Source: an uncultured virus (IMG/VR IMGVR_UViG_3300018878_000143) (lineage: Duplodnaviria; Heunggongvirae; Uroviricota; Caudoviricetes). From it: a stretch of 64,000 bases of DNA. The position numbers and the translations under genes are program-made. Of this stretch, positions 1 through 64,000 are shown in pieces. Numbering within the stretch: position 1 is the first letter of the stretch; the number at the start of each line of letters is the position of its first letter. The notes under the pieces were generated by a model that worked only from the letters and a program-made list of their open reading frames with translations, had not been told where the DNA came from and made no database searches. Where the stretch lies: IMG/VR virus record IMGVR_UViG_3300018878_000143, one strand, 5' to 3'.

Positions 1-39
1 GAAGCTTAAGTAAAAATCTGATAAAGGAGGAAAATTACA

Positions 40-1053
40 ATGGCTGATATGAATGAAATTGTCAGAGTTGCTATTGATGCTTATCATGGCACTCCTACCA
101 AGTATAGTGTCAGTGAGTCTATGGACACACTGCGCCAGGCACTGGTGGCTGCAAATAACGGCTCCACTACTCTAAATTACAAAGATATCCGCGACGGTAA
201 GTGCGCCGGTCTGTTTACTCTAGTCGAAGAGATTCTGACTCGGACCATCGTCGAAGGTTTCCAGGGCGACGAATACTTTAACGCTCTGATTGACTTCCGT
301 AACATCGCTCTTGGCGACAAGAATATCTTTAAAGTCGAGGACTGCGATCTGTTTGTGGTCTCCGATGCTGCTGATGGTACTCAGGGCATCCGTCGTCAGA
401 GACTGGGCGGCGTCAGCGAAACCTCTATTCCCACTTCCTTCAAGGTTGTGCGTATCTATGAGGAGCTGAACCGTGTTCTGTCCGGTCAAGTTGACTTTAA
501 CTACTTCATTAACAAGGTCGCAGAGTCCTTCCGCAAGAAGCTGCTGGACGATGCTTATGCTCTGTGGAGCACTGCAACTGCCGATGACTTTGGTGGTGCT
601 ACTTACTTCCCTGCGGCTGGTGCATACGATGAAGATACACTGCTTGACCTGATCGCTCATGTCGAAGCTGCTGCCGGCGGCAAGCCTGCCACCATTATTG
701 GTACCAAGAAGGCAATTCGCAACCTGAAGGAATCCATTCAGTCCGATGGTGCTAAGGACGAACTGCACAACATGGGCTACTACGGCAAGTTCTATGGAAC
801 TCCTGTTGTTGTGACTCCTCAGCGTCATAAGGTAAACTCTGTTGAGTTTATCTTCCCCGACAATGTACTGACTGTTATCGCTGGCGATGACAAGCCTATC
901 AAGGTTGTCTATGAAGGTCAGTCCACCGTCCTGCTTGGCGACCCCACTCAGAACCGTGACTTCACTCAGGAATACCTGTATGGCGAAAAGTACGGCATGG
1001 GCATCGTTCTGGCCGGCGGCAATGCGGGCATCGGTCGTTACGAAATTGCGTAA
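40..1053 (+). CDS. Major capsid protein
   Basis: 337 aa, strong AAGGAGG RBS, strongly biased codons, C-terminal features typical of HK97-fold capsids (GYYGKFYGTPVV), first gene of the morphogenesis block, followed by a stem-loop. Confidence 0.75.
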   Translation: MADMNEIVRVAIDAYHGTPTKYSVSESMDTLRQALVAANNGSTTLNYKDIRDGKCAGLFTLVEEILTRTIVEGFQGDEYFNALIDFRNIALGDKNIFKVEDCDLFVVSDAADGTQGIRRQRLGGVSETSIPTSFKVVRIYEELNRVLSGQVDFNYFINKVAESFRKKLLDDAYALWSTATADDFGGATYFPAAGAYDEDTLLDLIAHVEAAAGGKPATIIGTKKAIRNLKESIQSDGAKDELHNMGYYGKFYGTPVVVTPQRHKVNSVEFIFPDNVLTVIAGDDKPIKVVYEGQSTVLLGDPTQNRDFTQEYLYGEKYGMGIVLAGGNAGIGRYEIA

Positions 1054-1066
1054 CTAAATATTTTTT

Positions 1067-1098
1067 GTGGCAGCTCCGTTGTGGGGCTGCCACTTACT
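1067..1098 (+). terminator. Stem-loop after capsid gene (weak terminator or mRNA stabiliser)
   Basis: GTGGCAGCTCC-GTTGT-GGGGCTGCCAC followed by TTACT. Confidence 0.6.
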
Positions 1099-1120
1099 AT
1101 GAATGAAAGGACTATATATT

Positions 1121-1693
1121 ATGGCTACTACAAGTACTAAAGCACGAAAGACTGCAGCAACTTTTGGCGCATCAGAAGCATCTGAAATCGAAGCTGTTGA
1201 ACAGACAGTCGAAACCGTTTCAGATAAAAAGAAATCATACAAGGTAAAGGAGTCTCTCGACCCAAGCATGTATGTAACAGTAAAGAACGGCTTCAACGGA
1301 ACGCTTGTTTATAAGAGTAAGAAAACTGGAGAGCGTTTTGTCTGGGAAGATTTCGGCGATGAACAGGAAATTGAACTGTCTGAACTAAAAGCAGCAAAGA
1401 ATTCTTATAAGACATTCTTTGTAAATAACTGGTTCTTGTTTGATGATCCAGCAATTGTTGAATGGCTTGGGATGGGGCAGTACTACAAATATGCTTTGAA
1501 TTCCGCTTCTTTTGATAAGTTGTTCGAAAAGAGCCCGGCAGAAATCGAAAAGACAGTTAATGGATTGTCTGACGGCCAGAAAAAGTCGGTTGCATTTCGT
1601 GCAAGACAGCTCATCGCAGATGGGACTATTGATTCCATCAAGGTGATTGCTGCTCTGGAAAAAAGTCTATCTGTGGAATTGATTGAACATTAA
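1121..1693 (+). CDS. Hypothetical head-associated protein
   Basis: GAAAGGA RBS before ATG 1121; low-complexity N-terminus; lies directly after capsid gene. Confidence 0.6.
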   Translation: MATTSTKARKTAATFGASEASEIEAVEQTVETVSDKKKSYKVKESLDPSMYVTVKNGFNGTLVYKSKKTGERFVWEDFGDEQEIELSELKAAKNSYKTFFVNNWFLFDDPAIVEWLGMGQYYKYALNSASFDKLFEKSPAEIEKTVNGLSDGQKKSVAFRARQLIADGTIDSIKVIAALEKSLSVELIEH

Positions 1694-1705
1694 TGGAGGT
1701 GTGTT

Positions 1706-2152
1706 ATGAGCATCTCTTACAATTTGTTCAGAGACGCCTTTCTCGATAAGGTAACTGAGTATGATTTTCTTAGATTTGATGACTATGATCGGAATAGTAC
1801 TGTTGACGGATATATGAAAAGAGCTTGCGCTCAGTTTAACCGCATATGTAAGTATGATCTTATAAATGGTGACGATGTTCTGCGCGAACTAATAGCTACA
1901 ATTCCAGAGGATGAAATAGATGAAATTGTAGATATTGTCTCAGAAGGTATGCTTGTTCAGTGGATGAAGCCATATTTCTATCGCGCTGACAATCTGGAAA
2001 ATGTGCTCAATACGGCTGATTTTTCCCAGTACTCCCCTGCTGAGCTGTTGTATCGCATTACAAATGCGTATACCGCAGCAAAGAGAGATTTTAAAAACAT
2101 GATTAAGGATTATTCCTATAATCACGGAGACCTGGGTGATTTATCCTTATGA
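1706..2152 (+). CDS. Putative head-tail adaptor/connector
   Basis: GGAGGT RBS, 148 aa, helical character; function from position only. Confidence 0.45.
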   Translation: MSISYNLFRDAFLDKVTEYDFLRFDDYDRNSTVDGYMKRACAQFNRICKYDLINGDDVLRELIATIPEDEIDEIVDIVSEGMLVQWMKPYFYRADNLENVLNTADFSQYSPAELLYRITNAYTAAKRDFKNMIKDYSYNHGDLGDLSL

Positions 2153-2478
2153 AGACAGTAAACAACTATGATATTCCAACAGAAATGGTTGGCAACTATT
2201 TATCTGGGCTTGTAAATCAATTTTTTAAAATTCTTCCTATCAAAGAGAGTGGAGAACCCTCTTTGAAAGAATTTATGTGCAGCCTGCAGGCAGAACTCCT
2301 TGGATGCAAAGGGTTGATGGTCGATCTCAATAATGATTCTATGTATATGAGCCTACTTTCTATTCTACAGTATTTAATTGAAACCGACTGTGATACTCCA
2401 ATCGTAAAGCGAGAGGTGTTTAAGGCAATTTCTATCTGTAAAAAACTGCAAATGAAATATTGTGGAAAAGGAGTGTGA
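2149..2478 (+). CDS. Hypothetical morphogenesis protein
   Basis: ATGA-coupled to the upstream gene, 109 aa. Confidence 0.6.
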   Translation: MKTVNNYDIPTEMVGNYLSGLVNQFFKILPIKESGEPSLKEFMCSLQAELLGCKGLMVDLNNDSMYMSLLSILQYLIETDCDTPIVKREVFKAISICKKLQMKYCGKGV

Positions 2479-2483
2479 TCCAT

Positions 2484-3299
2484 ATGTGTGGTTGGAGCAC
2501 TTATGAAGCAAGACTCGGAGTGTCCGGATCTTCAGAAAATGATCCTCAAAGAGATTCTACATATAATCACACTCAAAGTCGATTGCTCCGCAAACTCGTT
2601 TCTTCATTGTCATATAAAAGAGTTTCGATAGCAAACAAGGATCAAGAAGTTGCAATCACTGATGTAGCAGACGACTTTAATACAAAAAAGATTTTTTCGC
2701 TCCCTGGAGAGGAGCTTCCACACGGGGCATTGGTATTGTGGGCAGATTCCACTTGGCTTATTACAGAAGTGAATGCCCATAAAGAATTATATACCGAGGG
2801 TAAAATGCGTAGATGTAACTACTATCTCAAATGGATTGATGACAATGGTAATTTGGTTTGTCGCTGGTCTGTTGTAGAGGATGGTACTAAGTATCTAATT
2901 GGTGAAAAACAAAGCGATATGATGGCAATCGGCGATGCCAGAATTGCTGTCACAATTGGTAAAGATGAAGACACTTGCAAGCTCAATCGTGGTCGGCGTT
3001 TTTTGATTGACGATATGGATTCAGCGGAAGTTCTGGCTTATCAAATTACAAAGCCTAACAAGCTTTACAATGTCTATAACGGGAAAGGCGTTTTCCGATT
3101 TATTTTAAATGAGGTTAATGTAACTGACGATGACAATGTGGAGCTTCGTATTGCGGACTACTACAATTGGGCGCCAAAAACAGACAAACATATTCCAGAC
3201 AATCAGACAAACGCCTCATTGGAACAAATCGTTTCTGATGCAAAGGAACGTCAAGAAAACATGTCCACAACGATTGATAACAGAAAGGTGTGGTTGTAA
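2484..3299 (+). CDS. Putative head closure / head-tail joining protein
   Basis: AAGGAG RBS before ATG 2484; beta-rich; function from synteny. Confidence 0.45.
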   Translation: MCGWSTYEARLGVSGSSENDPQRDSTYNHTQSRLLRKLVSSLSYKRVSIANKDQEVAITDVADDFNTKKIFSLPGEELPHGALVLWADSTWLITEVNAHKELYTEGKMRRCNYYLKWIDDNGNLVCRWSVVEDGTKYLIGEKQSDMMAIGDARIAVTIGKDEDTCKLNRGRRFLIDDMDSAEVLAYQITKPNKLYNVYNGKGVFRFILNEVNVTDDDNVELRIADYYNWAPKTDKHIPDNQTNASLEQIVSDAKERQENMSTTIDNRKVWL

Positions 3300-3301
3300 T
3301 A

Positions 3302-3802
3302 ATGTTTCTCGATGAATTCTTTGATTATAAAAACGAACTAATGAAGATGCTTTGTTGTAATTCTGAAATTGTTCGGTTGGTTACAGACAGCAAAAAAGCG
3401 CCTGTTCCAAATTACAATCTTGCATACACCCAGATTTACCCCTTTGAATTTGTGCCGGAAACAGTGGATGACGGCACAACTTTTATTTGCTTTGATGTTG
3501 ATATCGCAGAAGTTGTGGACAAGACATATTATGTCCCTGTTCTGTATGTGTGGATTTTCACACATAAAAGCAAGATGCGTTTGAGTGAAGGTGGCATTCG
3601 AACAGATCAAATTGCAGTTGAGATTAATAAAGAATTAAACGGGAGCAGATATTTTGGTTTAGGTGAACTGGATCTGTACTCAGTGAGTAGGTTTTCTCCA
3701 ATTACAGACTATCAAGGAAGAGTTCTGACTTATTATGCCAAGGACTTTAATCGTCTAAATTCAACCAAGAAGCCTCCGGCAAACAGGAAGCAGCGTGGCT
3801 AA
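3302..3802 (+). CDS. Putative tail terminator/completion protein
   Basis: About 166 aa; lies before the tail tube gene; function from synteny. Confidence 0.45.
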   Translation: MFLDEFFDYKNELMKMLCCNSEIVRLVTDSKKAPVPNYNLAYTQIYPFEFVPETVDDGTTFICFDVDIAEVVDKTYYVPVLYVWIFTHKSKMRLSEGGIRTDQIAVEINKELNGSRYFGLGELDLYSVSRFSPITDYQGRVLTYYAKDFNRLNSTKKPPANRKQRG

Positions 3803-4508
3803 AGGATATCTTTATGCTCGCGACTACCCTGTAAACGATAAAATCTCTATTGCTATCCCAACTGTCGGGGAAATTTTAGAAGATGAGCGCGCATATTACA
3901 ACTTAATAATGGCCGTAACAGCAACGCCATCTGATTTCATGGTACAACTTGATGAAGCCAAAATCGATTTTTCTAAAATTTCTGCGTTTGACATGTTTGT
4001 AATGTTGTTTGATGGATTGAAATCTGTCGACACTCACCTTGTGTTTGGCGACCTCGATCTCTCAAAATTTAAGGTTGCCGTCAACACTCAAAACGGAACA
4101 ATTGTTCTGAGGGATGAAGACAATGATATTACAATCGACAGAGCAATTCACGACCAGATTTGCAGGGTGATACGAAAGATCAACCACCTTGAAAAAAATG
4201 ATCGAAAACCGGCCAACGAAGAGGCCAAAAAATACATGATTGAGCGCGCAAAAATTAAGCAACTCAGAGCTTCAAGAAAACCATGGGTATCTCAGTTAGA
4301 GGATTTAATTGTTGCGATGGTAAACACAGAGCATTACAAGTATGGATACGAAGAAACTCTTAGTCTTACGATATATCAGTTCAATGCCAGCGTTTATCAA
4401 ATCATCAAGAAAGTTAACTATGACGATATCATGATTGGCTGTTATGCGGGCACGATCAATATGAAAGAAATAAGTCAGGATCAACTGAACTGGCTAACAT
4501 CAAAATAG
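3795..4508 (+). CDS. Hypothetical tail-region protein (possible assembly chaperone)
   Basis: 237 aa, GTG start overlapping the upstream gene; C-terminal YEETLSLTIYQF resembles tail chaperone ends. Confidence 0.45.
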   Translation: MAKGYLYARDYPVNDKISIAIPTVGEILEDERAYYNLIMAVTATPSDFMVQLDEAKIDFSKISAFDMFVMLFDGLKSVDTHLVFGDLDLSKFKVAVNTQNGTIVLRDEDNDITIDRAIHDQICRVIRKINHLEKNDRKPANEEAKKYMIERAKIKQLRASRKPWVSQLEDLIVAMVNTEHYKYGYEETLSLTIYQFNASVYQIIKKVNYDDIMIGCYAGTINMKEISQDQLNWLTSK

Positions 4509-4521
4509 GAGGATGAAAACA

Positions 4522-5319
4522 ATGGTTAATGTTAACGATATTACCATTACCAGTCTTGAGACCATTTCTGCGTTTGACATTGTTACTGGCGCATTTAAGT
4601 GGGTTCTCGACGAGCTGCAGAACGCAACTATCGCAAACACTCAGGAAACCACTGATATTACCGGTAAGCAGGGTCGTTTGCTGAATACGCTGAAGCGCAA
4701 TAAGGCTGTTACTGTTAGTGGCAACAATGGCCTGATTTCTGGCGGTCTGCTGTCTACTCAGGTTGGTAAGGAGTTTGAAAACAAAGCAACTTCCGTTATG
4801 TATCCCGACTACATTACCGTTTCCGGTAATTCTGCAACCACAACTTACAAGGCCACTGGCACTGCCGGCAATGAGATTGAAGCTGTCTATGTGCGCAATG
4901 CTAATGGTACTCTGGGTAAAATTCTGACCCAGGACGCTACTGCAGCTGATGACACCTTTACATATGACGCAACTAGCAAGAAGCTGACCTTTGCAGAGGG
5001 TAAAATTGCAGATGGTACCGAGATTGCAGTGTACTACTTCCGCAAGATTCAGGCGGATGTTCTGGAAAACCTCTCCGACAATTATTCCGAGAAGGTCGCT
5101 CTGTATATCGACGCCTTTGCCGAAGACAAGTGTGGCAATGTGTATCGCGTGCAGTTCCATATTCCCAAGGCTGATTTTAACGGCAATTTCGACATCCAGA
5201 TGGGCGACAGTCAGAGCGTTCACGCCTTCGAGGCTCGTTCTCTGGCAGGTGCTTGCGGCACCAGCGGCGCTCTGTGGACTTATACCATCTTTGGAGAAAA
5301 TGCAACGGATGCTGCGTAA
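4522..5319 (+). CDS. Major tail tube protein
   Basis: AGGAGG RBS, Thr/Gly/Ala-rich beta protein with codon bias like the capsid gene, upstream of the tape measure. Confidence 0.7.
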   Translation: MVNVNDITITSLETISAFDIVTGAFKWVLDELQNATIANTQETTDITGKQGRLLNTLKRNKAVTVSGNNGLISGGLLSTQVGKEFENKATSVMYPDYITVSGNSATTTYKATGTAGNEIEAVYVRNANGTLGKILTQDATAADDTFTYDATSKKLTFAEGKIADGTEIAVYYFRKIQADVLENLSDNYSEKVALYIDAFAEDKCGNVYRVQFHIPKADFNGNFDIQMGDSQSVHAFEARSLAGACGTSGALWTYTIFGENATDAA

Positions 5320-5335
5320 TTAAGAGGTGATTTAG

Positions 5336-5599
5336 ATGTCGAAGCAGACAAAAACTTGCCGAGTATGTGGAACTACTTACGATGCATGTAATAGCGTCAG
5401 AACCGGAAGCAGCACCTTTAACTGGCGTGAGGTGGCGTGTTCTCCAGAATGCGGCGCCGTTTATCTTGAAAGAATAATAGCTTCAAGAAGCACATCTGAA
5501 GAACCAAAGGCTAAGAAAAAGGCAAAGACAACTGTTTCTAAGAATATTCCTGTAGCACAGGATGCCATTGTAGAAAATACCACTAAGGTATCTGAATAG
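5336..5599 (+). CDS. Small Cys-rich (zinc-binding) protein
   Basis: CRVC...C...CSPEC motif and Lys-rich tail; GAGGTG RBS. Confidence 0.6.
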   Translation: MSKQTKTCRVCGTTYDACNSVRTGSSTFNWREVACSPECGAVYLERIIASRSTSEEPKAKKKAKTTVSKNIPVAQDAIVENTTKVSE

Positions 5600-5638
5600 G
5601 CGTTTTATCTAAGGAGATTATCATCTCAAATTAATATG

Positions 5639-5684
5639 GGGAGGCGGAGAAAAACTATAGTTCTCCCCTCCCTTTTCTTTTTTT
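5639..5684 (+). terminator. Intrinsic terminator
   Basis: GGGAGGCGGAGAA...TTCTCCCCTCCC stem followed by TTTTCTTTTTTT. Confidence 0.75.
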
Positions 5685-5695
5685 ACGGATGGTGA

Positions 5696-6253
5696 TTGAG
5701 TCTGAATATTTTAGCAATAGACCAAGCACGAAATGGCGCTTGGTCTGTATTTGATTACGAAAAAAAAGAACTGGTCGGATATGGCACATTTTCATTCGAT
5801 AATAAAAAGTATACATATGCAAAGGCAATTATGCACATTGAAGAGTTAATCTCAACTGTATTGAAAGCATATGACATATCCGCAGTATTTGTTGAGGACA
5901 TCAACCTTCGGGCAAATGTCCAGGCATTCAAGAGGCTGGCACAGCTTCAGGGCGTACTCGTAAATTTTTTTGAAAAGAACGAATACTTGTATGGTTTTAT
6001 CGCCCCAACGCAGTGGCAAAACTTTTGTCGAGCACGAGGTCGAAACTCAAAAGAGGTCAAATCACAGGTGCTCTCTATAAATGAAACTAATAAGAAGGAA
6101 TCTAAAGTCCTATCTATTCAATTTGTAAAAGACCAGTTTGGTATTGAAACAGAAAATGATAATCTGGCCGATGCAATTTGTATTGGTCACTATATTACCA
6201 ATATGGTCGAGATCGTAAACACGAAGGCCGAAAAGTCGGCTAAACAGAAATAA
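5696..6253 (+). CDS. RuvC-like Holliday junction resolvase
   Basis: RNase H/RuvC acidic motifs ILAIDQ, VFVED, PTQW, DNLADAICIG. Confidence 0.8.
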   Translation: MSLNILAIDQARNGAWSVFDYEKKELVGYGTFSFDNKKYTYAKAIMHIEELISTVLKAYDISAVFVEDINLRANVQAFKRLAQLQGVLVNFFEKNEYLYGFIAPTQWQNFCRARGRNSKEVKSQVLSINETNKKESKVLSIQFVKDQFGIETENDNLADAICIGHYITNMVEIVNTKAEKSAKQK

Positions 6254-6267
6254 AGGAGAATTTAATT

Positions 6268-6921
6268 ATGGCAAAGAAAGATGTTCGCATTTCTATTAAC
6301 AAGCTTGAAAGCACCTTACAGGACAATATCATTGTTGTCCCTATGGATGGAGTTGATGGAGTTGACATTGTAATTCGCAAAACGCTTCCCTTAAAGGATA
6401 TGATGCAGTTCGTAGAAGATGTTGTTTCTTCCTGTGTTGATATGGCTGGATCATATACCCCTGAAATTAAAGAGTTTGTTATTAAGTCATCCATTTTAAC
6501 TACTTATGCCAATTTTAATCTTCCTTCTAGTGCTGAAAAACAGTATGCACTACTGTACGGAACACGGGCATTAGAACAAGTGATGGAGCACATTAATCAT
6601 TCTCAGCTTGATGAAATCAGAGAAGCAATTGATGCTCGTATCGACCACACTGTAAAGATGTTGGAAAGCACCGTAGCAATTAAAACCAACGAACTAATTC
6701 ACAACATTGAGGTTTTGGCAAAGCAGTTTACCGATATGTTTGACGGCATTTCCGGAGAAGAAATCGGAAATGTAATGCGTGGATTGAGTGGCATGAAAAA
6801 TATGACTGAAGAGGCGTTGGTTAAGGCTGTGTTTGAGGCGCAAGGAAAAACTACGCAGGCTTCAGATGCGCCCACAACCAACACTAATGTAATTCCATTT
6901 CCTACAGGTGAAGAAAAGTAA
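6268..6921 (+). CDS. Hypothetical protein (tail region)
   Basis: AAGGAG RBS, 217 aa. Confidence 0.65.
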   Translation: MAKKDVRISINKLESTLQDNIIVVPMDGVDGVDIVIRKTLPLKDMMQFVEDVVSSCVDMAGSYTPEIKEFVIKSSILTTYANFNLPSSAEKQYALLYGTRALEQVMEHINHSQLDEIREAIDARIDHTVKMLESTVAIKTNELIHNIEVLAKQFTDMFDGISGEEIGNVMRGLSGMKNMTEEALVKAVFEAQGKTTQASDAPTTNTNVIPFPTGEEK

Positions 6922-6939
6922 ATAACGGGAGGGTCTTTT

Positions 6940-7413
6940 GTGTCAAGCATGAACTGTGAAAATTGGGAGCAGTTAACTAATGCTGCTCAGCAAAAATGCA
7001 TCCAAATATTAGATAAGAAGATTGCACCGATTGCTAAAGAAATCGTGCTTAAACATATTGTTAGCGATATTTATGGTGCATACACTCCAAAAGAGAATGG
7101 TTGGGTTACAAAAAATGGAAGCCGCACCACCTATCGACGCAGACATTTGCTTGACAGCAAAGGAAACATCTATCATGAATTTATTTCCGGAGATGAAATT
7201 ATAATCACAAGCAGAGTAACCGCGTCCCCTGCAATCGCAAAGGGTTGGAGCTTTCATAATCGATATCCCGGTGCTTTCCTAAAACTATTGGAAAGTGGAA
7301 ATATGGGATTGTGGCGCGGCGGTTTTGCTCGGCCAGCAATTGGCAACGCACAAAAGGAGATTAATACAAGCTCCAGAATTAACGATTTGATTCGGTTGGA
7401 GCTTAATAAGTGA
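6940..7413 (+). CDS. Hypothetical tail-completion-like protein
   Basis: GGGAGG RBS, GTG start; TYRRR..L and ARPAI segments resemble HK97 gp10-like neck proteins. Confidence 0.45.
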   Translation: MSSMNCENWEQLTNAAQQKCIQILDKKIAPIAKEIVLKHIVSDIYGAYTPKENGWVTKNGSRTTYRRRHLLDSKGNIYHEFISGDEIIITSRVTASPAIAKGWSFHNRYPGAFLKLLESGNMGLWRGGFARPAIGNAQKEINTSSRINDLIRLELNK

Positions 7414-7419
7414 TTTTGT

Positions 7420-7450
7420 ACGGGTAAGCAATTTTGCTTGCCCGTTTTTT
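7420..7450 (+). terminator. Intrinsic terminator directly upstream of the tape measure RBS
   Basis: ACGGGTAAGCA-ATTT-TGCTTGCCCGT followed by TTTTT. Confidence 0.7.
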
Positions 7451-7466
7451 AAAGGACGGTGATAAA

Positions 7467-10400
7467 ATGGCAGGTTTTGGCGCAAAGGTCAAACTTACTG
7501 TTGATCGGTCTTCTGCTGCCAAGGCGGAGTTTAACCAACAAATCAACACCCTAATCAAACAAATTAAAATCAGCAATAAGTTTACTGTTCTGCAGAAAGA
7601 TATGGATCGCGTCAGAAAAGATGCGCAGATCATGCTTAACAAGGCACCGATCAGAATTAACAAAATCGACTGCAGTGGCGCAATGGCAGGTTTGCGTAGA
7701 GATCTACAAAGCATAATTAATTCCCTGAGCATTTCAAACGGAGTTACAATTACGGGCTTAGTTGATCCATCTGGTGTTGGATCACTAAAAACAGATCTCA
7801 CAAGTGTAAATGATGCAATTGCGGATGGCTCAAATAAAGCTGATCAATTTAATGCCAGAATAAGTGTTCTAAAAGAAACAATGCGATCTTTGGCTACGGT
7901 GTATCAAAGTGCTATGCCCGGCAAAAAGAACGGCGTTACAAATGAAGCACTTATTGCTGAACTAAATACTATAACTGCAAAATATACAGAGCTTAAAACA
8001 AAAATTGAGGCAGTTAATTCTTCTAAACATAAAGATATTGGATATGTAGAAGCACTTCAGCAAGAAGCGGTTGCGCTTCAGGCAGAGATTGCTGCGCTCC
8101 AACAGAAACAAATCGAGCTCACTAAAGAAGCGGCACAAAAAGACAGAAGTACAGCCGAAACAAAAGAACTAACTATTGGCTCTTTAGAATACAATAACGC
8201 AATAAAACAGGCGACAGACTTACTTGTTCGTGTCCGTAAAGCACAGGAAGACTGGACAAAGGCCAAGAATGGCCAATCAAGTGCTGAATACGCAAAACTT
8301 GCAACGTATGATCAAAGTTTAAATCAGCTTATAACCGATCTGCAAAGAGGCGGAATGTCGATAGATGACTTTAAGGCAAGGCTATCTTCAATTAACAGTA
8401 ATTTTACAACTACGGCGTCAGCAATTAGACAGTGCTCAGAAAACACAAAATCGTTTGCCGATAGGTTTGGTGGACTAGCATCTAAATTCGCATCTTGGCT
8501 TACTGTTTCCCAAGTTATAATGATGTTGTATCGCGCCTTAAGGCGAATGGTTACTGCTGTAATAGATGTAGACACTGCTATGACCGAGTTGCGCAAAGTT
8601 ACAAATGAGACAGATGCTGCTTATGAAAAGTTTCTCGACAATGCTGGGGATAGAGCTAAGAAGCTTGGTGCAACAATTTCTGATACCGTCAGTGCAACTG
8701 CTGACTTTGCAAGATTGGGCCACGGGATTGAAGATGCAGCTGTTCTTGCAGATGCAGCTATTGTTTATAAAAATATCGGCGATGGTATAGAAGATATTTC
8801 ACAAGCATCTGAAAGTATTATTTCTACGATGCAGGCATTTGGGATTGAAGCAAGCAATGTAATGACAATTGTGGATAAATTTAACCACATTGGCAACAAT
8901 TTTGCGATCAGCTCTGCCGGCATCGGCGATGCTCTTTTAAATTCTGCAGCGTCATTGCATGCCGCTGGTAATACTCTTGACGAAAGTATTGCTTTGATTG
9001 CGGCAGCAAACGAAGTTATTCAGAACCCTGAAAAAGTCGGCACCGCACTGAAAACAATGTCCATGTATATTCGCGCCTCAAAAACAGAGGCTGAGGAAGC
9101 TGGCATTGCAACAGATGGCATGGCCAACAGCGTGTCTGAATTGAGACAAGAAATTCTTGATCTGACAGGAAATAGAGTTGACATCATGGTTGATGACAAC
9201 ACTTTTAAGAGCACTGTAGAAATTATAGGGGAATTAGCAAAAGTTTGGGACTCATTAACAGACACATCTCGAACAAACATCACTGAGTTGATTGGTGGCG
9301 GCGTTAGAAATGCCAATGTTATTAATGCACTTATTTCAAACTATGAAACTGTCGAAGAGGTTCTAATCGCCGCAGCAGGTGCTTCCGGTTCTGCTATGAA
9401 GGAAAATGAAAAACAGCTTGATAGTATTCAAGGCAAAATAAATCAGTTCAAAGCAACATTCCAAGACTTTTCACTGAACTTCATTGAAGCCGAAACTGTT
9501 AAAATTGTTGTGGATTTCGGCACGGCATTGATGAGTGCTGCATCAGCAATGGCAAAGATTGATTTATTCCTACCCACAATTATTGCTGCTGTTGTTGCAT
9601 TTAAATCATATCAAAAAGCAAAAGCTGCTGCGTTAGTAACATCTGCAGAGAACGCTGCTGTAGCATCTTTGACACAGAGAATTATGGCTGAAAAAGGTGT
9701 TAATGACGCTATGGTTATTTCATATCAGGCGCTTAATACAGAAAAGCAAAAGGCAGTTCTGACAAATTTGACTTTGGCACTTTCCGAGGGGACATTGACC
9801 AAAGAAGACTATAGAAATATAGTCGCTAAGCTTGGTTATACTTCTGCGACCATGGGCGCAAAAACTGCAACTGATGCATTAAACCTAAGTATCAAGTCGT
9901 TACTAGCATCTAATCCAGTGGGATGGATTATACTTTTAATCAGTTTAATTCCAACATTTATTAACTGGATTTCTGGAAGCGAAGAATCCGTTGAGGGCTT
10001 GGCCGAAGAAACAGACGAAGCTTCTCAGAAAATCAAGAGTCTTGCCGATTCTGCAGCAGATAGCTCAAAAACTATATCTGACTTGGCATTTGGCTATCTT
10101 GATGCAAGTAATAAACTAAACGACCTTACTGGAACTTTAGACGAATGTATACAGGCTAGAGAAGATTTGATTGATGGATTAAAAATTGAACAAGATGAGC
10201 TACAAAAACTGATTGATAAATATGGTAGTTATGATAAAGCAGTTGCAAGTGTGTCGGTATCCAAACTTGCAAATGACGAGATAGACCTTCGTGGTGGCTA
10301 TAATGAAGCCGTAAATTTTTTCAACGATACACAGCCAGCATATCATGTAGGCAGCTACAACGAAGCAACTTCAGGCTTTGCGGTCACAAAAGGTTCGGAC

Positions 10401-13400
10401 AAAGAGACTGAGTTGTTAAATGCTCTACAAGTATTGAATGATGCACTACCAAATAAGTACAAATTATCTTATGAGGATTGGGCCGTTCGTACCGAAGGAG
10501 CCTCCACAACTGGCTGGTGGATTTTGGAAAATGAAACTCCTGGCGAGACAACGGTACTAGAGGGTATTACGCCGTTTTTTAGTGAACCACCTACAGAGAT
10601 GATAGAAGCATATGGTAGAAATGCTGCTAATGCCATTCATCAATATGAAACCTATCAGCGATCTCTAAAGATTCTTGCCGACGAGGTCGGAACAGAAAAT
10701 ATCTTATACCAAGAGATGTATGAAGGATATCTGGGTATAAAAGATTATGCCGAAAGTATTATAACTTCAAGAGATGAGCTAAATGCAAATCTTGCATCGC
10801 AGTATGTTCTGAATGAGACAATATCTTCCGGAATACCAGAAACAGCGGAAGAATTTGATGCGTTTCGCAGAAGTGTATCAGCTGCAGCCATTGAAAGCGG
10901 CACCTTTGTTGGAACATCACAAGACGTGGCCGATGCGATTGATGGTGTACTTAAAGGTCAAGCGCAGTTTTCAAGATTTTATGAGTCTGGCTCTACCCAA
11001 GAGCAGATTTCAGCTTTAGATCAGGCCGTGTCTAAAACAAAAACGGACATAGAAAAATTAGACGCTGTCTTAGAAAAATTAAGCAATCCTGCTGACAGTG
11101 CGTATGATGCTATTTCAAGATTAACAGAAGAAGACTTTGACTATTTGTTGGAGCTGATGCCTGAACTTCGTACTGAGTTCATCGCTTACCAAGAAGCGCT
11201 GGAGAACGGTGTTGATCCATTAGAGGCACAAGAAGCATTAATAAAATCAATTACAAAAGCAGGCCGCGCCCTAAAGGCTTCTCGTATTGCTGATGCTATG
11301 AGTGATGTTGTAAGCGCAGTAGAAAAGTATGGTGGAGATAGCTATCAAGCTCAAAGCGCTATGGCACAGCTTGCAATGCATTGCCCAACCCTTGTGGCAC
11401 AGCTGTATAACGTAGAGACCGGAATGTATGCTATTGGCAATTCTGCAGAAGCTGCAAAAGCAGCAATATTGGGGCTGGGTGGCATTAATCTGGATATTTC
11501 TATTGATAAAGTGACACAGAGCATAAACAAAGTTAATAGCAATATCAACAGTATGTTATCAGATAGAGCCGCCGGACTTGACTTTGATGAGGACGCGTTT
11601 TCTGGATTGATGGATCAAAGATCCAAACTACAGGAAGAATTGTCATTCTATGACGGCTTACAAGAGTTTAAGATAACATCATCATCATCATCAAGTAGCG
11701 GTGGCGGCGGTTCTTCTAAGACGCCTGCAGACAATATAAAAGACGCATTTGATGCATTATCTTCCTCAATCGAGATAAGCATTCAAAAGGAAGAAGAGTT
11801 CTTTGAAAATGGCAAGAAGAACTTAGACTCCGAAGTAATGCGAAAATCTCTTATGCAACAGGTTGCTTACTATCAGCAAATTCAGCGTGAGGCAGCAAGC
11901 GCTCTTGAGTCTGTAAAAGAGTATTATCGCGGACAAGGTATGAGCGAAGGTGCTATTGAACAGCAATCTCAGGTTCAAGATCTTACGAACGATTACTTAG
12001 ATGCCACAAAGGACGTTAAAGATGCGGTTGATCGCATGACCTCTGCAATTGTTGATGCCTTTGGCGAAGCAATTGACTCAATGCAGTCTGTGTATGATAC
12101 ACTACACAAAGCAGCTGATGAGTATGCTTCTTCTGGATATATTGCCGTTGATACCCTGCAGGAAATCATCTCTCACGGTGTTGAATACTTATCATTACTT
12201 CAAGACGAGAATGGACAACTTACCATTAACGAAGAGAATATTAAAAATGTCATAGCTGCCCGCACAGAGCAAATGGCGGTTGAAACAGCCCTTGCATATG
12301 TTGAGGCAATCCATGCGGCAAACGCAGAGAATAATGTTACTGAGCTCAATCGTTTGCTACATGCCACACAAGATGTTACAAGCGCACAATGGGGATTGGT
12401 CTATGCTACCCTTGCACTTGAAGGTCTTGACGAGGATCAAAATCGGGCCGCACTCCACGTTATTGATTCTCTTCGTGCAATGTCCGAGTCTGCACAACGA
12501 AGCATCTTCGAAACTGCGGACAACACTACTGACGCATTAAAAGAAACACGAGAAGAGTTGGAAAAGATGCAGTCCGGTGTTAATGATATTCTTGAGTACA
12601 CCATGGAAATGCTCGAACATGAAGTTGAGCAGCAAATTGAAGCATTAGAGCAGCAGAAAGAAGATTATGCAGAAATAATCGAACTTAAAAAAGAAGCGTT
12701 AGATGCAACGAAAGAAGAGTCTGATTATCAGGAAGAAGTTGCAGATAAGGTTAAAGAGCTTGCCAAGCTTCAAGAGCGTATCAACATCCTGTCTCTTGAC
12801 GACAGTCGTGATGCACAGGCGCAAAGGATCGCCCTGCAGGAAGAGATGGCAGATTTACAAGAAGAACTTGCAGAACTCCAAGGTGATCATGCTATCGAAG
12901 CTCAAAAAGAATCGCTCGACAAGATGCAGGAAGCATACGAAGATGCTAAAGATGATGAAATTAAAGAATTGGAAGCATCAATTTCTTCGCAACAAAAGCT
13001 TTACGATATGGCTATCGAATACATAGAATCCAATTGGGAAGATCTAAAAGATACGTTAATTAATTGGAACTATGAGTATGGTTCTGTACTGACTGACGAA
13101 CTGGTTTCTGCATGGGATAGCGCACTTGATGCCGCTAAGGAATATGGCAGCTATTTAGAAGCTTTACAAAATATTCAGGACGACATCGACGATATTGACG
13201 AAAAAATCAATAGTTCTTCCGGTGGTTCCAAATACGATAACTTTGACCTTGGAGAAACCCCAAGTTATGACCACGAAGCTTCTGACGAAGATCACATCCG
13301 CTCAATCGTTGGCAGAATGAAAACCAATTCTCAGACATGGCACTCAGCATCAAAAGAGCGGCAAGCAGAATTATCGGCGGAAACATATCGTCTTGGCACT

Positions 13401-13868
13401 GTCGAATTGGCGAAGTATGGTATTACTGCTGTGCGAGGCAGTGATGGTGTATGGTATATCGACCACGAGGGTGGAGAGCAACTATACAAAGTATATCACA
13501 CTGGTGGCATTGTTGGCGGTGGAGACATAAAATCAAACGAGCAATTTGCTCTATTAAAAGAGAGAGAGTGGGTTCTTAGTGAGAATATGGTTGATAATCT
13601 CACGAGACATATGTCTTTGATGGCTAAATTCGCCAACTTTGCCGGTAAGTTGCTTGACTCATCTGGTCTAACCATTGGAAATCGTGTAGCAGACATTATG
13701 TCTAACAACAATCAGAGAATACTTTCAGCAGCTAATTCAAGAGCAGTTCAAATTTCAATTGGTGACACTTATATTAGCGGTATGCCGGAGGACACCATAA
13801 AACAACATCAGGATATTGCTCGGTCTCAAGTAAACAAGATCTTTGAGTATTTGAATATTAAGCGTTAA
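7467..13868 (+). CDS. Tail tape measure protein
   Basis: 2133 aa from ATG 7467, Ala-rich helical, TP901-type core (DTAMTELRKV...DFARLG...NPEKVGTALKT), hydrophobic mid-segments, C-terminal YHTGG. Confidence 0.95.
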   Translation: MAGFGAKVKLTVDRSSAAKAEFNQQINTLIKQIKISNKFTVLQKDMDRVRKDAQIMLNKAPIRINKIDCSGAMAGLRRDLQSIINSLSISNGVTITGLVDPSGVGSLKTDLTSVNDAIADGSNKADQFNARISVLKETMRSLATVYQSAMPGKKNGVTNEALIAELNTITAKYTELKTKIEAVNSSKHKDIGYVEALQQEAVALQAEIAALQQKQIELTKEAAQKDRSTAETKELTIGSLEYNNAIKQATDLLVRVRKAQEDWTKAKNGQSSAEYAKLATYDQSLNQLITDLQRGGMSIDDFKARLSSINSNFTTTASAIRQCSENTKSFADRFGGLASKFASWLTVSQVIMMLYRALRRMVTAVIDVDTAMTELRKVTNETDAAYEKFLDNAGDRAKKLGATISDTVSATADFARLGHGIEDAAVLADAAIVYKNIGDGIEDISQASESIISTMQAFGIEASNVMTIVDKFNHIGNNFAISSAGIGDALLNSAASLHAAGNTLDESIALIAAANEVIQNPEKVGTALKTMSMYIRASKTEAEEAGIATDGMANSVSELRQEILDLTGNRVDIMVDDNTFKSTVEIIGELAKVWDSLTDTSRTNITELIGGGVRNANVINALISNYETVEEVLIAAAGASGSAMKENEKQLDSIQGKINQFKATFQDFSLNFIEAETVKIVVDFGTALMSAASAMAKIDLFLPTIIAAVVAFKSYQKAKAAALVTSAENAAVASLTQRIMAEKGVNDAMVISYQALNTEKQKAVLTNLTLALSEGTLTKEDYRNIVAKLGYTSATMGAKTATDALNLSIKSLLASNPVGWIILLISLIPTFINWISGSEESVEGLAEETDEASQKIKSLADSAADSSKTISDLAFGYLDASNKLNDLTGTLDECIQAREDLIDGLKIEQDELQKLIDKYGSYDKAVASVSVSKLANDEIDLRGGYNEAVNFFNDTQPAYHVGSYNEATSGFAVTKGSDKETELLNALQVLNDALPNKYKLSYEDWAVRTEGASTTGWWILENETPGETTVLEGITPFFSEPPTEMIEAYGRNAANAIHQYETYQRSLKILADEVGTENILYQEMYEGYLGIKDYAESIITSRDELNANLASQYVLNETISSGIPETAEEFDAFRRSVSAAAIESGTFVGTSQDVADAIDGVLKGQAQFSRFYESGSTQEQISALDQAVSKTKTDIEKLDAVLEKLSNPADSAYDAISRLTEEDFDYLLELMPELRTEFIAYQEALENGVDPLEAQEALIKSITKAGRALKASRIADAMSDVVSAVEKYGGDSYQAQSAMAQLAMHCPTLVAQLYNVETGMYAIGNSAEAAKAAILGLGGINLDISIDKVTQSINKVNSNINSMLSDRAAGLDFDEDAFSGLMDQRSKLQEELSFYDGLQEFKITSSSSSSSGGGGSSKTPADNIKDAFDALSSSIEISIQKEEEFFENGKKNLDSEVMRKSLMQQVAYYQQIQREAASALESVKEYYRGQGMSEGAIEQQSQVQDLTNDYLDATKDVKDAVDRMTSAIVDAFGEAIDSMQSVYDTLHKAADEYASSGYIAVDTLQEIISHGVEYLSLLQDENGQLTINEENIKNVIAARTEQMAVETALAYVEAIHAANAENNVTELNRLLHATQDVTSAQWGLVYATLALEGLDEDQNRAALHVIDSLRAMSESAQRSIFETADNTTDALKETREELEKMQSGVNDILEYTMEMLEHEVEQQIEALEQQKEDYAEIIELKKEALDATKEESDYQEEVADKVKELAKLQERINILSLDDSRDAQAQRIALQEEMADLQEELAELQGDHAIEAQKESLDKMQEAYEDAKDDEIKELEASISSQQKLYDMAIEYIESNWEDLKDTLINWNYEYGSVLTDELVSAWDSALDAAKEYGSYLEALQNIQDDIDDIDEKINSSSGGSKYDNFDLGETPSYDHEASDEDHIRSIVGRMKTNSQTWHSASKERQAELSAETYRLGTVELAKYGITAVRGSDGVWYIDHEGGEQLYKVYHTGGIVGGGDIKSNEQFALLKEREWVLSENMVDNLTRHMSLMAKFANFAGKLLDSSGLTIGNRVADIMSNNNQRILSAANSRAVQISIGDTYISGMPEDTIKQHQDIARSQVNKIFEYLNIKR

Positions 13869-13872
13869 TTTT

Positions 13873-13894
13873 GAGAGGGGTTTACACCCCTCTC
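13873..13894 (+). other. Perfect stem-loop after the tape measure gene
   Basis: GAGAGGGGT-TTAC-ACCCCTCTC with no clear U-tract. Confidence 0.55.
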
Positions 13895-13924
13895 TATCAC
13901 TTTAAAAAGGAGGTGTTCAGCACA

Positions 13925-14704
13925 GTGTTCAATAGTTATGAATTCACTTTTGCGGGGGAATCATCCGTTATGTACGGCTTGAAGCTTTATGATTTTAACG
14001 GACGAGGTCAGGATGACGTTAGCTTTGGAAATAAAGCAACTGTATCCGAAACCCGAGTTAACAACAGAATTCAGCCAATCCATTACGGTGTGAACTATCA
14101 TAAAGACCCTCTAAAATTTAAACTTGTGTTTGGTGCAGAGGAAGCAATGGACCGATATACATTGGAAGAAATATCTATGTGGCTTACGGGTTACAATGAT
14201 TATCAATGGCTTTCCATCGATCAGCCCGATATGGAACATGTACAGTTCAAATGTCTGATCACTTCCCTGACACCGCTTTCTCACGGGTGGCTACCCGTTG
14301 CATTTGAGGCCGAGGTTGTTTGTGACTGTTCATATGCTTATGGGCATCCATTTAGTAAGACAGTTTCGGGAACTTCCGTGGTATTCCGCAATGAAAGCAG
14401 TGTAAGAGAGTATTTAAGACCAGACTTAACTCTGGTTTCACCAGTCGGATCAACAACTTTGAGAATTGTAAATATGAGCGACGGAGGTCGTGTATTTGAA
14501 CTGACGGGACTACCATCTGCAGCAACAACAATTTATGTAGATAATCTCAACGGCATTATCCGAGACGAAAACGATGCATACAATCTGTATGATGGATTTA
14601 ACATGAATTTGTTCCGGCTTGTACCGGGTGACAATCGGCTTACAATATCTGGAGCGAGCTCTGTTACAATTTCAGGTCGCTTCCTACATAATGTTGCAGG
14701 ATAA
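13925..14704 (+). CDS. Distal tail protein (Dit)
   Basis: Follows the tape measure; FTFAGESS..YGL N-terminus and FRLVPGDNRLTI C-terminus typical of Dit; GTG start after AAGGAGG (ORF opens at 13871). Confidence 0.75.
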   Translation: MFNSYEFTFAGESSVMYGLKLYDFNGRGQDDVSFGNKATVSETRVNNRIQPIHYGVNYHKDPLKFKLVFGAEEAMDRYTLEEISMWLTGYNDYQWLSIDQPDMEHVQFKCLITSLTPLSHGWLPVAFEAEVVCDCSYAYGHPFSKTVSGTSVVFRNESSVREYLRPDLTLVSPVGSTTLRIVNMSDGGRVFELTGLPSAATTIYVDNLNGIIRDENDAYNLYDGFNMNLFRLVPGDNRLTISGASSVTISGRFLHNVAG

Positions 14705-14715
14705 GGAGGTGTGGA

Positions 14716-17700
14716 ATGTATCTTGATTATTCTAAATTGGAGTTTGATGCGTATGGCAGACCAGAAGTCCCAGAATTGATGCTTCAAACTCTAAATGAGC
14801 GTTCCATTGGCCTTCTGTCTGGGGTCAACAATCTGAAATTTAACATTAAATTATCCGAGCCAAGTGAAATTTCCTTTGATATCCCCTCGGTGGTTAAAGG
14901 CAAGCCCAATCCTTTGTATCACAAAGTTGAAGGGCGCAAACTTATCTATACTAAGAATTATGGTGTCTATGTCACAATGAAACCTTCTAAGTCTTCCGAT
15001 GGAATTTCTGACATCAAATCCGTCAAGGGATATTCTATCGAAAAACGGCTTGAGGACAAACGCTTTTTCTTAGAAGAAGGAACCTTTAATTTCTATTCGC
15101 CGATGTCTGGGGCAGACACAGTTTTGTCTCGTATTTTGGAGATCGCAAAGGGTTGGAAAATCGGCTACGTCTCCGCCACCCTCTGGAATAGATATCGAAC
15201 ATTCGATCAGTACGACGATTATCTGTTGTCATTTATTTATAATACAGCTCCTGAGAAGTATCGGTGCGTGTTTGTGTTCGATCCATATGAAAAAACCATC
15301 AATGTCTATGACGCAGACGAGGAACGAACCGCCCTCCCAATTTATCTTGATTTCGATAATCTGTTGGAAGAAATCGAAGTAGAAGAACTTAGCGATGAGC
15401 TGGTAACTGCATTGCGTCCATATGGTGCGGATGAACTTGATATCAGATCGGTCAATCCAACAGGTTCAAACTGGATTTATAACATAGATCACTTCATTTC
15501 TAATGGAGATATTCCAGAAAGTATTGCGGCAAAATGGAGCAAATGGCAAAAAGCAGTTGACAGTCAAAGGTCTGCCTATTCTGGCTACTGCGCTCTTAGA
15601 GCATCTGCTACTTCTCGCCTTTTAACACTAAAAGCAGAGTTAACAGATTTAAAGGGAGAGTTAACTAACCTTACTAATCAACAGAGTGTTATTATTCAAG
15701 CCATTGCAATGGAGACTACAGAAAAAGGAAAAGAAACTCAGCAAACAAATCTCGCTACCGTTAACGACAAGATTTCTGCGCAAACAGCGCTTGTTGAGGC
15801 AAAAGAGGTCGAGATAGCGGAGGCTGAGGGTACTGTAAATTCTTATGCTGTAAAAACAAATTCTATCGCAGAGTCTTTGAATATCGAAACTTATTTTTCC
15901 GAAGATGAGCTAAATATTCTTAGAGAGTATTTTGTAGAACAAGATGTTACTGAGAGCACCTTTGTTGCAACTGATCTTAACACGGTTACGTCCGGTCAGA
16001 CGGCGTATATCGAACCGTCTGCTAAGGGGACTATGCTTTACTTTTACAAAAAGGGGGCAGAAGACGATGTTGAGGCAGGCAAAATTGAATTGGTTGACTT
16101 GCCCGATGACGTAGACAGAGAAATGTTTACAATCTCTGGGTGCACTTTTAGAATTTATAATTGCGACAAGGTTGAATTATCTTGTGATGTCGTTAAGGGA
16201 GTACTTGATAGAAAGACTGGTTCCAATGAATTTGTGTTAAGTATATATGCTTCTAATATTCAGCTCGGCGACGCAAGGGTATCCAGCGGATTGATCACAT
16301 TTGCCGGTAAAGGCACAACCTCCGACCCTCGTGCCAATTCTTGGTCTGTCACAATTAGCCATACCACCACAATGTACATCACTACAAATGCAAGTGAGTT
16401 TCAAAAATATTCCGTACAGTCTGAATTGTTGGAATATGCGCAAGGTGTACTAAATGATTTATCTGTATACACCTATGAGTTTAGTGTTAGCTCCGGCAAC
16501 TTCTTATTCTCAAAAGAGTTTGAGCCGTTCCGTAATAAGTTAGAGCTTGGCCGAGGTATTTACCTAAAGCTCAGCGATGAACAAACGATCACTCCCCTGC
16601 TTATTGAAATGGAGTTCGAATTTGAGAAGCAGGACAGTTTCTCTCTTGTATTTTCCAATCGTTTTAAGCGTCATGATAATGTTAACTCATTGAAAGACAT
16701 GCTCGAAAAGGGTTATTCGTCTGGTCGTAGCTTTGATGCAAGCAAATATCTTTACAACCAATCTCTCGGCGAGGTATCAGCTATCACAGAGTTTATGAAC
16801 GGTTCTTTAGATGCTGCAAAGAATGCAATTCTTGGAGCATCTAACCAGCAAGTTCGTATCGATGGTTCTGGTATCAGCATTGGTGTTGACGAAGAAGCGA
16901 TTCGTGAACTGGCTGGCAATAGTATGGCTGACAAACTAAAGGATTGTGAATTACGCCTTACAAATGGCATGATTGCCATGAGTGATAATGGGTGGAACAG
17001 CGCAAAACTAGCTATCGGTAAATTTGTGTCTGATGAAGTCGGCGAATACTTCGGCGTAAATGCCGATGTTATCGGCGGCAAACTGCTTATTGGCAATAAC
17101 CTTATTGTTGAAAATATGAACGACGATGGTGTTATGCAGTTTAGGGTTGATTCTTCTGGTGCATGGTTAAGAGACTCTACATTTGTTTTACAGTCCACAA
17201 AAACCAATGGCGGAGAAATAATCATTGACCCGAAGTACGGTATTGTTGCAGGAAACAAAAACCTATATAATCTGAATGGTACAAACGTTGTGCCGTCTTT
17301 TTATTCAAACGGGACTATAACCAAAGATGCAGATGGTATGCCAAAGAATTCCAATTTCTACCTAGATATAGATTCTGGTAATGCATATTTTAGAGGCACT
17401 GTTTACGCAACGAGCGGCAAATTTACAGGAGAAATACAAGCAAGCTCTGGAACTTTCTCAGGAACAGTAAAAGGCGCACAATTTCAGACAAGTTCAGGCA
17501 AGCCAATGACCAACTCAAGTGGCCAGTTCTTACTTGAATATCTCGATACTGTCGAGTTGTCCAACGGAATAACCGAGGAATATACGGCGGCAATCGACTC
17601 TTCTGAAAAGGGGCTTACTGCTCAATATACCCAAGCAATTACGAACTCTGCAAACAAAATAAAAGAAGAGTACACAGCGGCAATTAGCGCAAGTGCGCAA

Positions 17701-18630
17701 GAATTAAGCACAAGATTAAAAGCCGTGGAAGATGACTATATTACATCTTCCGAGCTCACCCAAACAGCAAGTGGAATTGAGAGCAGAGTCGAAACCATAG
17801 AAGGTAATTATGTCACATCGTCTACTCTCACCCAAACATCGAATGAAATTAAAGCTATCGTGCAAGGCGTGACTGGATCAGACGGCAAAGTTACTGCTGC
17901 ATCCATTGTTGCTTCTATAAATGATGGCACAAGTAAAATTAATATGAGTGCAACGAACATTGATTTGAGCGGATATGTCACCATTAGCAATTTAGAGGGC
18001 AACAGTACGACAAAAATTAATGGAGCAAGCATTGAGAGTGGTCAAATAAAGATCGGCGGAACATCTTCTTCACCAAATTTCCAAGTCGACAAATATGGTA
18101 ACGTCTATATGAGAGGCAGTATTGCTATCGATTGGGATAATGTTGACGAAAGCGGAAGTGCTGCATATGATTTAGCTGACGAAGCATGGGATAAGGCGGA
18201 CGGCGCTGAAGACGCCGCTGACGCAGCTGTTGAGAGCGTAGACGCACTTGCAAACGGAGAATATGAGGGTGGAACCTTTATAAATGGAGACTGTATTTAC
18301 AGTCCAAAATTCGTCGCGACTCTGGACGATGATGGAGATCCTCTGACATATGCAGAATACAGTGGCCAGTACATGTCATTTTGGGAAGATGGATACGAAA
18401 AACTGGTAATGGATTATGGTAGCGAATATAGTTATGAGGGTTCTCGCCAACGCGAATACGTTGCATTAAAATTGGGAAACAGTAATCGAGCTTATATCAT
18501 GAAAAAATATGAAAGTAGTGACAGCTGGCTCTGGATCGGAAACGAAAATCAAACCTGCGGAATACTGTTTAATTTTGACGAACAACAATACCGCATTTTT
18601 GGAAGTTTAAATAACAGTCTTGGAGGATAA
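14716..18630 (+). CDS. Baseplate hub / Tal-like tail tip protein
   Basis: 1304 aa after Dit; Tal-like N-terminal part, coiled coil, repeated LTQTASGIESRV-type segments, beta-rich C-terminus. Confidence 0.75.
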   Translation: MYLDYSKLEFDAYGRPEVPELMLQTLNERSIGLLSGVNNLKFNIKLSEPSEISFDIPSVVKGKPNPLYHKVEGRKLIYTKNYGVYVTMKPSKSSDGISDIKSVKGYSIEKRLEDKRFFLEEGTFNFYSPMSGADTVLSRILEIAKGWKIGYVSATLWNRYRTFDQYDDYLLSFIYNTAPEKYRCVFVFDPYEKTINVYDADEERTALPIYLDFDNLLEEIEVEELSDELVTALRPYGADELDIRSVNPTGSNWIYNIDHFISNGDIPESIAAKWSKWQKAVDSQRSAYSGYCALRASATSRLLTLKAELTDLKGELTNLTNQQSVIIQAIAMETTEKGKETQQTNLATVNDKISAQTALVEAKEVEIAEAEGTVNSYAVKTNSIAESLNIETYFSEDELNILREYFVEQDVTESTFVATDLNTVTSGQTAYIEPSAKGTMLYFYKKGAEDDVEAGKIELVDLPDDVDREMFTISGCTFRIYNCDKVELSCDVVKGVLDRKTGSNEFVLSIYASNIQLGDARVSSGLITFAGKGTTSDPRANSWSVTISHTTTMYITTNASEFQKYSVQSELLEYAQGVLNDLSVYTYEFSVSSGNFLFSKEFEPFRNKLELGRGIYLKLSDEQTITPLLIEMEFEFEKQDSFSLVFSNRFKRHDNVNSLKDMLEKGYSSGRSFDASKYLYNQSLGEVSAITEFMNGSLDAAKNAILGASNQQVRIDGSGISIGVDEEAIRELAGNSMADKLKDCELRLTNGMIAMSDNGWNSAKLAIGKFVSDEVGEYFGVNADVIGGKLLIGNNLIVENMNDDGVMQFRVDSSGAWLRDSTFVLQSTKTNGGEIIIDPKYGIVAGNKNLYNLNGTNVVPSFYSNGTITKDADGMPKNSNFYLDIDSGNAYFRGTVYATSGKFTGEIQASSGTFSGTVKGAQFQTSSGKPMTNSSGQFLLEYLDTVELSNGITEEYTAAIDSSEKGLTAQYTQAITNSANKIKEEYTAAISASAQELSTRLKAVEDDYITSSELTQTASGIESRVETIEGNYVTSSTLTQTSNEIKAIVQGVTGSDGKVTAASIVASINDGTSKINMSATNIDLSGYVTISNLEGNSTTKINGASIESGQIKIGGTSSSPNFQVDKYGNVYMRGSIAIDWDNVDESGSAAYDLADEAWDKADGAEDAADAAVESVDALANGEYEGGTFINGDCIYSPKFVATLDDDGDPLTYAEYSGQYMSFWEDGYEKLVMDYGSEYSYEGSRQREYVALKLGNSNRAYIMKKYESSDSWLWIGNENQTCGILFNFDEQQYRIFGSLNNSLGG

Positions 18631-18822
18631 ATGAAGAACGAAATTACAGGAAGGTTAACCGCTGTTCTTAATGCATTAGAGCAAGTCAGCGTTCATGGAA
18701 AAAGCAACCTTACAAATCTCAGCGGTAGCATCGCTCTAATCGAAGAAGTTCGAAATATTATCAATCAAATTCAGTTCACAAAACCGGTGGTTGAAGAAGA
18801 AAAAAATAGTACCAAAGAATAA
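18631..18822 (+). CDS. Small hypothetical tail protein
   Basis: GGAGG RBS, abuts the Tal stop codon. Confidence 0.6.
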   Translation: MKNEITGRLTAVLNALEQVSVHGKSNLTNLSGSIALIEEVRNIINQIQFTKPVVEEEKNSTKE

Positions 18823-18846
18823 TTTGGTAAGAAAGGCGGTGGATGT

Positions 18847-19221
18847 GTGAATTGCGAACATAGTCCATACACACTGCCGACAATTGATTTTGTTGGGGGC
18901 GAGACACAGCGTCTTGCCTTCAACATTTATCATGGGGGCAGTAAAAGGCCGTGCGGGTTGGATGGTTGTACCTCCAACTTTTCTATTGTCAGCTATACCA
19001 ATAAGTACGGCGATCCAATTGTAAAAAAATCAATGACCATTGATTCAAGTGATGGTCAGACTCAGAATATGCTGACCGTTGTTCTGACTCCAACAGAGTC
19101 AGTTGACCTGTATGGCAAATATATATATCAAATCATTATTAAGGATACAGACGGAGATACAGAGGTAAAACAAGGCATCATGTATATCTCGAACAATATC
19201 CATAAAGATTACTTTGCATAA
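18847..19221 (+). CDS. BppU-N-like baseplate/fibre attachment protein
   Basis: 124-aa beta protein with LTPTES.DL.GKYIYQI pattern. Confidence 0.5.
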   Translation: MNCEHSPYTLPTIDFVGGETQRLAFNIYHGGSKRPCGLDGCTSNFSIVSYTNKYGDPIVKKSMTIDSSDGQTQNMLTVVLTPTESVDLYGKYIYQIIIKDTDGDTEVKQGIMYISNNIHKDYFA

Positions 19222-19222
19222 T

Positions 19223-19255
19223 AGTCGAGAGTAAACACTCTCGGCTTTCTTATTT
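19223..19255 (+). terminator. Intrinsic terminator
   Basis: AGTCGAGAGT-AAAC-ACTCTCGGCT followed by TTCTTATTT. Confidence 0.7.
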
Positions 19256-19279
19256 ATGTCCACAAAGGAGGATGGAACT

Positions 19280-19678
19280 ATGAATACAACCTATTTCCTT
19301 AACTGTGTTTCTGGAAATGTATTTAAGACAAAGACCAGTCCTGCTCTTCCAACTGCATATTATGTTGGACTTAGTACGGCAACACCTACTATTGCAGGTA
19401 CTGGCGCAAAAGAACCTGCAGGCAGCGACTATGTTAGACAGGCTCTTTCAGGAAAGCTTGGCGCTCCGACTGACGGCCTCATTTCTAACACGTCCTCAAT
19501 TGATTTTCCAACAAGCGAAACCAATTGGGGTACTGTAACACACTTTGTTATTTATGATGCGCAAACTGGCGGCAACCTTTTGATGTATGGTGCTCTCACC
19601 ACCCCTCGAACTGTTGAACCGGACACAATTATGACACTTAAGCCTGGGGCGCTAAAGCTGAGTGTGAGTAACCCATAA
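19280..19678 (+). CDS. Small tail/fibre-associated structural protein
   Basis: YVGLST..P...G..EP..YVRQ...WGTVTHFVIYDA.TGGNLLMYG, a pattern I recognise from phage tail proteins. Confidence 0.65.
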   Translation: MNTTYFLNCVSGNVFKTKTSPALPTAYYVGLSTATPTIAGTGAKEPAGSDYVRQALSGKLGAPTDGLISNTSSIDFPTSETNWGTVTHFVIYDAQTGGNLLMYGALTTPRTVEPDTIMTLKPGALKLSVSNP

Positions 19679-19697
19679 TTTATGAGGGTGGTCGTAT

Positions 19698-20405
19698 ATG
19701 AAGAGATATGATGTTTACTTAACCGACCGCTCTTATGATGTCTATTTAAGAAATCGGTTGACTGTGTGTGATATTATCGTCCATGCCATTACACTTAAAG
19801 ATACTCTTTCTATTGACGCCAAAATCTTATTGGATTGTTGTCTTGCAGAATACAGCATTCAAAAAGTACTAGCATTAAAAGAGAGTAGAATGGATGTTGT
19901 TGCACACATTGACCAAATGGTCAAACGGTGCTTCGAGCACCTTACTCTTTCTGGTAAGATCGAAGTTTCTGCACAATTGGCTGCAATTAGAAGCATATCA
20001 TTAGAAAATGCCTTTTATATTTCGACTGATGATCTCAACATTGTTTCTAAGTTTCCTATTGATGTAGATGGCTCGTTGAATATTGATGTAGATCCAATAC
20101 ATTTGTTCTTACAGTATCTGTTGGATGCCAACACATCTGAGACCATTATTGGAGTTGCTGACTTGGACAATCTTGAAACAATCAAATTTGTCGACATCTC
20201 CAATATGCTTGTATCACAAGCGGAAGTTGATGAACTTGTAGCGAAGTTGATTGCGGCGGGGTCTAATATGCAGTTTTCGATAGAAGCCACGCTTTCAAGC
20301 GGATGTTATCGTGCATTGATTGATTTAGATGGAGAGACAGATCTAAATACATTGTTTGACCTTGATGCTCTTTCTCTGGATGATCTTGGATTTGTTGAGC
20401 AATAA
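19698..20405 (+). CDS. Hypothetical tail protein
   Basis: 235 aa; acidic C-terminus (LFDLDALSLDDL). Confidence 0.6.
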   Translation: MKRYDVYLTDRSYDVYLRNRLTVCDIIVHAITLKDTLSIDAKILLDCCLAEYSIQKVLALKESRMDVVAHIDQMVKRCFEHLTLSGKIEVSAQLAAIRSISLENAFYISTDDLNIVSKFPIDVDGSLNIDVDPIHLFLQYLLDANTSETIIGVADLDNLETIKFVDISNMLVSQAEVDELVAKLIAAGSNMQFSIEATLSSGCYRALIDLDGETDLNTLFDLDALSLDDLGFVEQ

Positions 20406-20472
20406 ATACCGGTTGTAGGGTGTATGTGCAAAAGTATACTCTACAACCCAACTTGAAAACAAAAAAACGGAG

Positions 20473-21369
20473 GTGAAACCGTTGTTTTATATTAAACTTG
20501 AAAAAGACGAGTCTTTGGTTATAACCGCAAAAGAACCAATTTATCGTGGAGAAAACCTAAACAAGAAAATAATTTACTTGATACCCAAAATGATCGACGA
20601 TATCGATGTCACAACATCTCGTGTATATTTAAATTATATACGCAGCGACGGCATTCCCAATGTTATCAAATTAGAAAATACAGGAGCTATGTATAATGAC
20701 AACTATTGCCAATACACCGTTCCTGTTGATCGTAAAATTACAAATGTTGCCGGTGACATCTGTACTTGGCTTCACTTCATTCCACATTCTTCTGAGCAAA
20801 TTGTAGTTAAGAGCGGAGAGTGTACTTTAACCATCCAAGACTCAAAGGACTTTGCGGACTATGATGACGCGGCCTTTCCAGACCTGCAGGATCGCGTGAC
20901 TTTTGCAGAAGACAACATCGAGGAACTAAAAAACGACTCGCATAACCACGCCAATATGGACGAGCTTGCAAAAATATTAAGCGGCGATGTTGATAAGTGG
21001 AATGGTATTTTGGTTAATATGCCAGAAGACGGTAAAGATGGCGTAAGTGTTGTTTCCGCAGTGATTAACGAAAATAATGAGTTAGTCCTCACTTACTCCA
21101 ACGGGGTTGAGAACAATCTTGGCGTAATTGTTGGAGCCAATGGCAAAGACGGGAAAGATGGTAACACCCCCGTTATTAACATTGACGAGTCATCTGAACA
21201 ATGGATGGTGTCGTATGACAATGGAAAGACGTGGAAGTCTCTTGGTGTAGATGCAGTTGGCAACGATTATGTTTTAACAGAAACAGACAAGCGCGACATT
21301 GCCGAACAAGCTGCCGGCTTATTGGATGAAAAATTAATTGCCTCTATCGGAACGGGGGTTTTACAATGA
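20473..21369 (+). CDS. Fibre adapter protein (BppU-like N-terminus, short collagen-like segments)
   Basis: GGAGG before GTG; GxDGxDG repeats; C-terminal DYVLTETDKRDIA motif. Confidence 0.65.
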   Translation: MKPLFYIKLEKDESLVITAKEPIYRGENLNKKIIYLIPKMIDDIDVTTSRVYLNYIRSDGIPNVIKLENTGAMYNDNYCQYTVPVDRKITNVAGDICTWLHFIPHSSEQIVVKSGECTLTIQDSKDFADYDDAAFPDLQDRVTFAEDNIEELKNDSHNHANMDELAKILSGDVDKWNGILVNMPEDGKDGVSVVSAVINENNELVLTYSNGVENNLGVIVGANGKDGKDGNTPVINIDESSEQWMVSYDNGKTWKSLGVDAVGNDYVLTETDKRDIAEQAAGLLDEKLIASIGTGVLQ

Positions 21370-24300
21370 GTATTAAATTTGAAAGCGTGCAGAGAATTGA
21401 AGCCGTAAAGAACCGCATCGAAAATGCTACCGGGCTTAAGCATGAAAATCTAACAGAAGCAATACAAGCCCTAAAAGATATGAAGCCAATTTCTATATCG
21501 TCCGCAGAAGACCTATTGCACTTTTCTAACGAGGTAAATGCCGGAAGATCAAACCTTTGTGCTGTCCTGACAGATGATATTGATATGAGTGCTACCAAAT
21601 GGATTGAAGATATGTCAAGCCATGCTATTGGCACCTCAGATACTCCATACTGCGGTACATTCGACGGTCAAGGACACACAATATCTGGAATCGAAATGTC
21701 CTTTAACAATGTTTTCGACAAAGTAGAGGATAAATACCGAGATTTCCGTGTTGGTTTGTTCGGAACTGTTAATGGTGCAACTATAAGAAATATAACCGTA
21801 TCAGGCTCAGCCACTATTACTGGTCGCCATTGTGAAAATAGTAAGATTGGAGGCATTTGTGCTGTTGCAAAAAACTCTACATTTGTTAGATGCTGTAACA
21901 AGGTTAGCATTAACAGTCCACTGAACACAAATCCAGGGGCATACCAGCATCTTTTCTACACCAATATCGGTGGCATTATTGGCTATGCTAAGTCTGTTGT
22001 TGTACATGAATGCTCTAATGAGGCAGATATGTATATCAGCGGAATGTATGTTGGCGGTTTAATCGGTTATATGGAAGATTCTGATGTGCCATCCAAAGTT
22101 ACATGCAGTTGTAACAAAGGAAGGATTGATGGCTATGACATTACCGGTTGTTTAATCGGTCGACTTGGCGGCTGTACACACAGATACAAAGACACTGGAG
22201 ATATTGTGGAAATAGATTTTTCTGCCTCAGTTTCTGGAATGTCTAACCAAGATTGGTGGAATGATCTTGCACCAACATCTGATGAAAATGTAAAGTATGT
22301 TGGATGTAAAGATGGGAATACGGCCATGACTACCGAGCAAATAGCTGCTTATGATAGTTTAAACGAATATTTGAAGCTCAATCACAACTGGTGGATAGAC
22401 GAAACTGTTTCTGGTTTTAAGAGAAAGGAATTTCGTAAAAGGCTGTTCTTTAACAACAATCCAGAGTATCAATGGCGAGTTGGGTATTACCCATATATGA
22501 CTTATACGAACAACTCCGTTAATGCAAATCGTGCAGATTTGTGTTTAAAAGTTGTTGTTCCAGAAGATGGTCGTTATCAGCTTGTCATAGATTTGTACGC
22601 CGAAAGTTCAACCGGTAACTCCAACATTATTACTGGCGGAAACGCCGGTGGCGGATGCGCTGATATCTATGTTGATGGCGAGCTTTTATATAAAGATTAT
22701 ATATTCAGGGGGACATCATCCCAAAGGAAAGAAGACTATATACGTGGAATTAATTTAAAGAAAGGTATTTCCACTATAAGCATAGAACATTCTGACCCCA
22801 GTTATGGCTCAAGACCAACGATTATGTTAAACAGCATAAAATTAATTCAAGCCAACGATATAGAGGTTATCAGCGGAAAGACTATTGAATTTGAAGCCAA
22901 AGGCATCTTAGAAAATGCAGGCTCTTCTATTGATGACATTGATATAATATCAAATAATGATTTTATAGATGTATCGATGCGCACCGATAACGACACTTAC
23001 TGTAATATAACATATAGATCTGGTAGAGCTGAGAATGCCTGGATAAGACTGTATGATCGAAATAAATCCGAATACCTTGTAGACTTGTTTGCTACTGCTG
23101 TAGGCGATATTGATACATCAACTCGCACGACAATAGTAAACAATTGCTATAATACTGGAAACTATGGAAGTCATTCGCTAGACGGAACAAGCCGCTGGCA
23201 TTCTGCTGGTCTTTTTGGTGAAACGCAAATAGAAAGTTTCTATGTACACAATTGTTTCACTGCTGGTGCAGCTGATTATATTGAGCGCAACATAGATACA
23301 AACGAGGATGGAATAATTGACGAAAATGACTTTTATGCAGGTAGCGCGATATATGTAACATGTAGAAGCACCTCTGTCGGAAGCTATAATAATGTCGCAT
23401 ATTTGAGGGGTGTTAGCAGAAAGCCGTTTAACATTCAGGCCGATGACCACTATGAAGACGTTGCAATTGATGTGGAACATGAACATATGTGCGGATTGGA
23501 CTTTGCAGAAATATTCGGGTTTGTGTATACTGGTAATTTACCGATGCTTGATTGGGAAATATCTGTTTATGACGATCTTATTTCTCGATCAAGTTTCAAT
23601 ATGAGTAGTAACAGTTTGGGCGAAATTGCTCCATATGCATTTTATAGGAATACCAGTCTATTGTATGTAGATTTTCCTCGCGTGCGCACAATAGGTGGAG
23701 CGGCATTTTTTGGATGTAAAAATCTATACAGCATAAACTCCCCCCTTGTTGAGTTTATCGATGTTGGCGAAGGTGATTATGGGTATGAGGGTGCATTTGA
23801 ATGGTCAAACATTGAGTCTACCCCCTTCCCTCTTTTAAACGTGGTGGCTGATCGTTGTTTTGCGCGATGCTCATCGTTAAAAGTCGCCGATCTTCCAAGC
23901 GCAACACATATTGGAGAGTGTGCATTCATGGATTGCAAGTCTTTGTCCAGTATACATGCTGAAAATGTAAGTAAAGTTGGATATAGCGCATTCAATGGGT
24001 GCGTTGATCTAAAAGAGGTCTATTTACCAGGAGTTGTCGAATTGGAGGGAAGCGCGTTTTACGGGTGTACCAATCTACAAAGTGTTAAACTTTCACCTGC
24101 TATAGAAGAGTTGCCCGGAGCGGTTTTCTCAAAATGCTCTTCTTTAACAAATTTTGACTTTTCAAATATCAAGAAATTTCTTGGTAGTAGCACATTTTCT
24201 CAATCTGGACTTACAAGCGTCGTATGCACAAAACTACAGACCGTAACAACAAGCTCATTCTGGAAGTGTGAATTTTTAACAAAGGCAGATTTTCATGTCG

Positions 24301-24542
24301 CAACAAAAATAGAGGGTAACTCGTTTAATTATACACCGTTAGATGCGTTAATTCTCAGGAGCGACACTGTATGCGCATTAGCGTCTACAACAGCTTTTGC
24401 AAGCAGCTCTCTGACAACTACCGGATATATATATGTTCCAAAAGCCTTACTGTCCGAATACAAGTCTGCAACTAACTGGAGCACTTTATCAAAAAGGTTT
24501 AGAGCTATCGAAGATTATCAGGATATTTGCGGAGGTGTATAA
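21366..24542 (+). CDS. Mosaic adhesin/receptor-binding protein: GLUG-like repeats, CBM-like insert, BspA-type leucine-rich repeats
   Basis: GTFDGQGHTISG, IGGIIG and VGGLIG motifs; repeated IG..AF..C..L..V.LP units; C-terminal YIYVPKALLSEYKSATNW. Confidence 0.8.
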   Translation: MSIKFESVQRIEAVKNRIENATGLKHENLTEAIQALKDMKPISISSAEDLLHFSNEVNAGRSNLCAVLTDDIDMSATKWIEDMSSHAIGTSDTPYCGTFDGQGHTISGIEMSFNNVFDKVEDKYRDFRVGLFGTVNGATIRNITVSGSATITGRHCENSKIGGICAVAKNSTFVRCCNKVSINSPLNTNPGAYQHLFYTNIGGIIGYAKSVVVHECSNEADMYISGMYVGGLIGYMEDSDVPSKVTCSCNKGRIDGYDITGCLIGRLGGCTHRYKDTGDIVEIDFSASVSGMSNQDWWNDLAPTSDENVKYVGCKDGNTAMTTEQIAAYDSLNEYLKLNHNWWIDETVSGFKRKEFRKRLFFNNNPEYQWRVGYYPYMTYTNNSVNANRADLCLKVVVPEDGRYQLVIDLYAESSTGNSNIITGGNAGGGCADIYVDGELLYKDYIFRGTSSQRKEDYIRGINLKKGISTISIEHSDPSYGSRPTIMLNSIKLIQANDIEVISGKTIEFEAKGILENAGSSIDDIDIISNNDFIDVSMRTDNDTYCNITYRSGRAENAWIRLYDRNKSEYLVDLFATAVGDIDTSTRTTIVNNCYNTGNYGSHSLDGTSRWHSAGLFGETQIESFYVHNCFTAGAADYIERNIDTNEDGIIDENDFYAGSAIYVTCRSTSVGSYNNVAYLRGVSRKPFNIQADDHYEDVAIDVEHEHMCGLDFAEIFGFVYTGNLPMLDWEISVYDDLISRSSFNMSSNSLGEIAPYAFYRNTSLLYVDFPRVRTIGGAAFFGCKNLYSINSPLVEFIDVGEGDYGYEGAFEWSNIESTPFPLLNVVADRCFARCSSLKVADLPSATHIGECAFMDCKSLSSIHAENVSKVGYSAFNGCVDLKEVYLPGVVELEGSAFYGCTNLQSVKLSPAIEELPGAVFSKCSSLTNFDFSNIKKFLGSSTFSQSGLTSVVCTKLQTVTTSSFWKCEFLTKADFHVATKIEGNSFNYTPLDALILRSDTVCALASTTAFASSSLTTTGYIYVPKALLSEYKSATNWSTLSKRFRAIEDYQDICGGV

Positions 24543-24545
24543 CGT

Positions 24546-24791
24546 ATGATTGTACAAAAAACAATAGTCATTGACGATGTTGAGTTTTTACAAAAATACT
24601 CAGACAGTGGTTATATGATTGAACGTGACGATGTTTTGTATGATGAGGCAATCGATCCTATCGGGAGTAATAGGGTATATAATGAGACCGATGTGCCGAT
24701 ATTAACACCAGATAGTGCTTTTTGTGATACTGAATTGGCCACTACGTCTGATTATGAAATGGCCCTTGCAGAATTTGGGGTGAAACTATGA
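24546..24791 (+). CDS. Small acidic protein (possible fibre chaperone)
   Basis: GGAGGT RBS; YSDSGYMIERD...YDEAIDP motif, which I associate with genes following phage LRR proteins. Confidence 0.6.
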   Translation: MIVQKTIVIDDVEFLQKYSDSGYMIERDDVLYDEAIDPIGSNRVYNETDVPILTPDSAFCDTELATTSDYEMALAEFGVKL

Positions 24792-24949
24792 CAAAAGAAG
24801 AATTGACTTTGGCTGTACAAGAGGCAAAAACGAATACAAAATTGGCCTTACAAACAGTATATGATGCCTTAAACCAAGGGCAACAAAAGAAAATATTAAA
24901 AACCAACGCCGTAAAAGATCTTTTTGATCTTTACGGCGTTGAATACTAA
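24788..24949 (+). CDS. 53-aa hypothetical protein (not in the ORF track)
   Basis: GGGGTG RBS, ATGA overlap; MTKEELTLAVQEAK...LFDLYGVEY. Confidence 0.6.
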   Translation: MTKEELTLAVQEAKTNTKLALQTVYDALNQGQQKKILKTNAVKDLFDLYGVEY

Positions 24950-24997
24950 TTAGGCCAAACTGTCATTTTATACAAGCATGTATGAAAGGAGGTAAAA

Positions 24998-25822
24998 ATG
25001 GCTGAAACAATTAATTATGGGCTGTATGTCGAAGACGACAGTTCCACGCTCTTTAAGGATTGGAGAGCAAAAATGAATAGTTCTGCCGACGATTCTAATA
25101 TTGTAAAGATTGATCGAATATTAAAAGAGATTGCAGAGGCTGGCGTTGTTGATATCACAACAGAAGAGAGCGATGCCAGCGGTGGTGAAAATAAGATCAC
25201 TTTTACACTGGCGAATGGCAAGGTTGTTGACTTTACTGTTAGAAATGGTACAGATGGTATTGCGGACATCTATATCGGTGATGGTGACATGCCGGATGAT
25301 TGTAGGATTCAAATTTTGCCGAGCGGTGGCAATACCGTTGCGCCAACTGTTGGAGATGGTGGATACTATACACCCACAGTCTCGCAAGTTGACGCAAACA
25401 CAATCAAAATCTCTTTTAGAGCAAATTTGGACGGTATGAACGAGGTTTCAGATCAAATAATTACGATCCCCTCTGGAGAAAGCGGAACTGATGGTGATGA
25501 TGGTTTTTCACCCACTATTACTGTAGAAAAAACAGATGATGGCTCGACCATAACTATCACAGATAAAAATGGATCTAATACAGTTGTCATTAAAAATGGA
25601 GAGGACGGCCAAGATGGTGTGCCTGGTACTTCTTGCACACACTCTTGGAACGGAACTGTTTTGACTATCAAATCTGCTTCCGGAGAAACATCTGTTGATT
25701 TGAAAGGTCAAGATGGAGAGGATGGATATACTCCACAAAAGGGAATTGATTATTGGACCGAATCAGATAAAGACGAAATCAAAAACTATGTGGATACTCT
25801 TATTTTAGGTGGTGAATGGTAA
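24998..25822 (+). CDS. Collagen-like fibre adapter protein
   Basis: AAGGAGG RBS; Gly-X-Y segments, GTSCTHSWNGT, C-terminal GIDYWTESDKDEIKNYV. Confidence 0.7.
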   Translation: MAETINYGLYVEDDSSTLFKDWRAKMNSSADDSNIVKIDRILKEIAEAGVVDITTEESDASGGENKITFTLANGKVVDFTVRNGTDGIADIYIGDGDMPDDCRIQILPSGGNTVAPTVGDGGYYTPTVSQVDANTIKISFRANLDGMNEVSDQIITIPSGESGTDGDDGFSPTITVEKTDDGSTITITDKNGSNTVVIKNGEDGQDGVPGTSCTHSWNGTVLTIKSASGETSVDLKGQDGEDGYTPQKGIDYWTESDKDEIKNYVDTLILGGEW

Positions 25823-28506
25823 TGGCTGTATATGAAGTAAATCAAAAAATGACAAACCTTGCCAATGCCATCCGAGAAAAGACAGGAACAACAGCTAAGT
25901 TGAGCTTAGACGATATGATAACAGCGGTTTCTGCTTTGAGTCTAACAGAGGAAATCGCTCATGCGAATATTCCAGACTATGTCAAGGCCGAAGCTTTGCG
26001 TGTTGCCAATGAAGTGAAGTCTGTTTTAAGAGATGAAAGCATCGTGTTCCTTACAATGAGTGATACCCACCAATATGGTGCACAAGCTGACAGCGATACA
26101 TATACAGATGCCGATGGTGTTCAAACCAATACAAGCAATCTACATAGTGCCATGGCAGCAAAGATCCTTTCTTATATTTTAGATTTTGATTTCATGGCAC
26201 ATTTAGGAGACTCTACTTGGGGTAGTGCAAAGACAACCTCCGAGTTATTACAATCTCAAGCATCTGATACATTTTCACTACTAAAGGAATCTCACGAGGG
26301 CATTCCCTGCTTTCATGCTATCGGCAATCATGATACCGGTATTTACTATCATAACCAGATGATTAGTGATGGAAACAGTGGTACATATACCGAGACTGGC
26401 GATTATCTGTATGGTCAATACACTGCTCTTTCTGAAAGTGAAGACACCGTAGTTGGTGGGGTAGAAAATGGAGGCTACTGTTATCGTGACTTTTCTGATA
26501 AAAAGCTACGAGTATTTCTGCTTAATACCAGCGAATCCTTGGTTGTTAACCAAACCGATAAAGGAACGCTTGGCTCTCAGCGCATTTGGCTTGCGAATGC
26601 CTTATTAGATTTGAATAGTAAAACCGATGCGTCCGAATGGGGCTTTATAGTTTTATCTCACTACCCCGCTGATTATGGTAATACGATGCCACTCAGCGAA
26701 CTGTTTAAGGCTTATGTTGAAGGCAGTTCAATTACAATTTCTTCAGAGGATGAGATAAGTCACATTATTGATTTCGCTTCCGCGAATATGGCAAAGTTCA
26801 TAGCACAGTTTCATGGGCATGTCCATAATTTCAAGACAGACAAGCTTAGTGTCTATGAGAACAGTAGCTCTGTCTCGTATGATGCTTGGCGTATCTGTGT
26901 TCCAAACGGTCAGTATAATAGAGAAAATTATTACTCAACAGTTGGCAGTTATACAGACATTGATTTTCAGGAAAAAGATTCTAATGGCGAAAAGCTTGAT
27001 TATTTAAAGACGGTCGGCTCAGCCAAAGATACTTCTTTTGTAATTAATGTTATTAATCCGTCAGAAGAAATTATCTATTCATTCTGCTACGGAGCAGGTA
27101 GGGATCGGACAATTGGGTATGGAGACACTGTATATTATAGTATCACAAACGCTTTGTCGAATTTGACGATTTCAAATGAGGCAGGGAGCGCCGAAGAAGG
27201 TAAGTCTTTTACTGCAACTCTAATACCTAGTGAACATTGTATTATTACATCTGTTTTTGTAACAATGGGCGGAGAAGACATAACCTCTTCTGTTTATTCT
27301 GACGGCATAATAACCATTGGATCAGTAATCGGAGATGTAGTTATTACCGCAAGTGCGGAAATCGCCCTTGCCTGCACTAATCAAATCCCAATTTCTACTG
27401 ACACCAGTGGCAACGTATACAACGGAACAGGATATAAGGCAAAGACCTACATCAATGGTGGTGTTGAAAGTACAAATGCTGCCGTGTGCACCACGGGATT
27501 TATTCCTGTTAAAAACGGAGATATTATCCGTATGCAAGACATGTCTTTTTCTACCAATGACGGGAATCATCGTATTGTTTTCTATGACTCTGAAAAGAAT
27601 TATATAGCATTTATACAGGCAAATAGTGCTTGGTATCTCGGTCAAATGAATGCGACGGTAGATAATGCTGGAAACTGCACAGACTTTACAGTTAATACTT
27701 CTATTAGTGCAACAGTTAGCGGTGCCTCTGTATCTTTAGAAAACACTGCATTTATTCGCGTTTGTTGCGCCAATATTACAGATAACAGTATTTTGACTGT
27801 AAACGAGGAAATCAAATATGCCGATGAAGTAGAAGATGTGTGGTCGGTTGTTAACAACTTAACATATGCAACTAACGACAACAGTGCTACTACCATTTCC
27901 AACGGCGAAAGGTACACTGCTAACATCACTGCGTCCAGTGGGTATGTTCTTGAGAGTGTGGTGGTCACTATGGGTGGAGTCAATATATCAGACACTGTCT
28001 ATTCTGACGGTATCATATCTATTGATAAAGTTACCGGGAATATTATCATTACAGTCGTTGCTACAAGCAGTGGAGCAAATGTGGTCTTAACATCTGAAGA
28101 TGAAAATGGCAACATCTTCAATGGTACTGGATATAAAAACGAATATAGATTGAACTCCAGTGGTCAAGTCACCACATCCTCAATAGCTTCTGCCGCTGTC
28201 GGATTCATTGAATTCGAGTATGGGCAAAAACTTGAAGTAACTGGTGGTTCTTGGAACAACTCTGCTTCCTATGTATGTGTATATGATGCATCACACTCCT
28301 TAATACAGGCGATTAATTATTCCAATTTGCTAAAAGAAGGATATGGTGGCCCAGCTTATAGTACTACCGACGATACATACTTATATTGGGACTCCAGCAC
28401 TTGTTCAAATGCTCCAGTATCTGGATCTTGGAGCGACATGCATTATATTCGATTTAGTTGTGGTGTTGACGATGGAGCAAATCTATTTGCTCGCGTTATT
28501 GATTAG
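25822..28506 (+). CDS. Putative virion protein with calcineurin-like metallophosphoesterase domain and Ig-like repeats
   Basis: All five motifs present (SDTH, LGD, GNHD, SHYP, GHVH), then two VTMGG-type beta repeats and two GN(V/I)(Y/F)NGTGYK domains. Confidence 0.8.
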   Translation: MAVYEVNQKMTNLANAIREKTGTTAKLSLDDMITAVSALSLTEEIAHANIPDYVKAEALRVANEVKSVLRDESIVFLTMSDTHQYGAQADSDTYTDADGVQTNTSNLHSAMAAKILSYILDFDFMAHLGDSTWGSAKTTSELLQSQASDTFSLLKESHEGIPCFHAIGNHDTGIYYHNQMISDGNSGTYTETGDYLYGQYTALSESEDTVVGGVENGGYCYRDFSDKKLRVFLLNTSESLVVNQTDKGTLGSQRIWLANALLDLNSKTDASEWGFIVLSHYPADYGNTMPLSELFKAYVEGSSITISSEDEISHIIDFASANMAKFIAQFHGHVHNFKTDKLSVYENSSSVSYDAWRICVPNGQYNRENYYSTVGSYTDIDFQEKDSNGEKLDYLKTVGSAKDTSFVINVINPSEEIIYSFCYGAGRDRTIGYGDTVYYSITNALSNLTISNEAGSAEEGKSFTATLIPSEHCIITSVFVTMGGEDITSSVYSDGIITIGSVIGDVVITASAEIALACTNQIPISTDTSGNVYNGTGYKAKTYINGGVESTNAAVCTTGFIPVKNGDIIRMQDMSFSTNDGNHRIVFYDSEKNYIAFIQANSAWYLGQMNATVDNAGNCTDFTVNTSISATVSGASVSLENTAFIRVCCANITDNSILTVNEEIKYADEVEDVWSVVNNLTYATNDNSATTISNGERYTANITASSGYVLESVVVTMGGVNISDTVYSDGIISIDKVTGNIIITVVATSSGANVVLTSEDENGNIFNGTGYKNEYRLNSSGQVTTSSIASAAVGFIEFEYGQKLEVTGGSWNNSASYVCVYDASHSLIQAINYSNLLKEGYGGPAYSTTDDTYLYWDSSTCSNAPVSGSWSDMHYIRFSCGVDDGANLFARVID

Positions 28507-28517
28507 GGGGTGATACT

Positions 28518-29477
28518 ATGGCAGATCCAATTTTGAGAGTCCGTGGCGAAGACGGAAAAATCACAGAAATTTACTCCTATAAGGGAGATCCTGGCAACGA
28601 TGGTGTTAGCATCACTAATGCCTACATCAACGACGACAATGAGTTGATATTAGAACTTTCTGAGGGTCAACCTATTAATCTTGGAGTGGTTGTTGGAACA
28701 GATGGTGTTGATGGAAAAGATGGTGCAAATGGCGAAAATGGAAACGATGGCTATACCCCTATCAAGGGCGTAGACTACAATGATGGTGTCGGAATTTCGA
28801 GCATTGAACTTACTTCCGAAAGTCTTGTAAGTAGCGGGGTAAACACAATCACTATTACGCTAACTGACGGATCATCGTTTGCTTTTAATGTGTATAACGG
28901 ATCATCTGGCAAAAATGGCAGCAACGGTGCAGATGGCACCTCTTGCACTCATTCCTGGAATGGAACTACATTAACTGTTACATCTGCTTCTGGAACAAGC
29001 TCTGCAAACCTAAAAGGAGATACCGGATCGAATGGCGTTGGAATATCCTCTGTATCATATAGTAACAAAGCTTGGAGATTTAAAAAAACAGATGGAACTA
29101 CAACATCAGTAACGCTTCCAACTATCGCCGACCCAGATAATTATTATACGGCATCAGAGATAGATGCCATGTTTAATGAGTATGTCGCAGAGGTTGCCTC
29201 TCTTGTTGCAAAAACATATTCCGTATCGCTTTCGTACAATAGCCTTCAGGGCGACGGTATTACGATGAGCAATGCTTTAAAAGCAGTTTTTGCTGGCGAT
29301 CCGTATGTTAACGAAGTGAATGTGATTGATGCGGATTGTAAGTATCAAATTCTTATGGGGGCTACGGATATAACTAATACTGTGTCTTCAATAGATGGGA
29401 CTAATTTGTCTGTAAATATCCCAGAAGTCTCTGGAGACATAGAAATTATCATTGAGTATAATTCTCCAATTTTGTAG
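28518..29477 (+). CDS. Collagen-like fibre adapter protein with C-terminal Ig-like repeat
   Basis: Shares blocks with the 20473 and 24998 proteins. Confidence 0.7.
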   Translation: MADPILRVRGEDGKITEIYSYKGDPGNDGVSITNAYINDDNELILELSEGQPINLGVVVGTDGVDGKDGANGENGNDGYTPIKGVDYNDGVGISSIELTSESLVSSGVNTITITLTDGSSFAFNVYNGSSGKNGSNGADGTSCTHSWNGTTLTVTSASGTSSANLKGDTGSNGVGISSVSYSNKAWRFKKTDGTTTSVTLPTIADPDNYYTASEIDAMFNEYVAEVASLVAKTYSVSLSYNSLQGDGITMSNALKAVFAGDPYVNEVNVIDADCKYQILMGATDITNTVSSIDGTNLSVNIPEVSGDIEIIIEYNSPIL

Positions 29478-29492
29478 TATGAGGTAAAAGCA

Positions 29493-30788
29493 ATGATTAA
29501 TAGCGTTAAAACAAAATTATCTGAATTGTTGCTCAATTCCAATACAGAAACTGGCGCCAACGATACAAATATATCAGATGCTATAGCCACTCTTGTTGAA
29601 GGTTTTGGCGCAAGTGACTGTGTTGGCGGAAAACATATTATAAATACAGGACTGGTTTCTTTAACAGGGTCGTATCAAGCGACTCTGTCTGTTGACGAGG
29701 GCTATACATTAGACGAAGGGTCTGTCGCTGTTATTATGGATGGCGTAGATATTACAAGCACGGCCTATGCAGACGGCATAGTATCTATCAAGGACCTGAC
29801 TGGAGATCTGCAGATCGTAGCAAATGCAAGAGCTTTGGAGCAATATTCTATTAACAATTGTCTGACATATTGTTCTTCCAATAACGATATTGCAACCATA
29901 TATGAAAAGCAATCATATTCGGCCACGCTAACTCCAGACGATGGTTATGAATTACAATCTGTTGTTGTTACTATGGGAGGGCAGGATGTGACAGTGGATG
30001 TTTATGCTGATGGGACAATCACAATCAACAACATTACTGGGAACATTGAGATTACCGCCGTGTGTGGCGAAATTACTTCCTATGCTGTTACATACTCCCC
30101 TGTCGGAGTCACTTTGAGCAACCAGCCAGATACCGTAGATCGCAACAGTTCTTTTTCAACCACTGTTACCGTATCGCTCCCAAGCTGGTGGCTTCTATAT
30201 GATCGAAGTATCGTTGTTACCATGGGTGGTGTAGACATTACATCAGATTGCTGTGCTATTTCCGCAGACTATAAGACCGCTGAAATATTCATAGAAAGTA
30301 TAAGCGGAGATATAGATATTGTAGTTTCTGTGGAGTATGCATCAACTTTGCGCGCAATTACAAATACTAAAGTGTCATCGACTACAAACGGTATTAGTGG
30401 TACGAACAGTCAGCTTTATGATGATTGTGCTTTATTGGGTTGTGGCACAGCAAGAACGAGTGCTTACACCATATATGGCAATGTTTATTTGATACCAATC
30501 CCAATTGGGGCATCGCAAATACATCTTTATACAATGTGTCCAGAGTTGATCACTGTAGAAGCCGCATTTATTGCCGGTAATAAATATTCTTCCAACCACG
30601 AGTTTGTAAGCACAGCAACAAATGACCTCAATTTATCAACAACCATTGATATATGCAGAGAGAAATGGGGCGATTGGGGAGTTGTAGAAGATGGCGGTGT
30701 TAATGTCGTATTTAATATGTTTAGCGACCCGTATTGGTCTACATCTACCGCTAGTCAACTCACCAACTCCAAGATACGTTATTCGTGA
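29493..30788 (+). CDS. Fibre/adhesin with three Ig-like repeats
   Basis: Shared N-terminal helical module and three V(T/I)M(G/D)G.D(I/V)T repeats. Confidence 0.7.
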   Translation: MINSVKTKLSELLLNSNTETGANDTNISDAIATLVEGFGASDCVGGKHIINTGLVSLTGSYQATLSVDEGYTLDEGSVAVIMDGVDITSTAYADGIVSIKDLTGDLQIVANARALEQYSINNCLTYCSSNNDIATIYEKQSYSATLTPDDGYELQSVVVTMGGQDVTVDVYADGTITINNITGNIEITAVCGEITSYAVTYSPVGVTLSNQPDTVDRNSSFSTTVTVSLPSWWLLYDRSIVVTMGGVDITSDCCAISADYKTAEIFIESISGDIDIVVSVEYASTLRAITNTKVSSTTNGISGTNSQLYDDCALLGCGTARTSAYTIYGNVYLIPIPIGASQIHLYTMCPELITVEAAFIAGNKYSSNHEFVSTATNDLNLSTTIDICREKWGDWGVVEDGGVNVVFNMFSDPYWSTSTASQLTNSKIRYS

Positions 30789-30802
30789 GTGAGGTGATTA
30801 TT

Positions 30803-31558
30803 GTGATTACAGCACAATCAGTAAAAAACCAATTTCGCACTCTCTTAGATAGTGCAAATGAAAAAACAGGCGTAAGTAATATTAATTTGACCGATGCGGT
30901 AGATACATTAATCGCCGGGTATCACATTGAAAAATGTCCTGGGGGCACACATATAAATAGTAATCTAAATAATGTATCTTTAGTACATAACTATAGCGCT
31001 ACTTTATCTCCGCCAGTAGGTTTTATATGTAATTCGTCTGATGTACATATAACAATGGGTGAAAATAATATTACACAATCTTCATATTCAGACAATTTAG
31101 TGACAGTTGAAAATATTACAGAAGACGTTACTATAAATGTGAATCGTGTTCGTGTTGAGAACTTTGATTTGTGGGTAGGACACCATATAACTACCGTAGA
31201 TGTTTATGCTGGCTTTGCACTAAATGACAAATATTTATTTGCGTCCTCTACAAAGAATGTAGACAACCTAAGTATTAGTGGCTATTACCCCATACAAATC
31301 CCCGATAATGCTACTAATATGAATATAGGTGTATCTGACACCATGGGACATGGACTAGCTGTAACGAACTATGGTTATTTTGTTGTAAGCTATGATGCAG
31401 ATTCTCAAACTTGGAGCAGGATTGGATTTGGCGGCGGTACCTCTGGCAGCTTTTCAATATCAGAAATTGGTGGAAAGTACATTTTTATTAATCTGTTGTT
31501 TAGTGGAAGTGTTCCGGAGGACTATGACCCTTCACAAATCACGGTTACATTTCGCTGA
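30803..31558 (+). CDS. Fibre/adhesin, paralog of 29493-30788
   Basis: N-terminus aligns with the upstream gene (SVK...TG....N..DA..TL..G....C.GG.HI); one Ig-like repeat. Confidence 0.7.
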   Translation: MITAQSVKNQFRTLLDSANEKTGVSNINLTDAVDTLIAGYHIEKCPGGTHINSNLNNVSLVHNYSATLSPPVGFICNSSDVHITMGENNITQSSYSDNLVTVENITEDVTINVNRVRVENFDLWVGHHITTVDVYAGFALNDKYLFASSTKNVDNLSISGYYPIQIPDNATNMNIGVSDTMGHGLAVTNYGYFVVSYDADSQTWSRIGFGGGTSGSFSISEIGGKYIFINLLFSGSVPEDYDPSQITVTFR

Positions 31559-31580
31559 TAAAACCAATATTTCATACATA

Positions 31581-31723
31581 ACCGGGCTCAATCGGGCCCG
31601 GTATTGTTATATCCGCACAGACATGCTCTCACCTGCTCAGATGAATCAGTTTCTGAGATAGGTTATGTGGGCGTGTCTTTTTCTATGTAAAAAAATAAGC
31701 CACCAGAAACGAATCTGATGGCT
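31581..31723. other. Structured intergenic region: hairpin, long + strand terminator-like hairpin and - strand terminator
   Basis: Stems at 31581-31602, 31619-31678 (followed by TTTTT on +) and 31698-31723 (U-tract on -). Confidence 0.6.
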
Positions 31724-31770
31724 CTAGGAATCATTCTAAAAAATCGATTGGCTTGGAAGGAGGAATATTC

Positions 31771-32574
31771 TTGACAGCAATTGAAAAAGTAATTCAAGTG
31801 GCAAAGAATGAGATTGGGTATCTTGAAAAGGCAACTAACTCTAATCTCGACAGTCACACAGGCAATGCCGGTTATAACAACTGGACTAAGTATGCCAGAG
31901 ATCTTGCTCAGCTCGGAGTTTACAACGGTAACAAGAATGGATATCACTGGTGTGATGTCTTTGTTGACTGGTGCTTTATCAAGGCTTTTGGTCTTGAAAT
32001 GGGCATGAAGCTTCTGTGTCAACCCATGGGCGGTCTTGGTGCCGGCTGTGAGTTCTCTATGAAGTACTACAAAGCAAAGGGTCAGCTGAAGACCGAGCCT
32101 AAGCCCGGAGACCAAATTTTCTTCAGCAACGATGGATGGGCTACATCTTACCACACTGGTCTTGTTATTGATGTACGCGATGGACGAGTCTATACAATCG
32201 AGGGCAATACATCTGCAGCATCTGGCGTAGTCGCTAATGGCGGTGGTGTTGCGCCCAAGTCTTATCCAATTAGTTATGGCAGATATGGTCGCCCCGACTA
32301 TTCCTTGGTCGAGGGCATGGAGTTCGAGGAGGATGATGATATGAACGTTGAAAGATTTAGAGAACTGTGGCTGCAGATGCGCGAAGGTCTGCAGGATAAT
32401 GATTCCGCACAGTGGAGCAAGGAAGCTCGTGACTGGGCTATTAACTCTGGTTTGATCACTGGCGGTAATGTAACTGCTACCGGTGAACCCAACTATATGT
32501 GGGAAGACGTTCTCACAAGAGAGCAGATGGCTACCATCCTATACAGATTTGCAAAGATGATGGGTAAGGTGTGA
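31771..32574 (+). CDS. Endolysin, CHAP amidase domain with C-terminal SLH domain
   Basis: TTG start after AAGGAGG; WCDVFVDWCF, HTGLV, TIEGNTS; SLH motif WSKEARDWA..GLITG...LTREQMATILYR. Confidence 0.9.
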   Translation: MTAIEKVIQVAKNEIGYLEKATNSNLDSHTGNAGYNNWTKYARDLAQLGVYNGNKNGYHWCDVFVDWCFIKAFGLEMGMKLLCQPMGGLGAGCEFSMKYYKAKGQLKTEPKPGDQIFFSNDGWATSYHTGLVIDVRDGRVYTIEGNTSAASGVVANGGGVAPKSYPISYGRYGRPDYSLVEGMEFEEDDDMNVERFRELWLQMREGLQDNDSAQWSKEARDWAINSGLITGGNVTATGEPNYMWEDVLTREQMATILYRFAKMMGKV

Positions 32575-32948
32575 TAGTCTTGATTAGCAAAAACACAAAG
32601 CCCAAAAAAGAGAAGCAGAAGAAGGGCTGTCCCCTATTGGCTCATTTTGCTAAGCTTGGTTTTACTAATCGACTCGCCCTCTACATACTACTCTTTCTTG
32701 CTGCCGGTTTGGTCGGCGGCTTTTATCTTGCCCTGAAGAGTATTTCCACTGGGTATACCGGCGCTCTTATGTGCTGGACAGTTGTCTTTACTCCGATAGG
32801 TACAGCAGTAAGCATTGCTATAAGCCGTGTGGTCGATAAGAATAGGGCAGAAAATGTGGGTGGCAATGGTGATGGTATTACTTTTGCTTCTGCTCAAGCC
32901 AAAGGGTTCTTAAAGCAATCTATTTCAAAAGACAGTCCATCAATATAA
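32571..32948 (+). CDS. Two-TM membrane protein in the lysis cassette (holin-like)
   Basis: Basic N-terminus, two hydrophobic helices, GTGA overlap with the lysin. Confidence 0.55.
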   Translation: MIVLISKNTKPKKEKQKKGCPLLAHFAKLGFTNRLALYILLFLAAGLVGGFYLALKSISTGYTGALMCWTVVFTPIGTAVSIAISRVVDKNRAENVGGNGDGITFASAQAKGFLKQSISKDSPSI

Positions 32949-32979
32949 CAGATCCCTCCGCTTCGGCGGAGGGCGATCC

Positions 32980-33321
32980 ATGGGAGGAACTAATATGCAA
33001 ACACGTACATTTTGGCAAAAGCTGAAGTCCACGAAGTTATGGTGCGCCATCGCAGGCATTGTTCTTGGCGTTATTTTAGCAGTTGGTGGAAATGGAGCTG
33101 AAAGTGATGTTCAAGCTATTGCCGGTTGCGTTACCGCTCTTATTTCTGCAATTACATATATTGTTACCGAAGGTAAGATCGACGCAGCCAGCGCATCCAC
33201 CATTGGCACAGCATTGCAGGGTATTATCGAGTATATCTCTGATATGTTTGAAGTCGAAGAGGGCGTCCTTGTCGAGGCCGACGCAGAAACAGAGGTAGCC
33301 CAAGATGCTGAACTATCTTAA
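32980..33321 (+). CDS. Holin (two TM), possible dual start at 32980/32995
   Basis: FWQKLKSTKLW..IAG...YIVTEG.IDA pattern typical of small phage holins. Confidence 0.7.
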   Translation: MGGTNMQTRTFWQKLKSTKLWCAIAGIVLGVILAVGGNGAESDVQAIAGCVTALISAITYIVTEGKIDAASASTIGTALQGIIEYISDMFEVEEGVLVEADAETEVAQDAELS

Positions 33322-33928
33322 TTATTTAAATGTACCAACTAAAATCGCAATTGGAGTAGCAGTCGTCTTTTTTGGTATGCAAGGCATTGGAGAAATTTTG
33401 GAATTCAAGGGCAAAGTAGTACCAGAGTTCCTTAAGATCAGAAAAGTATTTACCAGAAAGAAAAGAGAAAAAGAAGAGGCAGCACAAACACTAAAAGAAG
33501 TGAGACAGCTGTTGAGCGATGTAAACAGCCATTACTCAGCTGACAATATCTCCAAACGCGATAAGTGGATGCAATGGGTAAATGACAGGGCTGATACCTA
33601 TGATGATTCTATCGTAGAAATCAGCAAAAATTTAGCCGATGTAACAGAGGCTCTGAGAGACAACACTAAAATGACAGAAGAAATGTTTGTTCAGAGCAGC
33701 AGAGATAGAATTATTGATTTTGCCAATAGAGTTAGTAACGAAAACGCAGTTGTTTCGAGAGAAGAGTTTAATCGTATTTTTAAGGTTTACGACAGATACG
33801 AGGTCTTCCTTGAAGAGCGTGGACTTACAAACGGTGAGATTGATATTGTTTATAGGATCATAACTGAGTCCTATGAAAATCACATGAAAAATCATACGTT
33901 CCTGGAGGATGTCCGAGGATACGAATGA
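33305..33928 (+). CDS. Single-TM coiled-coil protein of the lysis cassette
   Basis: N-terminal TM; R.RIIDFAN...REEF..I...Y..YE...NGEI C-terminal domain typical of Firmicute phage lysis regions. Confidence 0.6.
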   Translation: MLNYLNYLNVPTKIAIGVAVVFFGMQGIGEILEFKGKVVPEFLKIRKVFTRKKREKEEAAQTLKEVRQLLSDVNSHYSADNISKRDKWMQWVNDRADTYDDSIVEISKNLADVTEALRDNTKMTEEMFVQSSRDRIIDFANRVSNENAVVSREEFNRIFKVYDRYEVFLEERGLTNGEIDIVYRIITESYENHMKNHTFLEDVRGYE

Positions 33929-33972
33929 TAACTGAAATTCAGATATTTGTGGGTGTAAATATCTAAGTATTT

Positions 33973-34013
33973 ATGAGAGCTTTCTCCATATCGGAGTTGG
34001 CTCTCATTTTTTT
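33973..34013 (+). terminator. Terminator ending the late operon
   Basis: ATGAGAGC..CTCC-ATATC-GGAG..GCTCTCAT followed by TTTTTT. Confidence 0.75.
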
Positions 34014-34027
34014 GCGCCATAATCGGC

Positions 34028-34072
34028 AAAAAAATAAAGGGCAAGATAGAAGCTTAGTTCTACCCTGCCCTT
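34028..34072 (-). terminator. Convergent - strand terminator
   Basis: AAGGGCA..TAGAA/TTCTA..TGCCCTT stem preceded by an A-run on +. Confidence 0.6.
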
Positions 34073-34205
34073 AAACAATATTCTCTTAAAACATAGTTAA
34101 TCGAAATTAGCGATCTTTTAAAGGAACATATAGTATGTATTTCGCCCCAACATGATAGCTGAGACGAAGAAAAGATAATGGAATAGTTTAGAATACTCCG
34201 AATAG

Positions 34206-34225
34206 TTTGACACCTTTTTGACACC
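34206..34225 (+). repeat. Integrase arm-type sites (left): 2 x TTTGACACC
   Basis: Copies at 34206-34214 and 34217-34225; the same motif recurs on the other side of the core. Confidence 0.75.
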
Positions 34226-34230
34226 TTTTT

Positions 34231-34270
34231 CGGAGGATAAAAAGGGATACAAAAGGATAAAATAGGACAA
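34231..34270 (+). repeat. Four 10-bp phased GGA(T/C)A(A/C) repeats, candidate Xis sites
   Basis: GGATAA 34235, GGATAC 34245, GGATAA 34255, GGACAA 34265. Confidence 0.55.
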
Positions 34271-34415
34271 TTTCGAGCGAGTGCAGCTAATCTATGCGGA
34301 ATGCAAAGCAAAATCCCACTCTTGATATCCGAAACATTCAGAAGCAAAATGGTAGCAAAAAACAAAGAAACCGAAAGAAACTTGAACTTTCCAAGCATCT
34401 ACCGATTTCTTTGTT

Positions 34416-34463
34416 TGGCAGGGGCACAAGGACTTGAACCCTGAGCCTACGGTTTTGGAGACC
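34416..34463 (-). other. attP core: 3' half of tRNA-Trp(CCA)
   Basis: Minus strand GGTCTCCAAAACCGTAGGCTCAGGGTTCAAGTCCTTGTGCCCCTGCCA gives anticodon loop, T-arm, acceptor 3' strand and CCA; no matching 5' half; adjacent to the integrase. Confidence 0.9.
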
Positions 34464-34520
34464 CATCCGCCAAACTCCGCAAACGCTTGAAAATACTGGC
34501 TTTCAGCCATCGAAAAAATT

Positions 34521-34541
34521 TTTGACACCAATTTTGACACC
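34521..34541 (+). repeat. Integrase arm-type sites (right): 2 x TTTGACACC
   Basis: Copies at 34521-34529 and 34533-34541. Confidence 0.75.
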
Positions 34542-34552
34542 AATTTTTTGAG

Positions 34553-35671
34553 CTATTTTATAGCTCTGTCCAACATCGCAACTGCGTCTGAGTAGTCATT
34601 TTGCAGTGCATGAACATACGTCTGTAATGTAATGTTGATGTCTCCATGCCCTAATAGTTTGGAGACTGTCTTGGGCGACACTCCATTTCGTATTAGCGTA
34701 GTCGCAAACGAATGTCTGAGAGAGTGCACACCATAAATCCTATCTTCTGGTATGCCCGCAGCTTTTAACACTCTGCGGAATGTCGTGTCTAACACCTTAG
34801 GGTATGTCGGATTGCCGTGTCTCGATGCAAGCACATAGTTACTACTCTTTATCTTTTGTAGTTCTATGAGTGCTTCTACGGCCATCTCATTGAGAGGAAC
34901 TGTGCGCATACCATTCTGTGTCTTTGTAACCTTTTGGTCAACAAGCTTGTTTCTGGTTGTTGCACCCTCATCTCGGTTCTTTACCAATACCCTATTTCCT
35001 TTGATTATAATTTGTTTTTTCTTAAAGTCAACATTGTCCCATGTCAACCCACAAAGCTCACCAAGGCGTAGTCCTGTATTGCCGAGCAGAACAATTGCCC
35101 ACCCCTGTCTGAACACAGGCACCCCATTGGAATACTTTCTGGTTGACGCATCATAAATTTTGCGTAGCTCGTCTTCTTCATAGAATATGATTTCGCCTTT
35201 TGGTTTCTTGTTAACAGATGGCACTTTTACAAAGGTGGTTGGATCACTGGTTATTGTTTCTCGTTCCAGATAATATCTGAAACACCCGCTTAAAAGCTCA
35301 AATGCTTTCTTGACCGTCGAATAGGAGTATCCCTTATTACATAGATCAATCAGCATATCATCTATGTCGCCTTTTTTGATTGTACTGAACTGCTGTTTTG
35401 CAAAATACAGCTTTACTTGGTTTTCCCAAACCTGCTCAAGCCTGTCAAAACTACTCGGTTTCAGCCTAACTTGTTGTACACTTAGCCACTTCGTTATAGC
35501 ATCTTCAGCAGTCAATTTTGCCACCGGGACAGCTTGTATTATGCTTACCGCTTTCATTTCTTTAAGCTTCCGTTTTGCTTCAGCTTCTGTTTTGCAGGTC
35601 GTTTGCCTGTTCTTGTATTTTACTGTCCACCGACCATCTGCTCTTTTTGAAATACTTCCAGACTTTGCCAT
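34553..35671 (-). CDS. int: Tyrosine integrase
   Basis: Catalytic set GLRLGE (R), KT (K), HSLRH, LGH, TYVH (Y); GGAGG RBS. Confidence 0.95.
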   Translation of the reverse strand: MAKSGSISKRADGRWTVKYKNRQTTCKTEAEAKRKLKEMKAVSIIQAVPVAKLTAEDAITKWLSVQQVRLKPSSFDRLEQVWENQVKLYFAKQQFSTIKKGDIDDMLIDLCNKGYSYSTVKKAFELLSGCFRYYLERETITSDPTTFVKVPSVNKKPKGEIIFYEEDELRKIYDASTRKYSNGVPVFRQGWAIVLLGNTGLRLGELCGLTWDNVDFKKKQIIIKGNRVLVKNRDEGATTRNKLVDQKVTKTQNGMRTVPLNEMAVEALIELQKIKSSNYVLASRHGNPTYPKVLDTTFRRVLKAAGIPEDRIYGVHSLRHSFATTLIRNGVSPKTVSKLLGHGDINITLQTYVHALQNDYSDAVAMLDRAIK

Positions 35672-35685
35672 AAACATACGCCTCC

Positions 35686-35877
35686 TCAAATGATGAAATA
35701 TGATCCTTCATATGTCGAAAACCAGCGCTGCAGGGCACTTTTTTCGACTATGTATCTTCCTCCAACTTTGATTGAGGGAAATGACGGAGAACGCATAAGT
35801 TCATAGGCTTGTCTTTTTCCACACTTAAATAATTCCTGAATTTCCTTAACTGTATATACTTCTAAACCATTTAACAT
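35686..35877 (-). CDS. xis: Excisionase-like winged HTH protein
   Basis: YTVKEIQELF.CG...AYELM....FPSIKVG.RYIV; directly upstream of int. Confidence 0.8.
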   Translation of the reverse strand: MLNGLEVYTVKEIQELFKCGKRQAYELMRSPSFPSIKVGGRYIVEKSALQRWFSTYEGSYFII

Positions 35878-35910
35878 CTTCCATCTCCATTTTCGCGCAG
35901 ACAACAGTGT

Positions 35911-35940
35911 AGCCGCCCCACAAAGGGGCGGCTTTTCTTT
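35911..35940 (+). terminator. + strand intrinsic terminator between dut and xis
   Basis: AGCCGCCCC-ACAAA-GGGGCGGCT followed by TTTCTTT on + only. Confidence 0.65.
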
Positions 35941-36560
35941 TATCGTCCTGTAGAACCAATGCCACCATTTCTGGTAACTGTAGTCTTGTCTGACTGTGTT
36001 GTTCCATATGGCATAAAAATACCCTGTACAAAGCCGTCGCCGGTATTAACCATCAACTTTTTGTTTCCAGAGTCATTCGTCATCTTAACAAAGATATGAC
36101 CCTCATTGTCTGAGTAGTAATAGTCTGAGTCAATAACTCCCATGGTATTGTCAAGCTGCGCTCTGTACTTAAATCCCAAGCTGCTTCTCGGAAGACATCC
36201 AAGCCACCAGTCGTTACGAATCTTTACACGAATACCTGTCGGGATTTTAATGGTGTGTCTGGGCATCAATTCAAATGAAAACGGCGCCTTAAAATCGTAT
36301 CCAGCACTTCCCTTTGTAGCTCTGGTAGGAAGTTCAATCGCATCATACATTTCTTTGACACGTTCAACATACTCGACTTCGCTTACCTCTGGGGCTAAAT
36401 GCTCATAAAACTCGTCTTTCATAGCAGAATAGAACTGCTTAAAGCTGACCTTTTCAAATTCTCCAACCTTTCTCTTGTTGCGGTCTTCCCACATTAGAGC
36501 AACAAGAACTACTACCAAAATCAGTTGAATACCGACTGAGATATATTGATATAAATTCAT
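35940..36560 (-). CDS. dut: Trimeric dUTPase with N-terminal hydrophobic segment
   Basis: Motifs SAGYDF, PRSS, GVIDSDY, GDGFVQ, RNGGIGSTG. Confidence 0.9.
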   Translation of the reverse strand: MNLYQYISVGIQLILVVVLVALMWEDRNKRKVGEFEKVSFKQFYSAMKDEFYEHLAPEVSEVEYVERVKEMYDAIELPTRATKGSAGYDFKAPFSFELMPRHTIKIPTGIRVKIRNDWWLGCLPRSSLGFKYRAQLDNTMGVIDSDYYYSDNEGHIFVKMTNDSGNKKLMVNTGDGFVQGIFMPYGTTQSDKTTVTRNGGIGSTGR

Positions 36561-36572
36561 TTTATTCTCCTC

Positions 36573-38825
36573 TTATTCACACTTTGTCCATCCACACGAT
36601 TTACAAGTCATACACCCGACTTCATAAATCACGTTTTCTCCGCACTGCGGACACTTGTCACTGACTGTCTCTCTGGTATCGTTGTGACATACACATTCTT
36701 CACAATCGCCACTTTCGTCATACAGAACTTCATCCAACATCTCCTCATACATTTCGATAAGAGCATTTCCGACTGCCATCGGGCAACAAGATCCCTTTGA
36801 TGTATCGTGAGAAACGGCTCTTCGTGTTGCATATGAGGGACAGGTTCCCGTACTATTCAGCTGGTCTTGGATGGTGTACACACTGACACCTGCACGAGCG
36901 AGAAGCGAAATAGTTCTGCTCAAGCCTGTCATAAAGTTGGCACACCCACCGGTCGAACCTTTAGCAAGGAAGCACTCTTGTAATTCTGCTGTAACGGGGT
37001 CAAAGTATGCCATCACATGAAGGCTGCCACAGCCCGTTGTCAGCTTTCTCTTTTTGCCGACAAGCTCATTGGAGCATTCAATAATATCTCCCCTACTCAG
37101 CTCACGGTACGGTTCTTCTTTTGTAGAAGTGTTGGCTTTTGTAGAAAGGATTGGCATTCTCTTACATCCGCTTCTGAAAATCGTAACACCTTTTAGCTTT
37201 TGCTTCCAACTCTCCAAATAAAGCTGTGCAATGTCTTCACACGTCGCACTCTCAGGAAGATTGACTGTAGATGAGATGGCCGTATCAACATGCCGTTGCA
37301 TGGCAGCCTGTGTTGCGATACGAGCTTCCCACGGAATGTCGCTCGAACTCACAAAATAGTCAGGCAGTTCATGCTTTCCAGTGAAAGCCATATATTCCCT
37401 TGCAGCCTTACAGTAAACATCAAAGTATGTATCCTGCCCCTCGGTCATGCCGATAGTTCGTCTTGTATATTTGAGAGCAAATTCCGGCTCACAGCCACCA
37501 CTTTCATTCAGAAGATTTGAGATACTGCCAGTAGGCGCAATGGAAAGCAGTGAGCAGTTTCTTAGCCCATACGGCTTCATTGCATCCAACTCATCTTGTG
37601 TAAAGTGCTCTTTAAGGATGTCTGCATCGAACAACAAATCGTTGTACTTTGGGAACGGCCCATACTCCTTGGCAAGTTCATTACTCTTGATGACAGCAGC
37701 TTTAAACATCATGCCAAAAATCTCTTCGGTGAACTTAATTGCTTCGTTGGAACCATATTTCATCCCAAGCTTCATAAGTGCCGTAGCATAACCAAAAATA
37801 CCGAGTCCGATATTACGGTAGTTGTAAGACATCTTCTGTTGCTCTTCCAGAGGATGTCTTGAGTAATTCTCGTCAATGAGCTTATCAAGTGTTTCGATGC
37901 CAACTCTCACAGCATTTACGAAATCTGACACATCGACATGAGCCTGTTCTGTGTATGGATTTTTGACGAATTCAGAAAGGTTAAGTGACGCAAGGCAACA
38001 GGCGCCATGCTTGGGCAAAGGTTGTTCCCCGCAGGGATTACATGTCTCAATCTGATAATTGGGATCGTACTGCATCAAATTGTGGTTTCTAAACTCATCT
38101 ACAAACAGACATGCGGGGTCTGCCCAGTCATATGAGTTCTGAACAAGTGCTTCAAACACTTTGATTGGAACGACATCATATTCTACTACATGTCCACTGT
38201 AATTGCGCTTTTCATGTAAAGTAACAATCTCGCCGGTCTGGTAGTATTTCTCTACTGCACGCATAAACTCATCGTCGATCTCAAGAGACAAGTTTGCCTT
38301 TTCGATAGAACCCTCCGTGGATTTGATATGGATAAAATCGATTGCTTCTTTGTGTCGTGCATCGATAGACAACATCAATGCACCCTTTCGAGAGCCGCCC
38401 TGACTTGTTCCGGCGGTGACCTCATTGTAGATCTTCATAAATGGGATGATACCATCTGATGAGTACTCTTTTCCGATGGGTGTGCCCTTTGGTCTTAACT
38501 TACTAAGTGAAATACCCTGTCCACCTTGTGACTTGAATGTTAAACCAATATCAACAGCGGCCTGCATAATGTCACGATAGTCGTCTTCTACAAAACCACG
38601 AGAGTAACAGTTAAAATATGACGCACTGCTATCCGTTCCTCTGTTTGTGAGCGTTCTTCCGCCGAGCAAAATCTTTTTCTGCTTTACATACTTACGAAGT
38701 TCTTCGTCTCCGCCACTCACTCTGTCCAAAAAGCATTCAAAATCTTCTTCATTGTGTCTGTACTTGCTGTCATATATTTTAAGTCCAAGTTCATTTTCAT
38801 TTCCGAGCCATTCGTTTACTGTCAT
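36573..38825 (-). CDS. nrdJ: Class II (B12-dependent) ribonucleotide reductase with C-terminal TSCPD/zinc-ribbon region
   Basis: CNPCGEQPL, ACCLAS, IAPTGS, ISSTVN, KGVTIFR; C-terminal Cys pairs; no nrdB/F gene in the window. Confidence 0.85.
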   Translation of the reverse strand: MTVNEWLGNENELGLKIYDSKYRHNEEDFECFLDRVSGGDEELRKYVKQKKILLGGRTLTNRGTDSSASYFNCYSRGFVEDDYRDIMQAAVDIGLTFKSQGGQGISLSKLRPKGTPIGKEYSSDGIIPFMKIYNEVTAGTSQGGSRKGALMLSIDARHKEAIDFIHIKSTEGSIEKANLSLEIDDEFMRAVEKYYQTGEIVTLHEKRNYSGHVVEYDVVPIKVFEALVQNSYDWADPACLFVDEFRNHNLMQYDPNYQIETCNPCGEQPLPKHGACCLASLNLSEFVKNPYTEQAHVDVSDFVNAVRVGIETLDKLIDENYSRHPLEEQQKMSYNYRNIGLGIFGYATALMKLGMKYGSNEAIKFTEEIFGMMFKAAVIKSNELAKEYGPFPKYNDLLFDADILKEHFTQDELDAMKPYGLRNCSLLSIAPTGSISNLLNESGGCEPEFALKYTRRTIGMTEGQDTYFDVYCKAAREYMAFTGKHELPDYFVSSSDIPWEARIATQAAMQRHVDTAISSTVNLPESATCEDIAQLYLESWKQKLKGVTIFRSGCKRMPILSTKANTSTKEEPYRELSRGDIIECSNELVGKKRKLTTGCGSLHVMAYFDPVTAELQECFLAKGSTGGCANFMTGLSRTISLLARAGVSVYTIQDQLNSTGTCPSYATRRAVSHDTSKGSCCPMAVGNALIEMYEEMLDEVLYDESGDCEECVCHNDTRETVSDKCPQCGENVIYEVGCMTCKSCGWTKCE

Positions 38826-39370
38826 TTAACCACCTCTCTATTTCTATCTTCACAAATATCACAAATATAGCGATAAATCTCTTTCCACGTCTTCATTCTG
38901 GTAATGCCATTTGCGGTTGCATCAAACCATTTATTGTGCGGTGCATCCATTAGGATGCCGATATGGTTGCCACCCTCATGGTTATGTACGCCATCGTCAA
39001 CGTGTGCGATTATTACATCATTCCAAGTGATATATGGAAAGTATTTGAATAACACATGCTCCATTTTCTGGACGATTGATTTGTAATAAGAAGAGGTCAG
39101 AATATAAACTCGGTGACCATCATCGATAAGCTTTTTAACATAGTAAACTGCCTCGTCCTTTGGTCTTACCATTTTCCATAATTCCTCATCTTCAAGAGCT
39201 CCGTACACATCGTCCACCGATATATCCGGGAAAAAGTCCTTAATGTTCCAATCCGTGATATCTTGTGTCGATACTTTTGTGCCATAATGGCTATTTAGAT
39301 ATGAAACCCATGCTTCGACAAGACCTGCAATAGTATCGTCCATATCTATTAAAATCGTTAGTCTTTTCAT
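38822..39370 (-). CDS. 5'(3')-deoxyribonucleotidase (NT5C-like HAD), apparently with a short internal deletion
   Basis: IDMDDT motif I, ILTS motif II, VDDG motif IV, DAPHN. Confidence 0.8.
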   Translation of the reverse strand: MKRLTILIDMDDTIAGLVEAWVSYLNSHYGTKVSTQDITDWNIKDFFPDISVDDVYGALEDEELWKMVRPKDEAVYYVKKLIDDGHRVYILTSSYYKSIVQKMEHVLFKYFPYITWNDVIIAHVDDGVHNHEGGNHIGILMDAPHNKWFDATANGITRMKTWKEIYRYICDICEDRNREVVK

Positions 39371-39376
39371 ATATAC

Positions 39377-40207
39377 TTAATCAAGCAAATCGGCCATTGC
39401 AGCCGTTTCACTTCGTTCTGTTTTTAACAACTTAACAAACCCAAATCGATGGTGTCCTTTTAGCTTGTCTATTGCTGTAATCAGGCCATTGTTTTCTCGG
39501 AACACCTTTTCGTCTACCTGTTTATAGTCTCCGTTGATCCACAAAGATGAACCATCACCAACTCTGCCAAGCAACAGCTGTATGTGTTCTTTGGTCATGT
39601 TTTCTGCTTCAGAACATATAATAATGGAGTCTTTAATGTCTCTGCCTCGTATAAAGCCAAGGTGTACAATTTCTATTTTTCCTTGGTTCATCATTAATTC
39701 AAGGCTGTCGACTCCACCAAGGTGGTCTGCGAGTGGCATGGCGAATGGCAATAATTTATCCTTATAGTCGCCGGGCAAATGACCGATAGGTTTAGAATTT
39801 TTAACCTCAATATTGTTTCTGACCCAAACAATTTTTGAAAACTTTCCTTTTTCCAAAAGATCAATGGCGGCTGAAGTCATCAAGAGATCTTTGCCCGTTC
39901 CAAATTTTCCTGTAATCACTTTCACGGTTGTATCTTGGCTATACAGCATATCTATAGCTAATTGCTGTTGAGGATTTCTTGGTTTAATCTTTCCAAGATA
40001 TCTGCTGGCAATTTGTTTATACGGAACCTTTATAAAGCCTTCTCCGTTAAACTTGAGATATTCGACGATTTCTCCGTGGTCGTTTTCCACGAGTAAGTAT
40101 TCATTAGTCAGACACTCTGGCAATATGACACTATTCATATCTTCATAAAAAGAGGCAAGAGTTTCATCGTTCATCACGACTGTCTGAAATCCCAAATAGT
40201 TTTCCAT
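39377..40207 (-). CDS. phoH: PhoH-family ATPase
   Basis: GKFGTGKD, IGHLPG, FIRGR, EAEN, GDYKQVD, ERS. Confidence 0.9.
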   Translation of the reverse strand: MENYLGFQTVVMNDETLASFYEDMNSVILPECLTNEYLLVENDHGEIVEYLKFNGEGFIKVPYKQIASRYLGKIKPRNPQQQLAIDMLYSQDTTVKVITGKFGTGKDLLMTSAAIDLLEKGKFSKIVWVRNNIEVKNSKPIGHLPGDYKDKLLPFAMPLADHLGGVDSLELMMNQGKIEIVHLGFIRGRDIKDSIIICSEAENMTKEHIQLLLGRVGDGSSLWINGDYKQVDEKVFRENNGLITAIDKLKGHHRFGFVKLLKTERSETAAMADLLD

Positions 40208-40216
40208 AAAGCCTCC

Positions 40217-40852
40217 TTAAATAATATCTTCGATGTCACAGTCTTCGCCGATGATATAATCGACAAATCCTTTCTCCTTTGCTTCATCACTAAACAGATA
40301 CCACTCGATACGCAACTTACTATCGTATTCTTCAGAGGTCACCTTACTCATAGACAGAACATATTTCTTAATACGTTCTTCAACTCGGCGGTTGAACTCC
40401 ATCTGGTCTTGAGCTTTAGCACCAGAGTTATAAATGAAGTTTGATCCATCGTGCATCAGAAATTTGGAGTGTGCGAACGCGTATCTCTTATGTCCTGCCA
40501 AACCAATCAGAAAGCCCATAGAATACTGATATCCCATATTGATTGTGTAGACCGGAGTTTTGCTGCTTATAATAACATCGATTAACTCAAACCCTGCGTC
40601 AACTTCACCACCGTTGGATGCGATGTAAAGCATAATTGGCTGTCTATCCTTGATTTTCTTCCCAACATCTTCTCTGTTATATTGGAGAATGTGTTTGGCG
40701 ATTTCTCCAATACTATACTGAGAGACATCTTCGCTTAAGAATAACTTGCGTTGCTTGAGGTCTTTATAGTAAAGGAGCTCGCCAACAAGCGCTCCGTCCA
40801 TAAGAGCCTTTTCAATTTCAACATCAACATCGTAATATCCACGTTTCTTCAT
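40217..40852 (-). CDS. clpP: ClpP-like protease
   Basis: LYIASNGGEV, YSMG (catalytic Ser), FLMHD (His), EAKEKGFVD. Confidence 0.85.
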   Translation of the reverse strand: MKKRGYYDVDVEIEKALMDGALVGELLYYKDLKQRKLFLSEDVSQYSIGEIAKHILQYNREDVGKKIKDRQPIMLYIASNGGEVDAGFELIDVIISSKTPVYTINMGYQYSMGFLIGLAGHKRYAFAHSKFLMHDGSNFIYNSGAKAQDQMEFNRRVEERIKKYVLSMSKVTSEEYDSKLRIEWYLFSDEAKEKGFVDYIIGEDCDIEDII

Positions 40853-40867
40853 ATGTATCCTCCTGTG

Positions 40868-41440
40868 TTATTGCGGGATATACCCCACAATTTCATTTCC
40901 CCAACTATCAAAACCGTCTCGTTCTTGGCGTGCATATAGCTCGACTTTTTTTGCATGAGGGTATAAGCAGTTTATAATATCGTAGGAAATTTCTGGCTTT
41001 TGGCTATGTCTTTTTACACGCTCCGTAAAAACCGAGTGGATCTTTCCTCGTTGCTCCTTGTTGACCGGTAGTAATCGTCCTTTGTACATATACAATAGGT
41101 ATTCGTGCCCAAATCGAATTGTAAATGCAGCCGGAATTCCGGTAACTTTGTTCCACACCATTCTGGCATGAAGCTTATATCCAAGTTCCTTTGCTATTTG
41201 TTCTGCTTCGAACAAATATTTATCGATTGTCCACAGAAACAATATCGCATTTTCACCGGTACATTCGTTTGCTTTTTGCAAATGTTCCTTTATTTCATCA
41301 AGTGTACACACTGGGTAATCTAACGGTGTTCCGCTTGAGTTTGCTCTAACCGCCTTTTTACCGCCTTTACTTTGTTTCCAGGGCGGATCTGCTACTATGA
41401 GATCGTACTTGTTGTTTGTGTTGTAGATATCTACGAACAT
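40868..41440 (-). CDS. MT-A70-family N6-adenine methyltransferase
   Basis: ADPPW, LFLW, HEYLL, HSQKP, ELYAR, WGNE. Confidence 0.9.
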   Translation of the reverse strand: MFVDIYNTNNKYDLIVADPPWKQSKGGKKAVRANSSGTPLDYPVCTLDEIKEHLQKANECTGENAILFLWTIDKYLFEAEQIAKELGYKLHARMVWNKVTGIPAAFTIRFGHEYLLYMYKGRLLPVNKEQRGKIHSVFTERVKRHSQKPEISYDIINCLYPHAKKVELYARQERDGFDSWGNEIVGYIPQ

Positions 41441-41443
41441 ATC

Positions 41444-42007
41444 TCACCCCACAAACTCATCAATATGCATTTGATGATACCCGTTCATTGAAGAAATCAG
41501 CGAACTAATAGCATGTTTCAAGTCCTGCAATGAACCGTAATTGATGACCCAAAAATCCGGAGCAACATCATCCAGGGCAGTTTCTGACGAGTGCGCTTGC
41601 TGTTCCTCTGTTAGTGGACTGACAAAATTTTCTCTCAAGACACGAACATGGGTCACATCAAAGCCCAGCCCCCTCAAGTACTCAACCTCATTTGGGAACC
41701 GGCAGTCAGGGATCAGTACATAGTCCCATTCACCTGGGAACATTCTAAGCATGTCGCCAATGAATCCAACCCAGTAATCTTCTTGTTGATTCCGAATTAC
41801 ATCTGTCCCAACATGTTGTAACAAACTGCGTCCATATTCGTCCTTTTCTCCATTCCAACCAAAGAATGTCTTGCACACATACTTAACCAAGTCTCCATAA
41901 TGCGCAATCAGGACTGTGTATCCGTCATTCTCAAGCGCATCCCGAAGAAGTGATGCTGTTGTATCCTTTCCGTGCTGTGCCTTTCCAGAAATACAAATGA
42001 CTTTCAT
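41444..42007 (-). CDS. Deoxynucleoside monophosphate kinase (P-loop)
   Basis: ISGKAQHGKDT, R.LLQ.VGT, DCRFPNE, HSSE. Confidence 0.8.
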   Translation of the reverse strand: MKVICISGKAQHGKDTTASLLRDALENDGYTVLIAHYGDLVKYVCKTFFGWNGEKDEYGRSLLQHVGTDVIRNQQEDYWVGFIGDMLRMFPGEWDYVLIPDCRFPNEVEYLRGLGFDVTHVRVLRENFVSPLTEEQQAHSSETALDDVAPDFWVINYGSLQDLKHAISSLISSMNGYHQMHIDEFVG

Positions 42008-42666
42008 TATTTGACCTCTTTTCTTGTAGCAGCACCTGTGATCAGATAGTCTGCCATAGGAAGAGTCTCAATCCAGTCGCAAACAACGTGCCAATCAGGC
42101 AGTCTATGATGACGGCGCTGTGCATAAATGTTTTTTAGACAACGATAGTTGGTTGTCATTCCAGCCATCAGTTCAAAGCCAGATGGGAGATTGTACAACA
42201 AATCGAGATATGCTATCTTCTTTCTTTTTGGTTCTTTTTCGCCATCGATAGAGTTGTAGATATCCTGTAGCCGTTCCGCCTCTTTAACTTCTACATCGCT
42301 CACATGACCATTGCAGCAATCCCCGATTTTGAACATCGCAACACGATGCATGGTGCTCATAGAAGAAATGAAGTTTAAGAATGTGTACCGCTCTGCTTCA
42401 ACCCACGCTTTGTTGGAAAGTGTAAGGTCGAAATTAACTACAATACCAGTAAGGAATTGGTCGTGTCCGCCACCTTTAGCATTTGCAAGACCAATTGCTC
42501 TCTTAATATGCGGATTATTATAATCACCAACCACACGAGCAGTGGCGATTTCAGAAACCGCATCACAAAATTCTTCTTTAGTAGGTGCGGCATCCATCAT
42601 AGGATATCCACTTCTGTAGATGGTGCTATCAAGACCGTAGACTTCTACGTTTTCAATTTTTGCCAT
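42007..42666 (-). CDS. Divergent ThyX-like (flavin-dependent thymidylate synthase fold) protein
   Basis: GHDQFL, ERY....ISSMSTMH, TTNYR.LKNIY.QRR.HRL.DW; lies in the nucleotide cluster. Confidence 0.55.
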   Translation of the reverse strand: MAKIENVEVYGLDSTIYRSGYPMMDAAPTKEEFCDAVSEIATARVVGDYNNPHIKRAIGLANAKGGGHDQFLTGIVVNFDLTLSNKAWVEAERYTFLNFISSMSTMHRVAMFKIGDCCNGHVSDVEVKEAERLQDIYNSIDGEKEPKRKKIAYLDLLYNLPSGFELMAGMTTNYRCLKNIYAQRRHHRLPDWHVVCDWIETLPMADYLITGAATRKEVK

Positions 42667-42674
42667 AGTATTCC

Positions 42675-43169
42675 TCAACTTTCAAATCCTAAAATCGACA
42701 TTAAGTCCGCATCATCAATATCGTCTATTTCTTCATCGAAAAGACTACTAACTTTGTTGACATCCCATTCCCCGTAATATATTGGCTCAAACCACTCTCG
42801 ATGTCTCTGAACCAGATCGTCAATATACAAATCATGCGGAGAATGTAGATGGGGTGTCCACTCAGATTCGTTTGTTACAATGAACTCTTCTCCAATATTT
42901 GGGTTGTGAACAACTTCTATTGGGATTCCCATATATTTAATACGTCCGTCAACATAAGGTTCGAACCGATCAAAATATCCAAGCTCATGGTTATTACAGT
43001 ATTTAAGTAAGCTAACCAGTGCCTTTGCCCCGCAATATATTTTCGTTGCATACTTGCCTGTTTTATATTCAAATTCAGCAAGCATATTATCGAGTTCTCT
43101 TAGTGTCATCATCTTATTATGTCTCACCAACCTCTCCCACCGGCGAGATCTTACAATTTGGAATGACAT
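42675..43169 (-). CDS. Hypothetical protein
   Basis: ORF in operon orientation; true start uncertain. Confidence 0.55.
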   Translation of the reverse strand: MSFQIVRSRRWERLVRHNKMMTLRELDNMLAEFEYKTGKYATKIYCGAKALVSLLKYCNNHELGYFDRFEPYVDGRIKYMGIPIEVVHNPNIGEEFIVTNESEWTPHLHSPHDLYIDDLVQRHREWFEPIYYGEWDVNKVSSLFDEEIDDIDDADLMSILGFES

Positions 43170-43344
43170 ATGTATTCATCAGCTTGTCAAAGCAAGAACA
43201 GCACATATCGACATCAATATAACTGCCGTCAAACTCGCTTCCGTAGCCAACATGGTGATGAAGGCCAAACGCTTCTTGTTTGTCCCACATATCAAAATCT
43301 TTTCCGCAAAAATTACAAACCTGTTTTATCACGAAGAGGCGCAC
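43117..43344 (-). CDS. Small zinc-binding protein
   Basis: CNFC...GYGSEFDG...CCSC; AAGGAGG upstream. Confidence 0.65.
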   Translation of the reverse strand: MRLFVIKQVCNFCGKDFDMWDKQEAFGLHHHVGYGSEFDGSYIDVDMCCSCFDKLMNTYVIPNCKISPVGEVGET

Positions 43345-43365
43345 CTCCTTTATGAAATCTCAATT

Positions 43366-43686
43366 TTATAACCAAGTAATATCTTCTCTTTTGCCAAAAT
43401 ACATCGGCATGATCCTACATCTTAGCTCTTCTTCGTTAATACTTTTATCGCACCACATTTTACCGAACTTATGTCCTCTTGCATTAATATAAGCAGGCAC
43501 CCATCTTAACAAAGTGCCATCAGTAAATTCTGTGCGTATTTCGTGCTTTGTTCGCGTTTTTCTTAACACTTCTTTCTCAGAAGATGTCTCGATATCTGAT
43601 ATAAGTTGGAGTGCTGTATCATAATCAAAACCAACTACAGCCCATCTATTTTTTGCAAATTCATTAACACCAAAGTGTTCGTACAT
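43366..43686 (-). CDS. Hypothetical protein
   Basis: AAGGA RBS before ATG 43686 (the longer ORF overlaps dnaE). Confidence 0.6.
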   Translation of the reverse strand: MYEHFGVNEFAKNRWAVVGFDYDTALQLISDIETSSEKEVLRKTRTKHEIRTEFTDGTLLRWVPAYINARGHKFGKMWCDKSINEEELRCRIMPMYFGKREDITWL

Positions 43687-43702
43687 ATCTTTTTTCCTTT
43701 GT

Positions 43703-46700
43703 TTAATCGACCAAATGTACATAGTCGAGCAGGCGGAAATAAATACCGTCACGCTCCCACCTTCTACAGTCGATGATATCCCCTTCTTGGATGGGGTTTT
43801 CTTCAAACCGCTTTTTAAAAACGGTCATGCGGCTTTCTTTACCACTTCCTATAGACTGTGTGAGGATGCTGTATCCGAACAGTTTTCCGTCAGACTTTCT
43901 ACAGACTGGGTAGACACCCTTAATGCGGAGCTTGGTTCTATCTTCCTCTTTCCCAGAAACAAGACTGACAAATCCCAAGTACTCTTTCTGTGTAGCCATA
44001 ATGTCTCTGTAGCTAAATTCGTCAATACCAAGAGATAACAACTTATCTTCATACGCATTCATAATCGCAGGGATATTTAGTTCTTTATATGTTTTTGACA
44101 GTTCTCCACTCTTTGTCTTGGGGCGAACACTATACTGAGGAATAACCACATTCATAAAACCGTCTTCAACGATTTGAGAAACCTTAATTGATGCTCGCTC
44201 TCCAAATTTAAAGAATTCGAAGATATCCATGATGCGTAATAATTCCTTTGTGTTTCCATACTCTTTAAAGAAACCAAGTAGGATCAAAATTTTAAGCTTA
44301 GACTTTTCAAGACCTGCCTGTATCATATCTCCACAAAGCGCCCAGAAGTATTTCTGTTTACTGTTTCGGAATTGATACAACACCTCTGCTGTATTTTGGT
44401 TGCAGTCTCTGATCAAAGGAATTGCATACACAACTTTATTATCTTTGACCCAACATTTTCTATGATCATCTCTAAAGCTGAATGGCTCAATGCTGATTTT
44501 GTGCTTAAACATATCGCTAATAATTTCGTCGGCATCATCTTTAACAAAAGAACTTTGCCCGATATAGGAATTGCAAAGCCCTGCATAGAATTCGGCTGGA
44601 TAATATGCCTTTTGTTTTGCTGTAATATACGCAAGAATTGCGTATGCACTTGAGTGCGCCTTGTTAAACGAGTATTTAGCGAATTCCAACATATCTGTCC
44701 ACAATTGACTAAATTGTTCATCAGTCCAGCCCCTTGCCTTCAGCTTCTCTTCAAGTTCTGGTTTTACTTGAGCCAGAAGCTTGGGGTTTTTCTTGCCGGT
44801 TGCCTTACGCAACAAGTCTGGGTTATGCATACCGGCTAATCGACCAATTTCAATCAGCTGTTCCTGGAAGACAATAATTCCATATGTTGTGTTCAAGATG
44901 CCTTCCAAGTCCGGATGCAAATAAGTAAACTTTTCCTTGCCGCTTTTTCTGTTGCAGTAATTATCGATATATCCCATTGATCCAGGTCTGAACAGTGCAT
45001 TTGCTGCAGACAAATCATCAATGCCACTTACGTTCATTTTCTTGAGGGTTTGTTTCATTCCATTTGAAGAAAACTGGAAAATCCCCAGTGTGTCTCCATT
45101 TCGGAAAATGTCCAAAACTTTTGGGTCTCCATAGTCTTGTTTTGGGTTGATGAACTCCAATGACTCTCCAGACATTTCAAGAGTGTCATATTCTTGGTCT
45201 AAAGTTCGAAGTCCAAGAACGTCAATTTTTACCAATCCGACATCATCCACACTGTGCATATCCCCTTGTAGGAAGCGAATTCCTTCTGCATCATAACTTG
45301 ATGGGAGATAATAATCTAATTCGTTATTGGCGATAATCTTGCCACAGGCATGTAAACCAAATGACTTGGGCAGACCATTTAGCTTTCTAACAAAATCAAA
45401 CAGTTCTGGATATGTCTTCACATTATCAATGGCCGCTTTTGCACTTGGTACAACATCCATCTCGCCGGAAATCATTGCGTCAATTTCGTTGATTTCAAAG
45501 CTCTCAAAAGACTTCGCAATTTCGTCTGCAGCCTGAAGATCAATTCCCAAAACCTTGCACATATCTCGAATTGTGCCTTTTGTTTTATTTGTGCCAAACT
45601 TTCCAATAGAGGCAACTCTTTTTTCTCCATATGTATCGTACAAAAAGCGCATGACCTCTGCACAAGACTCTCCAGAAAAGTCGAGATCAACGTCTGGTAT
45701 TTTTAGTTCCTTTGGAGTTATTTCACCGCTCTCAAGCAACGGCAATGCCCCAACATCAATGAAACGCTCAAAATAAAGCTTGTGCTCAAGTGGGTCAATG
45801 TTCGTAATGTTGGAGACATAACAGATCAGACTTCCTCCGCCGGAGCCTCTTGCGATTCCGCGACGCTTCGCCACATTTGCATATGAATAAACCAGAAGCA
45901 TATAGTCGAGAAAACCCATTCGTGTTAGACTGTCTAATTCATACTCATATCGCTTTATGTATGCATCGATAGTCTCTTGTGATAGATCTTTTTCTTCGTA
46001 CCCAACAATCTCCCCATCTTCATTCAAAATCTGTTGGAATATTTTTCTATTTGGGTCAGCCTGAGAACGCGTGGCTACATCAATATTCAACTTGGTACGA
46101 AACCCATTTTCACAAATCGACATAAGCCATTCTTTACTGTCTGAAAACTCTTGTGGCACATCCATTTTTGGCATAATTGGTGCAGAAAGTGGTAGCTCAA
46201 CATTGCACTTATCTGCGATGATGTGTGTAGTTCTAATAACATCATCTACAATCTCTGGGGTTAAATAACCGAGTCGCTCCTTAACTTCGCTCTCGCTTTG
46301 AATAAAGCAATCGATGTACGATTCCCCATCTTCCTTATACGCCCCATTAAATGCATATTTGTTCTGGTAAACCTTGTCTGCTTCCCAAGTGTAATGAGCA
46401 TCACAAGTAACTACACACGGAACCGAAATATCCTGCGAAAGTCGTAAAATTTGCTGATTGATCGCTATCTGTTCAGGATCTCGGTGAGCTTGGATTTCTA
46501 AATAATAATCCTCTCCAAACCGCTCCTTATATCGCAAGGCAATTTCCTTTGCTTTTCCATAATCATTTGCCAATAGATTTTTACTTATTTCACCGGCCAG
46601 ACAAGCACTGAGAATAATCAATCCTTCTCCATACTGTGACAATAGCTCAAAATCAATACGGGGCTTGTAGTATTTGTTTTCAGGTCTTTCCGATAGACTG

Positions 46701-46999
46701 ATGAGTGTATTTAAATTGAGGCGACCCACTTCGTTTTTACACAGCGCAACAAGATGGTAATACCTTGAGTTTTTGTCTTTGATGGTCAAGTCATCACATA
46801 TATAAAACTCAACCCCGATAATTGGTTTAATATCATTTGCTTTACATAGCTTATAAATCTCCACTGTGCCGAGACATTCGCCGTGATCTGTTACAGCAAT
46901 GGTATCTTGTCCAATTTCTTTCAACCGACTTATCAACTCTTCCGGCTTGATAATACTGTCACGCAACGAATACATCGAATGTGTGTGCAAATGAATCAG
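43703..46999 (-). CDS. dnaE: DNA polymerase III alpha subunit (probable CTG start)
   Basis: HTHS.YSL.D, AVTDHG, RGSGGGS, FERF, PDVDLD, HACG, KIDVLGL, YSFNKAHS. Confidence 0.95.
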   Translation of the reverse strand: MIHLHTHSMYSLRDSIIKPEELISRLKEIGQDTIAVTDHGECLGTVEIYKLCKANDIKPIIGVEFYICDDLTIKDKNSRYYHLVALCKNEVGRLNLNTLISLSERPENKYYKPRIDFELLSQYGEGLIILSACLAGEISKNLLANDYGKAKEIALRYKERFGEDYYLEIQAHRDPEQIAINQQILRLSQDISVPCVVTCDAHYTWEADKVYQNKYAFNGAYKEDGESYIDCFIQSESEVKERLGYLTPEIVDDVIRTTHIIADKCNVELPLSAPIMPKMDVPQEFSDSKEWLMSICENGFRTKLNIDVATRSQADPNRKIFQQILNEDGEIVGYEEKDLSQETIDAYIKRYEYELDSLTRMGFLDYMLLVYSYANVAKRRGIARGSGGGSLICYVSNITNIDPLEHKLYFERFIDVGALPLLESGEITPKELKIPDVDLDFSGESCAEVMRFLYDTYGEKRVASIGKFGTNKTKGTIRDMCKVLGIDLQAADEIAKSFESFEINEIDAMISGEMDVVPSAKAAIDNVKTYPELFDFVRKLNGLPKSFGLHACGKIIANNELDYYLPSSYDAEGIRFLQGDMHSVDDVGLVKIDVLGLRTLDQEYDTLEMSGESLEFINPKQDYGDPKVLDIFRNGDTLGIFQFSSNGMKQTLKKMNVSGIDDLSAANALFRPGSMGYIDNYCNRKSGKEKFTYLHPDLEGILNTTYGIIVFQEQLIEIGRLAGMHNPDLLRKATGKKNPKLLAQVKPELEEKLKARGWTDEQFSQLWTDMLEFAKYSFNKAHSSAYAILAYITAKQKAYYPAEFYAGLCNSYIGQSSFVKDDADEIISDMFKHKISIEPFSFRDDHRKCWVKDNKVVYAIPLIRDCNQNTAEVLYQFRNSKQKYFWALCGDMIQAGLEKSKLKILILLGFFKEYGNTKELLRIMDIFEFFKFGERASIKVSQIVEDGFMNVVIPQYSVRPKTKSGELSKTYKELNIPAIMNAYEDKLLSLGIDEFSYRDIMATQKEYLGFVSLVSGKEEDRTKLRIKGVYPVCRKSDGKLFGYSILTQSIGSGKESRMTVFKKRFEENPIQEGDIIDCRRWERDGIYFRLLDYVHLVD

Positions 47000-47988
47000 T
47001 GTAGTCGCCCCCTTTCTTCATACAATGTCTGAAAAACATCAAAACCCTTGTCAACAGGAGAATCTTTGTCTTCCAATAGGCCATTTCTGTTCCGAACCCA
47101 TTCAACACGAACATAAGGTAACAGTTTTTTGATATTTACATCATCTCGAATATCTACCTCGGCATCAAGCGCAAATACCACTGTTGTTATGCCAAAACTA
47201 ATCAGCTGCTTAAACTGGTAGGGATTGAGGTGCGAAGTTAGGATAGCTCCAGTATTTTTAATACCCCAACCATCAGCAATCATTACTGACTTAGCACCTT
47301 CAAACAAAATAATTTCTTTCTTTTGAAGAATGTATTCTTTGTTTTCTGCAAATCCATAGATTGAGTCAAGTACACCAAGTGGTTTGAAATATGTATACTT
47401 TCGAAGCCTCTTTTCTTTGTACGATTGGTCTAATGTTCTACCACATACGTTAATGATATCCCCAGTGTTATTGCGAATTGGATAAACTATACGATCTGAG
47501 AATGGGTCATATCGTACTTGAAACCTATCAAGAGATTCTTGCGTTATACCTTCTTTGATCCACAACGAAAGCTTTTCTTCATTTTTCTCATAGCGGTTCA
47601 TATAATCTTGCGGCAAAATAACGCTTTTAGATTCTTTGACCCTTTTTTGTTTGTCTTTGAATTTTTTTGCAATCGATGTAGCTTGAAGTCTCTTAGGCGT
47701 CTCGCCTCTCTCTTCTTCAGTGATATTTGCATACTCTTTTAAAATACGAAGTGCTTTGAAAAAATCGCAGTGATTATATTGACAGATAAACTCCAATACG
47801 TTTCCACCCTTGCCGGTTGAAAAATCATAGAACCTCTGTTTTTCCACATTGACGGAGAACGACGGCGTGTTCTCATCCTTCAGTGGCGATAGACCCCAAA
47901 ATTCTCCGTCTTGTTTTTCTTCCAATTCACAAAACTGTGATATGTACTCAAGAATATCTACACATTCAATGATCTCAGATACTTCCAC
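46996..47988 (-). CDS. dnaG: DNA primase (degenerate zinc-binding domain plus TOPRIM)
   Basis: DENTPSFSV, DRIVYPIRN, GRTL, KY, FEGAKS, ALDAE. Confidence 0.85.
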   Translation of the reverse strand: MEVSEIIECVDILEYISQFCELEEKQDGEFWGLSPLKDENTPSFSVNVEKQRFYDFSTGKGGNVLEFICQYNHCDFFKALRILKEYANITEEERGETPKRLQATSIAKKFKDKQKRVKESKSVILPQDYMNRYEKNEEKLSLWIKEGITQESLDRFQVRYDPFSDRIVYPIRNNTGDIINVCGRTLDQSYKEKRLRKYTYFKPLGVLDSIYGFAENKEYILQKKEIILFEGAKSVMIADGWGIKNTGAILTSHLNPYQFKQLISFGITTVVFALDAEVDIRDDVNIKKLLPYVRVEWVRNRNGLLEDKDSPVDKGFDVFQTLYEERGRLH

Positions 47989-48005
47989 GCCGTCACCCGC
48001 TTTCC

Positions 48006-49337
48006 TTAATATGGCGTTTGCACAACATGTTGCGCAGCTTCTTCATACGAAATTATATTTCCTTGGAAGTTTAGATCTATGTATTCGTCCTGCGACATTT
48101 GTGCTCCGTTTCTGTTTAGAACAATACGTAGTTTTTTATTGCCGCACTCCGGTCCGTCCGCCTCAATCTCTTCTGGAAGCTTGTCTTGAATAATAGCAAT
48201 TGTCGAAGCATTGCGACCGATCTTCGCGCTGTCAGCAACCTTGCCAGTAACAGTTGCTTGTGCAGCTCCAATGCCTGCGATATTCATATCGCCACATATT
48301 TGGTTTTTAACCATATCCACGAGGCGACCTAATTCCTGATAGGAAGCAAAGGCATCGCCCTCCCCTTTGCCCTTGAAATAATCAATAATTAGAACATCAA
48401 TTCCTTGTGTGTGCTTCACTTTTTTGACTGCTGTATAAATGCTCTGAGCATCGAACATCGGCATATAGAGATGAGTGAAGCTTTGCTTTTTCAGCCATTT
48501 GAGACACATATTTATTCGTTGCTCTTCTTCTGTAGAATAATTGCCACTTCGCACACGACTAAACTCGATCTTAGCCAAATGTGAAAGTATTCGACATGTA
48601 AACAACCGGGAGTTAAGTTCGCTATCAATATATAGAACCTTTTTTCCCTTTTTTAATAGATCCACAGCACAGTTGAGCAGCATCATACTTTTGCCCTGCT
48701 TTGCCTCTGCGGCAAACACGACAAGCTCTCCGGGTTCAATGCTGACATACTGATTGAGTGTTGGAAACTTGAATGGTATTCCAGACATACCGTTTTGTTG
48801 GCGTGCTTTTATTTCTTCCCAAAGGCCGTCAACAACATCTTTATATTGTGGAACTTCCGTTGTGGTGGAATACTCCATCATCACATCGTCAAGTGTAGAG
48901 TAAATCTGTTGCTCGATTTCTTTTTCGTTGCTGTTAAAGCAAAGTCGCTGACACTCGACAAGCTTGTTATATGTGTCACGACGAAACGCTGCATTTAACA
49001 CCATGTCAGAAACCATCTTGTATTCCTCGACACTATCTCGCGCAATGCTATGTGCATTATCAATAAACTCCGTGATGGAAGCAATGGAGAGAAGGCTTGC
49101 CGCCTTCTCTCTCGTTGATGGTCTCGCATTCAAAATATTTGTAATGTTATATGCGTCAATTTTTTCGATACCCATTTTCGCCAACTCACAAATGGCGTAG
49201 TACATATAAGCATTCTGATCATTTGTGAAGTGGTGCGGGGTAAGCTGTTCTGAGTAAAACACAAACTCAGGATGTAAAATCGCCGAAGCAATTACTCCCG
49301 CTTCGCTTGCGACATCATTGATGTCACAAACATTCAT
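48006..49337 (-). CDS. dnaB: DnaB-like replicative helicase
   Basis: AAEAKQGKS Walker A, IDSEL, IIDY, AAQ, ADSAKI, NRNG. Confidence 0.9.
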   Translation of the reverse strand: MNVCDINDVASEAGVIASAILHPEFVFYSEQLTPHHFTNDQNAYMYYAICELAKMGIEKIDAYNITNILNARPSTREKAASLLSIASITEFIDNAHSIARDSVEEYKMVSDMVLNAAFRRDTYNKLVECQRLCFNSNEKEIEQQIYSTLDDVMMEYSTTTEVPQYKDVVDGLWEEIKARQQNGMSGIPFKFPTLNQYVSIEPGELVVFAAEAKQGKSMMLLNCAVDLLKKGKKVLYIDSELNSRLFTCRILSHLAKIEFSRVRSGNYSTEEEQRINMCLKWLKKQSFTHLYMPMFDAQSIYTAVKKVKHTQGIDVLIIDYFKGKGEGDAFASYQELGRLVDMVKNQICGDMNIAGIGAAQATVTGKVADSAKIGRNASTIAIIQDKLPEEIEADGPECGNKKLRIVLNRNGAQMSQDEYIDLNFQGNIISYEEAAQHVVQTPY

Positions 49338-49348
49338 AGTGCCACCTC

Positions 49349-50122
49349 CTATTTTCTGTTCATTTGGAAGTATTCACAGCTATCGCTAAAATCACAGATA
49401 TATCTGCACTTCCAATAGTCCATCTTTGGCGACCAGTCTTCGTTGTCAGTAATCGTATCAATCATTTTAAGCGCCCATTGTTTAGCTTCTTCAAATTTTT
49501 CTTCACTGAACGGTTCAGAAATTAACTCTCCCGTTCTAAAACAATTAAACTCTAATCGTGCCGGATATGTATGAAATGTGGATTTTACAGGTATGCTGTA
49601 CAAATACAATTGTCTGAGATAAGCGTCCAGTTCTTCATCCGACTTTGTTGGCTTATTTCTTTTAGAACGTGGTTTTAAGGTTCTGGATTTATTGTCAACA
49701 ATAATCAAACCGTCGTCCTTTGCAATACAGTCAATAATTCCTGTAAATTTCTTGTCCTCAATATTGAAATCAAGTTGTTCTTCAACACAAAGTGGCAATT
49801 GATATGGAAACCGATCAATATGGAGGAGATAATTCAATCCTTGCTCAAAATAGGTTTTAAAGATATCTCTACTTGGCGCGTATCCCTTCACCTCTTTACG
49901 AAAGTTTTCGAGGTAATACGATGCAAGATCTTTTTTGTCAAGTTCACCCTTCAGGTAGAGCTCGATTATCTTATGCATAAAAACCCCGTAGTCCGAAAAG
50001 AACAGTCTTTTATGTGGGGTGCGCTTAATATAATGGAGCAAAAAAGCGTATGGACACATTTCAAATTGACCAATACGAGAGTAAGACCATGTGAAATCAG
50101 ATATGATATTTGAATAATTCAC
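49349..50122 (-). CDS. PD-(D/E)XK nuclease, Cas4/RecB-like, with four Cys
   Basis: WSYSRI..FE.CP, G.FMH, GIID, VDNKS, QLYLY, C..IC......C. Confidence 0.85.
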   Translation of the reverse strand: MNYSNIISDFTWSYSRIGQFEMCPYAFLLHYIKRTPHKRLFFSDYGVFMHKIIELYLKGELDKKDLASYYLENFRKEVKGYAPSRDIFKTYFEQGLNYLLHIDRFPYQLPLCVEEQLDFNIEDKKFTGIIDCIAKDDGLIIVDNKSRTLKPRSKRNKPTKSDEELDAYLRQLYLYSIPVKSTFHTYPARLEFNCFRTGELISEPFSEEKFEEAKQWALKMIDTITDNEDWSPKMDYWKCRYICDFSDSCEYFQMNRK

Positions 50123-50139
50123 AAGGTGTCACCGTAGTG

Positions 50140-50538
50140 TTAGAATGGCAAACCATCTTCGTCGACTTCAACTTCTCCATCGTCAACCAATGCCGCCTTT
50201 TTCTTGGTTGTGTTAGCAGTGGTCTTTCCACCTGCAGGGGTAGAACCATCCGCCATCTCAAAGCTAAAGACCTTATAGTTGACATACTCAGTTCTCTTTT
50301 CTTTGTCAAAAGTGGTGCCAACATCACACTCAAGAATTTTAATACGATCTTTTTCCTTTAGGTGTTGAGCTGCTTCATGTGCGGGGCCGATGAATGTACA
50401 AAACCCGGAAAAATCCTGTTCATACTCGTCGGTCTTCTTGTTCTTACGGCTAGAAGAAAGACGAACCCGCGTGGTGTTGCCTGACTTACTTGTCTCTGTT
50501 GACCACACGGTCATATAGCCGCCCTGACGAAATCCCAT
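50140..50538 (-). CDS. ssb: Single-stranded DNA-binding protein
   Basis: OB-fold-like sequence with acidic tail ending DEDGLPF. Confidence 0.75.
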   Translation of the reverse strand: MGFRQGGYMTVWSTETSKSGNTTRVRLSSSRKNKKTDEYEQDFSGFCTFIGPAHEAAQHLKEKDRIKILECDVGTTFDKEKRTEYVNYKVFSFEMADGSTPAGGKTTANTTKKKAALVDDGEVEVDEDGLPF

Positions 50539-50541
50539 ATC

Positions 50542-51258
50542 TTATTCCTCCTTATTATTTTCGAACTCTGCTTTGAGCGCATTCAGAAGCTCGGATGCAA
50601 CTGCAGAAGTTTCGATTGCATAGTAATTTGCGCTTGCCTTGCCATTTTCCTTGACATACTTTTTAGTAATTGCAATGACATTCTGTTTATCTTCGGGGGC
50701 AACAGCAAGATGCTCTGTTACCAGGGCATGGATCTGATCTACGATCTTTTCGGCAATCAAACGATCTTCTTCGCTTTCCGCCTCTCTCTGACGACTTCTC
50801 CAGTTGTCTGGGTCATCATCAGATGTTGCAACATTAAAGTATTTTAATAGGAAATATCTTGACGCATATGTTAACGCCGAACCAAAAGCTTGACTTGCGT
50901 CTGACTGGGTTCCAACAAAAAGCCATGGGACAATAACTCTGTCTTCTGGATTTTCATCATTGATCCAGATCCAATCCATATCTGCACGCACTAAAACTTC
51001 GTTTACATGCTCCTCATATGGAGTGCCGTCTTTCGTAGTTTTTGTTTTTGTGTAGTGATAGGGTTCCACAACTGCAGATCCATGAGTAATGTTTGGAATA
51101 AGAGAAACGCCATACTTACCCATTAATCCAGTAATCTTAGACAGAATTTCTTCTTCGTCGACGTATGTATATCCGTAACCTTTTCGATTCTTTTTGATGA
51201 CTTCGACAGGCTTTCTGATCTTAGCCAACTTTTGATAGATATTCATTTTTTCAGCCAT
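50542..51258 (-). CDS. ERF-family single-strand annealing protein
   Basis: NIYQKLAKI, GYGYTY, QAFGSALTYASRYFL..FNV....DDPD. Confidence 0.85.
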   Translation of the reverse strand: MAEKMNIYQKLAKIRKPVEVIKKNRKGYGYTYVDEEEILSKITGLMGKYGVSLIPNITHGSAVVEPYHYTKTKTTKDGTPYEEHVNEVLVRADMDWIWINDENPEDRVIVPWLFVGTQSDASQAFGSALTYASRYFLLKYFNVATSDDDPDNWRSRQREAESEEDRLIAEKIVDQIHALVTEHLAVAPEDKQNVIAITKKYVKENGKASANYYAIETSAVASELLNALKAEFENNKEE

Positions 51259-51271
51259 TGAGACACCTCAC

Positions 51272-51544
51272 TTACTCCTCATTAAGCAGCGCTTTAAAGT
51301 TCTTCATTACGCTCTCATTTCTTTGCTTGGCTGCAAGCAATCCATTTTTTGTTTCTTCTAATTCAGATTGATACTCATCAATCTCCTGAATTGTTCTTCC
51401 AATATCTTCATCTAGCATGGTCATTCGGTTGACTGTTGCAGTAACTAAACCGACAGCATTTTCATAGTCTGCAGTATATCCCGCCAACGCTTTTTTCTTT
51501 TGCTCGATAATATCTTCTGTAGATTTTTTCTTAAATAACGCCAT
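51272..51544 (-). CDS. Small coiled-coil protein
   Basis: GAGGT RBS, heptad pattern. Confidence 0.65.
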   Translation of the reverse strand: MALFKKKSTEDIIEQKKKALAGYTADYENAVGLVTATVNRMTMLDEDIGRTIQEIDEYQSELEETKNGLLAAKQRNESVMKNFKALLNEE

Positions 51545-51563
51545 AGTTTTACCTCTTATTTAA

Positions 51564-52139
51564 CTAATTGCTTTCAATGTTTGCTTTTGACTCTTTAATA
51601 AACGTACTTGCTTCGTCGGCCACATGAACCAGCCAAGCAAATGGGCAGCGTTCAAATGCATTTCCGACATCTTTGTTGCCATCCCAGGATGCCATGTGGC
51701 AGTTGATGGCTATCGCTTCTTCTGGTGTAAGCCTTATAAAGTTCTGGAGAATAAATACTGACTTACTGCCGTGTCCTCCGTAACAGAACTTTTCTTTGAT
51801 TGTGTAGGCATCGTAACTTTCCCATTGCCCAAGCTCATTCTTTCGATTCCTCTTTTCGCTGGTGTAAAGACCAACCTTACACAAATCATGGAATAGAGAC
51901 GCGATTACAATAGACTCTTCATCCACTCGGACTTCTGGATACGCTTGTAAAATGCGCTTTAATTCATCGTATACATTCAAAGAATGCTCAAGAAGACCAC
52001 CACTGTAGTCTCCATGATATTTTGTGCTTGCAGGTGCTGTGTAAAAATCACTTTTTTCCAGCCACCTCATCAGATCGTCGATGCCGTCGCGTTTGATTGT
52101 TGCGCAAAGTTCAAGAAATCGTTCTTTGTTGTTTGACAT
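51564..52139 (-). CDS. HD-domain phosphohydrolase
   Basis: FYTAPASTKYH...GGLLEHSLNV, HDLCK, GHG, HM, AD. Confidence 0.85.
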   Translation of the reverse strand: MSNNKERFLELCATIKRDGIDDLMRWLEKSDFYTAPASTKYHGDYSGGLLEHSLNVYDELKRILQAYPEVRVDEESIVIASLFHDLCKVGLYTSEKRNRKNELGQWESYDAYTIKEKFCYGGHGSKSVFILQNFIRLTPEEAIAINCHMASWDGNKDVGNAFERCPFAWLVHVADEASTFIKESKANIESN

Positions 52140-52164
52140 ATCATCACCCCTTTCATCCAAACTC

Positions 52165-52273
52165 GTGTTTTATATGGATAATAGAAACACTGCACACCTT
52201 CCACTTAATACCTAAATCAAGGCATTAAAAAGCACGCTCTAAATCAAAGTTTCCAAACCTTGATGAGCGTGTT
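52165..52273 (-). other. Structured leader/terminator upstream of the replication operon
   Basis: Stems at 52231-52273 (U-tract on -), 52205-52228 and 52165-52190. Confidence 0.5.
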
Positions 52274-52296
52274 GTTAAGCGACCAGATCGCAAAAC

Positions 52297-52503
52297 TCAT
52301 ATTAATTTTATATATTTTTCCTCAAGAGCTGCCGGGTTCTTGTCTTTTCCAAGCTTGACAAACTTCCCATCTTGCAGTGTATAGAGATAATAAAAATCCC
52401 TCGTTGGCTTTGATGTTGTGATGTAGCGAAGATTGTGTTCTTTATCGTAATAACTAACCCACACACTCTCTCCTTTTGGATATGTTAGTGCCACACTTTT
52501 CAC
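52297..52503 (-). CDS. Hypothetical protein
   Basis: 68 aa, AAGGAG RBS. Confidence 0.6.
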   Translation of the reverse strand: MKSVALTYPKGESVWVSYYDKEHNLRYITTSKPTRDFYYLYTLQDGKFVKLGKDKNPAALEEKYIKLI

Positions 52504-52523
52504 TCCTTAAAATTGAGCTAATT

Positions 52524-52555
52524 AAAAAAGAAGAAGGGCTTCCCCCTCCTTCTTT
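52524..52555 (-). terminator. Terminator after the MrpR-like gene
   Basis: Minus strand AAGAAGGAGGG-GGAAG-CCCTTCTTCTT followed by TTTT. Confidence 0.7.
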
Positions 52556-53486
52556 ATCTTGCAAATGCTGCTTTCCAACAACCGTAGTCATCAAACAAGT
52601 CGCGTCGAATTCCATTTGCTTCCTTATTTCTTGTGTAGTTCTTGTGGTATTTGTGATCCATCTGAGAAAGTCTTTCTTCAACAATACCATCAAAATTAAC
52701 TTCTTCGCCACATCGTTCCATCTCATATGCCTTGTAGAACAATCCAGACAGTCGGATTTTGTTATAGGTAGTTTCCACACCACATTCTTTAAATGCCTTG
52801 CCAATGCTTGCTCTTACAGTTGCAATTTTAATTTGCTCCGAACGAATACCTCGCATGAGGAGTTCTCCCGGATATCTATTTCGATATCCACCCTGCTTGT
52901 CTGATCCATAATTTGGGTTGATATAGCGGAATTGCGTAGCACTACATGCCATTTTAAATGTGGGAACCGCTTCACGATACAGTTCATAAGACCTTCCGTT
53001 GTGTTCAATTAACATCGTATCAAAGTCAATTTCGCAAACTTTGACATCCAGTGCATCTACATCCTTCAACCCCGCAAAAGCCATCCATAAATAACAACGA
53101 TAAAGACAGTCCACTGTTTCAGACTGGACTGGTGCAAACGCCTTGTTTAGTGTGGCTTCAAGATGCTTAGGCGACGCAATCATTAGACGGCGAACTTTTT
53201 CGTCCATTTCTGTTTTTAACAGATATACACCATCCCCAACTGGAAATCCTTCTTCCCTACACCAAGTTGTGTATGCGCGAAGAAATGCGATGGTTGAATC
53301 TGATGTTCTCGTTCGTGAACCAAAGTTGGAGTTTGCTACTGGCTGTAAAATCTCAATCGGTAGCTCACACAGATCCATCTTTGCCTCGTGTTCATAAGGG
53401 GCTATAGTCTTAAATACAGACTTACCAAATCCGACGGATGATCTCGTCTCTTCAAGGAACCTCATCTTGCGCTCTTCGTTGTACAT
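52554..53486 (-). CDS. MrpR (SPbeta YopR)-like repressor, degenerate tyrosine-recombinase fold
   Basis: MYNEERKMRFL...E....DLCE...FLRAYTTW N-terminal domain; LWMAFAGL; TYNKIRLSGLFYKAY; no HxxR/LGH catalytic set. Family recognised from memory and needs HMM confirmation. Confidence 0.7.
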   Translation of the reverse strand: MYNEERKMRFLEETRSSVGFGKSVFKTIAPYEHEAKMDLCELPIEILQPVANSNFGSRTRTSDSTIAFLRAYTTWCREEGFPVGDGVYLLKTEMDEKVRRLMIASPKHLEATLNKAFAPVQSETVDCLYRCYLWMAFAGLKDVDALDVKVCEIDFDTMLIEHNGRSYELYREAVPTFKMACSATQFRYINPNYGSDKQGGYRNRYPGELLMRGIRSEQIKIATVRASIGKAFKECGVETTYNKIRLSGLFYKAYEMERCGEEVNFDGIVEERLSQMDHKYHKNYTRNKEANGIRRDLFDDYGCWKAAFAR

Positions 53487-53495
53487 GACTACCTC

Positions 53496-53930
53496 CTATG
53501 CCGCACAGTTAAACTTCATAGACTTTCTCCATGCGTCCAACAAGTCCGCTTCGTTTAGAAAAGAAATCGCTGACGTTGCAATCAGATTAGCCATTGCGAT
53601 CTTTCTCATGTAATCATCGGAGAGCTTAGTAATGAACTTGCCGATTTTAGACTTAGACATCTTTTCAGGATTTTCACATAACACCATGCTATCCATGCGT
53701 AGACCAGTATCTGCAGCGTAGACAACCACGTGAGTTGGCTGCATTGCTTTTTTGATTGAACTTGTTAATGGCAATGCTATCACATTCGGGCTATGCGCGT
53801 TGCCGGTGTTGTTTTGGAACACCACGCCAGGTCTCCACCCGTTCTGCTCATTCCCGCTACCTTCAAACTTCATCAGGTAAACTTCTCCGATCATCGGAGC
53901 CATACGCACTTCGTGACGAGTCTCGCTCAT
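53496..53930 (-). CDS. mazF: MazF/PemK-family endoribonuclease
   Basis: GEVY...GNEQNGWRPGVVFQNNTGN.HSP.VI.LPLTS...PTHV...DS.VLCE; catalytic Arg and Thr positions kept. Confidence 0.9.
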   Translation of the reverse strand: MSETRHEVRMAPMIGEVYLMKFEGSGNEQNGWRPGVVFQNNTGNAHSPNVIALPLTSSIKKAMQPTHVVVYAADTGLRMDSMVLCENPEKMSKSKIGKFITKLSDDYMRKIAMANLIATSAISFLNEADLLDAWRKSMKFNCAA

Positions 53931-53959
53931 GTTCAGTCCCTCCTTATCTTGATGGGCTG

Positions 53960-53988
53960 ATTATATCACATAATGCGTATAATGTCAA
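53960..53988 (-). promoter_or_regulatory. Consensus sigmaA promoter for mazF-mrpR
   Basis: TTGACA-N17-TATAAT with extended TG. Confidence 0.85.
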
Positions 53989-54017
53989 CAATAATTTATG
54001 AAGTATTCCGAAATCTT

Positions 54018-54326
54018 TTAACTACACCTCAATGTGTACCTAACCTGAGTAGGTCTATCGCTCAATGTGTAGTCATTGCATAGAAATATGTATGATTGTT
54101 CATCGTCAGATCTTCTATGTCTTTTTATGGAACAAATATGGTTAAGACACATTCTTGCAGAACTACTTTTTAAGGCGATGTAAGGTGAGGCTGAAATATT
54201 CACAGCAATATGATCAAATTGGAGTGAAAACTTCAGTGGGCTAAGAGGATCATCAAACGTAACAATAATATCCTTATATGCTTCTGCTTCAATTCTAAAT
54301 TGCCCAAGAGAGAGATTCGACTTCAT
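54018..54326 (-). CDS. 102-aa hypothetical protein, probably SOS-induced
   Basis: GGAGGT RBS before ATG 54326. Confidence 0.7.
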   Translation of the reverse strand: MKSNLSLGQFRIEAEAYKDIIVTFDDPLSPLKFSLQFDHIAVNISASPYIALKSSSARMCLNHICSIKRHRRSDDEQSYIFLCNDYTLSDRPTQVRYTLRCS

Positions 54327-54348
54327 GTAGCATACCTCCAGATTTCTG

Positions 54349-54377
54349 TTGATTTTTGTTTGTTTGCGTGGTACACT
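54349..54377 (+). promoter_or_regulatory. sigmaA promoter for the antisense sRNA
   Basis: TTGATT-N17-TACACT with extended TG. Confidence 0.7.
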
Positions 54378-54383
54378 ACAGTC

Positions 54384-54501
54384 GTGAAGACATATTGCAG
54401 TATGTCGTTCACTTGCAGTGTTTTGCTGCAATGCCGCCTTGGGGTTTGGTGTATTCCTTTCGGGCGGGGAGGGCAAGCTTCGGCTTGTCCTCTTTTCTTT
54501 T
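54384..54501 (+). ncRNA. Candidate antisense small RNA of about 118 nt
   Basis: Promoter upstream; three hairpins (54384-54412, 54413-54431, 54434-54467); UUCG terminator 54469-54492 followed by TTTTCTTTT. Confidence 0.65.
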
Positions 54502-54530
54502 GCAAAGCATTACAGTTGCCACTTCATTTT

Positions 54531-54568
54531 CGAACACTTATTCGAACATTCGTTTGAATATGTGTTCA
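54531..54568. promoter_or_regulatory. Three tandem Firmicute LexA (Cheo/SOS)-like boxes
   Basis: CGAAC-ACTT-ATTCG, CGAAC-ATTC-GTTTG and TGAAT-ATGT-GTTCA at 12-bp spacing. Confidence 0.65.
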
Positions 54569-54576
54569 TGTTCCAT

Positions 54577-54605
54577 ATGCTAACACAAACAATTGGATGT
54601 GTCAA
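54577..54605 (-). promoter_or_regulatory. sigmaA promoter with start site abutting the SOS boxes
   Basis: TTGACA-N17-TAGCAT with extended TG. Confidence 0.7.
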
Positions 54606-54677
54606 GGTTTGGGAAACATAAAACTATTTGACAATTTCTTGAAAATTTATCAATAACAATAAAATATTGCTTAAGCC

Positions 54678-54715
54678 AAATAAAGAACAGAGCGACTGCG
54701 ATGGTCGCTCTGCCC
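54678..54715 (-). terminator. Intrinsic terminator
   Basis: Minus strand GGGCAGAGCGAC...GTCGCTCTGTTC followed by TTTATTT. Confidence 0.75.
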
Positions 54716-55365
54716 TATTTTAGACTCCACCGGAAACCGTATATATTATCCGTTAAAGCCTCTGGGTCTGCAATTTTCTGATAGTCATCCCAATAAAAAT
54801 CCATTCCTCGACTAACATATTTTTCAGTTAATGAATTAACCTCGTCGGGACCTACCACCACAATGAGACGAATAGGCACATCATGATTAACAAGCTCTTG
54901 TTCCACCCACCCCATGAGTTTCTTAAAGCATTTTCTCAATCGTCTGCCCTTGTCGGATACCTGAGACGGAAGATGCATGGTCGTTGGAAAAGCGCCTGAA
55001 ACAGAGCACTCCCATCGAGGTATCTTTCCCCTTTTTGCCATAAGCATTCTTAACGCCATGTCGTATTCAACCAAGTATTTGTTTTTAGGGTAGTATGAGA
55101 ACGCCTCAAGCTCATTATGTAATAAAACTTGAGAAAAAACATCGCTCAGTTCTTCCATCACTTCTTCATACTTACTTGGATCGTCAAGTTTCTCCTTTAG
55201 TAAAAGTTCAAGATTCCGATCTTCTGCAAACATTTTAATTCTTTCGTCTTGCCGTAAATTGGATGCAATAAGAGCATCTGTTTTGTACGACTCTTGTTTT
55301 TCGTTACCAACTTTAATTGTAATTATTAAAATAAGAACAATAGCTATGATCAAGGCCATACACAA
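54715..55365 (-). CDS. N-terminally membrane-anchored protein
   Basis: MALIIAIVLILIITIKV hydrophobic anchor. Confidence 0.7.
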   Translation of the reverse strand: MCMALIIAIVLILIITIKVGNEKQESYKTDALIASNLRQDERIKMFAEDRNLELLLKEKLDDPSKYEEVMEELSDVFSQVLLHNELEAFSYYPKNKYLVEYDMALRMLMAKRGKIPRWECSVSGAFPTTMHLPSQVSDKGRRLRKCFKKLMGWVEQELVNHDVPIRLIVVVGPDEVNSLTEKYVSRGMDFYWDDYQKIADPEALTDNIYGFRWSLK

Positions 55366-55372
55366 ACACCAC

Positions 55373-55603
55373 CTATGCTACCGCTTCATTAATGCTATCT
55401 TTTGCTTCATCAATTTTATCTATAGCATCTTCTAAATTGTCTATTGCGCTCTCCATGCGTTCGTAGCGCTCGCTGCTCTGGAGATTTTCTGGAAGGTTGT
55501 CTAAACAATCCTGTTCCTCGTCTTTTGCATCGCGAATAATACAAATTGCACTGTCAAGATATGATAATGCACGCCTAAGTGACTTTCTTCTATTCTTGTT
55601 CAT
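55373..55603 (-). CDS. Small coiled-coil protein
   Basis: MNKNRRK...DEEQDCLDNLPENLQ.SER, a pattern I recognise from phage hypotheticals. Confidence 0.7.
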   Translation of the reverse strand: MNKNRRKSLRRALSYLDSAICIIRDAKDEEQDCLDNLPENLQSSERYERMESAIDNLEDAIDKIDEAKDSINEAVA

Positions 55604-55955
55604 TCTCTCTTACCGCCTTCCATACACCGGAAACGGCGGCACCGATCATTAGAAACCCATCTTCTGTTGTGGACACATCCAGTGCATCAATCATCGAAAG
55701 AAGGTTGATAAATTGCTCAAGCCCATCTCGATACAAATCTACTGTTGGTACAACAACAGAAATTTTAGCAAACTCAGTGGTAGGCTCCATTTGAATGTCG
55801 GCAATGCCACCGTCGTTCTGCAATGAAAACTTACGAAGCTCTGAGTAAACAATACACAGTCGCTTATAATTGTCGATATCCAAAACATAAATCCCATCTG
55901 TTTTGGATGAAATTTCTTTTACCTTATCGTCAATGGTCTTCGTGTTTTCTGACAT
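55590..55955 (-). CDS. Hypothetical protein
   Basis: AAAGGTGGG RBS; first gene after the promoter at 55987-56015. Confidence 0.7.
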   Translation of the reverse strand: MSENTKTIDDKVKEISSKTDGIYVLDIDNYKRLCIVYSELRKFSLQNDGGIADIQMEPTTEFAKISVVVPTVDLYRDGLEQFINLLSMIDALDVSTTEDGFLMIGAAVSGVWKAVRENEQE

Positions 55956-55986
55956 AAATACTTCCCACCTTTCTTGCTGTTAAATT

Positions 55987-56015
55987 ATTATATCCCTGTA
56001 TGCTAACTTTTTCAA
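55987..56015 (-). promoter_or_regulatory. sigmaA promoter
   Basis: TTGAAA-N17-TATAAT. Confidence 0.75.
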
Positions 56016-56022
56016 CCAAATG

Positions 56023-56667
56023 TTACGATACAATTGAGCACTTGACATCAATACACACTTCAGTCCCAGCAGGCACCATTGAAGCCAAGGAGTTACAAAT
56101 CATATCCCTGCTGAACTTCCCATTAAAACACAGGCTAAACTCCGTCATTGCCATCCGTTTCGACTTGGACATATCATTAACATCAACAGAGTGTTTTACA
56201 TCACTTATGTTTGCCTCATCTCTTGGCAGAGGATCGTCAATAATTTGTTTCTCCTCTTGCAACAAATCGCAAGCCATAAACTTTTCAAACTCTTCACGAA
56301 GATTTTTGGGCATGCGCTTTCCTCTTGTGAATTTGATGCCGATTTCGTCACAACCGCAAAACTTTGTAACAGTCTGAGGTGCAATGCCAAACATAGTGGC
56401 AAGATCCGATGCTGTTGTTGAGTACTTGCGAATTAGTCCAAGAAGGTATTCTTTTTGAATATGTATGGGGAGCTTCCGGAAATCATCCCAAACCATAGGT
56501 CTCCCAAGTTGATAAGTCATTGTTTCTCCACACCTTTCTTTCCATTGTTTCTGAGTCATGTGATCAGTGGACAACGGACATTTTTTGCTTTTACTTCCGT
56601 TCTTACGATATTTTGCTTGTTGAGCAAGTCTTTTTTTCTGCAAAACATCGTAGTCAAAATCGTTCAT
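56023..56667 (-). CDS. Hypothetical protein with possible HTH
   Basis: TASDLATMFGIAPQTVTKF is HTH-like; AAGGAG RBS. Confidence 0.6.
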   Translation of the reverse strand: MNDFDYDVLQKKRLAQQAKYRKNGSKSKKCPLSTDHMTQKQWKERCGETMTYQLGRPMVWDDFRKLPIHIQKEYLLGLIRKYSTTASDLATMFGIAPQTVTKFCGCDEIGIKFTRGKRMPKNLREEFEKFMACDLLQEEKQIIDDPLPRDEANISDVKHSVDVNDMSKSKRMAMTEFSLCFNGKFSRDMICNSLASMVPAGTEVCIDVKCSIVS

Positions 56668-56679
56668 ATCGAATACTCC

Positions 56680-57081
56680 TTACGATTGGTATGAATATTT
56701 TGTATCTGAGGCAAATGTTTCTTTTTGCCCTAATTTCGACAAACAAAAATCATCATAGGTAATAACTGCTGGACAGTGTTGTTCTCTGCCGTCGTGGAAG
56801 TATGCATACCACATATCTTCCTGGTCTTCACCAGCTCCATGGAGTTCAAAGAGAACTTCCGGAAACTTACTGGACAGGTATTTCATATCGTCAGCATAGT
56901 CGTACCATTTCGCATTGGCATACCATCCGTATTCGACATCGCTTTGACTAAAAACCCCCATTTTATCAATCTCTGCTACCAAGTCATTTCTGACGATAGT
57001 AGGAACAGAGCTAGTTGTTACCGTATCTCCTGAGACAGAAATACCGTAGACCGCCAAACTGTAATCAGTATAGTATCCCAT
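56680..57081 (-). CDS. Conserved-looking phage hypothetical protein
   Basis: MGYYTDYSL...KWYD...DM..LS.KFPEVLFELHG.GE. Confidence 0.65.
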   Translation of the reverse strand: MGYYTDYSLAVYGISVSGDTVTTSSVPTIVRNDLVAEIDKMGVFSQSDVEYGWYANAKWYDYADDMKYLSSKFPEVLFELHGAGEDQEDMWYAYFHDGREQHCPAVITYDDFCLSKLGQKETFASDTKYSYQS

Positions 57082-57084
57082 TGT

Positions 57085-58218
57085 TTATCTCCTTCGTAAG
57101 TTTTTTACAGATTCAACGACGACACGGGCAGCATCGCGAACTTCTTCTAATGTTGTATATTTTGAAAATGAAATACGAATAGAACTCCTTGCTTGGTCGC
57201 TTGATAGTCCAATCGCGGTCAACACATGGCTTGGAACAGCCAAGTGTGCGGTGCAGGCCGAGCCTGCCGATACAACAACACCCTTACTACCCAAAAGTAA
57301 AAGTAATGTCTCTCCATCAACACCATCAAAACGCATATTTACAATTTTAGAATCTTTACATGGATCGCCGTTAATATAGACGCCCTGTAGCTCACTCAAA
57401 ATGTTGAAAAATTCTTCTTTTATTGTCTTGTAGTGCTCAGGTGTTTTATGGCATTCTCTATATACTCCCTCTGCAGCCGCTCCCATTCCAATAATTGCCG
57501 GCACATTTTCCGTTCCTGCACGAATCCCAAATTCCTGTTTTCCGCCAAAAATAATTGGATTCAACAAGTCTTTATTTCTTGCATATAGAAAACCAATCCC
57601 CTTTTGTGCGTGAAACTTGTGACCAGACGCAGACAAAAAATCGATGCAGAACTTGTCTACATCGATCTCGGTATCACAATATGCTTGCACACAATCAGTG
57701 TGAAATAAAACATCATTCGCTCTGCAAATCTGCCCAATGGATTTCGTATCCATCTTGTTGCCTATTTCATTGTTAATTCCCATAATAGAAACAAGGCCAG
57801 TGCCACCATGTATGGCGTTATCAACATCGTCTGGCGACACATACCCGTTTGAATCTACTGAAATATGTGTTACATCAAAACCATTATCAAATAGGTATTT
57901 TATAGGCTCTAAGACAGATTGGTGCTCGACCGTAGATGTGATGATATGCGTCTTACCTACCCGTCGCAAATAATCAGCCAAACCAACAATAGCCAGCGTA
58001 TTGGCCTCGGACCCACCGGAAGTGAAAATAATACACTCCGGATCAGCATTGATTGGTTTTGCAACTTGCTTCCTCGCTTTTTCTATGGCGTTGGCAGCTA
58101 AGCGTCCCATAGAATGAATGCTGCCAGGATTTCCATAGTTCAACGACATATATGGCAGCATAGCATCTATCACCTCTTGTGAGACTTTTGTTGTCGCAGC
58201 ATTATCAAGATAAATCAT
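57085..58218 (-). CDS. iscS: Cysteine desulfurase (IscS/NifS type)
   Basis: IYLDNAATT, GNPGSIH, FTSGGSEAN, EH, NNEIG, HTDCVQ, SGHKF (PLP Lys), RAGTEN, SAGSAC (catalytic Cys). Confidence 0.95.
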   Translation of the reverse strand: MIYLDNAATTKVSQEVIDAMLPYMSLNYGNPGSIHSMGRLAANAIEKARKQVAKPINADPECIIFTSGGSEANTLAIVGLADYLRRVGKTHIITSTVEHQSVLEPIKYLFDNGFDVTHISVDSNGYVSPDDVDNAIHGGTGLVSIMGINNEIGNKMDTKSIGQICRANDVLFHTDCVQAYCDTEIDVDKFCIDFLSASGHKFHAQKGIGFLYARNKDLLNPIIFGGKQEFGIRAGTENVPAIIGMGAAAEGVYRECHKTPEHYKTIKEEFFNILSELQGVYINGDPCKDSKIVNMRFDGVDGETLLLLLGSKGVVVSAGSACTAHLAVPSHVLTAIGLSSDQARSSIRISFSKYTTLEEVRDAARVVVESVKNLRRR

Positions 58219-58489
58219 CTATATCACCGTAGTCCTCATGAGCCGCCTCCAGTTCGTCTATGCGAGCTGCAAGCTCCAAACATTTTTTCTTCCATTTGTC
58301 TCCATCTGTAATAAGCCTTCCATGACTATCTACCAGTAGATGGATTATCGCTTCGTCCGGGAGTGCATAATTCTTGCTACACAGGGAGACTTTTAGAATA
58401 CGTCTTGTATCATCAAACCAGACCACCAAATGATCTCCATTGGAAAATACACCTTCTTTTAGCTTTAATTCCCCTATTCGTTTAAACAT
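58205..58489 (-). CDS. Hypothetical protein
   Basis: GAGGAGG RBS, 94 aa. Confidence 0.6.
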   Translation of the reverse strand: MFKRIGELKLKEGVFSNGDHLVVWFDDTRRILKVSLCSKNYALPDEAIIHLLVDSHGRLITDGDKWKKKCLELAARIDELEAAHEDYGDIDDLS

Positions 58490-59011
58490 CTACAATTCCT
58501 CCTCACATTCAGCAAGCCATTCATCTATTGGTATAAACTGCTCATACCCATCAATTTTTTCTGCGCACACATCACAATAGGGACTGATCCACCCAACGGA
58601 AACTTTTGTTGCAGGTTCTCCACATTTAATACATGTTTTTGCCGATAGAGCTTCGTATTTTTGAATGATGTTATGTAGTGTTCTTGTGTCATGCTCTGAA
58701 TCACGTCGTACAAGCGTCCCATACCATCTAAGCACACCGTATTTTTCCTTAATATCCATTATTCGATATCTGTCAATACAGTTGATACGCAGCAGCTCTT
58801 CTCTAATTTCCTCACACATCTGCTTCCCAAAAGCTTTTCTCCATCCGCATGGCATAGAATCTAATTCAGTATACCTGTAATCAAATTCTACAGGCGTTTC
58901 ATCTGTAAAACGATTGTGTGGCATTAGAAACGGATAGCGTTCGATCAAATGCTTGTTTTCGTCATATGTTGATAACAACTTTCCACCCCCTATTAATACA
59001 ACTGCCACCAA
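58490..59011 (-). CDS. Hypothetical protein with C-terminal zinc ribbon
   Basis: MPCGW, IKEKYG.LRWY, CIKCG...GWI...C..C. Confidence 0.65.
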   Translation of the reverse strand: MVAVVLIGGGKLLSTYDENKHLIERYPFLMPHNRFTDETPVEFDYRYTELDSMPCGWRKAFGKQMCEEIREELLRINCIDRYRIMDIKEKYGVLRWYGTLVRRDSEHDTRTLHNIIQKYEALSAKTCIKCGEPATKVSVGWISPYCDVCAEKIDGYEQFIPIDEWLAECEEEL

Positions 59012-59481
59012 TATTCATAGCACTTTTTGTACTGATTCCCTCGATATATTTCTTTGCTTCTGCGGACATGTCTATTTGCACATTTCTTTAGATATTTTTC
59101 TTTTCTGGAATCTCTTGGGAACTTGATATATGTACCGGTGCGCTTCCACACCCCATCTACCCACTCCCAATCGGCCCATCCCACATACGGTTTGTATCCA
59201 AGATCAAGAATTGCCATCAGATCGTCTCTATGCTTGATTCGCATAGCTCTTCGATACTCTGATCCAGTTCTGCGCTTCCCGGTTTTCTTCTTGCGTGGTT
59301 TGCAAACAAAGGCATCTTCACAATATCCACCAAACAAGAATTCGTCCTGAATTTTGTCACATCCGCAATACTCCAATTGTGGCTCATACCCACCCTCTTC
59401 AGCAATCCGAAGGCGGTACTCCACACCATCGCTAATCGGACACTCATCACAGGCAAAGTAACATTCACCAACATCAATCAT
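58993..59481 (-). CDS. Cys-rich, basic hypothetical protein
   Basis: AAGGAGG RBS; several Cys; Lys/Arg-rich C-terminal half. Confidence 0.65.
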   Translation of the reverse strand: MIDVGECYFACDECPISDGVEYRLRIAEEGGYEPQLEYCGCDKIQDEFLFGGYCEDAFVCKPRKKKTGKRRTGSEYRRAMRIKHRDDLMAILDLGYKPYVGWADWEWVDGVWKRTGTYIKFPRDSRKEKYLKKCANRHVRRSKEIYRGNQYKKCYEYWWQLY

Positions 59482-59511
59482 CGCAATACCTCCTTGGGGA
59501 TATGTTATAAA

Positions 59512-59979
59512 TTAGCCAAAGCCGACCTCGTACAAATCGTCTTGAATAACTTCGAGAATCTCCTCTCTGGTCATATCTGTCAATTTTTGTACTGCGTCCA
59601 CAATTCGATCATGAACCTCAAGAAGGCTGTTGGGTTCATTTTTTGTGTGATACCAAGGCATAGATGGTGGATAGTAAAAATAATCATTCCCGTCACCATC
59701 TCCTCCAAATATCAGGCTGTCTGTGTCATCGCAATGACAAAGCATATCTGCAAAATTTTCAAACGGCTCTCCATAATAATAGTCGCTTGGATCAAGAGAA
59801 GAAATGTTGCCAGATGATTTTAGTAACCTTAGTTCTCCATCGTCCGGAAGCTGCTCAATAAGGAAATCGAGCAATTTTTCTTTATTAACGTGAGATTCGA
59901 TTCGGTCTGCCCGAACACCAATTCCCTCGATCATCCAATAGCACATACTCATTTTTAATTCCCCCTTGTTCTGTTGCAT
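59512..59979 (-). CDS. Acidic hypothetical protein
   Basis: Likely start at MSMCYW after AAGGGGG. Confidence 0.6.
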   Translation of the reverse strand: MQQNKGELKMSMCYWMIEGIGVRADRIESHVNKEKLLDFLIEQLPDDGELRLLKSSGNISSLDPSDYYYGEPFENFADMLCHCDDTDSLIFGGDGDGNDYFYYPPSMPWYHTKNEPNSLLEVHDRIVDAVQKLTDMTREEILEVIQDDLYEVGFG

Positions 59980-60656
59980 CAGTGTTCATCGAATATCACT
60001 TGTTCTCCATGTTTTAGAATCCAACAACCATCGTCTGTTGTAGCACACTCTGTGCAGTTTCCACCACATTCTTTGGCACCATCTCTTGCTGTTGTAGATC
60101 CATCCCTATATCGCACATGTGCTTCGGGTAAAGAAAATGGGTTGACCATTTCTAAGTCAACCCATGCACTAAATATAATATGTAAGTTTTTTGGTATAAT
60201 CCGTTCCGCAATCATCCACATGTTATAAAGCTGTGGATGAATTGATGTACCATCGATAGATGCGATATATGAATCAATGATGTAGTCATTTACAATCTCA
60301 TACTTCTTTGTGAAGCACAAAATCTCACAGTGTGGATTTCTTTTGGCGATCTCCACCATTTTAATAAGGTAGTTTACATTTGGGATATCACCGGAAACAT
60401 GGAAACGGAAGTATCGAGACAGCATAATTGCCGCTTCGACCTCCCGCCAATAAACCTCTGGATTTGATTGTAGTATCTCATAGTTGTGTTGATAGGCTTT
60501 TGCCACTGTTGGCCTCAGCCGAGCGATTTTTCTCGCATAGCACTTACTTTGACATTTACATTCTCTACAAGTGAGCCCCGAAGGTAAAGAAATGCTTTGT
60601 ATACTTCCGAGTTTTGAGTTGCCCTTACTAATACTTAGTTCTCCCATATTTGTCAC
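59979..60656 (-). CDS. Gp88-like Cys-rich protein (possibly radical-SAM-related)
   Basis: GNSKLG...SLP...TC..C.C...CYA, FRFHVSGD, FTK, PKNL.I.FS, C.GNC..C......CW, FDEH. Confidence 0.7.
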   Translation of the reverse strand: MTNMGELSISKGNSKLGSIQSISLPSGLTCRECKCQSKCYARKIARLRPTVAKAYQHNYEILQSNPEVYWREVEAAIMLSRYFRFHVSGDIPNVNYLIKMVEIAKRNPHCEILCFTKKYEIVNDYIIDSYIASIDGTSIHPQLYNMWMIAERIIPKNLHIIFSAWVDLEMVNPFSLPEAHVRYRDGSTTARDGAKECGGNCTECATTDDGCWILKHGEQVIFDEH

Positions 60657-60713
60657 TCCTTAATTGTCGCAATTGCAGCTGCACCTCTATCCCAACGATT
60701 GTAGTTATCTTAT

Positions 60714-61034
60714 CTAATTTAGTTCAGATATATGTTCGTAAGACCATATCAGCTTATCAAAAAGTTCTCTGTTTTCACTGACACATCTAACAATAAAATT
60801 AACAGTTACCTTTAAGTCTGAGTAATATCCATGGACATTAACATACACTACAGACATGTCTTTTTTGTCAAATGTAATATAGTTATCATCAAAGCATACT
60901 TTAAATTTTCCGCTCAGTGCCAAGGACACGTTGCACTTTGTACGCAGATATTCCGACATCAGCTGATCGCACTTTGTTTCCAGATCCATAGCCTCTTGTC
61001 GAGTCATACCACATCTCTTTTCTTCTTTTTTCAT
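60714..61034 (-). CDS. Hypothetical protein
   Basis: GAAAGGTG RBS before ATG 61034. Confidence 0.55.
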   Translation of the reverse strand: MKKEEKRCGMTRQEAMDLETKCDQLMSEYLRTKCNVSLALSGKFKVCFDDNYITFDKKDMSVVYVNVHGYYSDLKVTVNFIVRCVSENRELFDKLIWSYEHISELN

Positions 61035-61248
61035 ATCGTGCACCTTTCTCGCAACGGTCTTCAACTTTAATTCCAAAACACAATTTCCACATTATCTTTT
61101 GCAACCAGTTAAAATGCTGATCTACCGGCAATGATGTTCTGTAATATTTGTCTCCGATCCAAAGAATACTCTTTGGCGCCGGTGTTTGAATAAGCACCCC
61201 TTCTTTTAGTGTCACGTCCCTTAATTCCTCTGAGTTAAAAACCATCAC
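60901..61248 (-). CDS. Hypothetical protein (3' end overlaps the next gene)
   Basis: AGGTGGGAG RBS; FNWLQKIMWKLCFGIKVED motif. Confidence 0.5.
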   Translation of the reverse strand: MMVFNSEELRDVTLKEGVLIQTPAPKSILWIGDKYYRTSLPVDQHFNWLQKIMWKLCFGIKVEDRCEKGARYEKRRKEMWYDSTRGYGSGNKVRSADVGISAYKVQRVLGTERKI

Positions 61249-61295
61249 AAACTCCCACCTGTCTTTTCGCTTTATGCAAATATGTTTTTGACCAA

Positions 61296-61760
61296 TTACT
61301 CCAATGAGACAATACTGTATTTTACTGTGCCATCATCATAAATCTTGGTCTCTAGATTTCCAATTGTAGTTTGTCCAATTCTGTTCTTATACTTTGTATA
61401 TGTATCTTCGCCATTGATTGAATATTCAAAGCCATTGTATTCAACAATAATTCTGTATATTGCGGGATGTGTAATTAACGTCATTGTTTTACCAACCATC
61501 ATTGGCTGGAGATACATGCTACGATGATATTGGTCTACAACAGTTACTTCTACATTCTCATATCTGGTGTCGATAAGCTTGGTACATCCCATAAGACTGA
61601 AAATCATTATAAGCAGCAACAAGATCCCCAATATTCTGTTTTTGAGTTTCTCTCTACCAATGTGGCTTCGAGCCGATTCAAGACCTTTTTTCCATTCGTA
61701 AAATCCGTTATTAAGAGCCATAGTTTCCACCTCTAATTTTTTTGTTTCCAACACTCGCAT
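61296..61760 (-). CDS. Putative lipoprotein/membrane protein
   Basis: ILGILLLLIMIFSLMGC hydrophobic stretch ending in a lipobox-like motif; start uncertain. Confidence 0.55.
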   Translation of the reverse strand: MRVLETKKLEVETMALNNGFYEWKKGLESARSHIGREKLKNRILGILLLLIMIFSLMGCTKLIDTRYENVEVTVVDQYHRSMYLQPMMVGKTMTLITHPAIYRIIVEYNGFEYSINGEDTYTKYKNRIGQTTIGNLETKIYDDGTVKYSIVSLE

Positions 61761-61915
61761 ATATCACTGTCTGCTACCTCAAGAATATAGTCGGTATGTT
61801 CAGTTACAACAAAATAAGCACATACATGTGTTAAAATTTCTTGATAATCAGGGTGTTTTCTTACCTCACAGCAATACGTGCAATTGCCACATCTTTTACA
61901 CATATACAACCTCAC
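61733..61915 (-). CDS. Small Cys-rich protein
   Basis: CKRCGNCTYCC...C...CECW. Confidence 0.45.
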   Translation of the reverse strand: MRLYMCKRCGNCTYCCEVRKHPDYQEILTHVCAYFVVTEHTDYILEVADSDICECWKQKN

Positions 61916-61941
61916 AAAATGAAACTTAAATTATCTAATTT

Positions 61942-61982
61942 AAAAGAAGAAGTGAGCCGTCTGTCGCAACCAGATGACTCAC
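61942..61982 (-). terminator. Terminator downstream of the tRNAs
   Basis: Minus strand GTGAGTCATCTG-GTTGCGA-CAGACGGCTCAC followed by TTCTTCTTTT. Confidence 0.7.
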
Positions 61983-62017
61983 TATATTTTTGAGGATTAT
62001 TCAACTCACTTCTTCTA

Positions 62018-62104
62018 TGGCGGGAGAGACGCGACTCGAACGCGCACAAGATCTCTCTTGGATGGATTAGCAATCCATTCCGCTACCAATTACGGCACTC
62101 CCCC
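62018..62104 (-). tRNA. tRNA-Ser(GCT)
   Basis: Full cloverleaf GGGGGAG...ATGGA-TTGCTAA-TCCAT, long variable arm, GTTCGAG T-loop, encoded CCA. Confidence 0.92.
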
Positions 62105-62211
62105 TCGTTGCCGGTCTCTTCCCGGCTGTCAAGACCTGTTTTCATGGTCTCCGTATCTATAGATACGAGCAGTTGGAAAAGGATTCTATGAAACGCCAAA
62201 AGCTTTGGCAT

Positions 62212-62288
62212 TGGAGCACGCGACGGGGATCGAACCCGCAACCCTCTGCTTGGAAGGCAGATGCTCTAGCCGATTGAACTACGCGTGC
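62212..62288 (-). tRNA. tRNA-Gly(TCC)
   Basis: GCACGCG...TCTGC-CTTCCAA-GCAGA...GGTTCGATCC...CGCGTGC-T-CCA. Confidence 0.95.
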
Positions 62289-62454
62289 ATAGTTGTGACG
62301 AGCTCTCTGACGAATTAGTAACCAAGCTCAATTTTTCATGCAAAACTACATAGTGACCACAGTGATGACAGCTGCACATATTGTCATCACTGTAGACCTC
62401 TATATCTATGTCGCAAATAGGACAGTATCCAAACTTAAGTTCCATGCGATTCAC
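62266..62454 (-). CDS. Small zinc-ribbon protein running into tRNA-Gly
   Basis: CPIC...CHHC; stop codon lies inside the tRNA. Confidence 0.4.
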   Translation of the reverse strand: MNRMELKFGYCPICDIDIEVYSDDNMCSCHHCGHYVVLHEKLSLVTNSSESSSQLCTRSSIG

Positions 62455-62696
62455 CCCAACACATGGCTGTGTTCATCAAAGAAGTTCAGGAATTTACCCT
62501 CATCTTCCTTATGCTCGCAGTAAATTTCAAGTTCGTCGCCGTGTTCTCCCAACAATGCTCCAAGTGCTATGTATCTACTGATATGGCTTTTCAAGCAGAA
62601 TTTATCGCCATACTGGCTGGTCAGATATACTTCTCCGGTGCAACTTTCTACAGTCGCTAAAAAGTCATTAACATCACTGATATTCCTAAGCTTCAT
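62451..62696 (-). CDS. Small HPr-fold-like protein
   Basis: I.DV..F...V..C.GEVYL.S..GD...LKS pattern, 81 aa. Confidence 0.5.
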   Translation of the reverse strand: MKLRNISDVNDFLATVESCTGEVYLTSQYGDKFCLKSHISRYIALGALLGEHGDELEIYCEHKEDEGKFLNFFDEHSHVLG

Positions 62697-63196
62697 GTAT
62701 TCACCTCTTCTTTGCCGTTGTTCTTCAGCGCTTCCATCAATGCTATTTCTGCCTCTTCTCTGATAGGAAATACTATTTTACCGAAATCATCAAATTCGAT
62801 ATCACGCTGTCGATCTATTATTTTACCGTTTCTTACTTCGCAGATCCTGAATTTCTTTGTCCATTTACCTTTGGAATTGCAAGAAATTGATATGCTGCGA
62901 ACGGCATATTCTACGATCTCTTTTTCATAATGATATGTCCAAGTTTCCTTATCATCCAAGTGCCAAACATCATCGACTCTCCAGACTGTGTCACCAACTT
63001 TGCACGGCGGTGTGATAATCATGTTTGTTCCGCCGACAAGGTAGTAATAAATGCCAAGAGCTTCATCTCCTTGAATTTTCTTCAACATAGTCATATCATG
63101 CTTGTCTGCTCTGGATGCTATCAATGTAGGAATATCCGTTGAGCAATTATCATATGTGATAATCAGTTCGTCTTCCATGTCGCTCAACCTCGCCAA
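62693..63196 (-). CDS. Hypothetical protein
   Basis: PCKVGDTVW...FGK.VF..REEAE.AL, a common phage motif. Confidence 0.6.
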   Translation of the reverse strand: MARLSDMEDELIITYDNCSTDIPTLIASRADKHDMTMLKKIQGDEALGIYYYLVGGTNMIITPPCKVGDTVWRVDDVWHLDDKETWTYHYEKEIVEYAVRSISISCNSKGKWTKKFRICEVRNGKIIDRQRDIEFDDFGKIVFPIREEAEIALMEALKNNGKEEVNT

Positions 63197-63213
63197 ACTC
63201 TATTTTTATATTG

Positions 63214-63453
63214 TTAAATAACACCATCTTTAGCAGCACATACGAATCTATATGTAAAATCAATATGATCATCATCTACAAATACCAACGGTATGGCATC
63301 GCCCTTCATAACCTTGACCGCTTCATCTATGCCGCCATATGGTTTAAGCTTGCTTAATGCGTGTGCATAATCGCAAGTGTTGTCGCACTCTTCTGTATAC
63401 GAATGTCCATATCTATTTAAGCACTCAAAACACGGATTATACATATTTTTCAC
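63214..63453 (-). CDS. Small Cys-rich protein
   Basis: CFEC...CDNTC; AAGGTG RBS. Confidence 0.55.
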   Translation of the reverse strand: MKNMYNPCFECLNRYGHSYTEECDNTCDYAHALSKLKPYGGIDEAVKVMKGDAIPLVFVDDDHIDFTYRFVCAAKDGVI

Positions 63454-63470
63454 CTTTTAAAAGTTTGTTT

Positions 63471-63668
63471 TTAATGCTTGACTATGCTTTTCCAAGCAAC
63501 TACTTCATCACAATCGTCATAATCACAATAGCACCACTTATATACACCATTCCACATAGGTACCAGCTTGTTGATATAGATTCTTTCTTCACCGTTATAA
63601 ATAACCTTTAACTCAACATCCTCATTAACTGGTGGAGTTTTTTCGTACAACTTAATCCAAACACTCAT
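63471..63668 (-). CDS. DUF551-like small protein
   Basis: WIKL.EK.P...V.AW termini. Confidence 0.55.
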   Translation of the reverse strand: MSVWIKLYEKTPPVNEDVELKVIYNGEERIYINKLVPMWNGVYKWCYCDYDDCDEVVAWKSIVKH

Positions 63669-63695
63669 GTCTTACCTCATAAAATTCGTATTTCA

Positions 63696-63980
63696 TCAAT
63701 GGATACTGTCTAACTCATAAAAATGCCAAACATAACCAAGTGCGTCTTGTGCAGTTTTAAAATAGAACGATCCATCCATAACTTCTGATGGAACTTCCCA
63801 TCCGGTACCAACAGATATCAACTCTGTCGTCGTTTCAGGGCAATCATCTCTTGTCTCAATCCAACACATTAGGTCGTGCCCTTGAAGTTGAACATCAAGC
63901 AATCTGTGTCTACGGCAAGTAATCCTAGTAACTTCTCCATTTCCATTTACAGGATATTTAAAAATTCTCGTCGTGCTCAT
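63696..63980 (-). CDS. Hypothetical phage protein
   Basis: GGAGG RBS; IFKYP...VQLQ...GTGW...WHFYE. Confidence 0.65.
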   Translation of the reverse strand: MSTTRIFKYPVNGNGEVTRITCRRHRLLDVQLQGHDLMCWIETRDDCPETTTELISVGTGWEVPSEVMDGSFYFKTAQDALGYVWHFYELDSIH

Positions 63981-64000
63981 AATAATCCTCCAAATAAAAT

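Follow-up and report, generated by a model that had tools for sequence, protein, structure and literature searches.

A conserved triad of mazF, an MrpR-like gene, and an SOS-type third gene in tailed phages of gut Clostridia: a possible lysis-lysogeny control module with its own RNase

We analyzed a 64,000-nt stretch of DNA, hereafter called the window, that forms part of the 104,404-bp record (88% complete) of an uncultured Caudoviricetes virus (IMG/VR IMGVR_UViG_3300018878_000143). The locus of interest (positions 52524 to 53988) lies on the minus strand and reads, in order, promoter, mazF, mrpR-like gene, terminator. The promoter (53988 to 53960) matches TTGACA-N17-TATAAT at 12 of 12 positions, as claimed in a preliminary description of this DNA, and has a TG before the -10 element (extended -10). 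It is the sole perfect TTGACA-17-TATAAT match in the window, where one other site deviates at 1 position and chance alone would give 0.86 sites with ≤1 mismatch. mazF (53930 to 53496), with AAGGAGG 5′ of the gene, encodes a 144-amino-acid (aa) protein of the MazF/PemK endoribonuclease family. Its stop codon is followed after 9 nt by the start of the mrpR-like gene (53486 to 52554), which encodes a 310-aa protein with a tyrosine-recombinase fold; GGAGG lies in the gap, and the ribosome-binding site runs over the mazF stop codon. The closing terminator noted earlier is also present, as an intrinsic terminator with a 12-bp stem and a T run (52555 to 52527). Among 83 distinct relatives, a crude script located a hairpin with a T run ≤110 nt from the MrpR-like stop codon in 50.

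Upstream of mazF on the same strand is ORF-A (54326 to 54018), encoding a small beta protein of 102 aa. Its own promoter (54605 to 54577, minus strand; TTGACA-17-TAGCAT; 10/12 matches; TG before the -10 element) is situated beyond a bidirectional terminator (54684 to 54716). Three abutting LexA (Cheo)-box-like sites (54532 to 54567), each matching GAAC-N4-GTTC with 1 mismatch, lie just 3′ of the ORF-A -10 element.

The mazF product matched Pfam PemK_toxin (PF02452) with an E value of 2.1e-21 and 76.6 bits (cutoff, 23.1), which places it in the PemK/MazF domain family. It also matched phrog_1936 (“MazF-like growth inhibitor”) in PHROGs (E = 2.1e-23); the match in NCBIfam was subthreshold. The closest solved relatives are the MazF proteins of S. 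aureus (4mzm; E = 6e-18) and B. subtilis (EndoA, 4mdx; E = 8e-16). R33 and T56 aligned with Arg and Thr of S. aureus MazF, and we take them to be the catalytic Arg and Thr, counterparts of R25 and T48 in B. subtilis MazF. Neither these two residues nor a CENP motif varied across the 31 MazF relatives compared (31/31). Judged by its sequence, the protein apparently has intact RNase activity, and both its identity and the retention of the Arg/Thr pair were described correctly before. The C-terminal extension of about 20 aa also proved real: alignments to PDB chains stop at approximately residue 118 to 126, leaving ~20 to 25 extra residues, and the tail forms a clade-specific amphipathic helix (approximately residues 115 to 141) that is kept across the family. 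Searched alone against the PDB, the tail matched nothing at E ≤ 10; mimicry of the MazE helix by this tail is conceivable. The gene shares its family with the PHROG 1936 phage genes, whereas the 42 GenBank phage records that matched MazF at E ≤ 1e-8 are all <60% identical, and just 1 of the 42 matches covers ≥80% of the query. A MazF match in Coprococcus phage NatCom_10489 has no annotated antitoxin beside the gene.

Six-frame searches of the whole 104,404-bp record revealed no MazE/AbrB (PF04014) or RHH (PF01402) domain at E ≤ 1, and PADLOC gave no match for any of five proteins. The earlier label “antitoxin-less” therefore holds in a sense limited to MazE-like genes; the MrpR-like protein or ORF-A may be a neutralizer of MazF. 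The locus resembles type II toxin-antitoxin (TA) systems of the MazEF/PemIK type in its PemK fold, its retained Arg and Thr, and its tightly coupled two-gene operon. It differs from them in that the toxin gene comes first, a MazE/AbrB or RHH partner is absent from the record, the partner is a 310-aa recombinase-fold protein, and MazF has the extra conserved C-terminal helix.

Residues 1 to 76 of the 310-aa protein matched Pfam MrpR_N_CB (PF22822; E = 2.7e-10; 41.2 bits; cutoff, 27), a domain found in all but three of 105 homologue clusters, the three being short forms of 205 to 224 aa. A profile of the family (residues 1 to 291) aligned over its full length with YopR/MrpR (residues 2 to 303; E = 4e-4). 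When the AF2 model (pLDDT, 90.6) was searched with Foldseek, the seven best matches were MrpR, YopR, and SroF chains (E = 1.7e-9 to 8.9e-7), among them MrpR 8a0a (1.7e-9), YopR, the phi3T SroF-DNA structure 9rd5 (TM score, 0.59), and SroF-Sar 9rgl; XerA and Cre ranked behind. TM scores to the MrpR/YopR/SroF chains reach only 0.43 to 0.59 because the two domains differ in pose, and identity to MrpR/SroF is 14 to 17%. These matches uphold the MrpR-like identity first proposed for the protein, and they suggest that it is a probable phage repressor. Searches of GenBank phages found no match to the region at the DNA level or to the MrpR-like protein at the protein level.

It is very improbable that the 310-aa protein is instead a still-active recombinase or an integrase accessory protein. 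The tyrosine-recombinase fold and the “integrase” label of its PHROGs family (phrog_5830) would fit such an activity. However, Pfam Phage_integrase (PF00589) was not detected even at E ≤ 1, the noncatalytic MrpR/SroF proteins rank first among the matches, and three ordinary tyrosine recombinases with PF00589 are already encoded elsewhere in the record. Moreover, the box I Arg of recombinases aligned to Lys141, in a column that is variable in the family and in an hhalign alignment that is weak (probability, 0.5). Y301, near the C terminus, is invariant in the family.

We surveyed related loci for the arrangement of these genes. In 35 loci, picked from 48 by dropping duplicates, contig-edge cases, and weak matches, the ORF directly 5′ of the MrpR-like gene encoded a PemK protein 30 times. 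Starting from MazF of the window type, we found an MrpR-like ORF downstream in 79 of 80 IMG/VR viral loci (adjacent in 77). The survey of mazF-mrpR synteny was thus strongly positive. ORF-A lies upstream of mazF in 76 of the 80 loci, forming a conserved triad that recurs in over a hundred related phage sequences. We compared 54 distinct spacers between ORF-A and mazF; a TTGAC[AT]-16/18-TATA[AC]T-like site with ≥10/12 matches is present in 53, and the TG accompanies it in 52. A single locus (L113; 1/80) has a lone MazF gene with no MrpR-like remnant downstream of it, and at least 11 loci of a redundant set of 128 have the MrpR-like gene without mazF. Eight loci (for example, L036 and L042) have mazF and the MrpR-like gene without ORF-A, and two (L030 and L045) have ORF-A and the MrpR-like gene without mazF.

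ORF-A gave no match in Pfam, PHROGs, NCBIfam, or PADLOC, nothing at E below 2 by sequence against solved chains including MazE and Sar, nothing at E ≤ 1e-3 in Foldseek, and nothing usable in a protein atlas. In its AF2 model (pLDDT, 93.3), the best fold match by VIA-align was YojF (1njh; Z, 8.2), followed by PH/EVH1-like domains. The pI of the window protein is 8.4 and the family median is 6.7, so the family is not acidic. Sar is an antirepressor of ~100 aa that is controlled by LexA, inactivates SroF, and coevolves with it (bioRxiv 10.1101/2025.11.27.690993). Sar is an acidic alpha/beta DNA mimic with 4 strands and 3 helices that forms an intertwined dimer, whereas ORF-A is all-beta, PH-like, and nonacidic, with one helix and 8 strands. 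We therefore ruled out ORF-A as a Sar-type DNA mimic; it is at most an analogue of Sar and not a member of that family.

GAAC-N4-GTTC-like motifs are not enriched across the window (32 found versus 22.9 ± 5.1 expected), and the triplet at ORF-A is their only cluster. Among 87 distinct upstream regions of relatives, 61 carry a divergent gene for a CI/LexA-like repressor; Pfam analysis of 11 such genes detected both HTH_3 and Peptidase_S24 every time (11/11). LexA-like boxes are present in 16 of the 26 distinct regions without a CI-like gene versus 3 of the 61 with one. Boxes and CI-like gene are complementary across the relatives. In the window, no remnant of a CI-like gene was found at 53900 to 55500. 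From these sequence patterns we infer that ORF-A is under SOS/LexA control, and it is a candidate for an SOS-induced antirepressor or an anti-MazF protein. HTH_3 and Peptidase_S24 gave no match in this phage, and the MrpR-like protein is the only recognizable regulator or repressor in its record. The term “master repressor” used in the preliminary description is therefore plausible for this phage, which lacks a CI-like gene; it extends less readily to the relatives, given the CI/LexA-like gene in 61 of their 87 upstream regions.

Pairwise distances across 82 distinct triads showed that ORF-A and the MrpR-like protein diverge together (r = 0.935; partial r = 0.87 after correction for MazF), with lower values for MazF versus the MrpR-like protein (r = 0.73; partial r = 0.28) and for MazF versus ORF-A (r = 0.70; partial r = 0.09), although these mirror-tree correlations may partly reflect shared descent and the narrow distance range of MazF. 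The operon is consequently not the “self-contained” unit it was first taken for: ORF-A belongs to the triad, has an SOS-type promoter, and codiverges with the repressor. MazF is much more conserved than either ORF-A (mean pairwise distance, 0.35 versus 0.70) or the MrpR-like protein. Between L109 and L111, for instance, MazF differs by 3%, the MrpR-like protein by 36%, and ORF-A by 65%.

The high conservation of MazF relative to both neighbors would fit a conserved external target, and solo phage genes for “MazF-like growth inhibitors” are common (phrog_1936; the 42 GenBank phage records described above). MazF might accordingly be moron-type cargo, serving anti-phage defense or host manipulation from an always-on lysogen transcript and standing outside the phage's own decision. 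Moron genes usually have a patchy distribution. In contrast, mazF sits behind the promoter and ahead of the repressor gene in nearly all relatives, and MazF of the window type almost never occurs apart from the MrpR-like gene. We consider this explanation unlikely.

The same data bear on a more classical order, in which ORF-A would counter MazF as a noncanonical antitoxin and the MrpR-like protein would be the third, regulatory part of a tripartite TA-type module. In 76 of 80 loci, ORF-A sits 5′ of mazF, where an antitoxin gene is usually found, and it evolves fast, as antitoxins do. In phi3T, the phage proteins AimX and YosL inhibit MazF and so permit lysis (PMC10769878). Nevertheless, ORF-A distances follow the MrpR-like protein and not MazF, its fold is neither MazE/AbrB nor RHH, and each of the two genes occurs without the other (ORF-A without MazF in L030 and L045; MazF without ORF-A in 8 loci). 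In addition, ORF-A is separated from mazF by a strong promoter that relatives retain, and the ORF-A promoter is of the SOS type, an arrangement that would give no fixed ratio of the two products. We regard this order as quite unlikely.

A third possibility is that mazF and the mrpR-like gene form a TA-like pair with the toxin gene first, such that the MrpR-like repressor neutralizes MazF and its loss or inactivation frees the RNase, leading to addiction, abortive infection, superinfection exclusion, or host shutoff at induction. The tight coupling of the genes (a 9-nt gap here and a 4-nt overlap in L053) is consistent with such a pair, as is the asymmetry of their dependence, since MazF almost never occurs without the MrpR-like gene and the reverse is seen repeatedly. 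The extra C-terminal amphipathic helix of MazF is a possible docking element. The 8 loci with MazF and the MrpR-like gene but without ORF-A indicate that ORF-A is not a general restraint of MazF, and because its promoter would be SOS repressed, ORF-A would be absent from a resting lysogen. On the other hand, MazF and the MrpR-like protein codiverge only weakly after correction for ORF-A, SroF/MrpR of Bacillus phages functions without an adjacent MazF, and PADLOC gives no match. Such a pair is possible, if on the unlikely side. A fuller version, in which the MrpR-like clamp would be at once the immunity repressor and the antitoxin of the phage MazF, complexed through the C-terminal helix, so that removal of the repressor by ORF-A would derepress the lytic genes and free the RNase simultaneously, seems doubtful to us. 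Were it true, loss of the prophage or of the repressor would also free the RNase, and immunity, addiction/exclusion, and induction would be wired through one three-protein node.

The reading we prefer, with a probability of roughly 0.45, is that the triad forms a three-gene module governing the choice between lysis and lysogeny in a clade of large, temperate tailed phages that infect gut Clostridia. The MrpR/SroF-like protein would be the phage repressor, a recombinase fold turned into a DNA-binding clamp, and mazF would be cotranscribed with its gene from the strong conserved promoter. Since the promoter is shared, MazF and the repressor would both be made whenever the repressor is made, that is, during establishment and in the lysogen. 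ORF-A, behind its own promoter, would be held off by an SOS-sensitive repressor, which here may be host LexA acting at the three boxes and in most relatives may be the phage CI/LexA-like self-cleaving protein. DNA damage would then turn on ORF-A, which would inactivate the MrpR-like repressor, making ORF-A a counterpart of phi3T Sar in function though not in fold. The most conjectural part concerns MazF: SPbeta-like phages rely on the host for the RNase arm, and this phage would bring its own, which might tilt infection toward lysogeny or toward its maintenance.

Several observations count against this module. The CI-like repressor of most relatives could itself be their main repressor. Unrestrained MazF expressed from a consensus promoter should harm a lysogen, and the model requires some restraint of the toxin. 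A crude search of the window for a repeated operator of the MrpR-like protein, comparable to the SPBRE or 24- to 26-bp box that MrpR/SroF proteins bind in phage promoters, gave nothing convincing, the repeats found looking like chance, though such an operator may be short or degenerate; 18-mers shared between intergenic regions with ≤4 mismatches were AT-rich or terminator look-alikes only. UACAU, the cut site of the nearest solved MazF relatives and possibly of this MazF, is not clearly avoided by the operon: in 62 nonredundant mazF-mrpR operons its observed/expected ratio versus downstream flanks was 0.79, it ranked 116 of 1013 pentamers for depletion, and 9 of the 62 operons were free of it.

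The interpretation given in the preliminary description is partly supported, and the likeness to SPbeta biology that it draws is well chosen. In phi3T, host MazF acts in favor of lysogeny (PMC10769878; bioRxiv 10.1101/2025.11.27.690993) and leaves the sro operon uncut (bioRxiv 10.1101/2025.11.27.690993), and a MazE-binding protein is among the products of the repressor operon in SPbeta (PMC10516654). The present locus shares with SroF/MrpR-Sar a recombinase-fold repressor of the same family, an ~100-aa neighbor gene that has SOS-type control and codiverges with the repressor, and a MazEF-related gene in the repressor operon (PMC10516654). A tie of MazF to the lysogeny decision, as in phi3T (PMC10769878), would be a further likeness. 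Unlike in SPbeta and phi3T, where MazF is the host's, MazF here is phage encoded and directly ahead of the repressor gene. Neither arbitrium genes nor a six-gene sro operon was found; AimR/AimP were not annotated among ORFs of ≥55 aa in PHROGs and Pfam scans of the 88%-complete record. Most relatives use a phage CI/LexA-like protein in place of host LexA boxes, and the hosts, from record titles, are Clostridia and not Bacillus. The locus is probably an SroF-type switch in modified form, with MazF supplied by the phage, i.e., a lysis-lysogeny switch with its own RNase.

Antirepressor switches controlled by LexA are known from other temperate phages, such as coliphage 186 (Tum) and Salmonella Gifsy. 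The logic proposed here is alike, in that the main repressor would escape RecA-dependent cleavage and be inactivated instead by a small protein made in the SOS response. Neither the repressor family nor the candidate antirepressor is related to its counterpart in 186 and Gifsy, and an RNase gene lies inside the repressor operon.

In the literature searched, we found no description of an MrpR/SroF-type repressor whose partner is a MazF encoded by the phage. The conservation of the mazF-mrpR pair, ORF-A as a third gene, the SOS-type boxes, and the codivergence of ORF-A with the repressor are new. Recent work on SPbeta-like phages has described a repressor that is a dead recombinase and is switched off by an SOS-induced antirepressor, with host MazF pushing toward lysogeny. 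A MazF-repressor partnership in a distant clade of gut-Clostridia phages suggests an ancient, general design rather than a Bacillus oddity. A compact three-gene system without an arbitrium layer or a host TA system would offer a way to study how an RNase aids the lysogeny choice. ORF-A would represent a new, structurally unrelated candidate family of antirepressors, and the apparent swap between host LexA boxes and a phage LexA-like repressor is a natural experiment on the wiring of SOS input.

Directly past the operon terminator, a 68-aa ORF (52503 to 52297, minus strand) heads a replication-recombination block (HD, Erf, and SSB). Its place in the mazF-mrpR module is uncertain. Its best Pfam hit was a subthreshold match to the lambda-integrase arm-binding domain (E = 0.074), and it is kept in relatives, with 64-aa homologues in both L002 and L003.

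The preliminary description had proposed an operon in which a perfect promoter reads into a MazF homologue with its Arg/Thr pair intact and a C-terminal extension, followed by a degenerate tyrosine-recombinase-fold protein resembling MrpR and by a terminator. Every described element was present, and sequence and structure comparisons bore out both protein assignments. The promoter (53988-53960, minus strand; TTGACA-17-TATAAT, with TG before the -10 hexamer) is a perfect match, the sole one in the window. mazF (53930-53496, minus strand; 144 amino acids) starts ~30 nt past it, behind AAGGAGG. The mrpR-like gene (53486-52554, minus strand; 310 amino acids) starts 9 nt after the mazF stop codon, with GGAGG across the stop, and is followed by a terminator with a 12-bp stem and a T run (52555-52527, minus strand). 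Upstream of mazF lies a 102-amino-acid gene, ORF-A (54326-54018, minus strand). Among relatives, 53 of 54 distinct spacers between ORF-A and mazF had a promoter-like site at the same spot that matched the hexamers at 10 or more of 12 positions, 52 of them with the extended TG (raw match counts, unshuffled); hence, mazF and the mrpR-like gene have their own strong, conserved promoter. Right behind the terminator is a conserved ORF of 64 to 68 amino acids (52297-52503, minus strand), for which Pfam gave a sub-threshold match (E, 0.074) to the lambda integrase arm-binding domain. No promoter-like site was found between it and the terminator, so this ORF and the HD, Erf, and SSB genes behind it may depend on terminator read-through.

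MazF matched Pfam PemK_toxin (2.1e-21) and phrog_1936 ("MazF-like growth inhibitor"); its nearest solved relatives were S. aureus MazF (E, 6e-18) and B. subtilis EndoA (E, 8e-16). R33 and T56 aligned with an Arg and a Thr of these proteins, which we take to be the catalytic residues. The C-terminal extension is real, since alignments to PDB structures ended near residue 118 to 126. The MazF clade is well conserved, with a mean column identity of 57% and with R33, P34, T56, K60, K61, P65, T66, H67, S81, C85, E86, N87, P88, and K93 invariant. The MazF-like genes of GenBank phages (INPHARED copy) were all below 60% identity. An active MazF expressed from a consensus promoter has to be held in check, and the record contains no MazE-like gene. 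The clade shares an amphipathic C-terminal helix (consensus, LLATSAISFLD..L..W.KA..LN), and self-inhibition by this extra helix is one possibility.

The 310-amino-acid protein matched Pfam MrpR_N_CB (2.7e-10), with no match to the Phage_integrase domain in Pfam even at an E value of ≤1. PF22822 was found in all but 3 of 105 homologue clusters, the 3 being short forms of 205 to 224 amino acids. A family profile built from 35 members matched the SPbeta YopR/MrpR chains over positions 1 to 291 (E, 4e-4). The AlphaFold model had a pLDDT of 90.6, and its seven top Foldseek matches were to MrpR (8a0a; 1.7e-9), YopR, phi3T SroF on DNA (9rd5; TM, 0.59), and the SroF-Sar complex (9rgl), with XerA, Cre, and other true recombinases ranking after them. 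We concluded that the protein is a relative of MrpR/SroF along its whole length. Catalysis has probably been lost: PF00589 was not matched, and K141, placed by a weak hhalign alignment to the window's own integrase, stands at the expected box I Arg in a column that is variable in the family. No relative was matched among GenBank phages (INPHARED copy). The record also encodes three ordinary tyrosine recombinases with PF00589, one in the window (34553-35689, minus strand) and two in L132, a stretch of the record beyond it (L132:7264-8304 and L132:15474-16295).

The main new result is the conserved pairing of MazF with the MrpR-like protein. Searches with the MrpR-like protein yielded 5 loci from IMG/VR and 43 from GTDB genomes, the latter titled mostly as Oscillospiraceae, Ruminococcus, and other Clostridia MAGs; the few labelled Bacteroidota or Treponema may be binning errors. 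After exclusion of evident duplicates, contig-end matches, and weak partial matches, the ORF immediately preceding the mrpR-like gene was compared with Pfam for 35 of the 48 loci. PemK_toxin was immediately 5′ of it in 30 of the 35, down to ~30% identity of the MrpR-like protein, and was missing in L015 (which has a glyoxalase gene there), L030, L034, L043, and L045. A reverse survey with a profile of this MazF type was strongly positive as well. An MrpR-like ORF lay downstream of MazF in 79 of 80 IMG/VR loci (the best 80 of 123, a redundant set with 55 distinct MazF sequences in 32 loose clusters). The two genes were adjacent in 77 loci and separated by 318 nt in L107 and ~1.1 kb in L127; in the exception, L113, neither an MrpR-like gene nor a remnant was found. 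We regard the anatomy of the module and its conservation as demonstrated. Two relatives carry tandem MrpR_N_CB genes (L038:3451-5335 and L043:4001-5891). L043 yielded neither MazF nor ORF-A, and the gene upstream there encodes a class-V aminotransferase, like 57085-58218 in the window.

The operon had been called self-contained. This was not borne out, because ORF-A belongs to the unit: divergent homologues occupied the same position in 76 of the 80 MazF-anchored loci (best 80 of 123). In one relative, the best ORF-A match (L023:4941-5261, minus strand) lay on the opposite strand, downstream of the MrpR-like gene rather than upstream of mazF. ORF-A had no family match in Pfam, PHROG, NCBIfam, or PADLOC. 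Its model (pLDDT, 93.3) has one short helix and eight strands. The top structural match was B. subtilis YojF (Z, 8.2; rmsd, 3.3 over 95 residues), followed by PH/EVH1-like domains (Z, 5 to 6.5); Foldseek returned nothing at an E value of ≤1e-3. The predicted fold and these matches therefore rule out a MazE/AbrB or RHH fold for ORF-A.

ORF-A has a promoter separate from that of mazF-mrpR (54605-54577, minus strand; 10 of 12 matches, with TG). Directly after it are three abutting GAAC-N4-GTTC sites (54532-54567), each with one mismatch. Motifs of this type are not enriched window-wide (32 found versus 22.9 ± 5.1 expected), so the cluster alone is weak evidence. Comparison across relatives strengthens it. 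In most relatives, a gene with HTH_3 and Peptidase_S24 domains (both present in 11 of 11 genes run through Pfam), encoding a CI/LexA-type self-cleaving repressor, is divergent from ORF-A; the window phage's record contains neither such a gene nor a remnant. LexA-like boxes were present in 16 of 26 ORF-A upstream regions without a CI-like gene (perfect in 10 of the 16), versus 3 of 61 with one, counted as distinct sequences rather than independent lineages. ORF-A thus seems to be controlled in every case by a repressor that responds to SOS, whether it comes from the host or is carried by the phage. The leader between promoter and start codon (54327-54576, minus strand) is unusually long (~250 nt) and contains a strong hairpin (54466-54495) that has a terminator score on the plus strand only.

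We compared pairwise protein distances for 82 distinct triads of the three genes. All correlations are inflated by shared descent, and MazF has the narrowest distance range: r was 0.935 for ORF-A and MrpR-like (partial r given MazF, 0.87), 0.73 for MazF and MrpR-like (partial, 0.28), and 0.70 for MazF and ORF-A (partial, 0.09). L109 and L111 differ by 3% in MazF, 36% in MrpR-like, and 65% in ORF-A, which implies that both flanks were exchanged or that the middle gene was strongly conserved or converted. Among 128 loci, a redundant set with some truncated by contig ends, ORF-A and MrpR-like occurred without MazF in L030 and L045, MazF and MrpR-like without ORF-A in 8, MrpR-like alone in 9, and MazF alone in 1. 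With the same caveats, the pattern suggests that ORF-A and MrpR-like form a specificity pair and that MazF is a conserved generic component requiring the MrpR-like gene. Since ORF-A is absent from some loci and probably silent in a resting lysogen, the best candidate for a partner restraining MazF, given the lack of a MazE-like gene, is the MrpR-like protein; this is the main rival to a role for MazF as an effector of lysogeny.

That role is our favoured reading, following the preliminary description and the phi3T precedent. The MrpR-like protein would repress lytic promoters and would be made together with MazF from the strong promoter, both at establishment and in the lysogen. Upon DNA damage, LexA or the CI-like protein would leave the ORF-A promoter, and ORF-A, once made, would inactivate the repressor. 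MazF may act as an RNase arm favouring or stabilising lysogeny, the least certain step. The proposed switch with transcriptional and RNase arms is partly supported and extends to a three-gene, SOS-wired module; counting against the favoured reading, no operator for the MrpR-like protein was found in the window, UACAU avoidance was not clear, and most relatives have a CI-like repressor.

In SPbeta, MrpR (YopR) is a master repressor that retains the recombinase fold but no longer the function, and it binds the repeated element SPBRE; a further gene of its operon codes for a protein binding host MazE (PMC10516654). In phi3T, AimX and YosL inhibit host MazF, phi3T_93 binds MazE, and MazF, when free, favours lysogeny through an unknown mechanism (PMC10769878). 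A 2025 preprint describes SroF as a monomeric clamp on a 24- to 26-bp operator and Sar as a LexA-controlled antirepressor of ~100 amino acids that inactivates SroF, mimics DNA, and co-evolves with SroF; sro operon transcripts are spared by MazF (10.1101/2025.11.27.690993). The module follows the logic of these systems, with a repressor of the same family, a small co-diverging neighbour under SOS control, and MazF. In contrast to SPbeta and phi3T, MazF here is phage encoded, inside the repressor operon, and unlike Sar, ORF-A is non-acidic and all-beta, with an unrelated fold. No arbitrium or sro-type genes were seen in general PHROGs and Pfam annotation of the record's ORFs of at least 55 amino acids. 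The literature searched contained no description of a phage-encoded MazF paired with an MrpR-like repressor. We concluded that the module represents a new form of the SroF/MrpR-type switch, clearly relevant to research on lysis-lysogeny decisions and on toxin-antitoxin biology.

The IMG/VR record, 104,404 bp long and estimated to be 88% complete, represents a large, temperate tailed phage; the window covers its bases 22778-86777 (minus strand). Structural and lysis genes (a 2144-amino-acid tape measure, Dit, tail proteins, and a CHAP endolysin) occupy the plus-strand half. The minus-strand half carries integrase and Xis with a replication and nucleotide-metabolism block (DnaE-type polymerase, primase, DnaB, PD-(D/E)XK exonuclease, SSB-like protein, Erf, HD protein, ribonucleotide reductase, and dUTPase), and the module is at the head of this replication-recombination block. 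Amid the nucleotide-metabolism genes and distant from the head genes is a ClpP-family protease gene (40217-40852, minus strand; Pfam CLP_protease, 6e-24), labelled in PHROGs as both head maturation protease and ATP-dependent protease; it could be relevant to repressor or antitoxin turnover. Beyond the window, a gene run (L130:11406-19413) encodes a NADAR domain and isochorismatase/PncA-like, PRPP-synthetase-like, NAMPT/NAPRTase-like, and NAD synthase proteins, and looks like an NAD salvage or reconstitution set. Phages deploy such sets against NAD-depleting defences. Among the tail genes, a 1058-amino-acid protein (21366-24542, plus strand) with BspA-type leucine-rich repeats (Pfam LRR_5, 2.6e-32) is likely a receptor-binding or adhesion protein.

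Follow-up and report, generated by a model that had tools for sequence, protein, structure and literature searches.

A candidate SOS-controlled antirepressor gene and a conserved putative antisense RNA in the immunity module of an uncultured Clostridia-type phage

A terminator-bounded, minus-strand module of an uncultured ~104-kb phage, seemingly a gut-type phage of Clostridia-type bacteria, combines a promoter with an SOS-type input, a cis-antisense small RNA (sRNA) and the gene of a master repressor related to MrpR and SroF. Comparison with related loci strongly backs the opposition between the SOS-type input at the leftward promoter, P(-), and the antisense RNA, which has its own promoter and terminator; the same comparison argues that the sRNA is a real, conserved, structured plus-strand RNA. 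On balance, though with some reservation, we think that DNA damage lifts repression of a small antirepressor, a 102-aa protein acting on the MrpR-like repressor, and that the sRNA damps its expression. Coordinates refer to the whole 64-kb stretch of phage DNA that was analyzed (the window), in which the module runs from 54716 to 52527 (Table 1).

Table 1. Features of the module, in minus-strand order
Feature	Position	Strand	Basis
Two-way intrinsic terminator	54684..54716	both	terminator scan: - 54716..54684, + 54688-54712
P(-), promoter of the leader and the 102-aa gene	54577..54605	-	scan, 10/12 matches
Three abutting candidate LexA (Cheo-type) boxes	54531..54568	.	12-mers at 54532-54543, 54544-54555, 54556-54567
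Leader of the P(-) transcript, ~244 nt	54327..54570	-	sequence and leader fold
Candidate antisense sRNA, ~118 nt, four hairpins	54384..54501	+	fold, covariance-model matches, covariation
sRNA promoter, TTGATT - 17 - TGg TACACT	54349..54377	+	sequence
Gene of the 102-aa protein, candidate antirepressor	54018..54326	-	no Pfam/PHROG family
Internal consensus promoter of mazF-mrpR, TTGACA - 17 - TGnTATAAT	53960..53988	-	12/12 matches
EndoA-type MazF/PemK homolog, 144 aa	53496..53930	-	PF02452, phrog_1936
MrpR/SroF-like repressor, 310 aa	52554..53486	-	PF22822 MrpR_N_CB
Intrinsic terminator directly 3' of mrpR	52527..52555	-	12-pair stem, then T-run

Layout of the module

The upstream edge of the module is the two-way terminator, which also ends a 216-aa gene lying upstream; its downstream edge is the terminator that follows mrpR. 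Among the relatives, 15 of 36 have a strong terminator straight after mrpR by a strict rule. The start of mrpR overlaps the end of mazF, and the genes beyond the module (HD-domain, ERF, SSB-like) all lie on the same strand as the module. MazE, AimR and AimP were not found in it. A search of the phage record collection returned no DNA match, and the MrpR-like protein has no tblastn match there.

A preliminary description of this DNA had noted that no terminator precedes mazF-mrpR and had read the region as one long transcript. The first of these statements holds for the minus strand between the 102-aa ORF and mazF; the second does not, since a conserved promoter that had been overlooked (53988..53960) lies directly upstream of mazF. 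This promoter is a perfect match to the consensus and is kept in all six aligned loci, so that mazF and mrpR are independent of read-through from P(-). With its own mazF promoter and a terminator after mrpR, the module appears to be self-contained.

The MazF homolog (PF02452 at 2.1e-21) has a C-terminal extension of ~25-30 aa. Its family profile matches MazF of S. aureus (4mzm, 3.8e-28) and EndoA of B. subtilis (4mdx, 2.6e-27), with coverage up to about position 122 of 145. Neither family searches nor the predicted fold turned up a MazE-type antitoxin (RHH/AbrB fold, disordered tail) upstream of mazF. The MrpR-like protein scores 41.2 bits against PF22822 (2.7e-10; cut-off 27), and its family profile matches 9rd5 at 1e-6 and the YopR/MrpR structures 8bjv, 8bj6 and 8a0a at 1e-4 to 1.5e-3, covering positions 1-262/277 of 317. 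These profile matches make the repressor a homolog of MrpR/SroF, with similarity that extends across the CB and catalytic-like domains. No scattered long MrpR operator motif was evident by a crude repeat search.

The candidate antisense RNA

The rightward TTGATT-N17-TACACT promoter of the preliminary description can be read in the sequence, has an extended -10 element (TGg) and is conserved in relatives; it is absent from the promoter scan list because its 8 of 12 matches fall below the scan threshold. The promoter block TTGATTTT-N11-GTGNTAYACTACA is kept in the window and in four relatives (L007, L009, L013 and L014). In Clostridia genomes the same pattern also serves as the promoter of tRNA and ribosomal-protein genes, and scans with it over 22 viral and 113 genome stretches support a promoter function for the block upstream of the sRNA. 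As a marker of the sRNA the pattern was rejected, most matches being ordinary strong Clostridia promoters (of tRNA, ribosomal-protein and other genes).

Downstream of the promoter lie hairpins H1 (54384-54412), H2 (54413-54431) and H3 (54434-54467), then a terminator hairpin (54468-54493) with a UUCG loop and a plus-strand U-tract (54494-54501); the terminator scan lists a plus-strand site at 54466-54495, followed by TCTTTTGC. The proposal of an antisense RNA of ~118 nt with three hairpins and a C(UUCG)G terminator agrees with the fold of 54382-54503, which has four hairpins and an energy of -53.2 kcal/mol (z -6.1), equaled by none of 200 shuffles. Folded by strand, the window's own sequence gives -53 kcal/mol for the plus strand versus -36 for the minus strand. 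The sRNA and leader nucleotides ~+70 to +186 show complete complementarity. The ribosome-binding site (RBS) of the 102-aa gene, GGAGG at 54337-54333, is not covered by the sRNA, whose pairing lies 47-163 nt upstream of it, and the leader fold contains no attenuator and no masking of the RBS. P(-) and the sRNA promoter face each other, ~190 bp apart.

The same four hairpins form in the window and in six relatives (7/7), with z from -5.5 to -6.6. Because MAFFT alignments ignored structure, covariance models were built up from a self-alignment of the window sequence together with its centroid structure. In a search of 72 sources (499,506 bases, both strands), model R3 found a single match in each of 50. 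For 48 of these the match falls within the leader, on the strand opposite the small ORF; they comprise the window, four small-protein-anchored loci and 43 of the 65 MazF-anchored ones. L060 and L109 have a match and no adjoining small ORF. Four relatives (L010, L012, L155 and L156) are devoid of the sRNA, which is therefore dispensable.

Covariation in related phages had been suggested as a check on the RNA, and compensatory changes are found throughout: among 40 distinct sequences, both partners vary in all 36 pairs, 91.0% of cells are paired (59.3 +/- 1.0% in shuffles), and the covariation score is 0.700 versus 0.205 in shuffled alignments and 0.10-0.16 with slid partners, these counts being taken from alignments fitted to the covariance model. 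G-U accounts for 123 of 772 cells and A-C for 12; the excess of G-U over A-C and the fold energies together constitute a strand asymmetry toward the plus strand. All 40 distinct matches have a U-rich tail after their last hairpin, and 33 of them have an extended -10 element at most 53 nt upstream. Rfam yields no match at E <= 1 for 52000-56500 of the window and none at the sRNA in seven related loci, the sole hit there being a tRNA in L230. A CU-rich motif before the terminator (anti-Shine-Dalgarno or standby site) was rejected as a conserved feature, since just 8 of 40 have it. The idea that the loop motifs of an RNA change in concert was likewise rejected as a general claim: a 6-mer recurs among the loops of the same RNA in 10 of 42 cases, against a null of 9.3 +/- 2.3.

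P(-), its boxes and the S24 repressor gene of relatives

The leftward TTGACA-N17-TAGCAT promoter reported earlier is in the promoter scan and has, in addition, a TG before the -10 hexamer (TTGACA at 54605, 17-bp spacer, TGt TAGCAT at 54577); its predicted start is near 54570, and the -35 hexamer TTGACA is unchanged in 7 of 7 aligned relatives. The three GAAC-N4-GTTY-like boxes placed at the promoter start are present as head-to-tail 12-mers (from 54532, 54544 and 54556; 12-bp pitch), each one mismatch from GAAC-N4-GTTC. They begin 9 nt past the -10 hexamer and span ~+2 to +38 of the P(-) transcript. The boxes match GAAC-N4-GTTC/T (CGAACRNRYGTTYG), the Cheo-type consensus of Firmicutes, and the middle one, GAACATTCGTTT, is a perfect GAACnnnnGTTT, the form given for C. 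difficile lexA, recA and ruvC (PMC4234289). GAAC-N4-GTTC 12-mers with one mismatch number 32 in the window, against 22.9 +/- 5.1 in shuffles; CGAAC-N4-GTTCG 14-mers within one mismatch number only two (21 at <=2 mismatches), both at the P(-) boxes. The head-to-tail 12-bp pitch is unusual, and the array is also readable as a TTCGAA repeat.

The relatives provide the context for these boxes. The divergent neighbor of P(-) is an HTH_3 + Peptidase_S24 gene in all five close relatives, and a divergent HTH+Peptidase_S24 (CI-like) gene stands at P(-) in 53 of 74 loci, as called by a local HMM whose calls agree with Pfam in 7 of 7 spot checks. In relatives, P(-) faces the promoter of the CI-like S24 gene, with palindromic operators between them. 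PF00717 and PF01381 have no match anywhere in the whole 104-kb record of the phage under study. In the 450 nt preceding the small ORF, 8 of the 21 S24-less loci have a perfect GAAC-N4-GTTC; none of the 53 S24-bearing loci does. Counted by lineage, a perfect GAAC-N4-GTTY is found in 9 of 18 clusters without S24 versus 1 of 18 with it (Fisher p = 0.007); 9 of the 18 lineages without S24 have no perfect box. The eight S24-less loci, from seven lineages, have their perfect canonical Cheo boxes at the same place amid unrelated flanks. The box begins 5-12 nt past the -10 hexamer in L109, L218, L226 and L237, and lies inside the spacer in L213. The place of the P(-) boxes is taken in relatives by S24-repressor operators or by perfect Cheo boxes, and one relative (L207) has a Peptidase_M78 (ImmA/IrrE-like) gene in the place of S24. 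LexA boxes and the phage S24 repressor gene, as judged from their distribution, swap at P(-). The SOS-type input that had been postulated for the leftward promoter gains support from this exchange, LexA boxes being present where the phage-borne S24 repressor gene of the relatives is absent. The host of L109 is represented by an incomplete 1.6-Mb MAG, in which lexA was not found; the MazF match in that MAG is an ordinary 123-aa PemK.

The 102-aa protein

No Pfam or PHROG family accommodates the 102-aa protein. Its 20 homologs are 52-81% identical to it, 19 of them being 102 aa long, and by residue count it is slightly basic. The predicted fold is compact, mostly beta and PH-like/YojF-like (pLDDT 88). 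A structure search (VIA wide) gave YojF (1njh, Z 8.3) and PH-like folds (Z 5-6.5); Foldseek found nothing in the PDB at E <= 1e-3, and the Atlas offered no usable match. None of these searches points to a function. YopT (2DLB) is not among the folds listed by these searches, as YojF and the PH-like folds are, a result that does not of itself exclude an unlisted family. Family and fold searches found no HTH and no Cro-like fold.

Pairwise identities over 45 unique gene triples correlate at r = 0.957 between the small protein and MrpR and at 0.868 between the small protein and MazF; the corresponding partial correlations are 0.82 and 0.22. This co-divergence weakly favors MrpR over MazF as partner of the 102-aa protein, in a test that does not separate the shared ancestry of neighboring genes from physical interaction.

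A model of induction and its alternatives

MrpR-type repressors were said in the preliminary description to need another route to induction, and a precedent bears this out: an antirepressor is shown in SPbeta and phi3T, in the form of Sar acting on SroF, and the protein that inactivates Bacillus SroF is LexA-controlled and 72-107 aa long (10.1101/2025.11.27.690993). For the phage described here we propose the following. In the lysogen, the internal promoter would make the MazF-like RNase and the MrpR/SroF-like master repressor, and P(-) would be shut by host LexA, which we infer to bind the three Cheo boxes over the transcription start. DNA damage would open P(-) through RecA-stimulated cleavage of LexA, yielding the ~244-nt leader and the 102-aa gene. 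Constitutive transcription from the strong extended -10 promoter within the leader would supply the sRNA; once paired with it, the mRNA would become a target for a double-strand RNase and decay, and the facing promoters may add transcriptional interference. Brief or leaky firing of P(-) would then give no protein, and only a sustained SOS response would exceed the threshold. The 102-aa protein would inactivate the MrpR-like repressor, possibly MazF too, and so bring on the lytic cycle, filling the role that Sar has on SroF in SPbeta-like phages. A counterpoint is that MazF would be constitutive in the lysogen and that the model does not account for its restraint.

We consider it unlikely that the 102-aa protein serves chiefly to inhibit the phage's EndoA-type MazF, as a non-canonical antitoxin would, and is not an antirepressor of MrpR. 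SOS would in that case lift a lysogeny-enforcing RNase, in a manner comparable to phi3T AimX/YosL versus host MazF; MazF activity in phi3T favors lysogeny, and small phage proteins inactivate MazF (PMC10769878). The small gene occupies the usual antitoxin position, directly upstream of mazF, in 73 of 80 loci; there is no MazE-like gene in the module to fill that role, and the MazF is close to those of S. aureus and B. subtilis. However, mazF is separated from the small gene by its own conserved promoter, so that the lysogen would produce the toxin with no antitoxin alongside; the small protein is highly divergent, at a mean pairwise identity of 0.31, whereas MazF is conserved (0.67), and the partial correlations point to MrpR; the predicted compact, mostly beta fold has no MazE-like disordered tail. 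We give little credence to the reading of P(-) as the early lytic promoter of a CI-like switch in which LexA has replaced CI, as in GIL01, the 102-aa protein being an early regulator or having some other early function unrelated to MrpR. The S24 gene promoter that faces P(-) in relatives, with palindromic operators between, is the classic layout of an immunity region, and the HD-domain, ERF and SSB-like genes follow downstream on the same strand; but the strong terminator after mrpR closes the unit, a conserved consensus promoter within it drives mazF-mrpR, and an HTH or a Cro-like fold is wanting in the protein.

Two further alternatives concern the RNA and the boxes. It strikes us as quite improbable that the four-hairpin RNA has its main target in trans, be it a protein or some distant RNA, perhaps by serving the MazF-like RNase as decoy or substrate or as an immunity RNA of the P1 c4/P4 CI kind, and that its leader overlap is secondary. 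Its apical loops do carry a family-wide U-G-Y-R-G-U (GUGGU in most), often in two to three hairpins per RNA, it exists in L060 and L109 next to no small ORF, and it leaves the RBS uncovered; against this, 48 of the 50 sources with a match have the RNA in the leader, antisense to the small gene, loop motifs are shared within an RNA no more than in the null, and no second target was found. It is very improbable that the GAAC/GTTC repeats are operators for a phage protein (for example a self-regulating MrpR-like protein or an unrecognized regulator) and not for LexA. Three imperfect boxes in a 12-bp tandem TTCGAA-type repeat are untypical of LexA sites, and repressors of the SroF type act as monomers on long motifs that lack palindromic symmetry (10.1101/2025.11.27.690993). 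No other copy of the repeat was found in the window, however, whereas SroF sites are scattered genome-wide; the perfect Cheo boxes of the eight S24-less loci occupy the same place; and the middle box is itself a perfect GAACnnnnGTTT.

A wider reading, to which we attach only slight probability, sees here a four-part RNA-protein switch in which the phage MazF is itself part of the decision. In the lysogen MazF, produced along with MrpR, would cleave the P(-) leader or further lytic transcripts, or else the abundant sRNA, whose loops share U-G-Y-R-G-U, would keep it in check; after SOS induction the 102-aa protein would put MrpR and MazF alike out of action; and the input would be a plug-in slot that takes in turn a phage S24 repressor, the LexA of the host or a protease of the ImmA type. 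Were this so, the sRNA would represent a novel class of phage immunity RNA, one that connects an RNase toxin with a repressor of integrase-like kind.

Significance and comparison with known systems

The way in which integrase-like (MrpR/SroF) repressors are inactivated became known only in late 2025, and for the SPbeta-like phages of Bacillus alone. The present module suggests that the same logic, built from unrelated components, operates in large uncultured phages that infect Clostridia of the gut and rumen. What is new is the RNA layer, an sRNA family of at least 40 distinct members that has no Rfam entry; the phage-borne MazF in the repressor operon; and an apparent natural swap of sensor at one promoter between phage S24 repressor, host LexA and, in one relative, an ImmA-like gene. 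The system offers a model of prophage induction for hard-to-grow bacteria, and the covariance model can serve to annotate the switch in metagenomes.

The immI region of P22, with its Mnt and Arc repressors, antirepressor Ant and sar antisense RNA, resembles the module in that an antirepressor gene is silenced at its promoter by a dedicated repressor and in that a small constitutive cis-antisense RNA begins inside the transcription unit. It differs in that sar covers the ant RBS, whereas the sRNA here pairs well upstream; the input here is SOS-type (S24 repressor, LexA or, in one relative, an ImmA-like gene), and the RNAs and proteins of the two systems are unrelated. SymE/SymR and TisB/IstR-1 of E. 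coli, in which LexA-repressed genes are opposed by constitutive sRNAs, share the double lock of LexA and sRNA, and IstR-1 also pairs far upstream of the RBS. These are chromosomal type I toxin systems, whereas the product here is a soluble ~100-aa protein of a phage immunity module; the sRNA here is fully cis-encoded, with four hairpins. Tum of coliphage 186 and the Gifsy/Fels-2 antirepressors are LexA-controlled, and LexA is the direct lysogeny repressor in GIL01: in all of these, as is proposed here, host LexA is the sensor of DNA damage and the phage repressor is not cleavable. Their repressor families are unrelated to the MrpR-like proteins, and we know of no antisense RNA layer described for them.

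That phages with an uncleavable repressor use host LexA as damage sensor has been stated as a general principle (10.1101/2025.11.27.690993). The host MazEF of phi3T lysogens, with AimX/YosL, also ties an EndoA-type MazF to the lysis-lysogeny choice of an SroF-type phage (PMC10769878); MazF is the host's in that case, and phage-encoded in one operon with the repressor here. A close parallel in logic is Sar-SroF (YopT-YopR/MrpR) of SPbeta-like phages. Any likeness of the 102-aa protein to Sar would be one of role, not descent: it shows no sequence relation to Sar and is not acidic, and its fold is predicted to be PH/YojF-like beta, whereas Sar is an intertwined alpha/beta dimer; the small gene here lies upstream of the repressor gene with mazF between, whereas sar lies one ORF downstream (10.1101/2025.11.27.690993). 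The antisense sRNA is an addition, most relatives use a phage S24 repressor and not LexA, and the hosts are Clostridia-type rather than Bacillus, with no arbitrium genes seen near the module. What the two systems have in common is a master repressor of integrase-like fold that lacks a self-cleaving domain, a protein of ~70-110 aa encoded beside it behind a LexA-box promoter, and the divergence of repressor and small protein together, as specific pairs (10.1101/2025.11.27.690993).

Layout of the module

The module forms a self-contained unit, and its elements are collected in the table. The surrounding genes all lie on the - strand of the window, which itself corresponds to the - strand of a virus record of 104,404 bases (estimated completeness 88%). 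The preliminary description had placed the two opposed promoters, the boxes, the leader, the ORF and the four-hairpin stretch accurately; the sole omission from its list of elements is the internal consensus promoter, which is kept in 6/6 aligned loci and stands in front of a single operon of an EndoA-type mazF and an MrpR-like repressor gene. The strong terminator that closes this operon has counterparts in 15 of 36 relatives by a strict rule, and in several more by eye. The layout suits a maintenance operon, mazF-mrpR, preceded by an inducible gene, and agrees less well with the opening part of a long early lytic operon.

Elements of the module in the window
Element	Position	Strand	Remarks
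216-aa gene	54715-55365	-	first element, at the upstream end
Two-way terminator	54716-54684	both	closes the 216-aa gene
Promoter P(-)	54605-54577	-	TTGACA-17-TGtTAGCAT, 10/12 matches
Three 12-mers, head to tail	54532, 54544, 54556		each 1 mismatch from GAAC-N4-GTTC
Leader	between P(-) and small ORF	-	244 nt
sRNA promoter	54349-54377	+	TTGATT-17-TGgTACACT, inside the leader; four-hairpin stretch follows
Small ORF (102 aa)	54018-54326	-	GGAGG; ATG at 54326
Consensus promoter	53988-53960	-	TTGACA-17-TGnTATAAT, perfect, 12/12 matches
MazF/PemK gene	53496-53930	-	PF02452, 2.1e-21
MrpR-like gene (310 aa)	52554-53486	-	overlaps mazF; MrpR N-terminal core-binding domain, PF22822, 2.7e-10
Strong terminator	52555-52527	-	after mrpR

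Beyond the post-mrpR terminator, tRNA genes are found in several relatives (e.g., L218, L228 and L230:4454-4524), that of L230 scored by Rfam and the others by eye. A 377-aa ORF of the window (57085-58218, -) has, by eye only, the look of a class-V aminotransferase/cysteine desulfurase (NifS/IscS type) and, if it is one, would be an unusual phage auxiliary gene.

Related loci and the repressor operon

Searches with the 102-aa family and the MrpR-like protein provided 5 + 7 viral, 1 genome and 10 metagenome loci; a search with the MazF alignment provided 154 viral relatives, 80 of which were used. The source contigs are all large, mostly about 30-140 kb. Of the 80 MazF-anchored loci, 73 have an ORF of 72-136 aa that begins with ATG and stops shortly before MazF, and an MrpR-like gene starting MYNE lies downstream of MazF in 7/7 broader loci checked and in 46 distinct sequences. 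Over most of its length the MrpR-like family profile matches the solved structures 9rd5 (E 1e-6) and SPbeta YopR/MrpR (8bjv, 8bj6, 8a0a; E 1e-4 to 1.5e-3); the MazF profile matches S. aureus MazF and B. subtilis EndoA at about 1e-27. The phage MazF carries a conserved C-terminal extension, about 25-30 aa past the PemK domain (alignment A11). No MazE-like gene was recognised beside the phage mazF.

A conserved antisense RNA

The predicted sRNA of the + strand, 54384-54501, is a conserved structured RNA. Its folding energy is -53 kcal/mol (z -6.1; none of 200 shuffles did as well), compared with -36 kcal/mol (z -5.1) for the complementary strand. Single-sequence folding of the window and six relatives gives the same four hairpins each time (z -5.5 to -6.6); in the window the terminal hairpin is a G+C-rich UUCG stem-loop with UUUUCUUUU after it. 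A first alignment of upstream regions has the + strand promoter block and the four-hairpin region, with differing stem sequences, in 5/7 loci; in the other two, L010 and L012, the four-hairpin region is wholly absent. Rfam 15, searched with the window and with seven related loci, contains no family that matches the sRNA.

Alignments made with MAFFT did not respect the structure and were set aside, and a covariance model was therefore seeded from the window sequence and its centroid structure. It was iterated twice over 72 sources (499,506 bases, both strands), the successive models R1, R2 and R3 yielding 11, 29 and 50 matches, those of R3 one per source. In 48 sources (the window, four small-protein-anchored loci and 43 of 65 MazF-anchored loci) the R3 match sits in the leader, antisense to the small ORF.

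Covariation in related phages, the check that the preliminary description proposed, speaks for the RNA: among 40 distinct sequences, 36/36 pairs have changed on both sides. The alignments were fitted to the model and so lean towards the structure; in them the covariation score reaches 0.700, compared with 0.205 after shuffling and 0.10-0.16 once partners are shifted by 1-3 columns, and standard pairs fill 91.0% of cells against 59.3 +/- 1.0% with the 3' letters shuffled. Both the shifted-partner controls and the folds of single sequences, obtained independently, argue for a genuine signal. The terminator (98% of cells paired), helix 1 (91%) and helix 2 (83%) have the best support; helix 3 is weaker (80%). 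G-U pairs occupy 123 of 772 cells and A-C pairs 12, all 40 distinct matches have a U-rich tail after the terminal hairpin, and an extended -10 lies at most 53 nt upstream in 33/40. This asymmetry, the tails and the -10 elements point to a structure selected on the sRNA strand and to a terminated transcript. The sRNA promoter pattern, with 113 genome matches, many before tRNA and ribosomal-protein genes, proves to be a strong type general in Clostridia; this speaks for promoter activity and for a host of the Clostridia type, but the pattern is no marker of the sRNA.

The close relatives L222 (= L017) and L220/L221 (= L033/L036) differ by the same single base in all three hairpin loops (GUGGUUG three times in the one, GUGCUUG three times in the others), an anecdotal case, as a family-wide test for loop sharing within sRNAs is not significant. 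The remaining two R3 matches, L109:1501-1760 (a Clostridia MAG contig of 161 kb) and L060, have the sRNA and its promoter without an adjoining small ORF, mazF or mrpR. In L109 a promoter of the P(-) type is also present, together with a perfect Cheo box (the Firmicutes-type LexA operator), and a 377-aa gene of another kind adjoins. A prophage remnant, or the end of a prophage, could account for the arrangement.

Leader nt ~+70 to +186 are the complement of the sRNA, which ends 47 nt before the ribosome-binding site; the leader fold reveals neither an attenuator nor a masked ribosome-binding site. By analogy with known antisense systems, sRNA and leader would form a long duplex, open to cleavage by double-strand RNase and decay, and the face-to-face promoters would interfere with each other; these two are the most likely mechanisms. 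Since some lineages (the L010/L012 group) dispense with it, the sRNA is an accessory layer, and it is found alongside S24-type and LexA-type inputs alike.

The predicted DNA-damage input at P(-)

Only two 14-mers in 64 kb come within one mismatch of CGAAC-N4-GTTCG; they are adjacent, at P(-). The three one-mismatch 12-mers there stand in exact 12-bp register; for comparison, 32 matches of this kind make up the background of the whole window. Clostridial LexA sites have been described as GAACnnnnGTTT/C (PMC4234289), a form that the middle box matches perfectly.

In 5/5 close relatives the gene divergent from P(-) encodes a CI/LexA-like self-cleaving repressor (HTH_3 + Peptidase_S24), and CAAACA/TGTTTG-type palindromic operators surround the promoter in relatives that bear it. 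In the window, the 216-aa gene and its terminator abut P(-) in place of the S24 gene, and neither Peptidase_S24 nor HTH_3 has a match in the whole 104-kb record. A local HMM, built from five Pfam-verified proteins (Pfam agreed in 7/7 spot checks), places the S24 gene in 53 of 74 loci (73 relatives and the window). A perfect GAAC-N4-GTTC at most 450 nt upstream of the small ORF is found in 8/21 loci without S24 and 0/53 with it; at one mismatch or fewer these become 15/21 and 1/53. Counted by lineage (clusters at >= 80% small-protein identity), a perfect GAAC-N4-GTTY occurs in 9/18 without S24 and 1/18 with it (Fisher p = 0.007). Where promoters are readable, the box begins 5-12 nt past the -10 (L109, L218, L226, L237) or lies in the spacer (L213). 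We conclude that the module probably takes its DNA-damage signal at P(-), where, in the window, host LexA is predicted to bind and to have replaced the phage's own S24 repressor.

In L207 the divergent gene (1289-2014, -) encodes not an S24 repressor but a Peptidase_M78 (ImmA/IrrE-like) protein, which brings the kinds of input seen at this slot to three. This family is tied to DNA-damage-triggered derepression.

The 102-aa protein

The 102-aa protein has 20 homologues besides the window's own entry, at 52-81% identity with 25 invariant columns, and conservation of this kind marks its gene as real. That 19 of the 20 are exactly 102 aa (one is 98 aa) argues for the ATG at 54326 as the true start. 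The public gene call (P0001, 152 aa, 54018-54476, -) uses a TTG 150 nt upstream, within the sRNA region. Pfam and PHROG hold no family match for the protein. Its confident AlphaFold2 model (pLDDT 88) has one helix and eight strands; the nearest structural neighbour is B. subtilis YojF (1njh; Z 8.3, rmsd 3.4 A, 95 residues aligned), followed by PH/EVH1-like domains (Z 5-6.5), while Foldseek returned no match at E <= 1e-3.

The preferred candidate target of the protein is the MrpR-like repressor, with a role as MazF inhibitor as a serious rival. Inhibition of MazF has a precedent in phi3T, where small phage proteins inactivate host MazF (PMC10769878). In 45 unique gene triples, pairwise identity averages 0.31 (small protein), 0.48 (MrpR-like protein) and 0.67 (MazF-like protein); small-protein identities follow those of MrpR with r = 0.957 and those of MazF with r = 0.868, the partial correlations being 0.82 and 0.22. 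Neighbouring genes share history, so this co-divergence is a hint, not proof, and it weakly favours the MrpR-like protein as partner. An antirepressor-type function is plausible by analogy.

Comparison with known systems

The regulatory anatomy put forward in the preliminary description is supported by the covariation of the sRNA and by boxes where the S24 gene is absent. Relatives that bear the S24 gene show the same kind of face-to-face switch as P2/186-like phages; in L160-L165, L010, L012, L155 and L156 the S24 promoter and P(-) point towards one another, their transcripts overlap, and CAAACA/TGTTTG palindromes are present. SOS control of an antirepressor and antisense control of an antirepressor are kinds of regulation already known. 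In phi3T and SPbeta, SroF (= MrpR/YopR) is inactivated by the small antirepressor Sar (YopT of SPbeta, 72 aa), which is expressed from a LexA-box promoter, has its gene one ORF away from that of the repressor and has co-evolved with SroF in specific pairs (preprint 10.1101/2025.11.27.690993). The present module shares this logic, but its small protein is unrelated to Sar and in that respect new. Also new are the sRNA family, a phage-borne EndoA-type MazF within the repressor operon, and a documented swap of the DNA-damage sensor at a single promoter.
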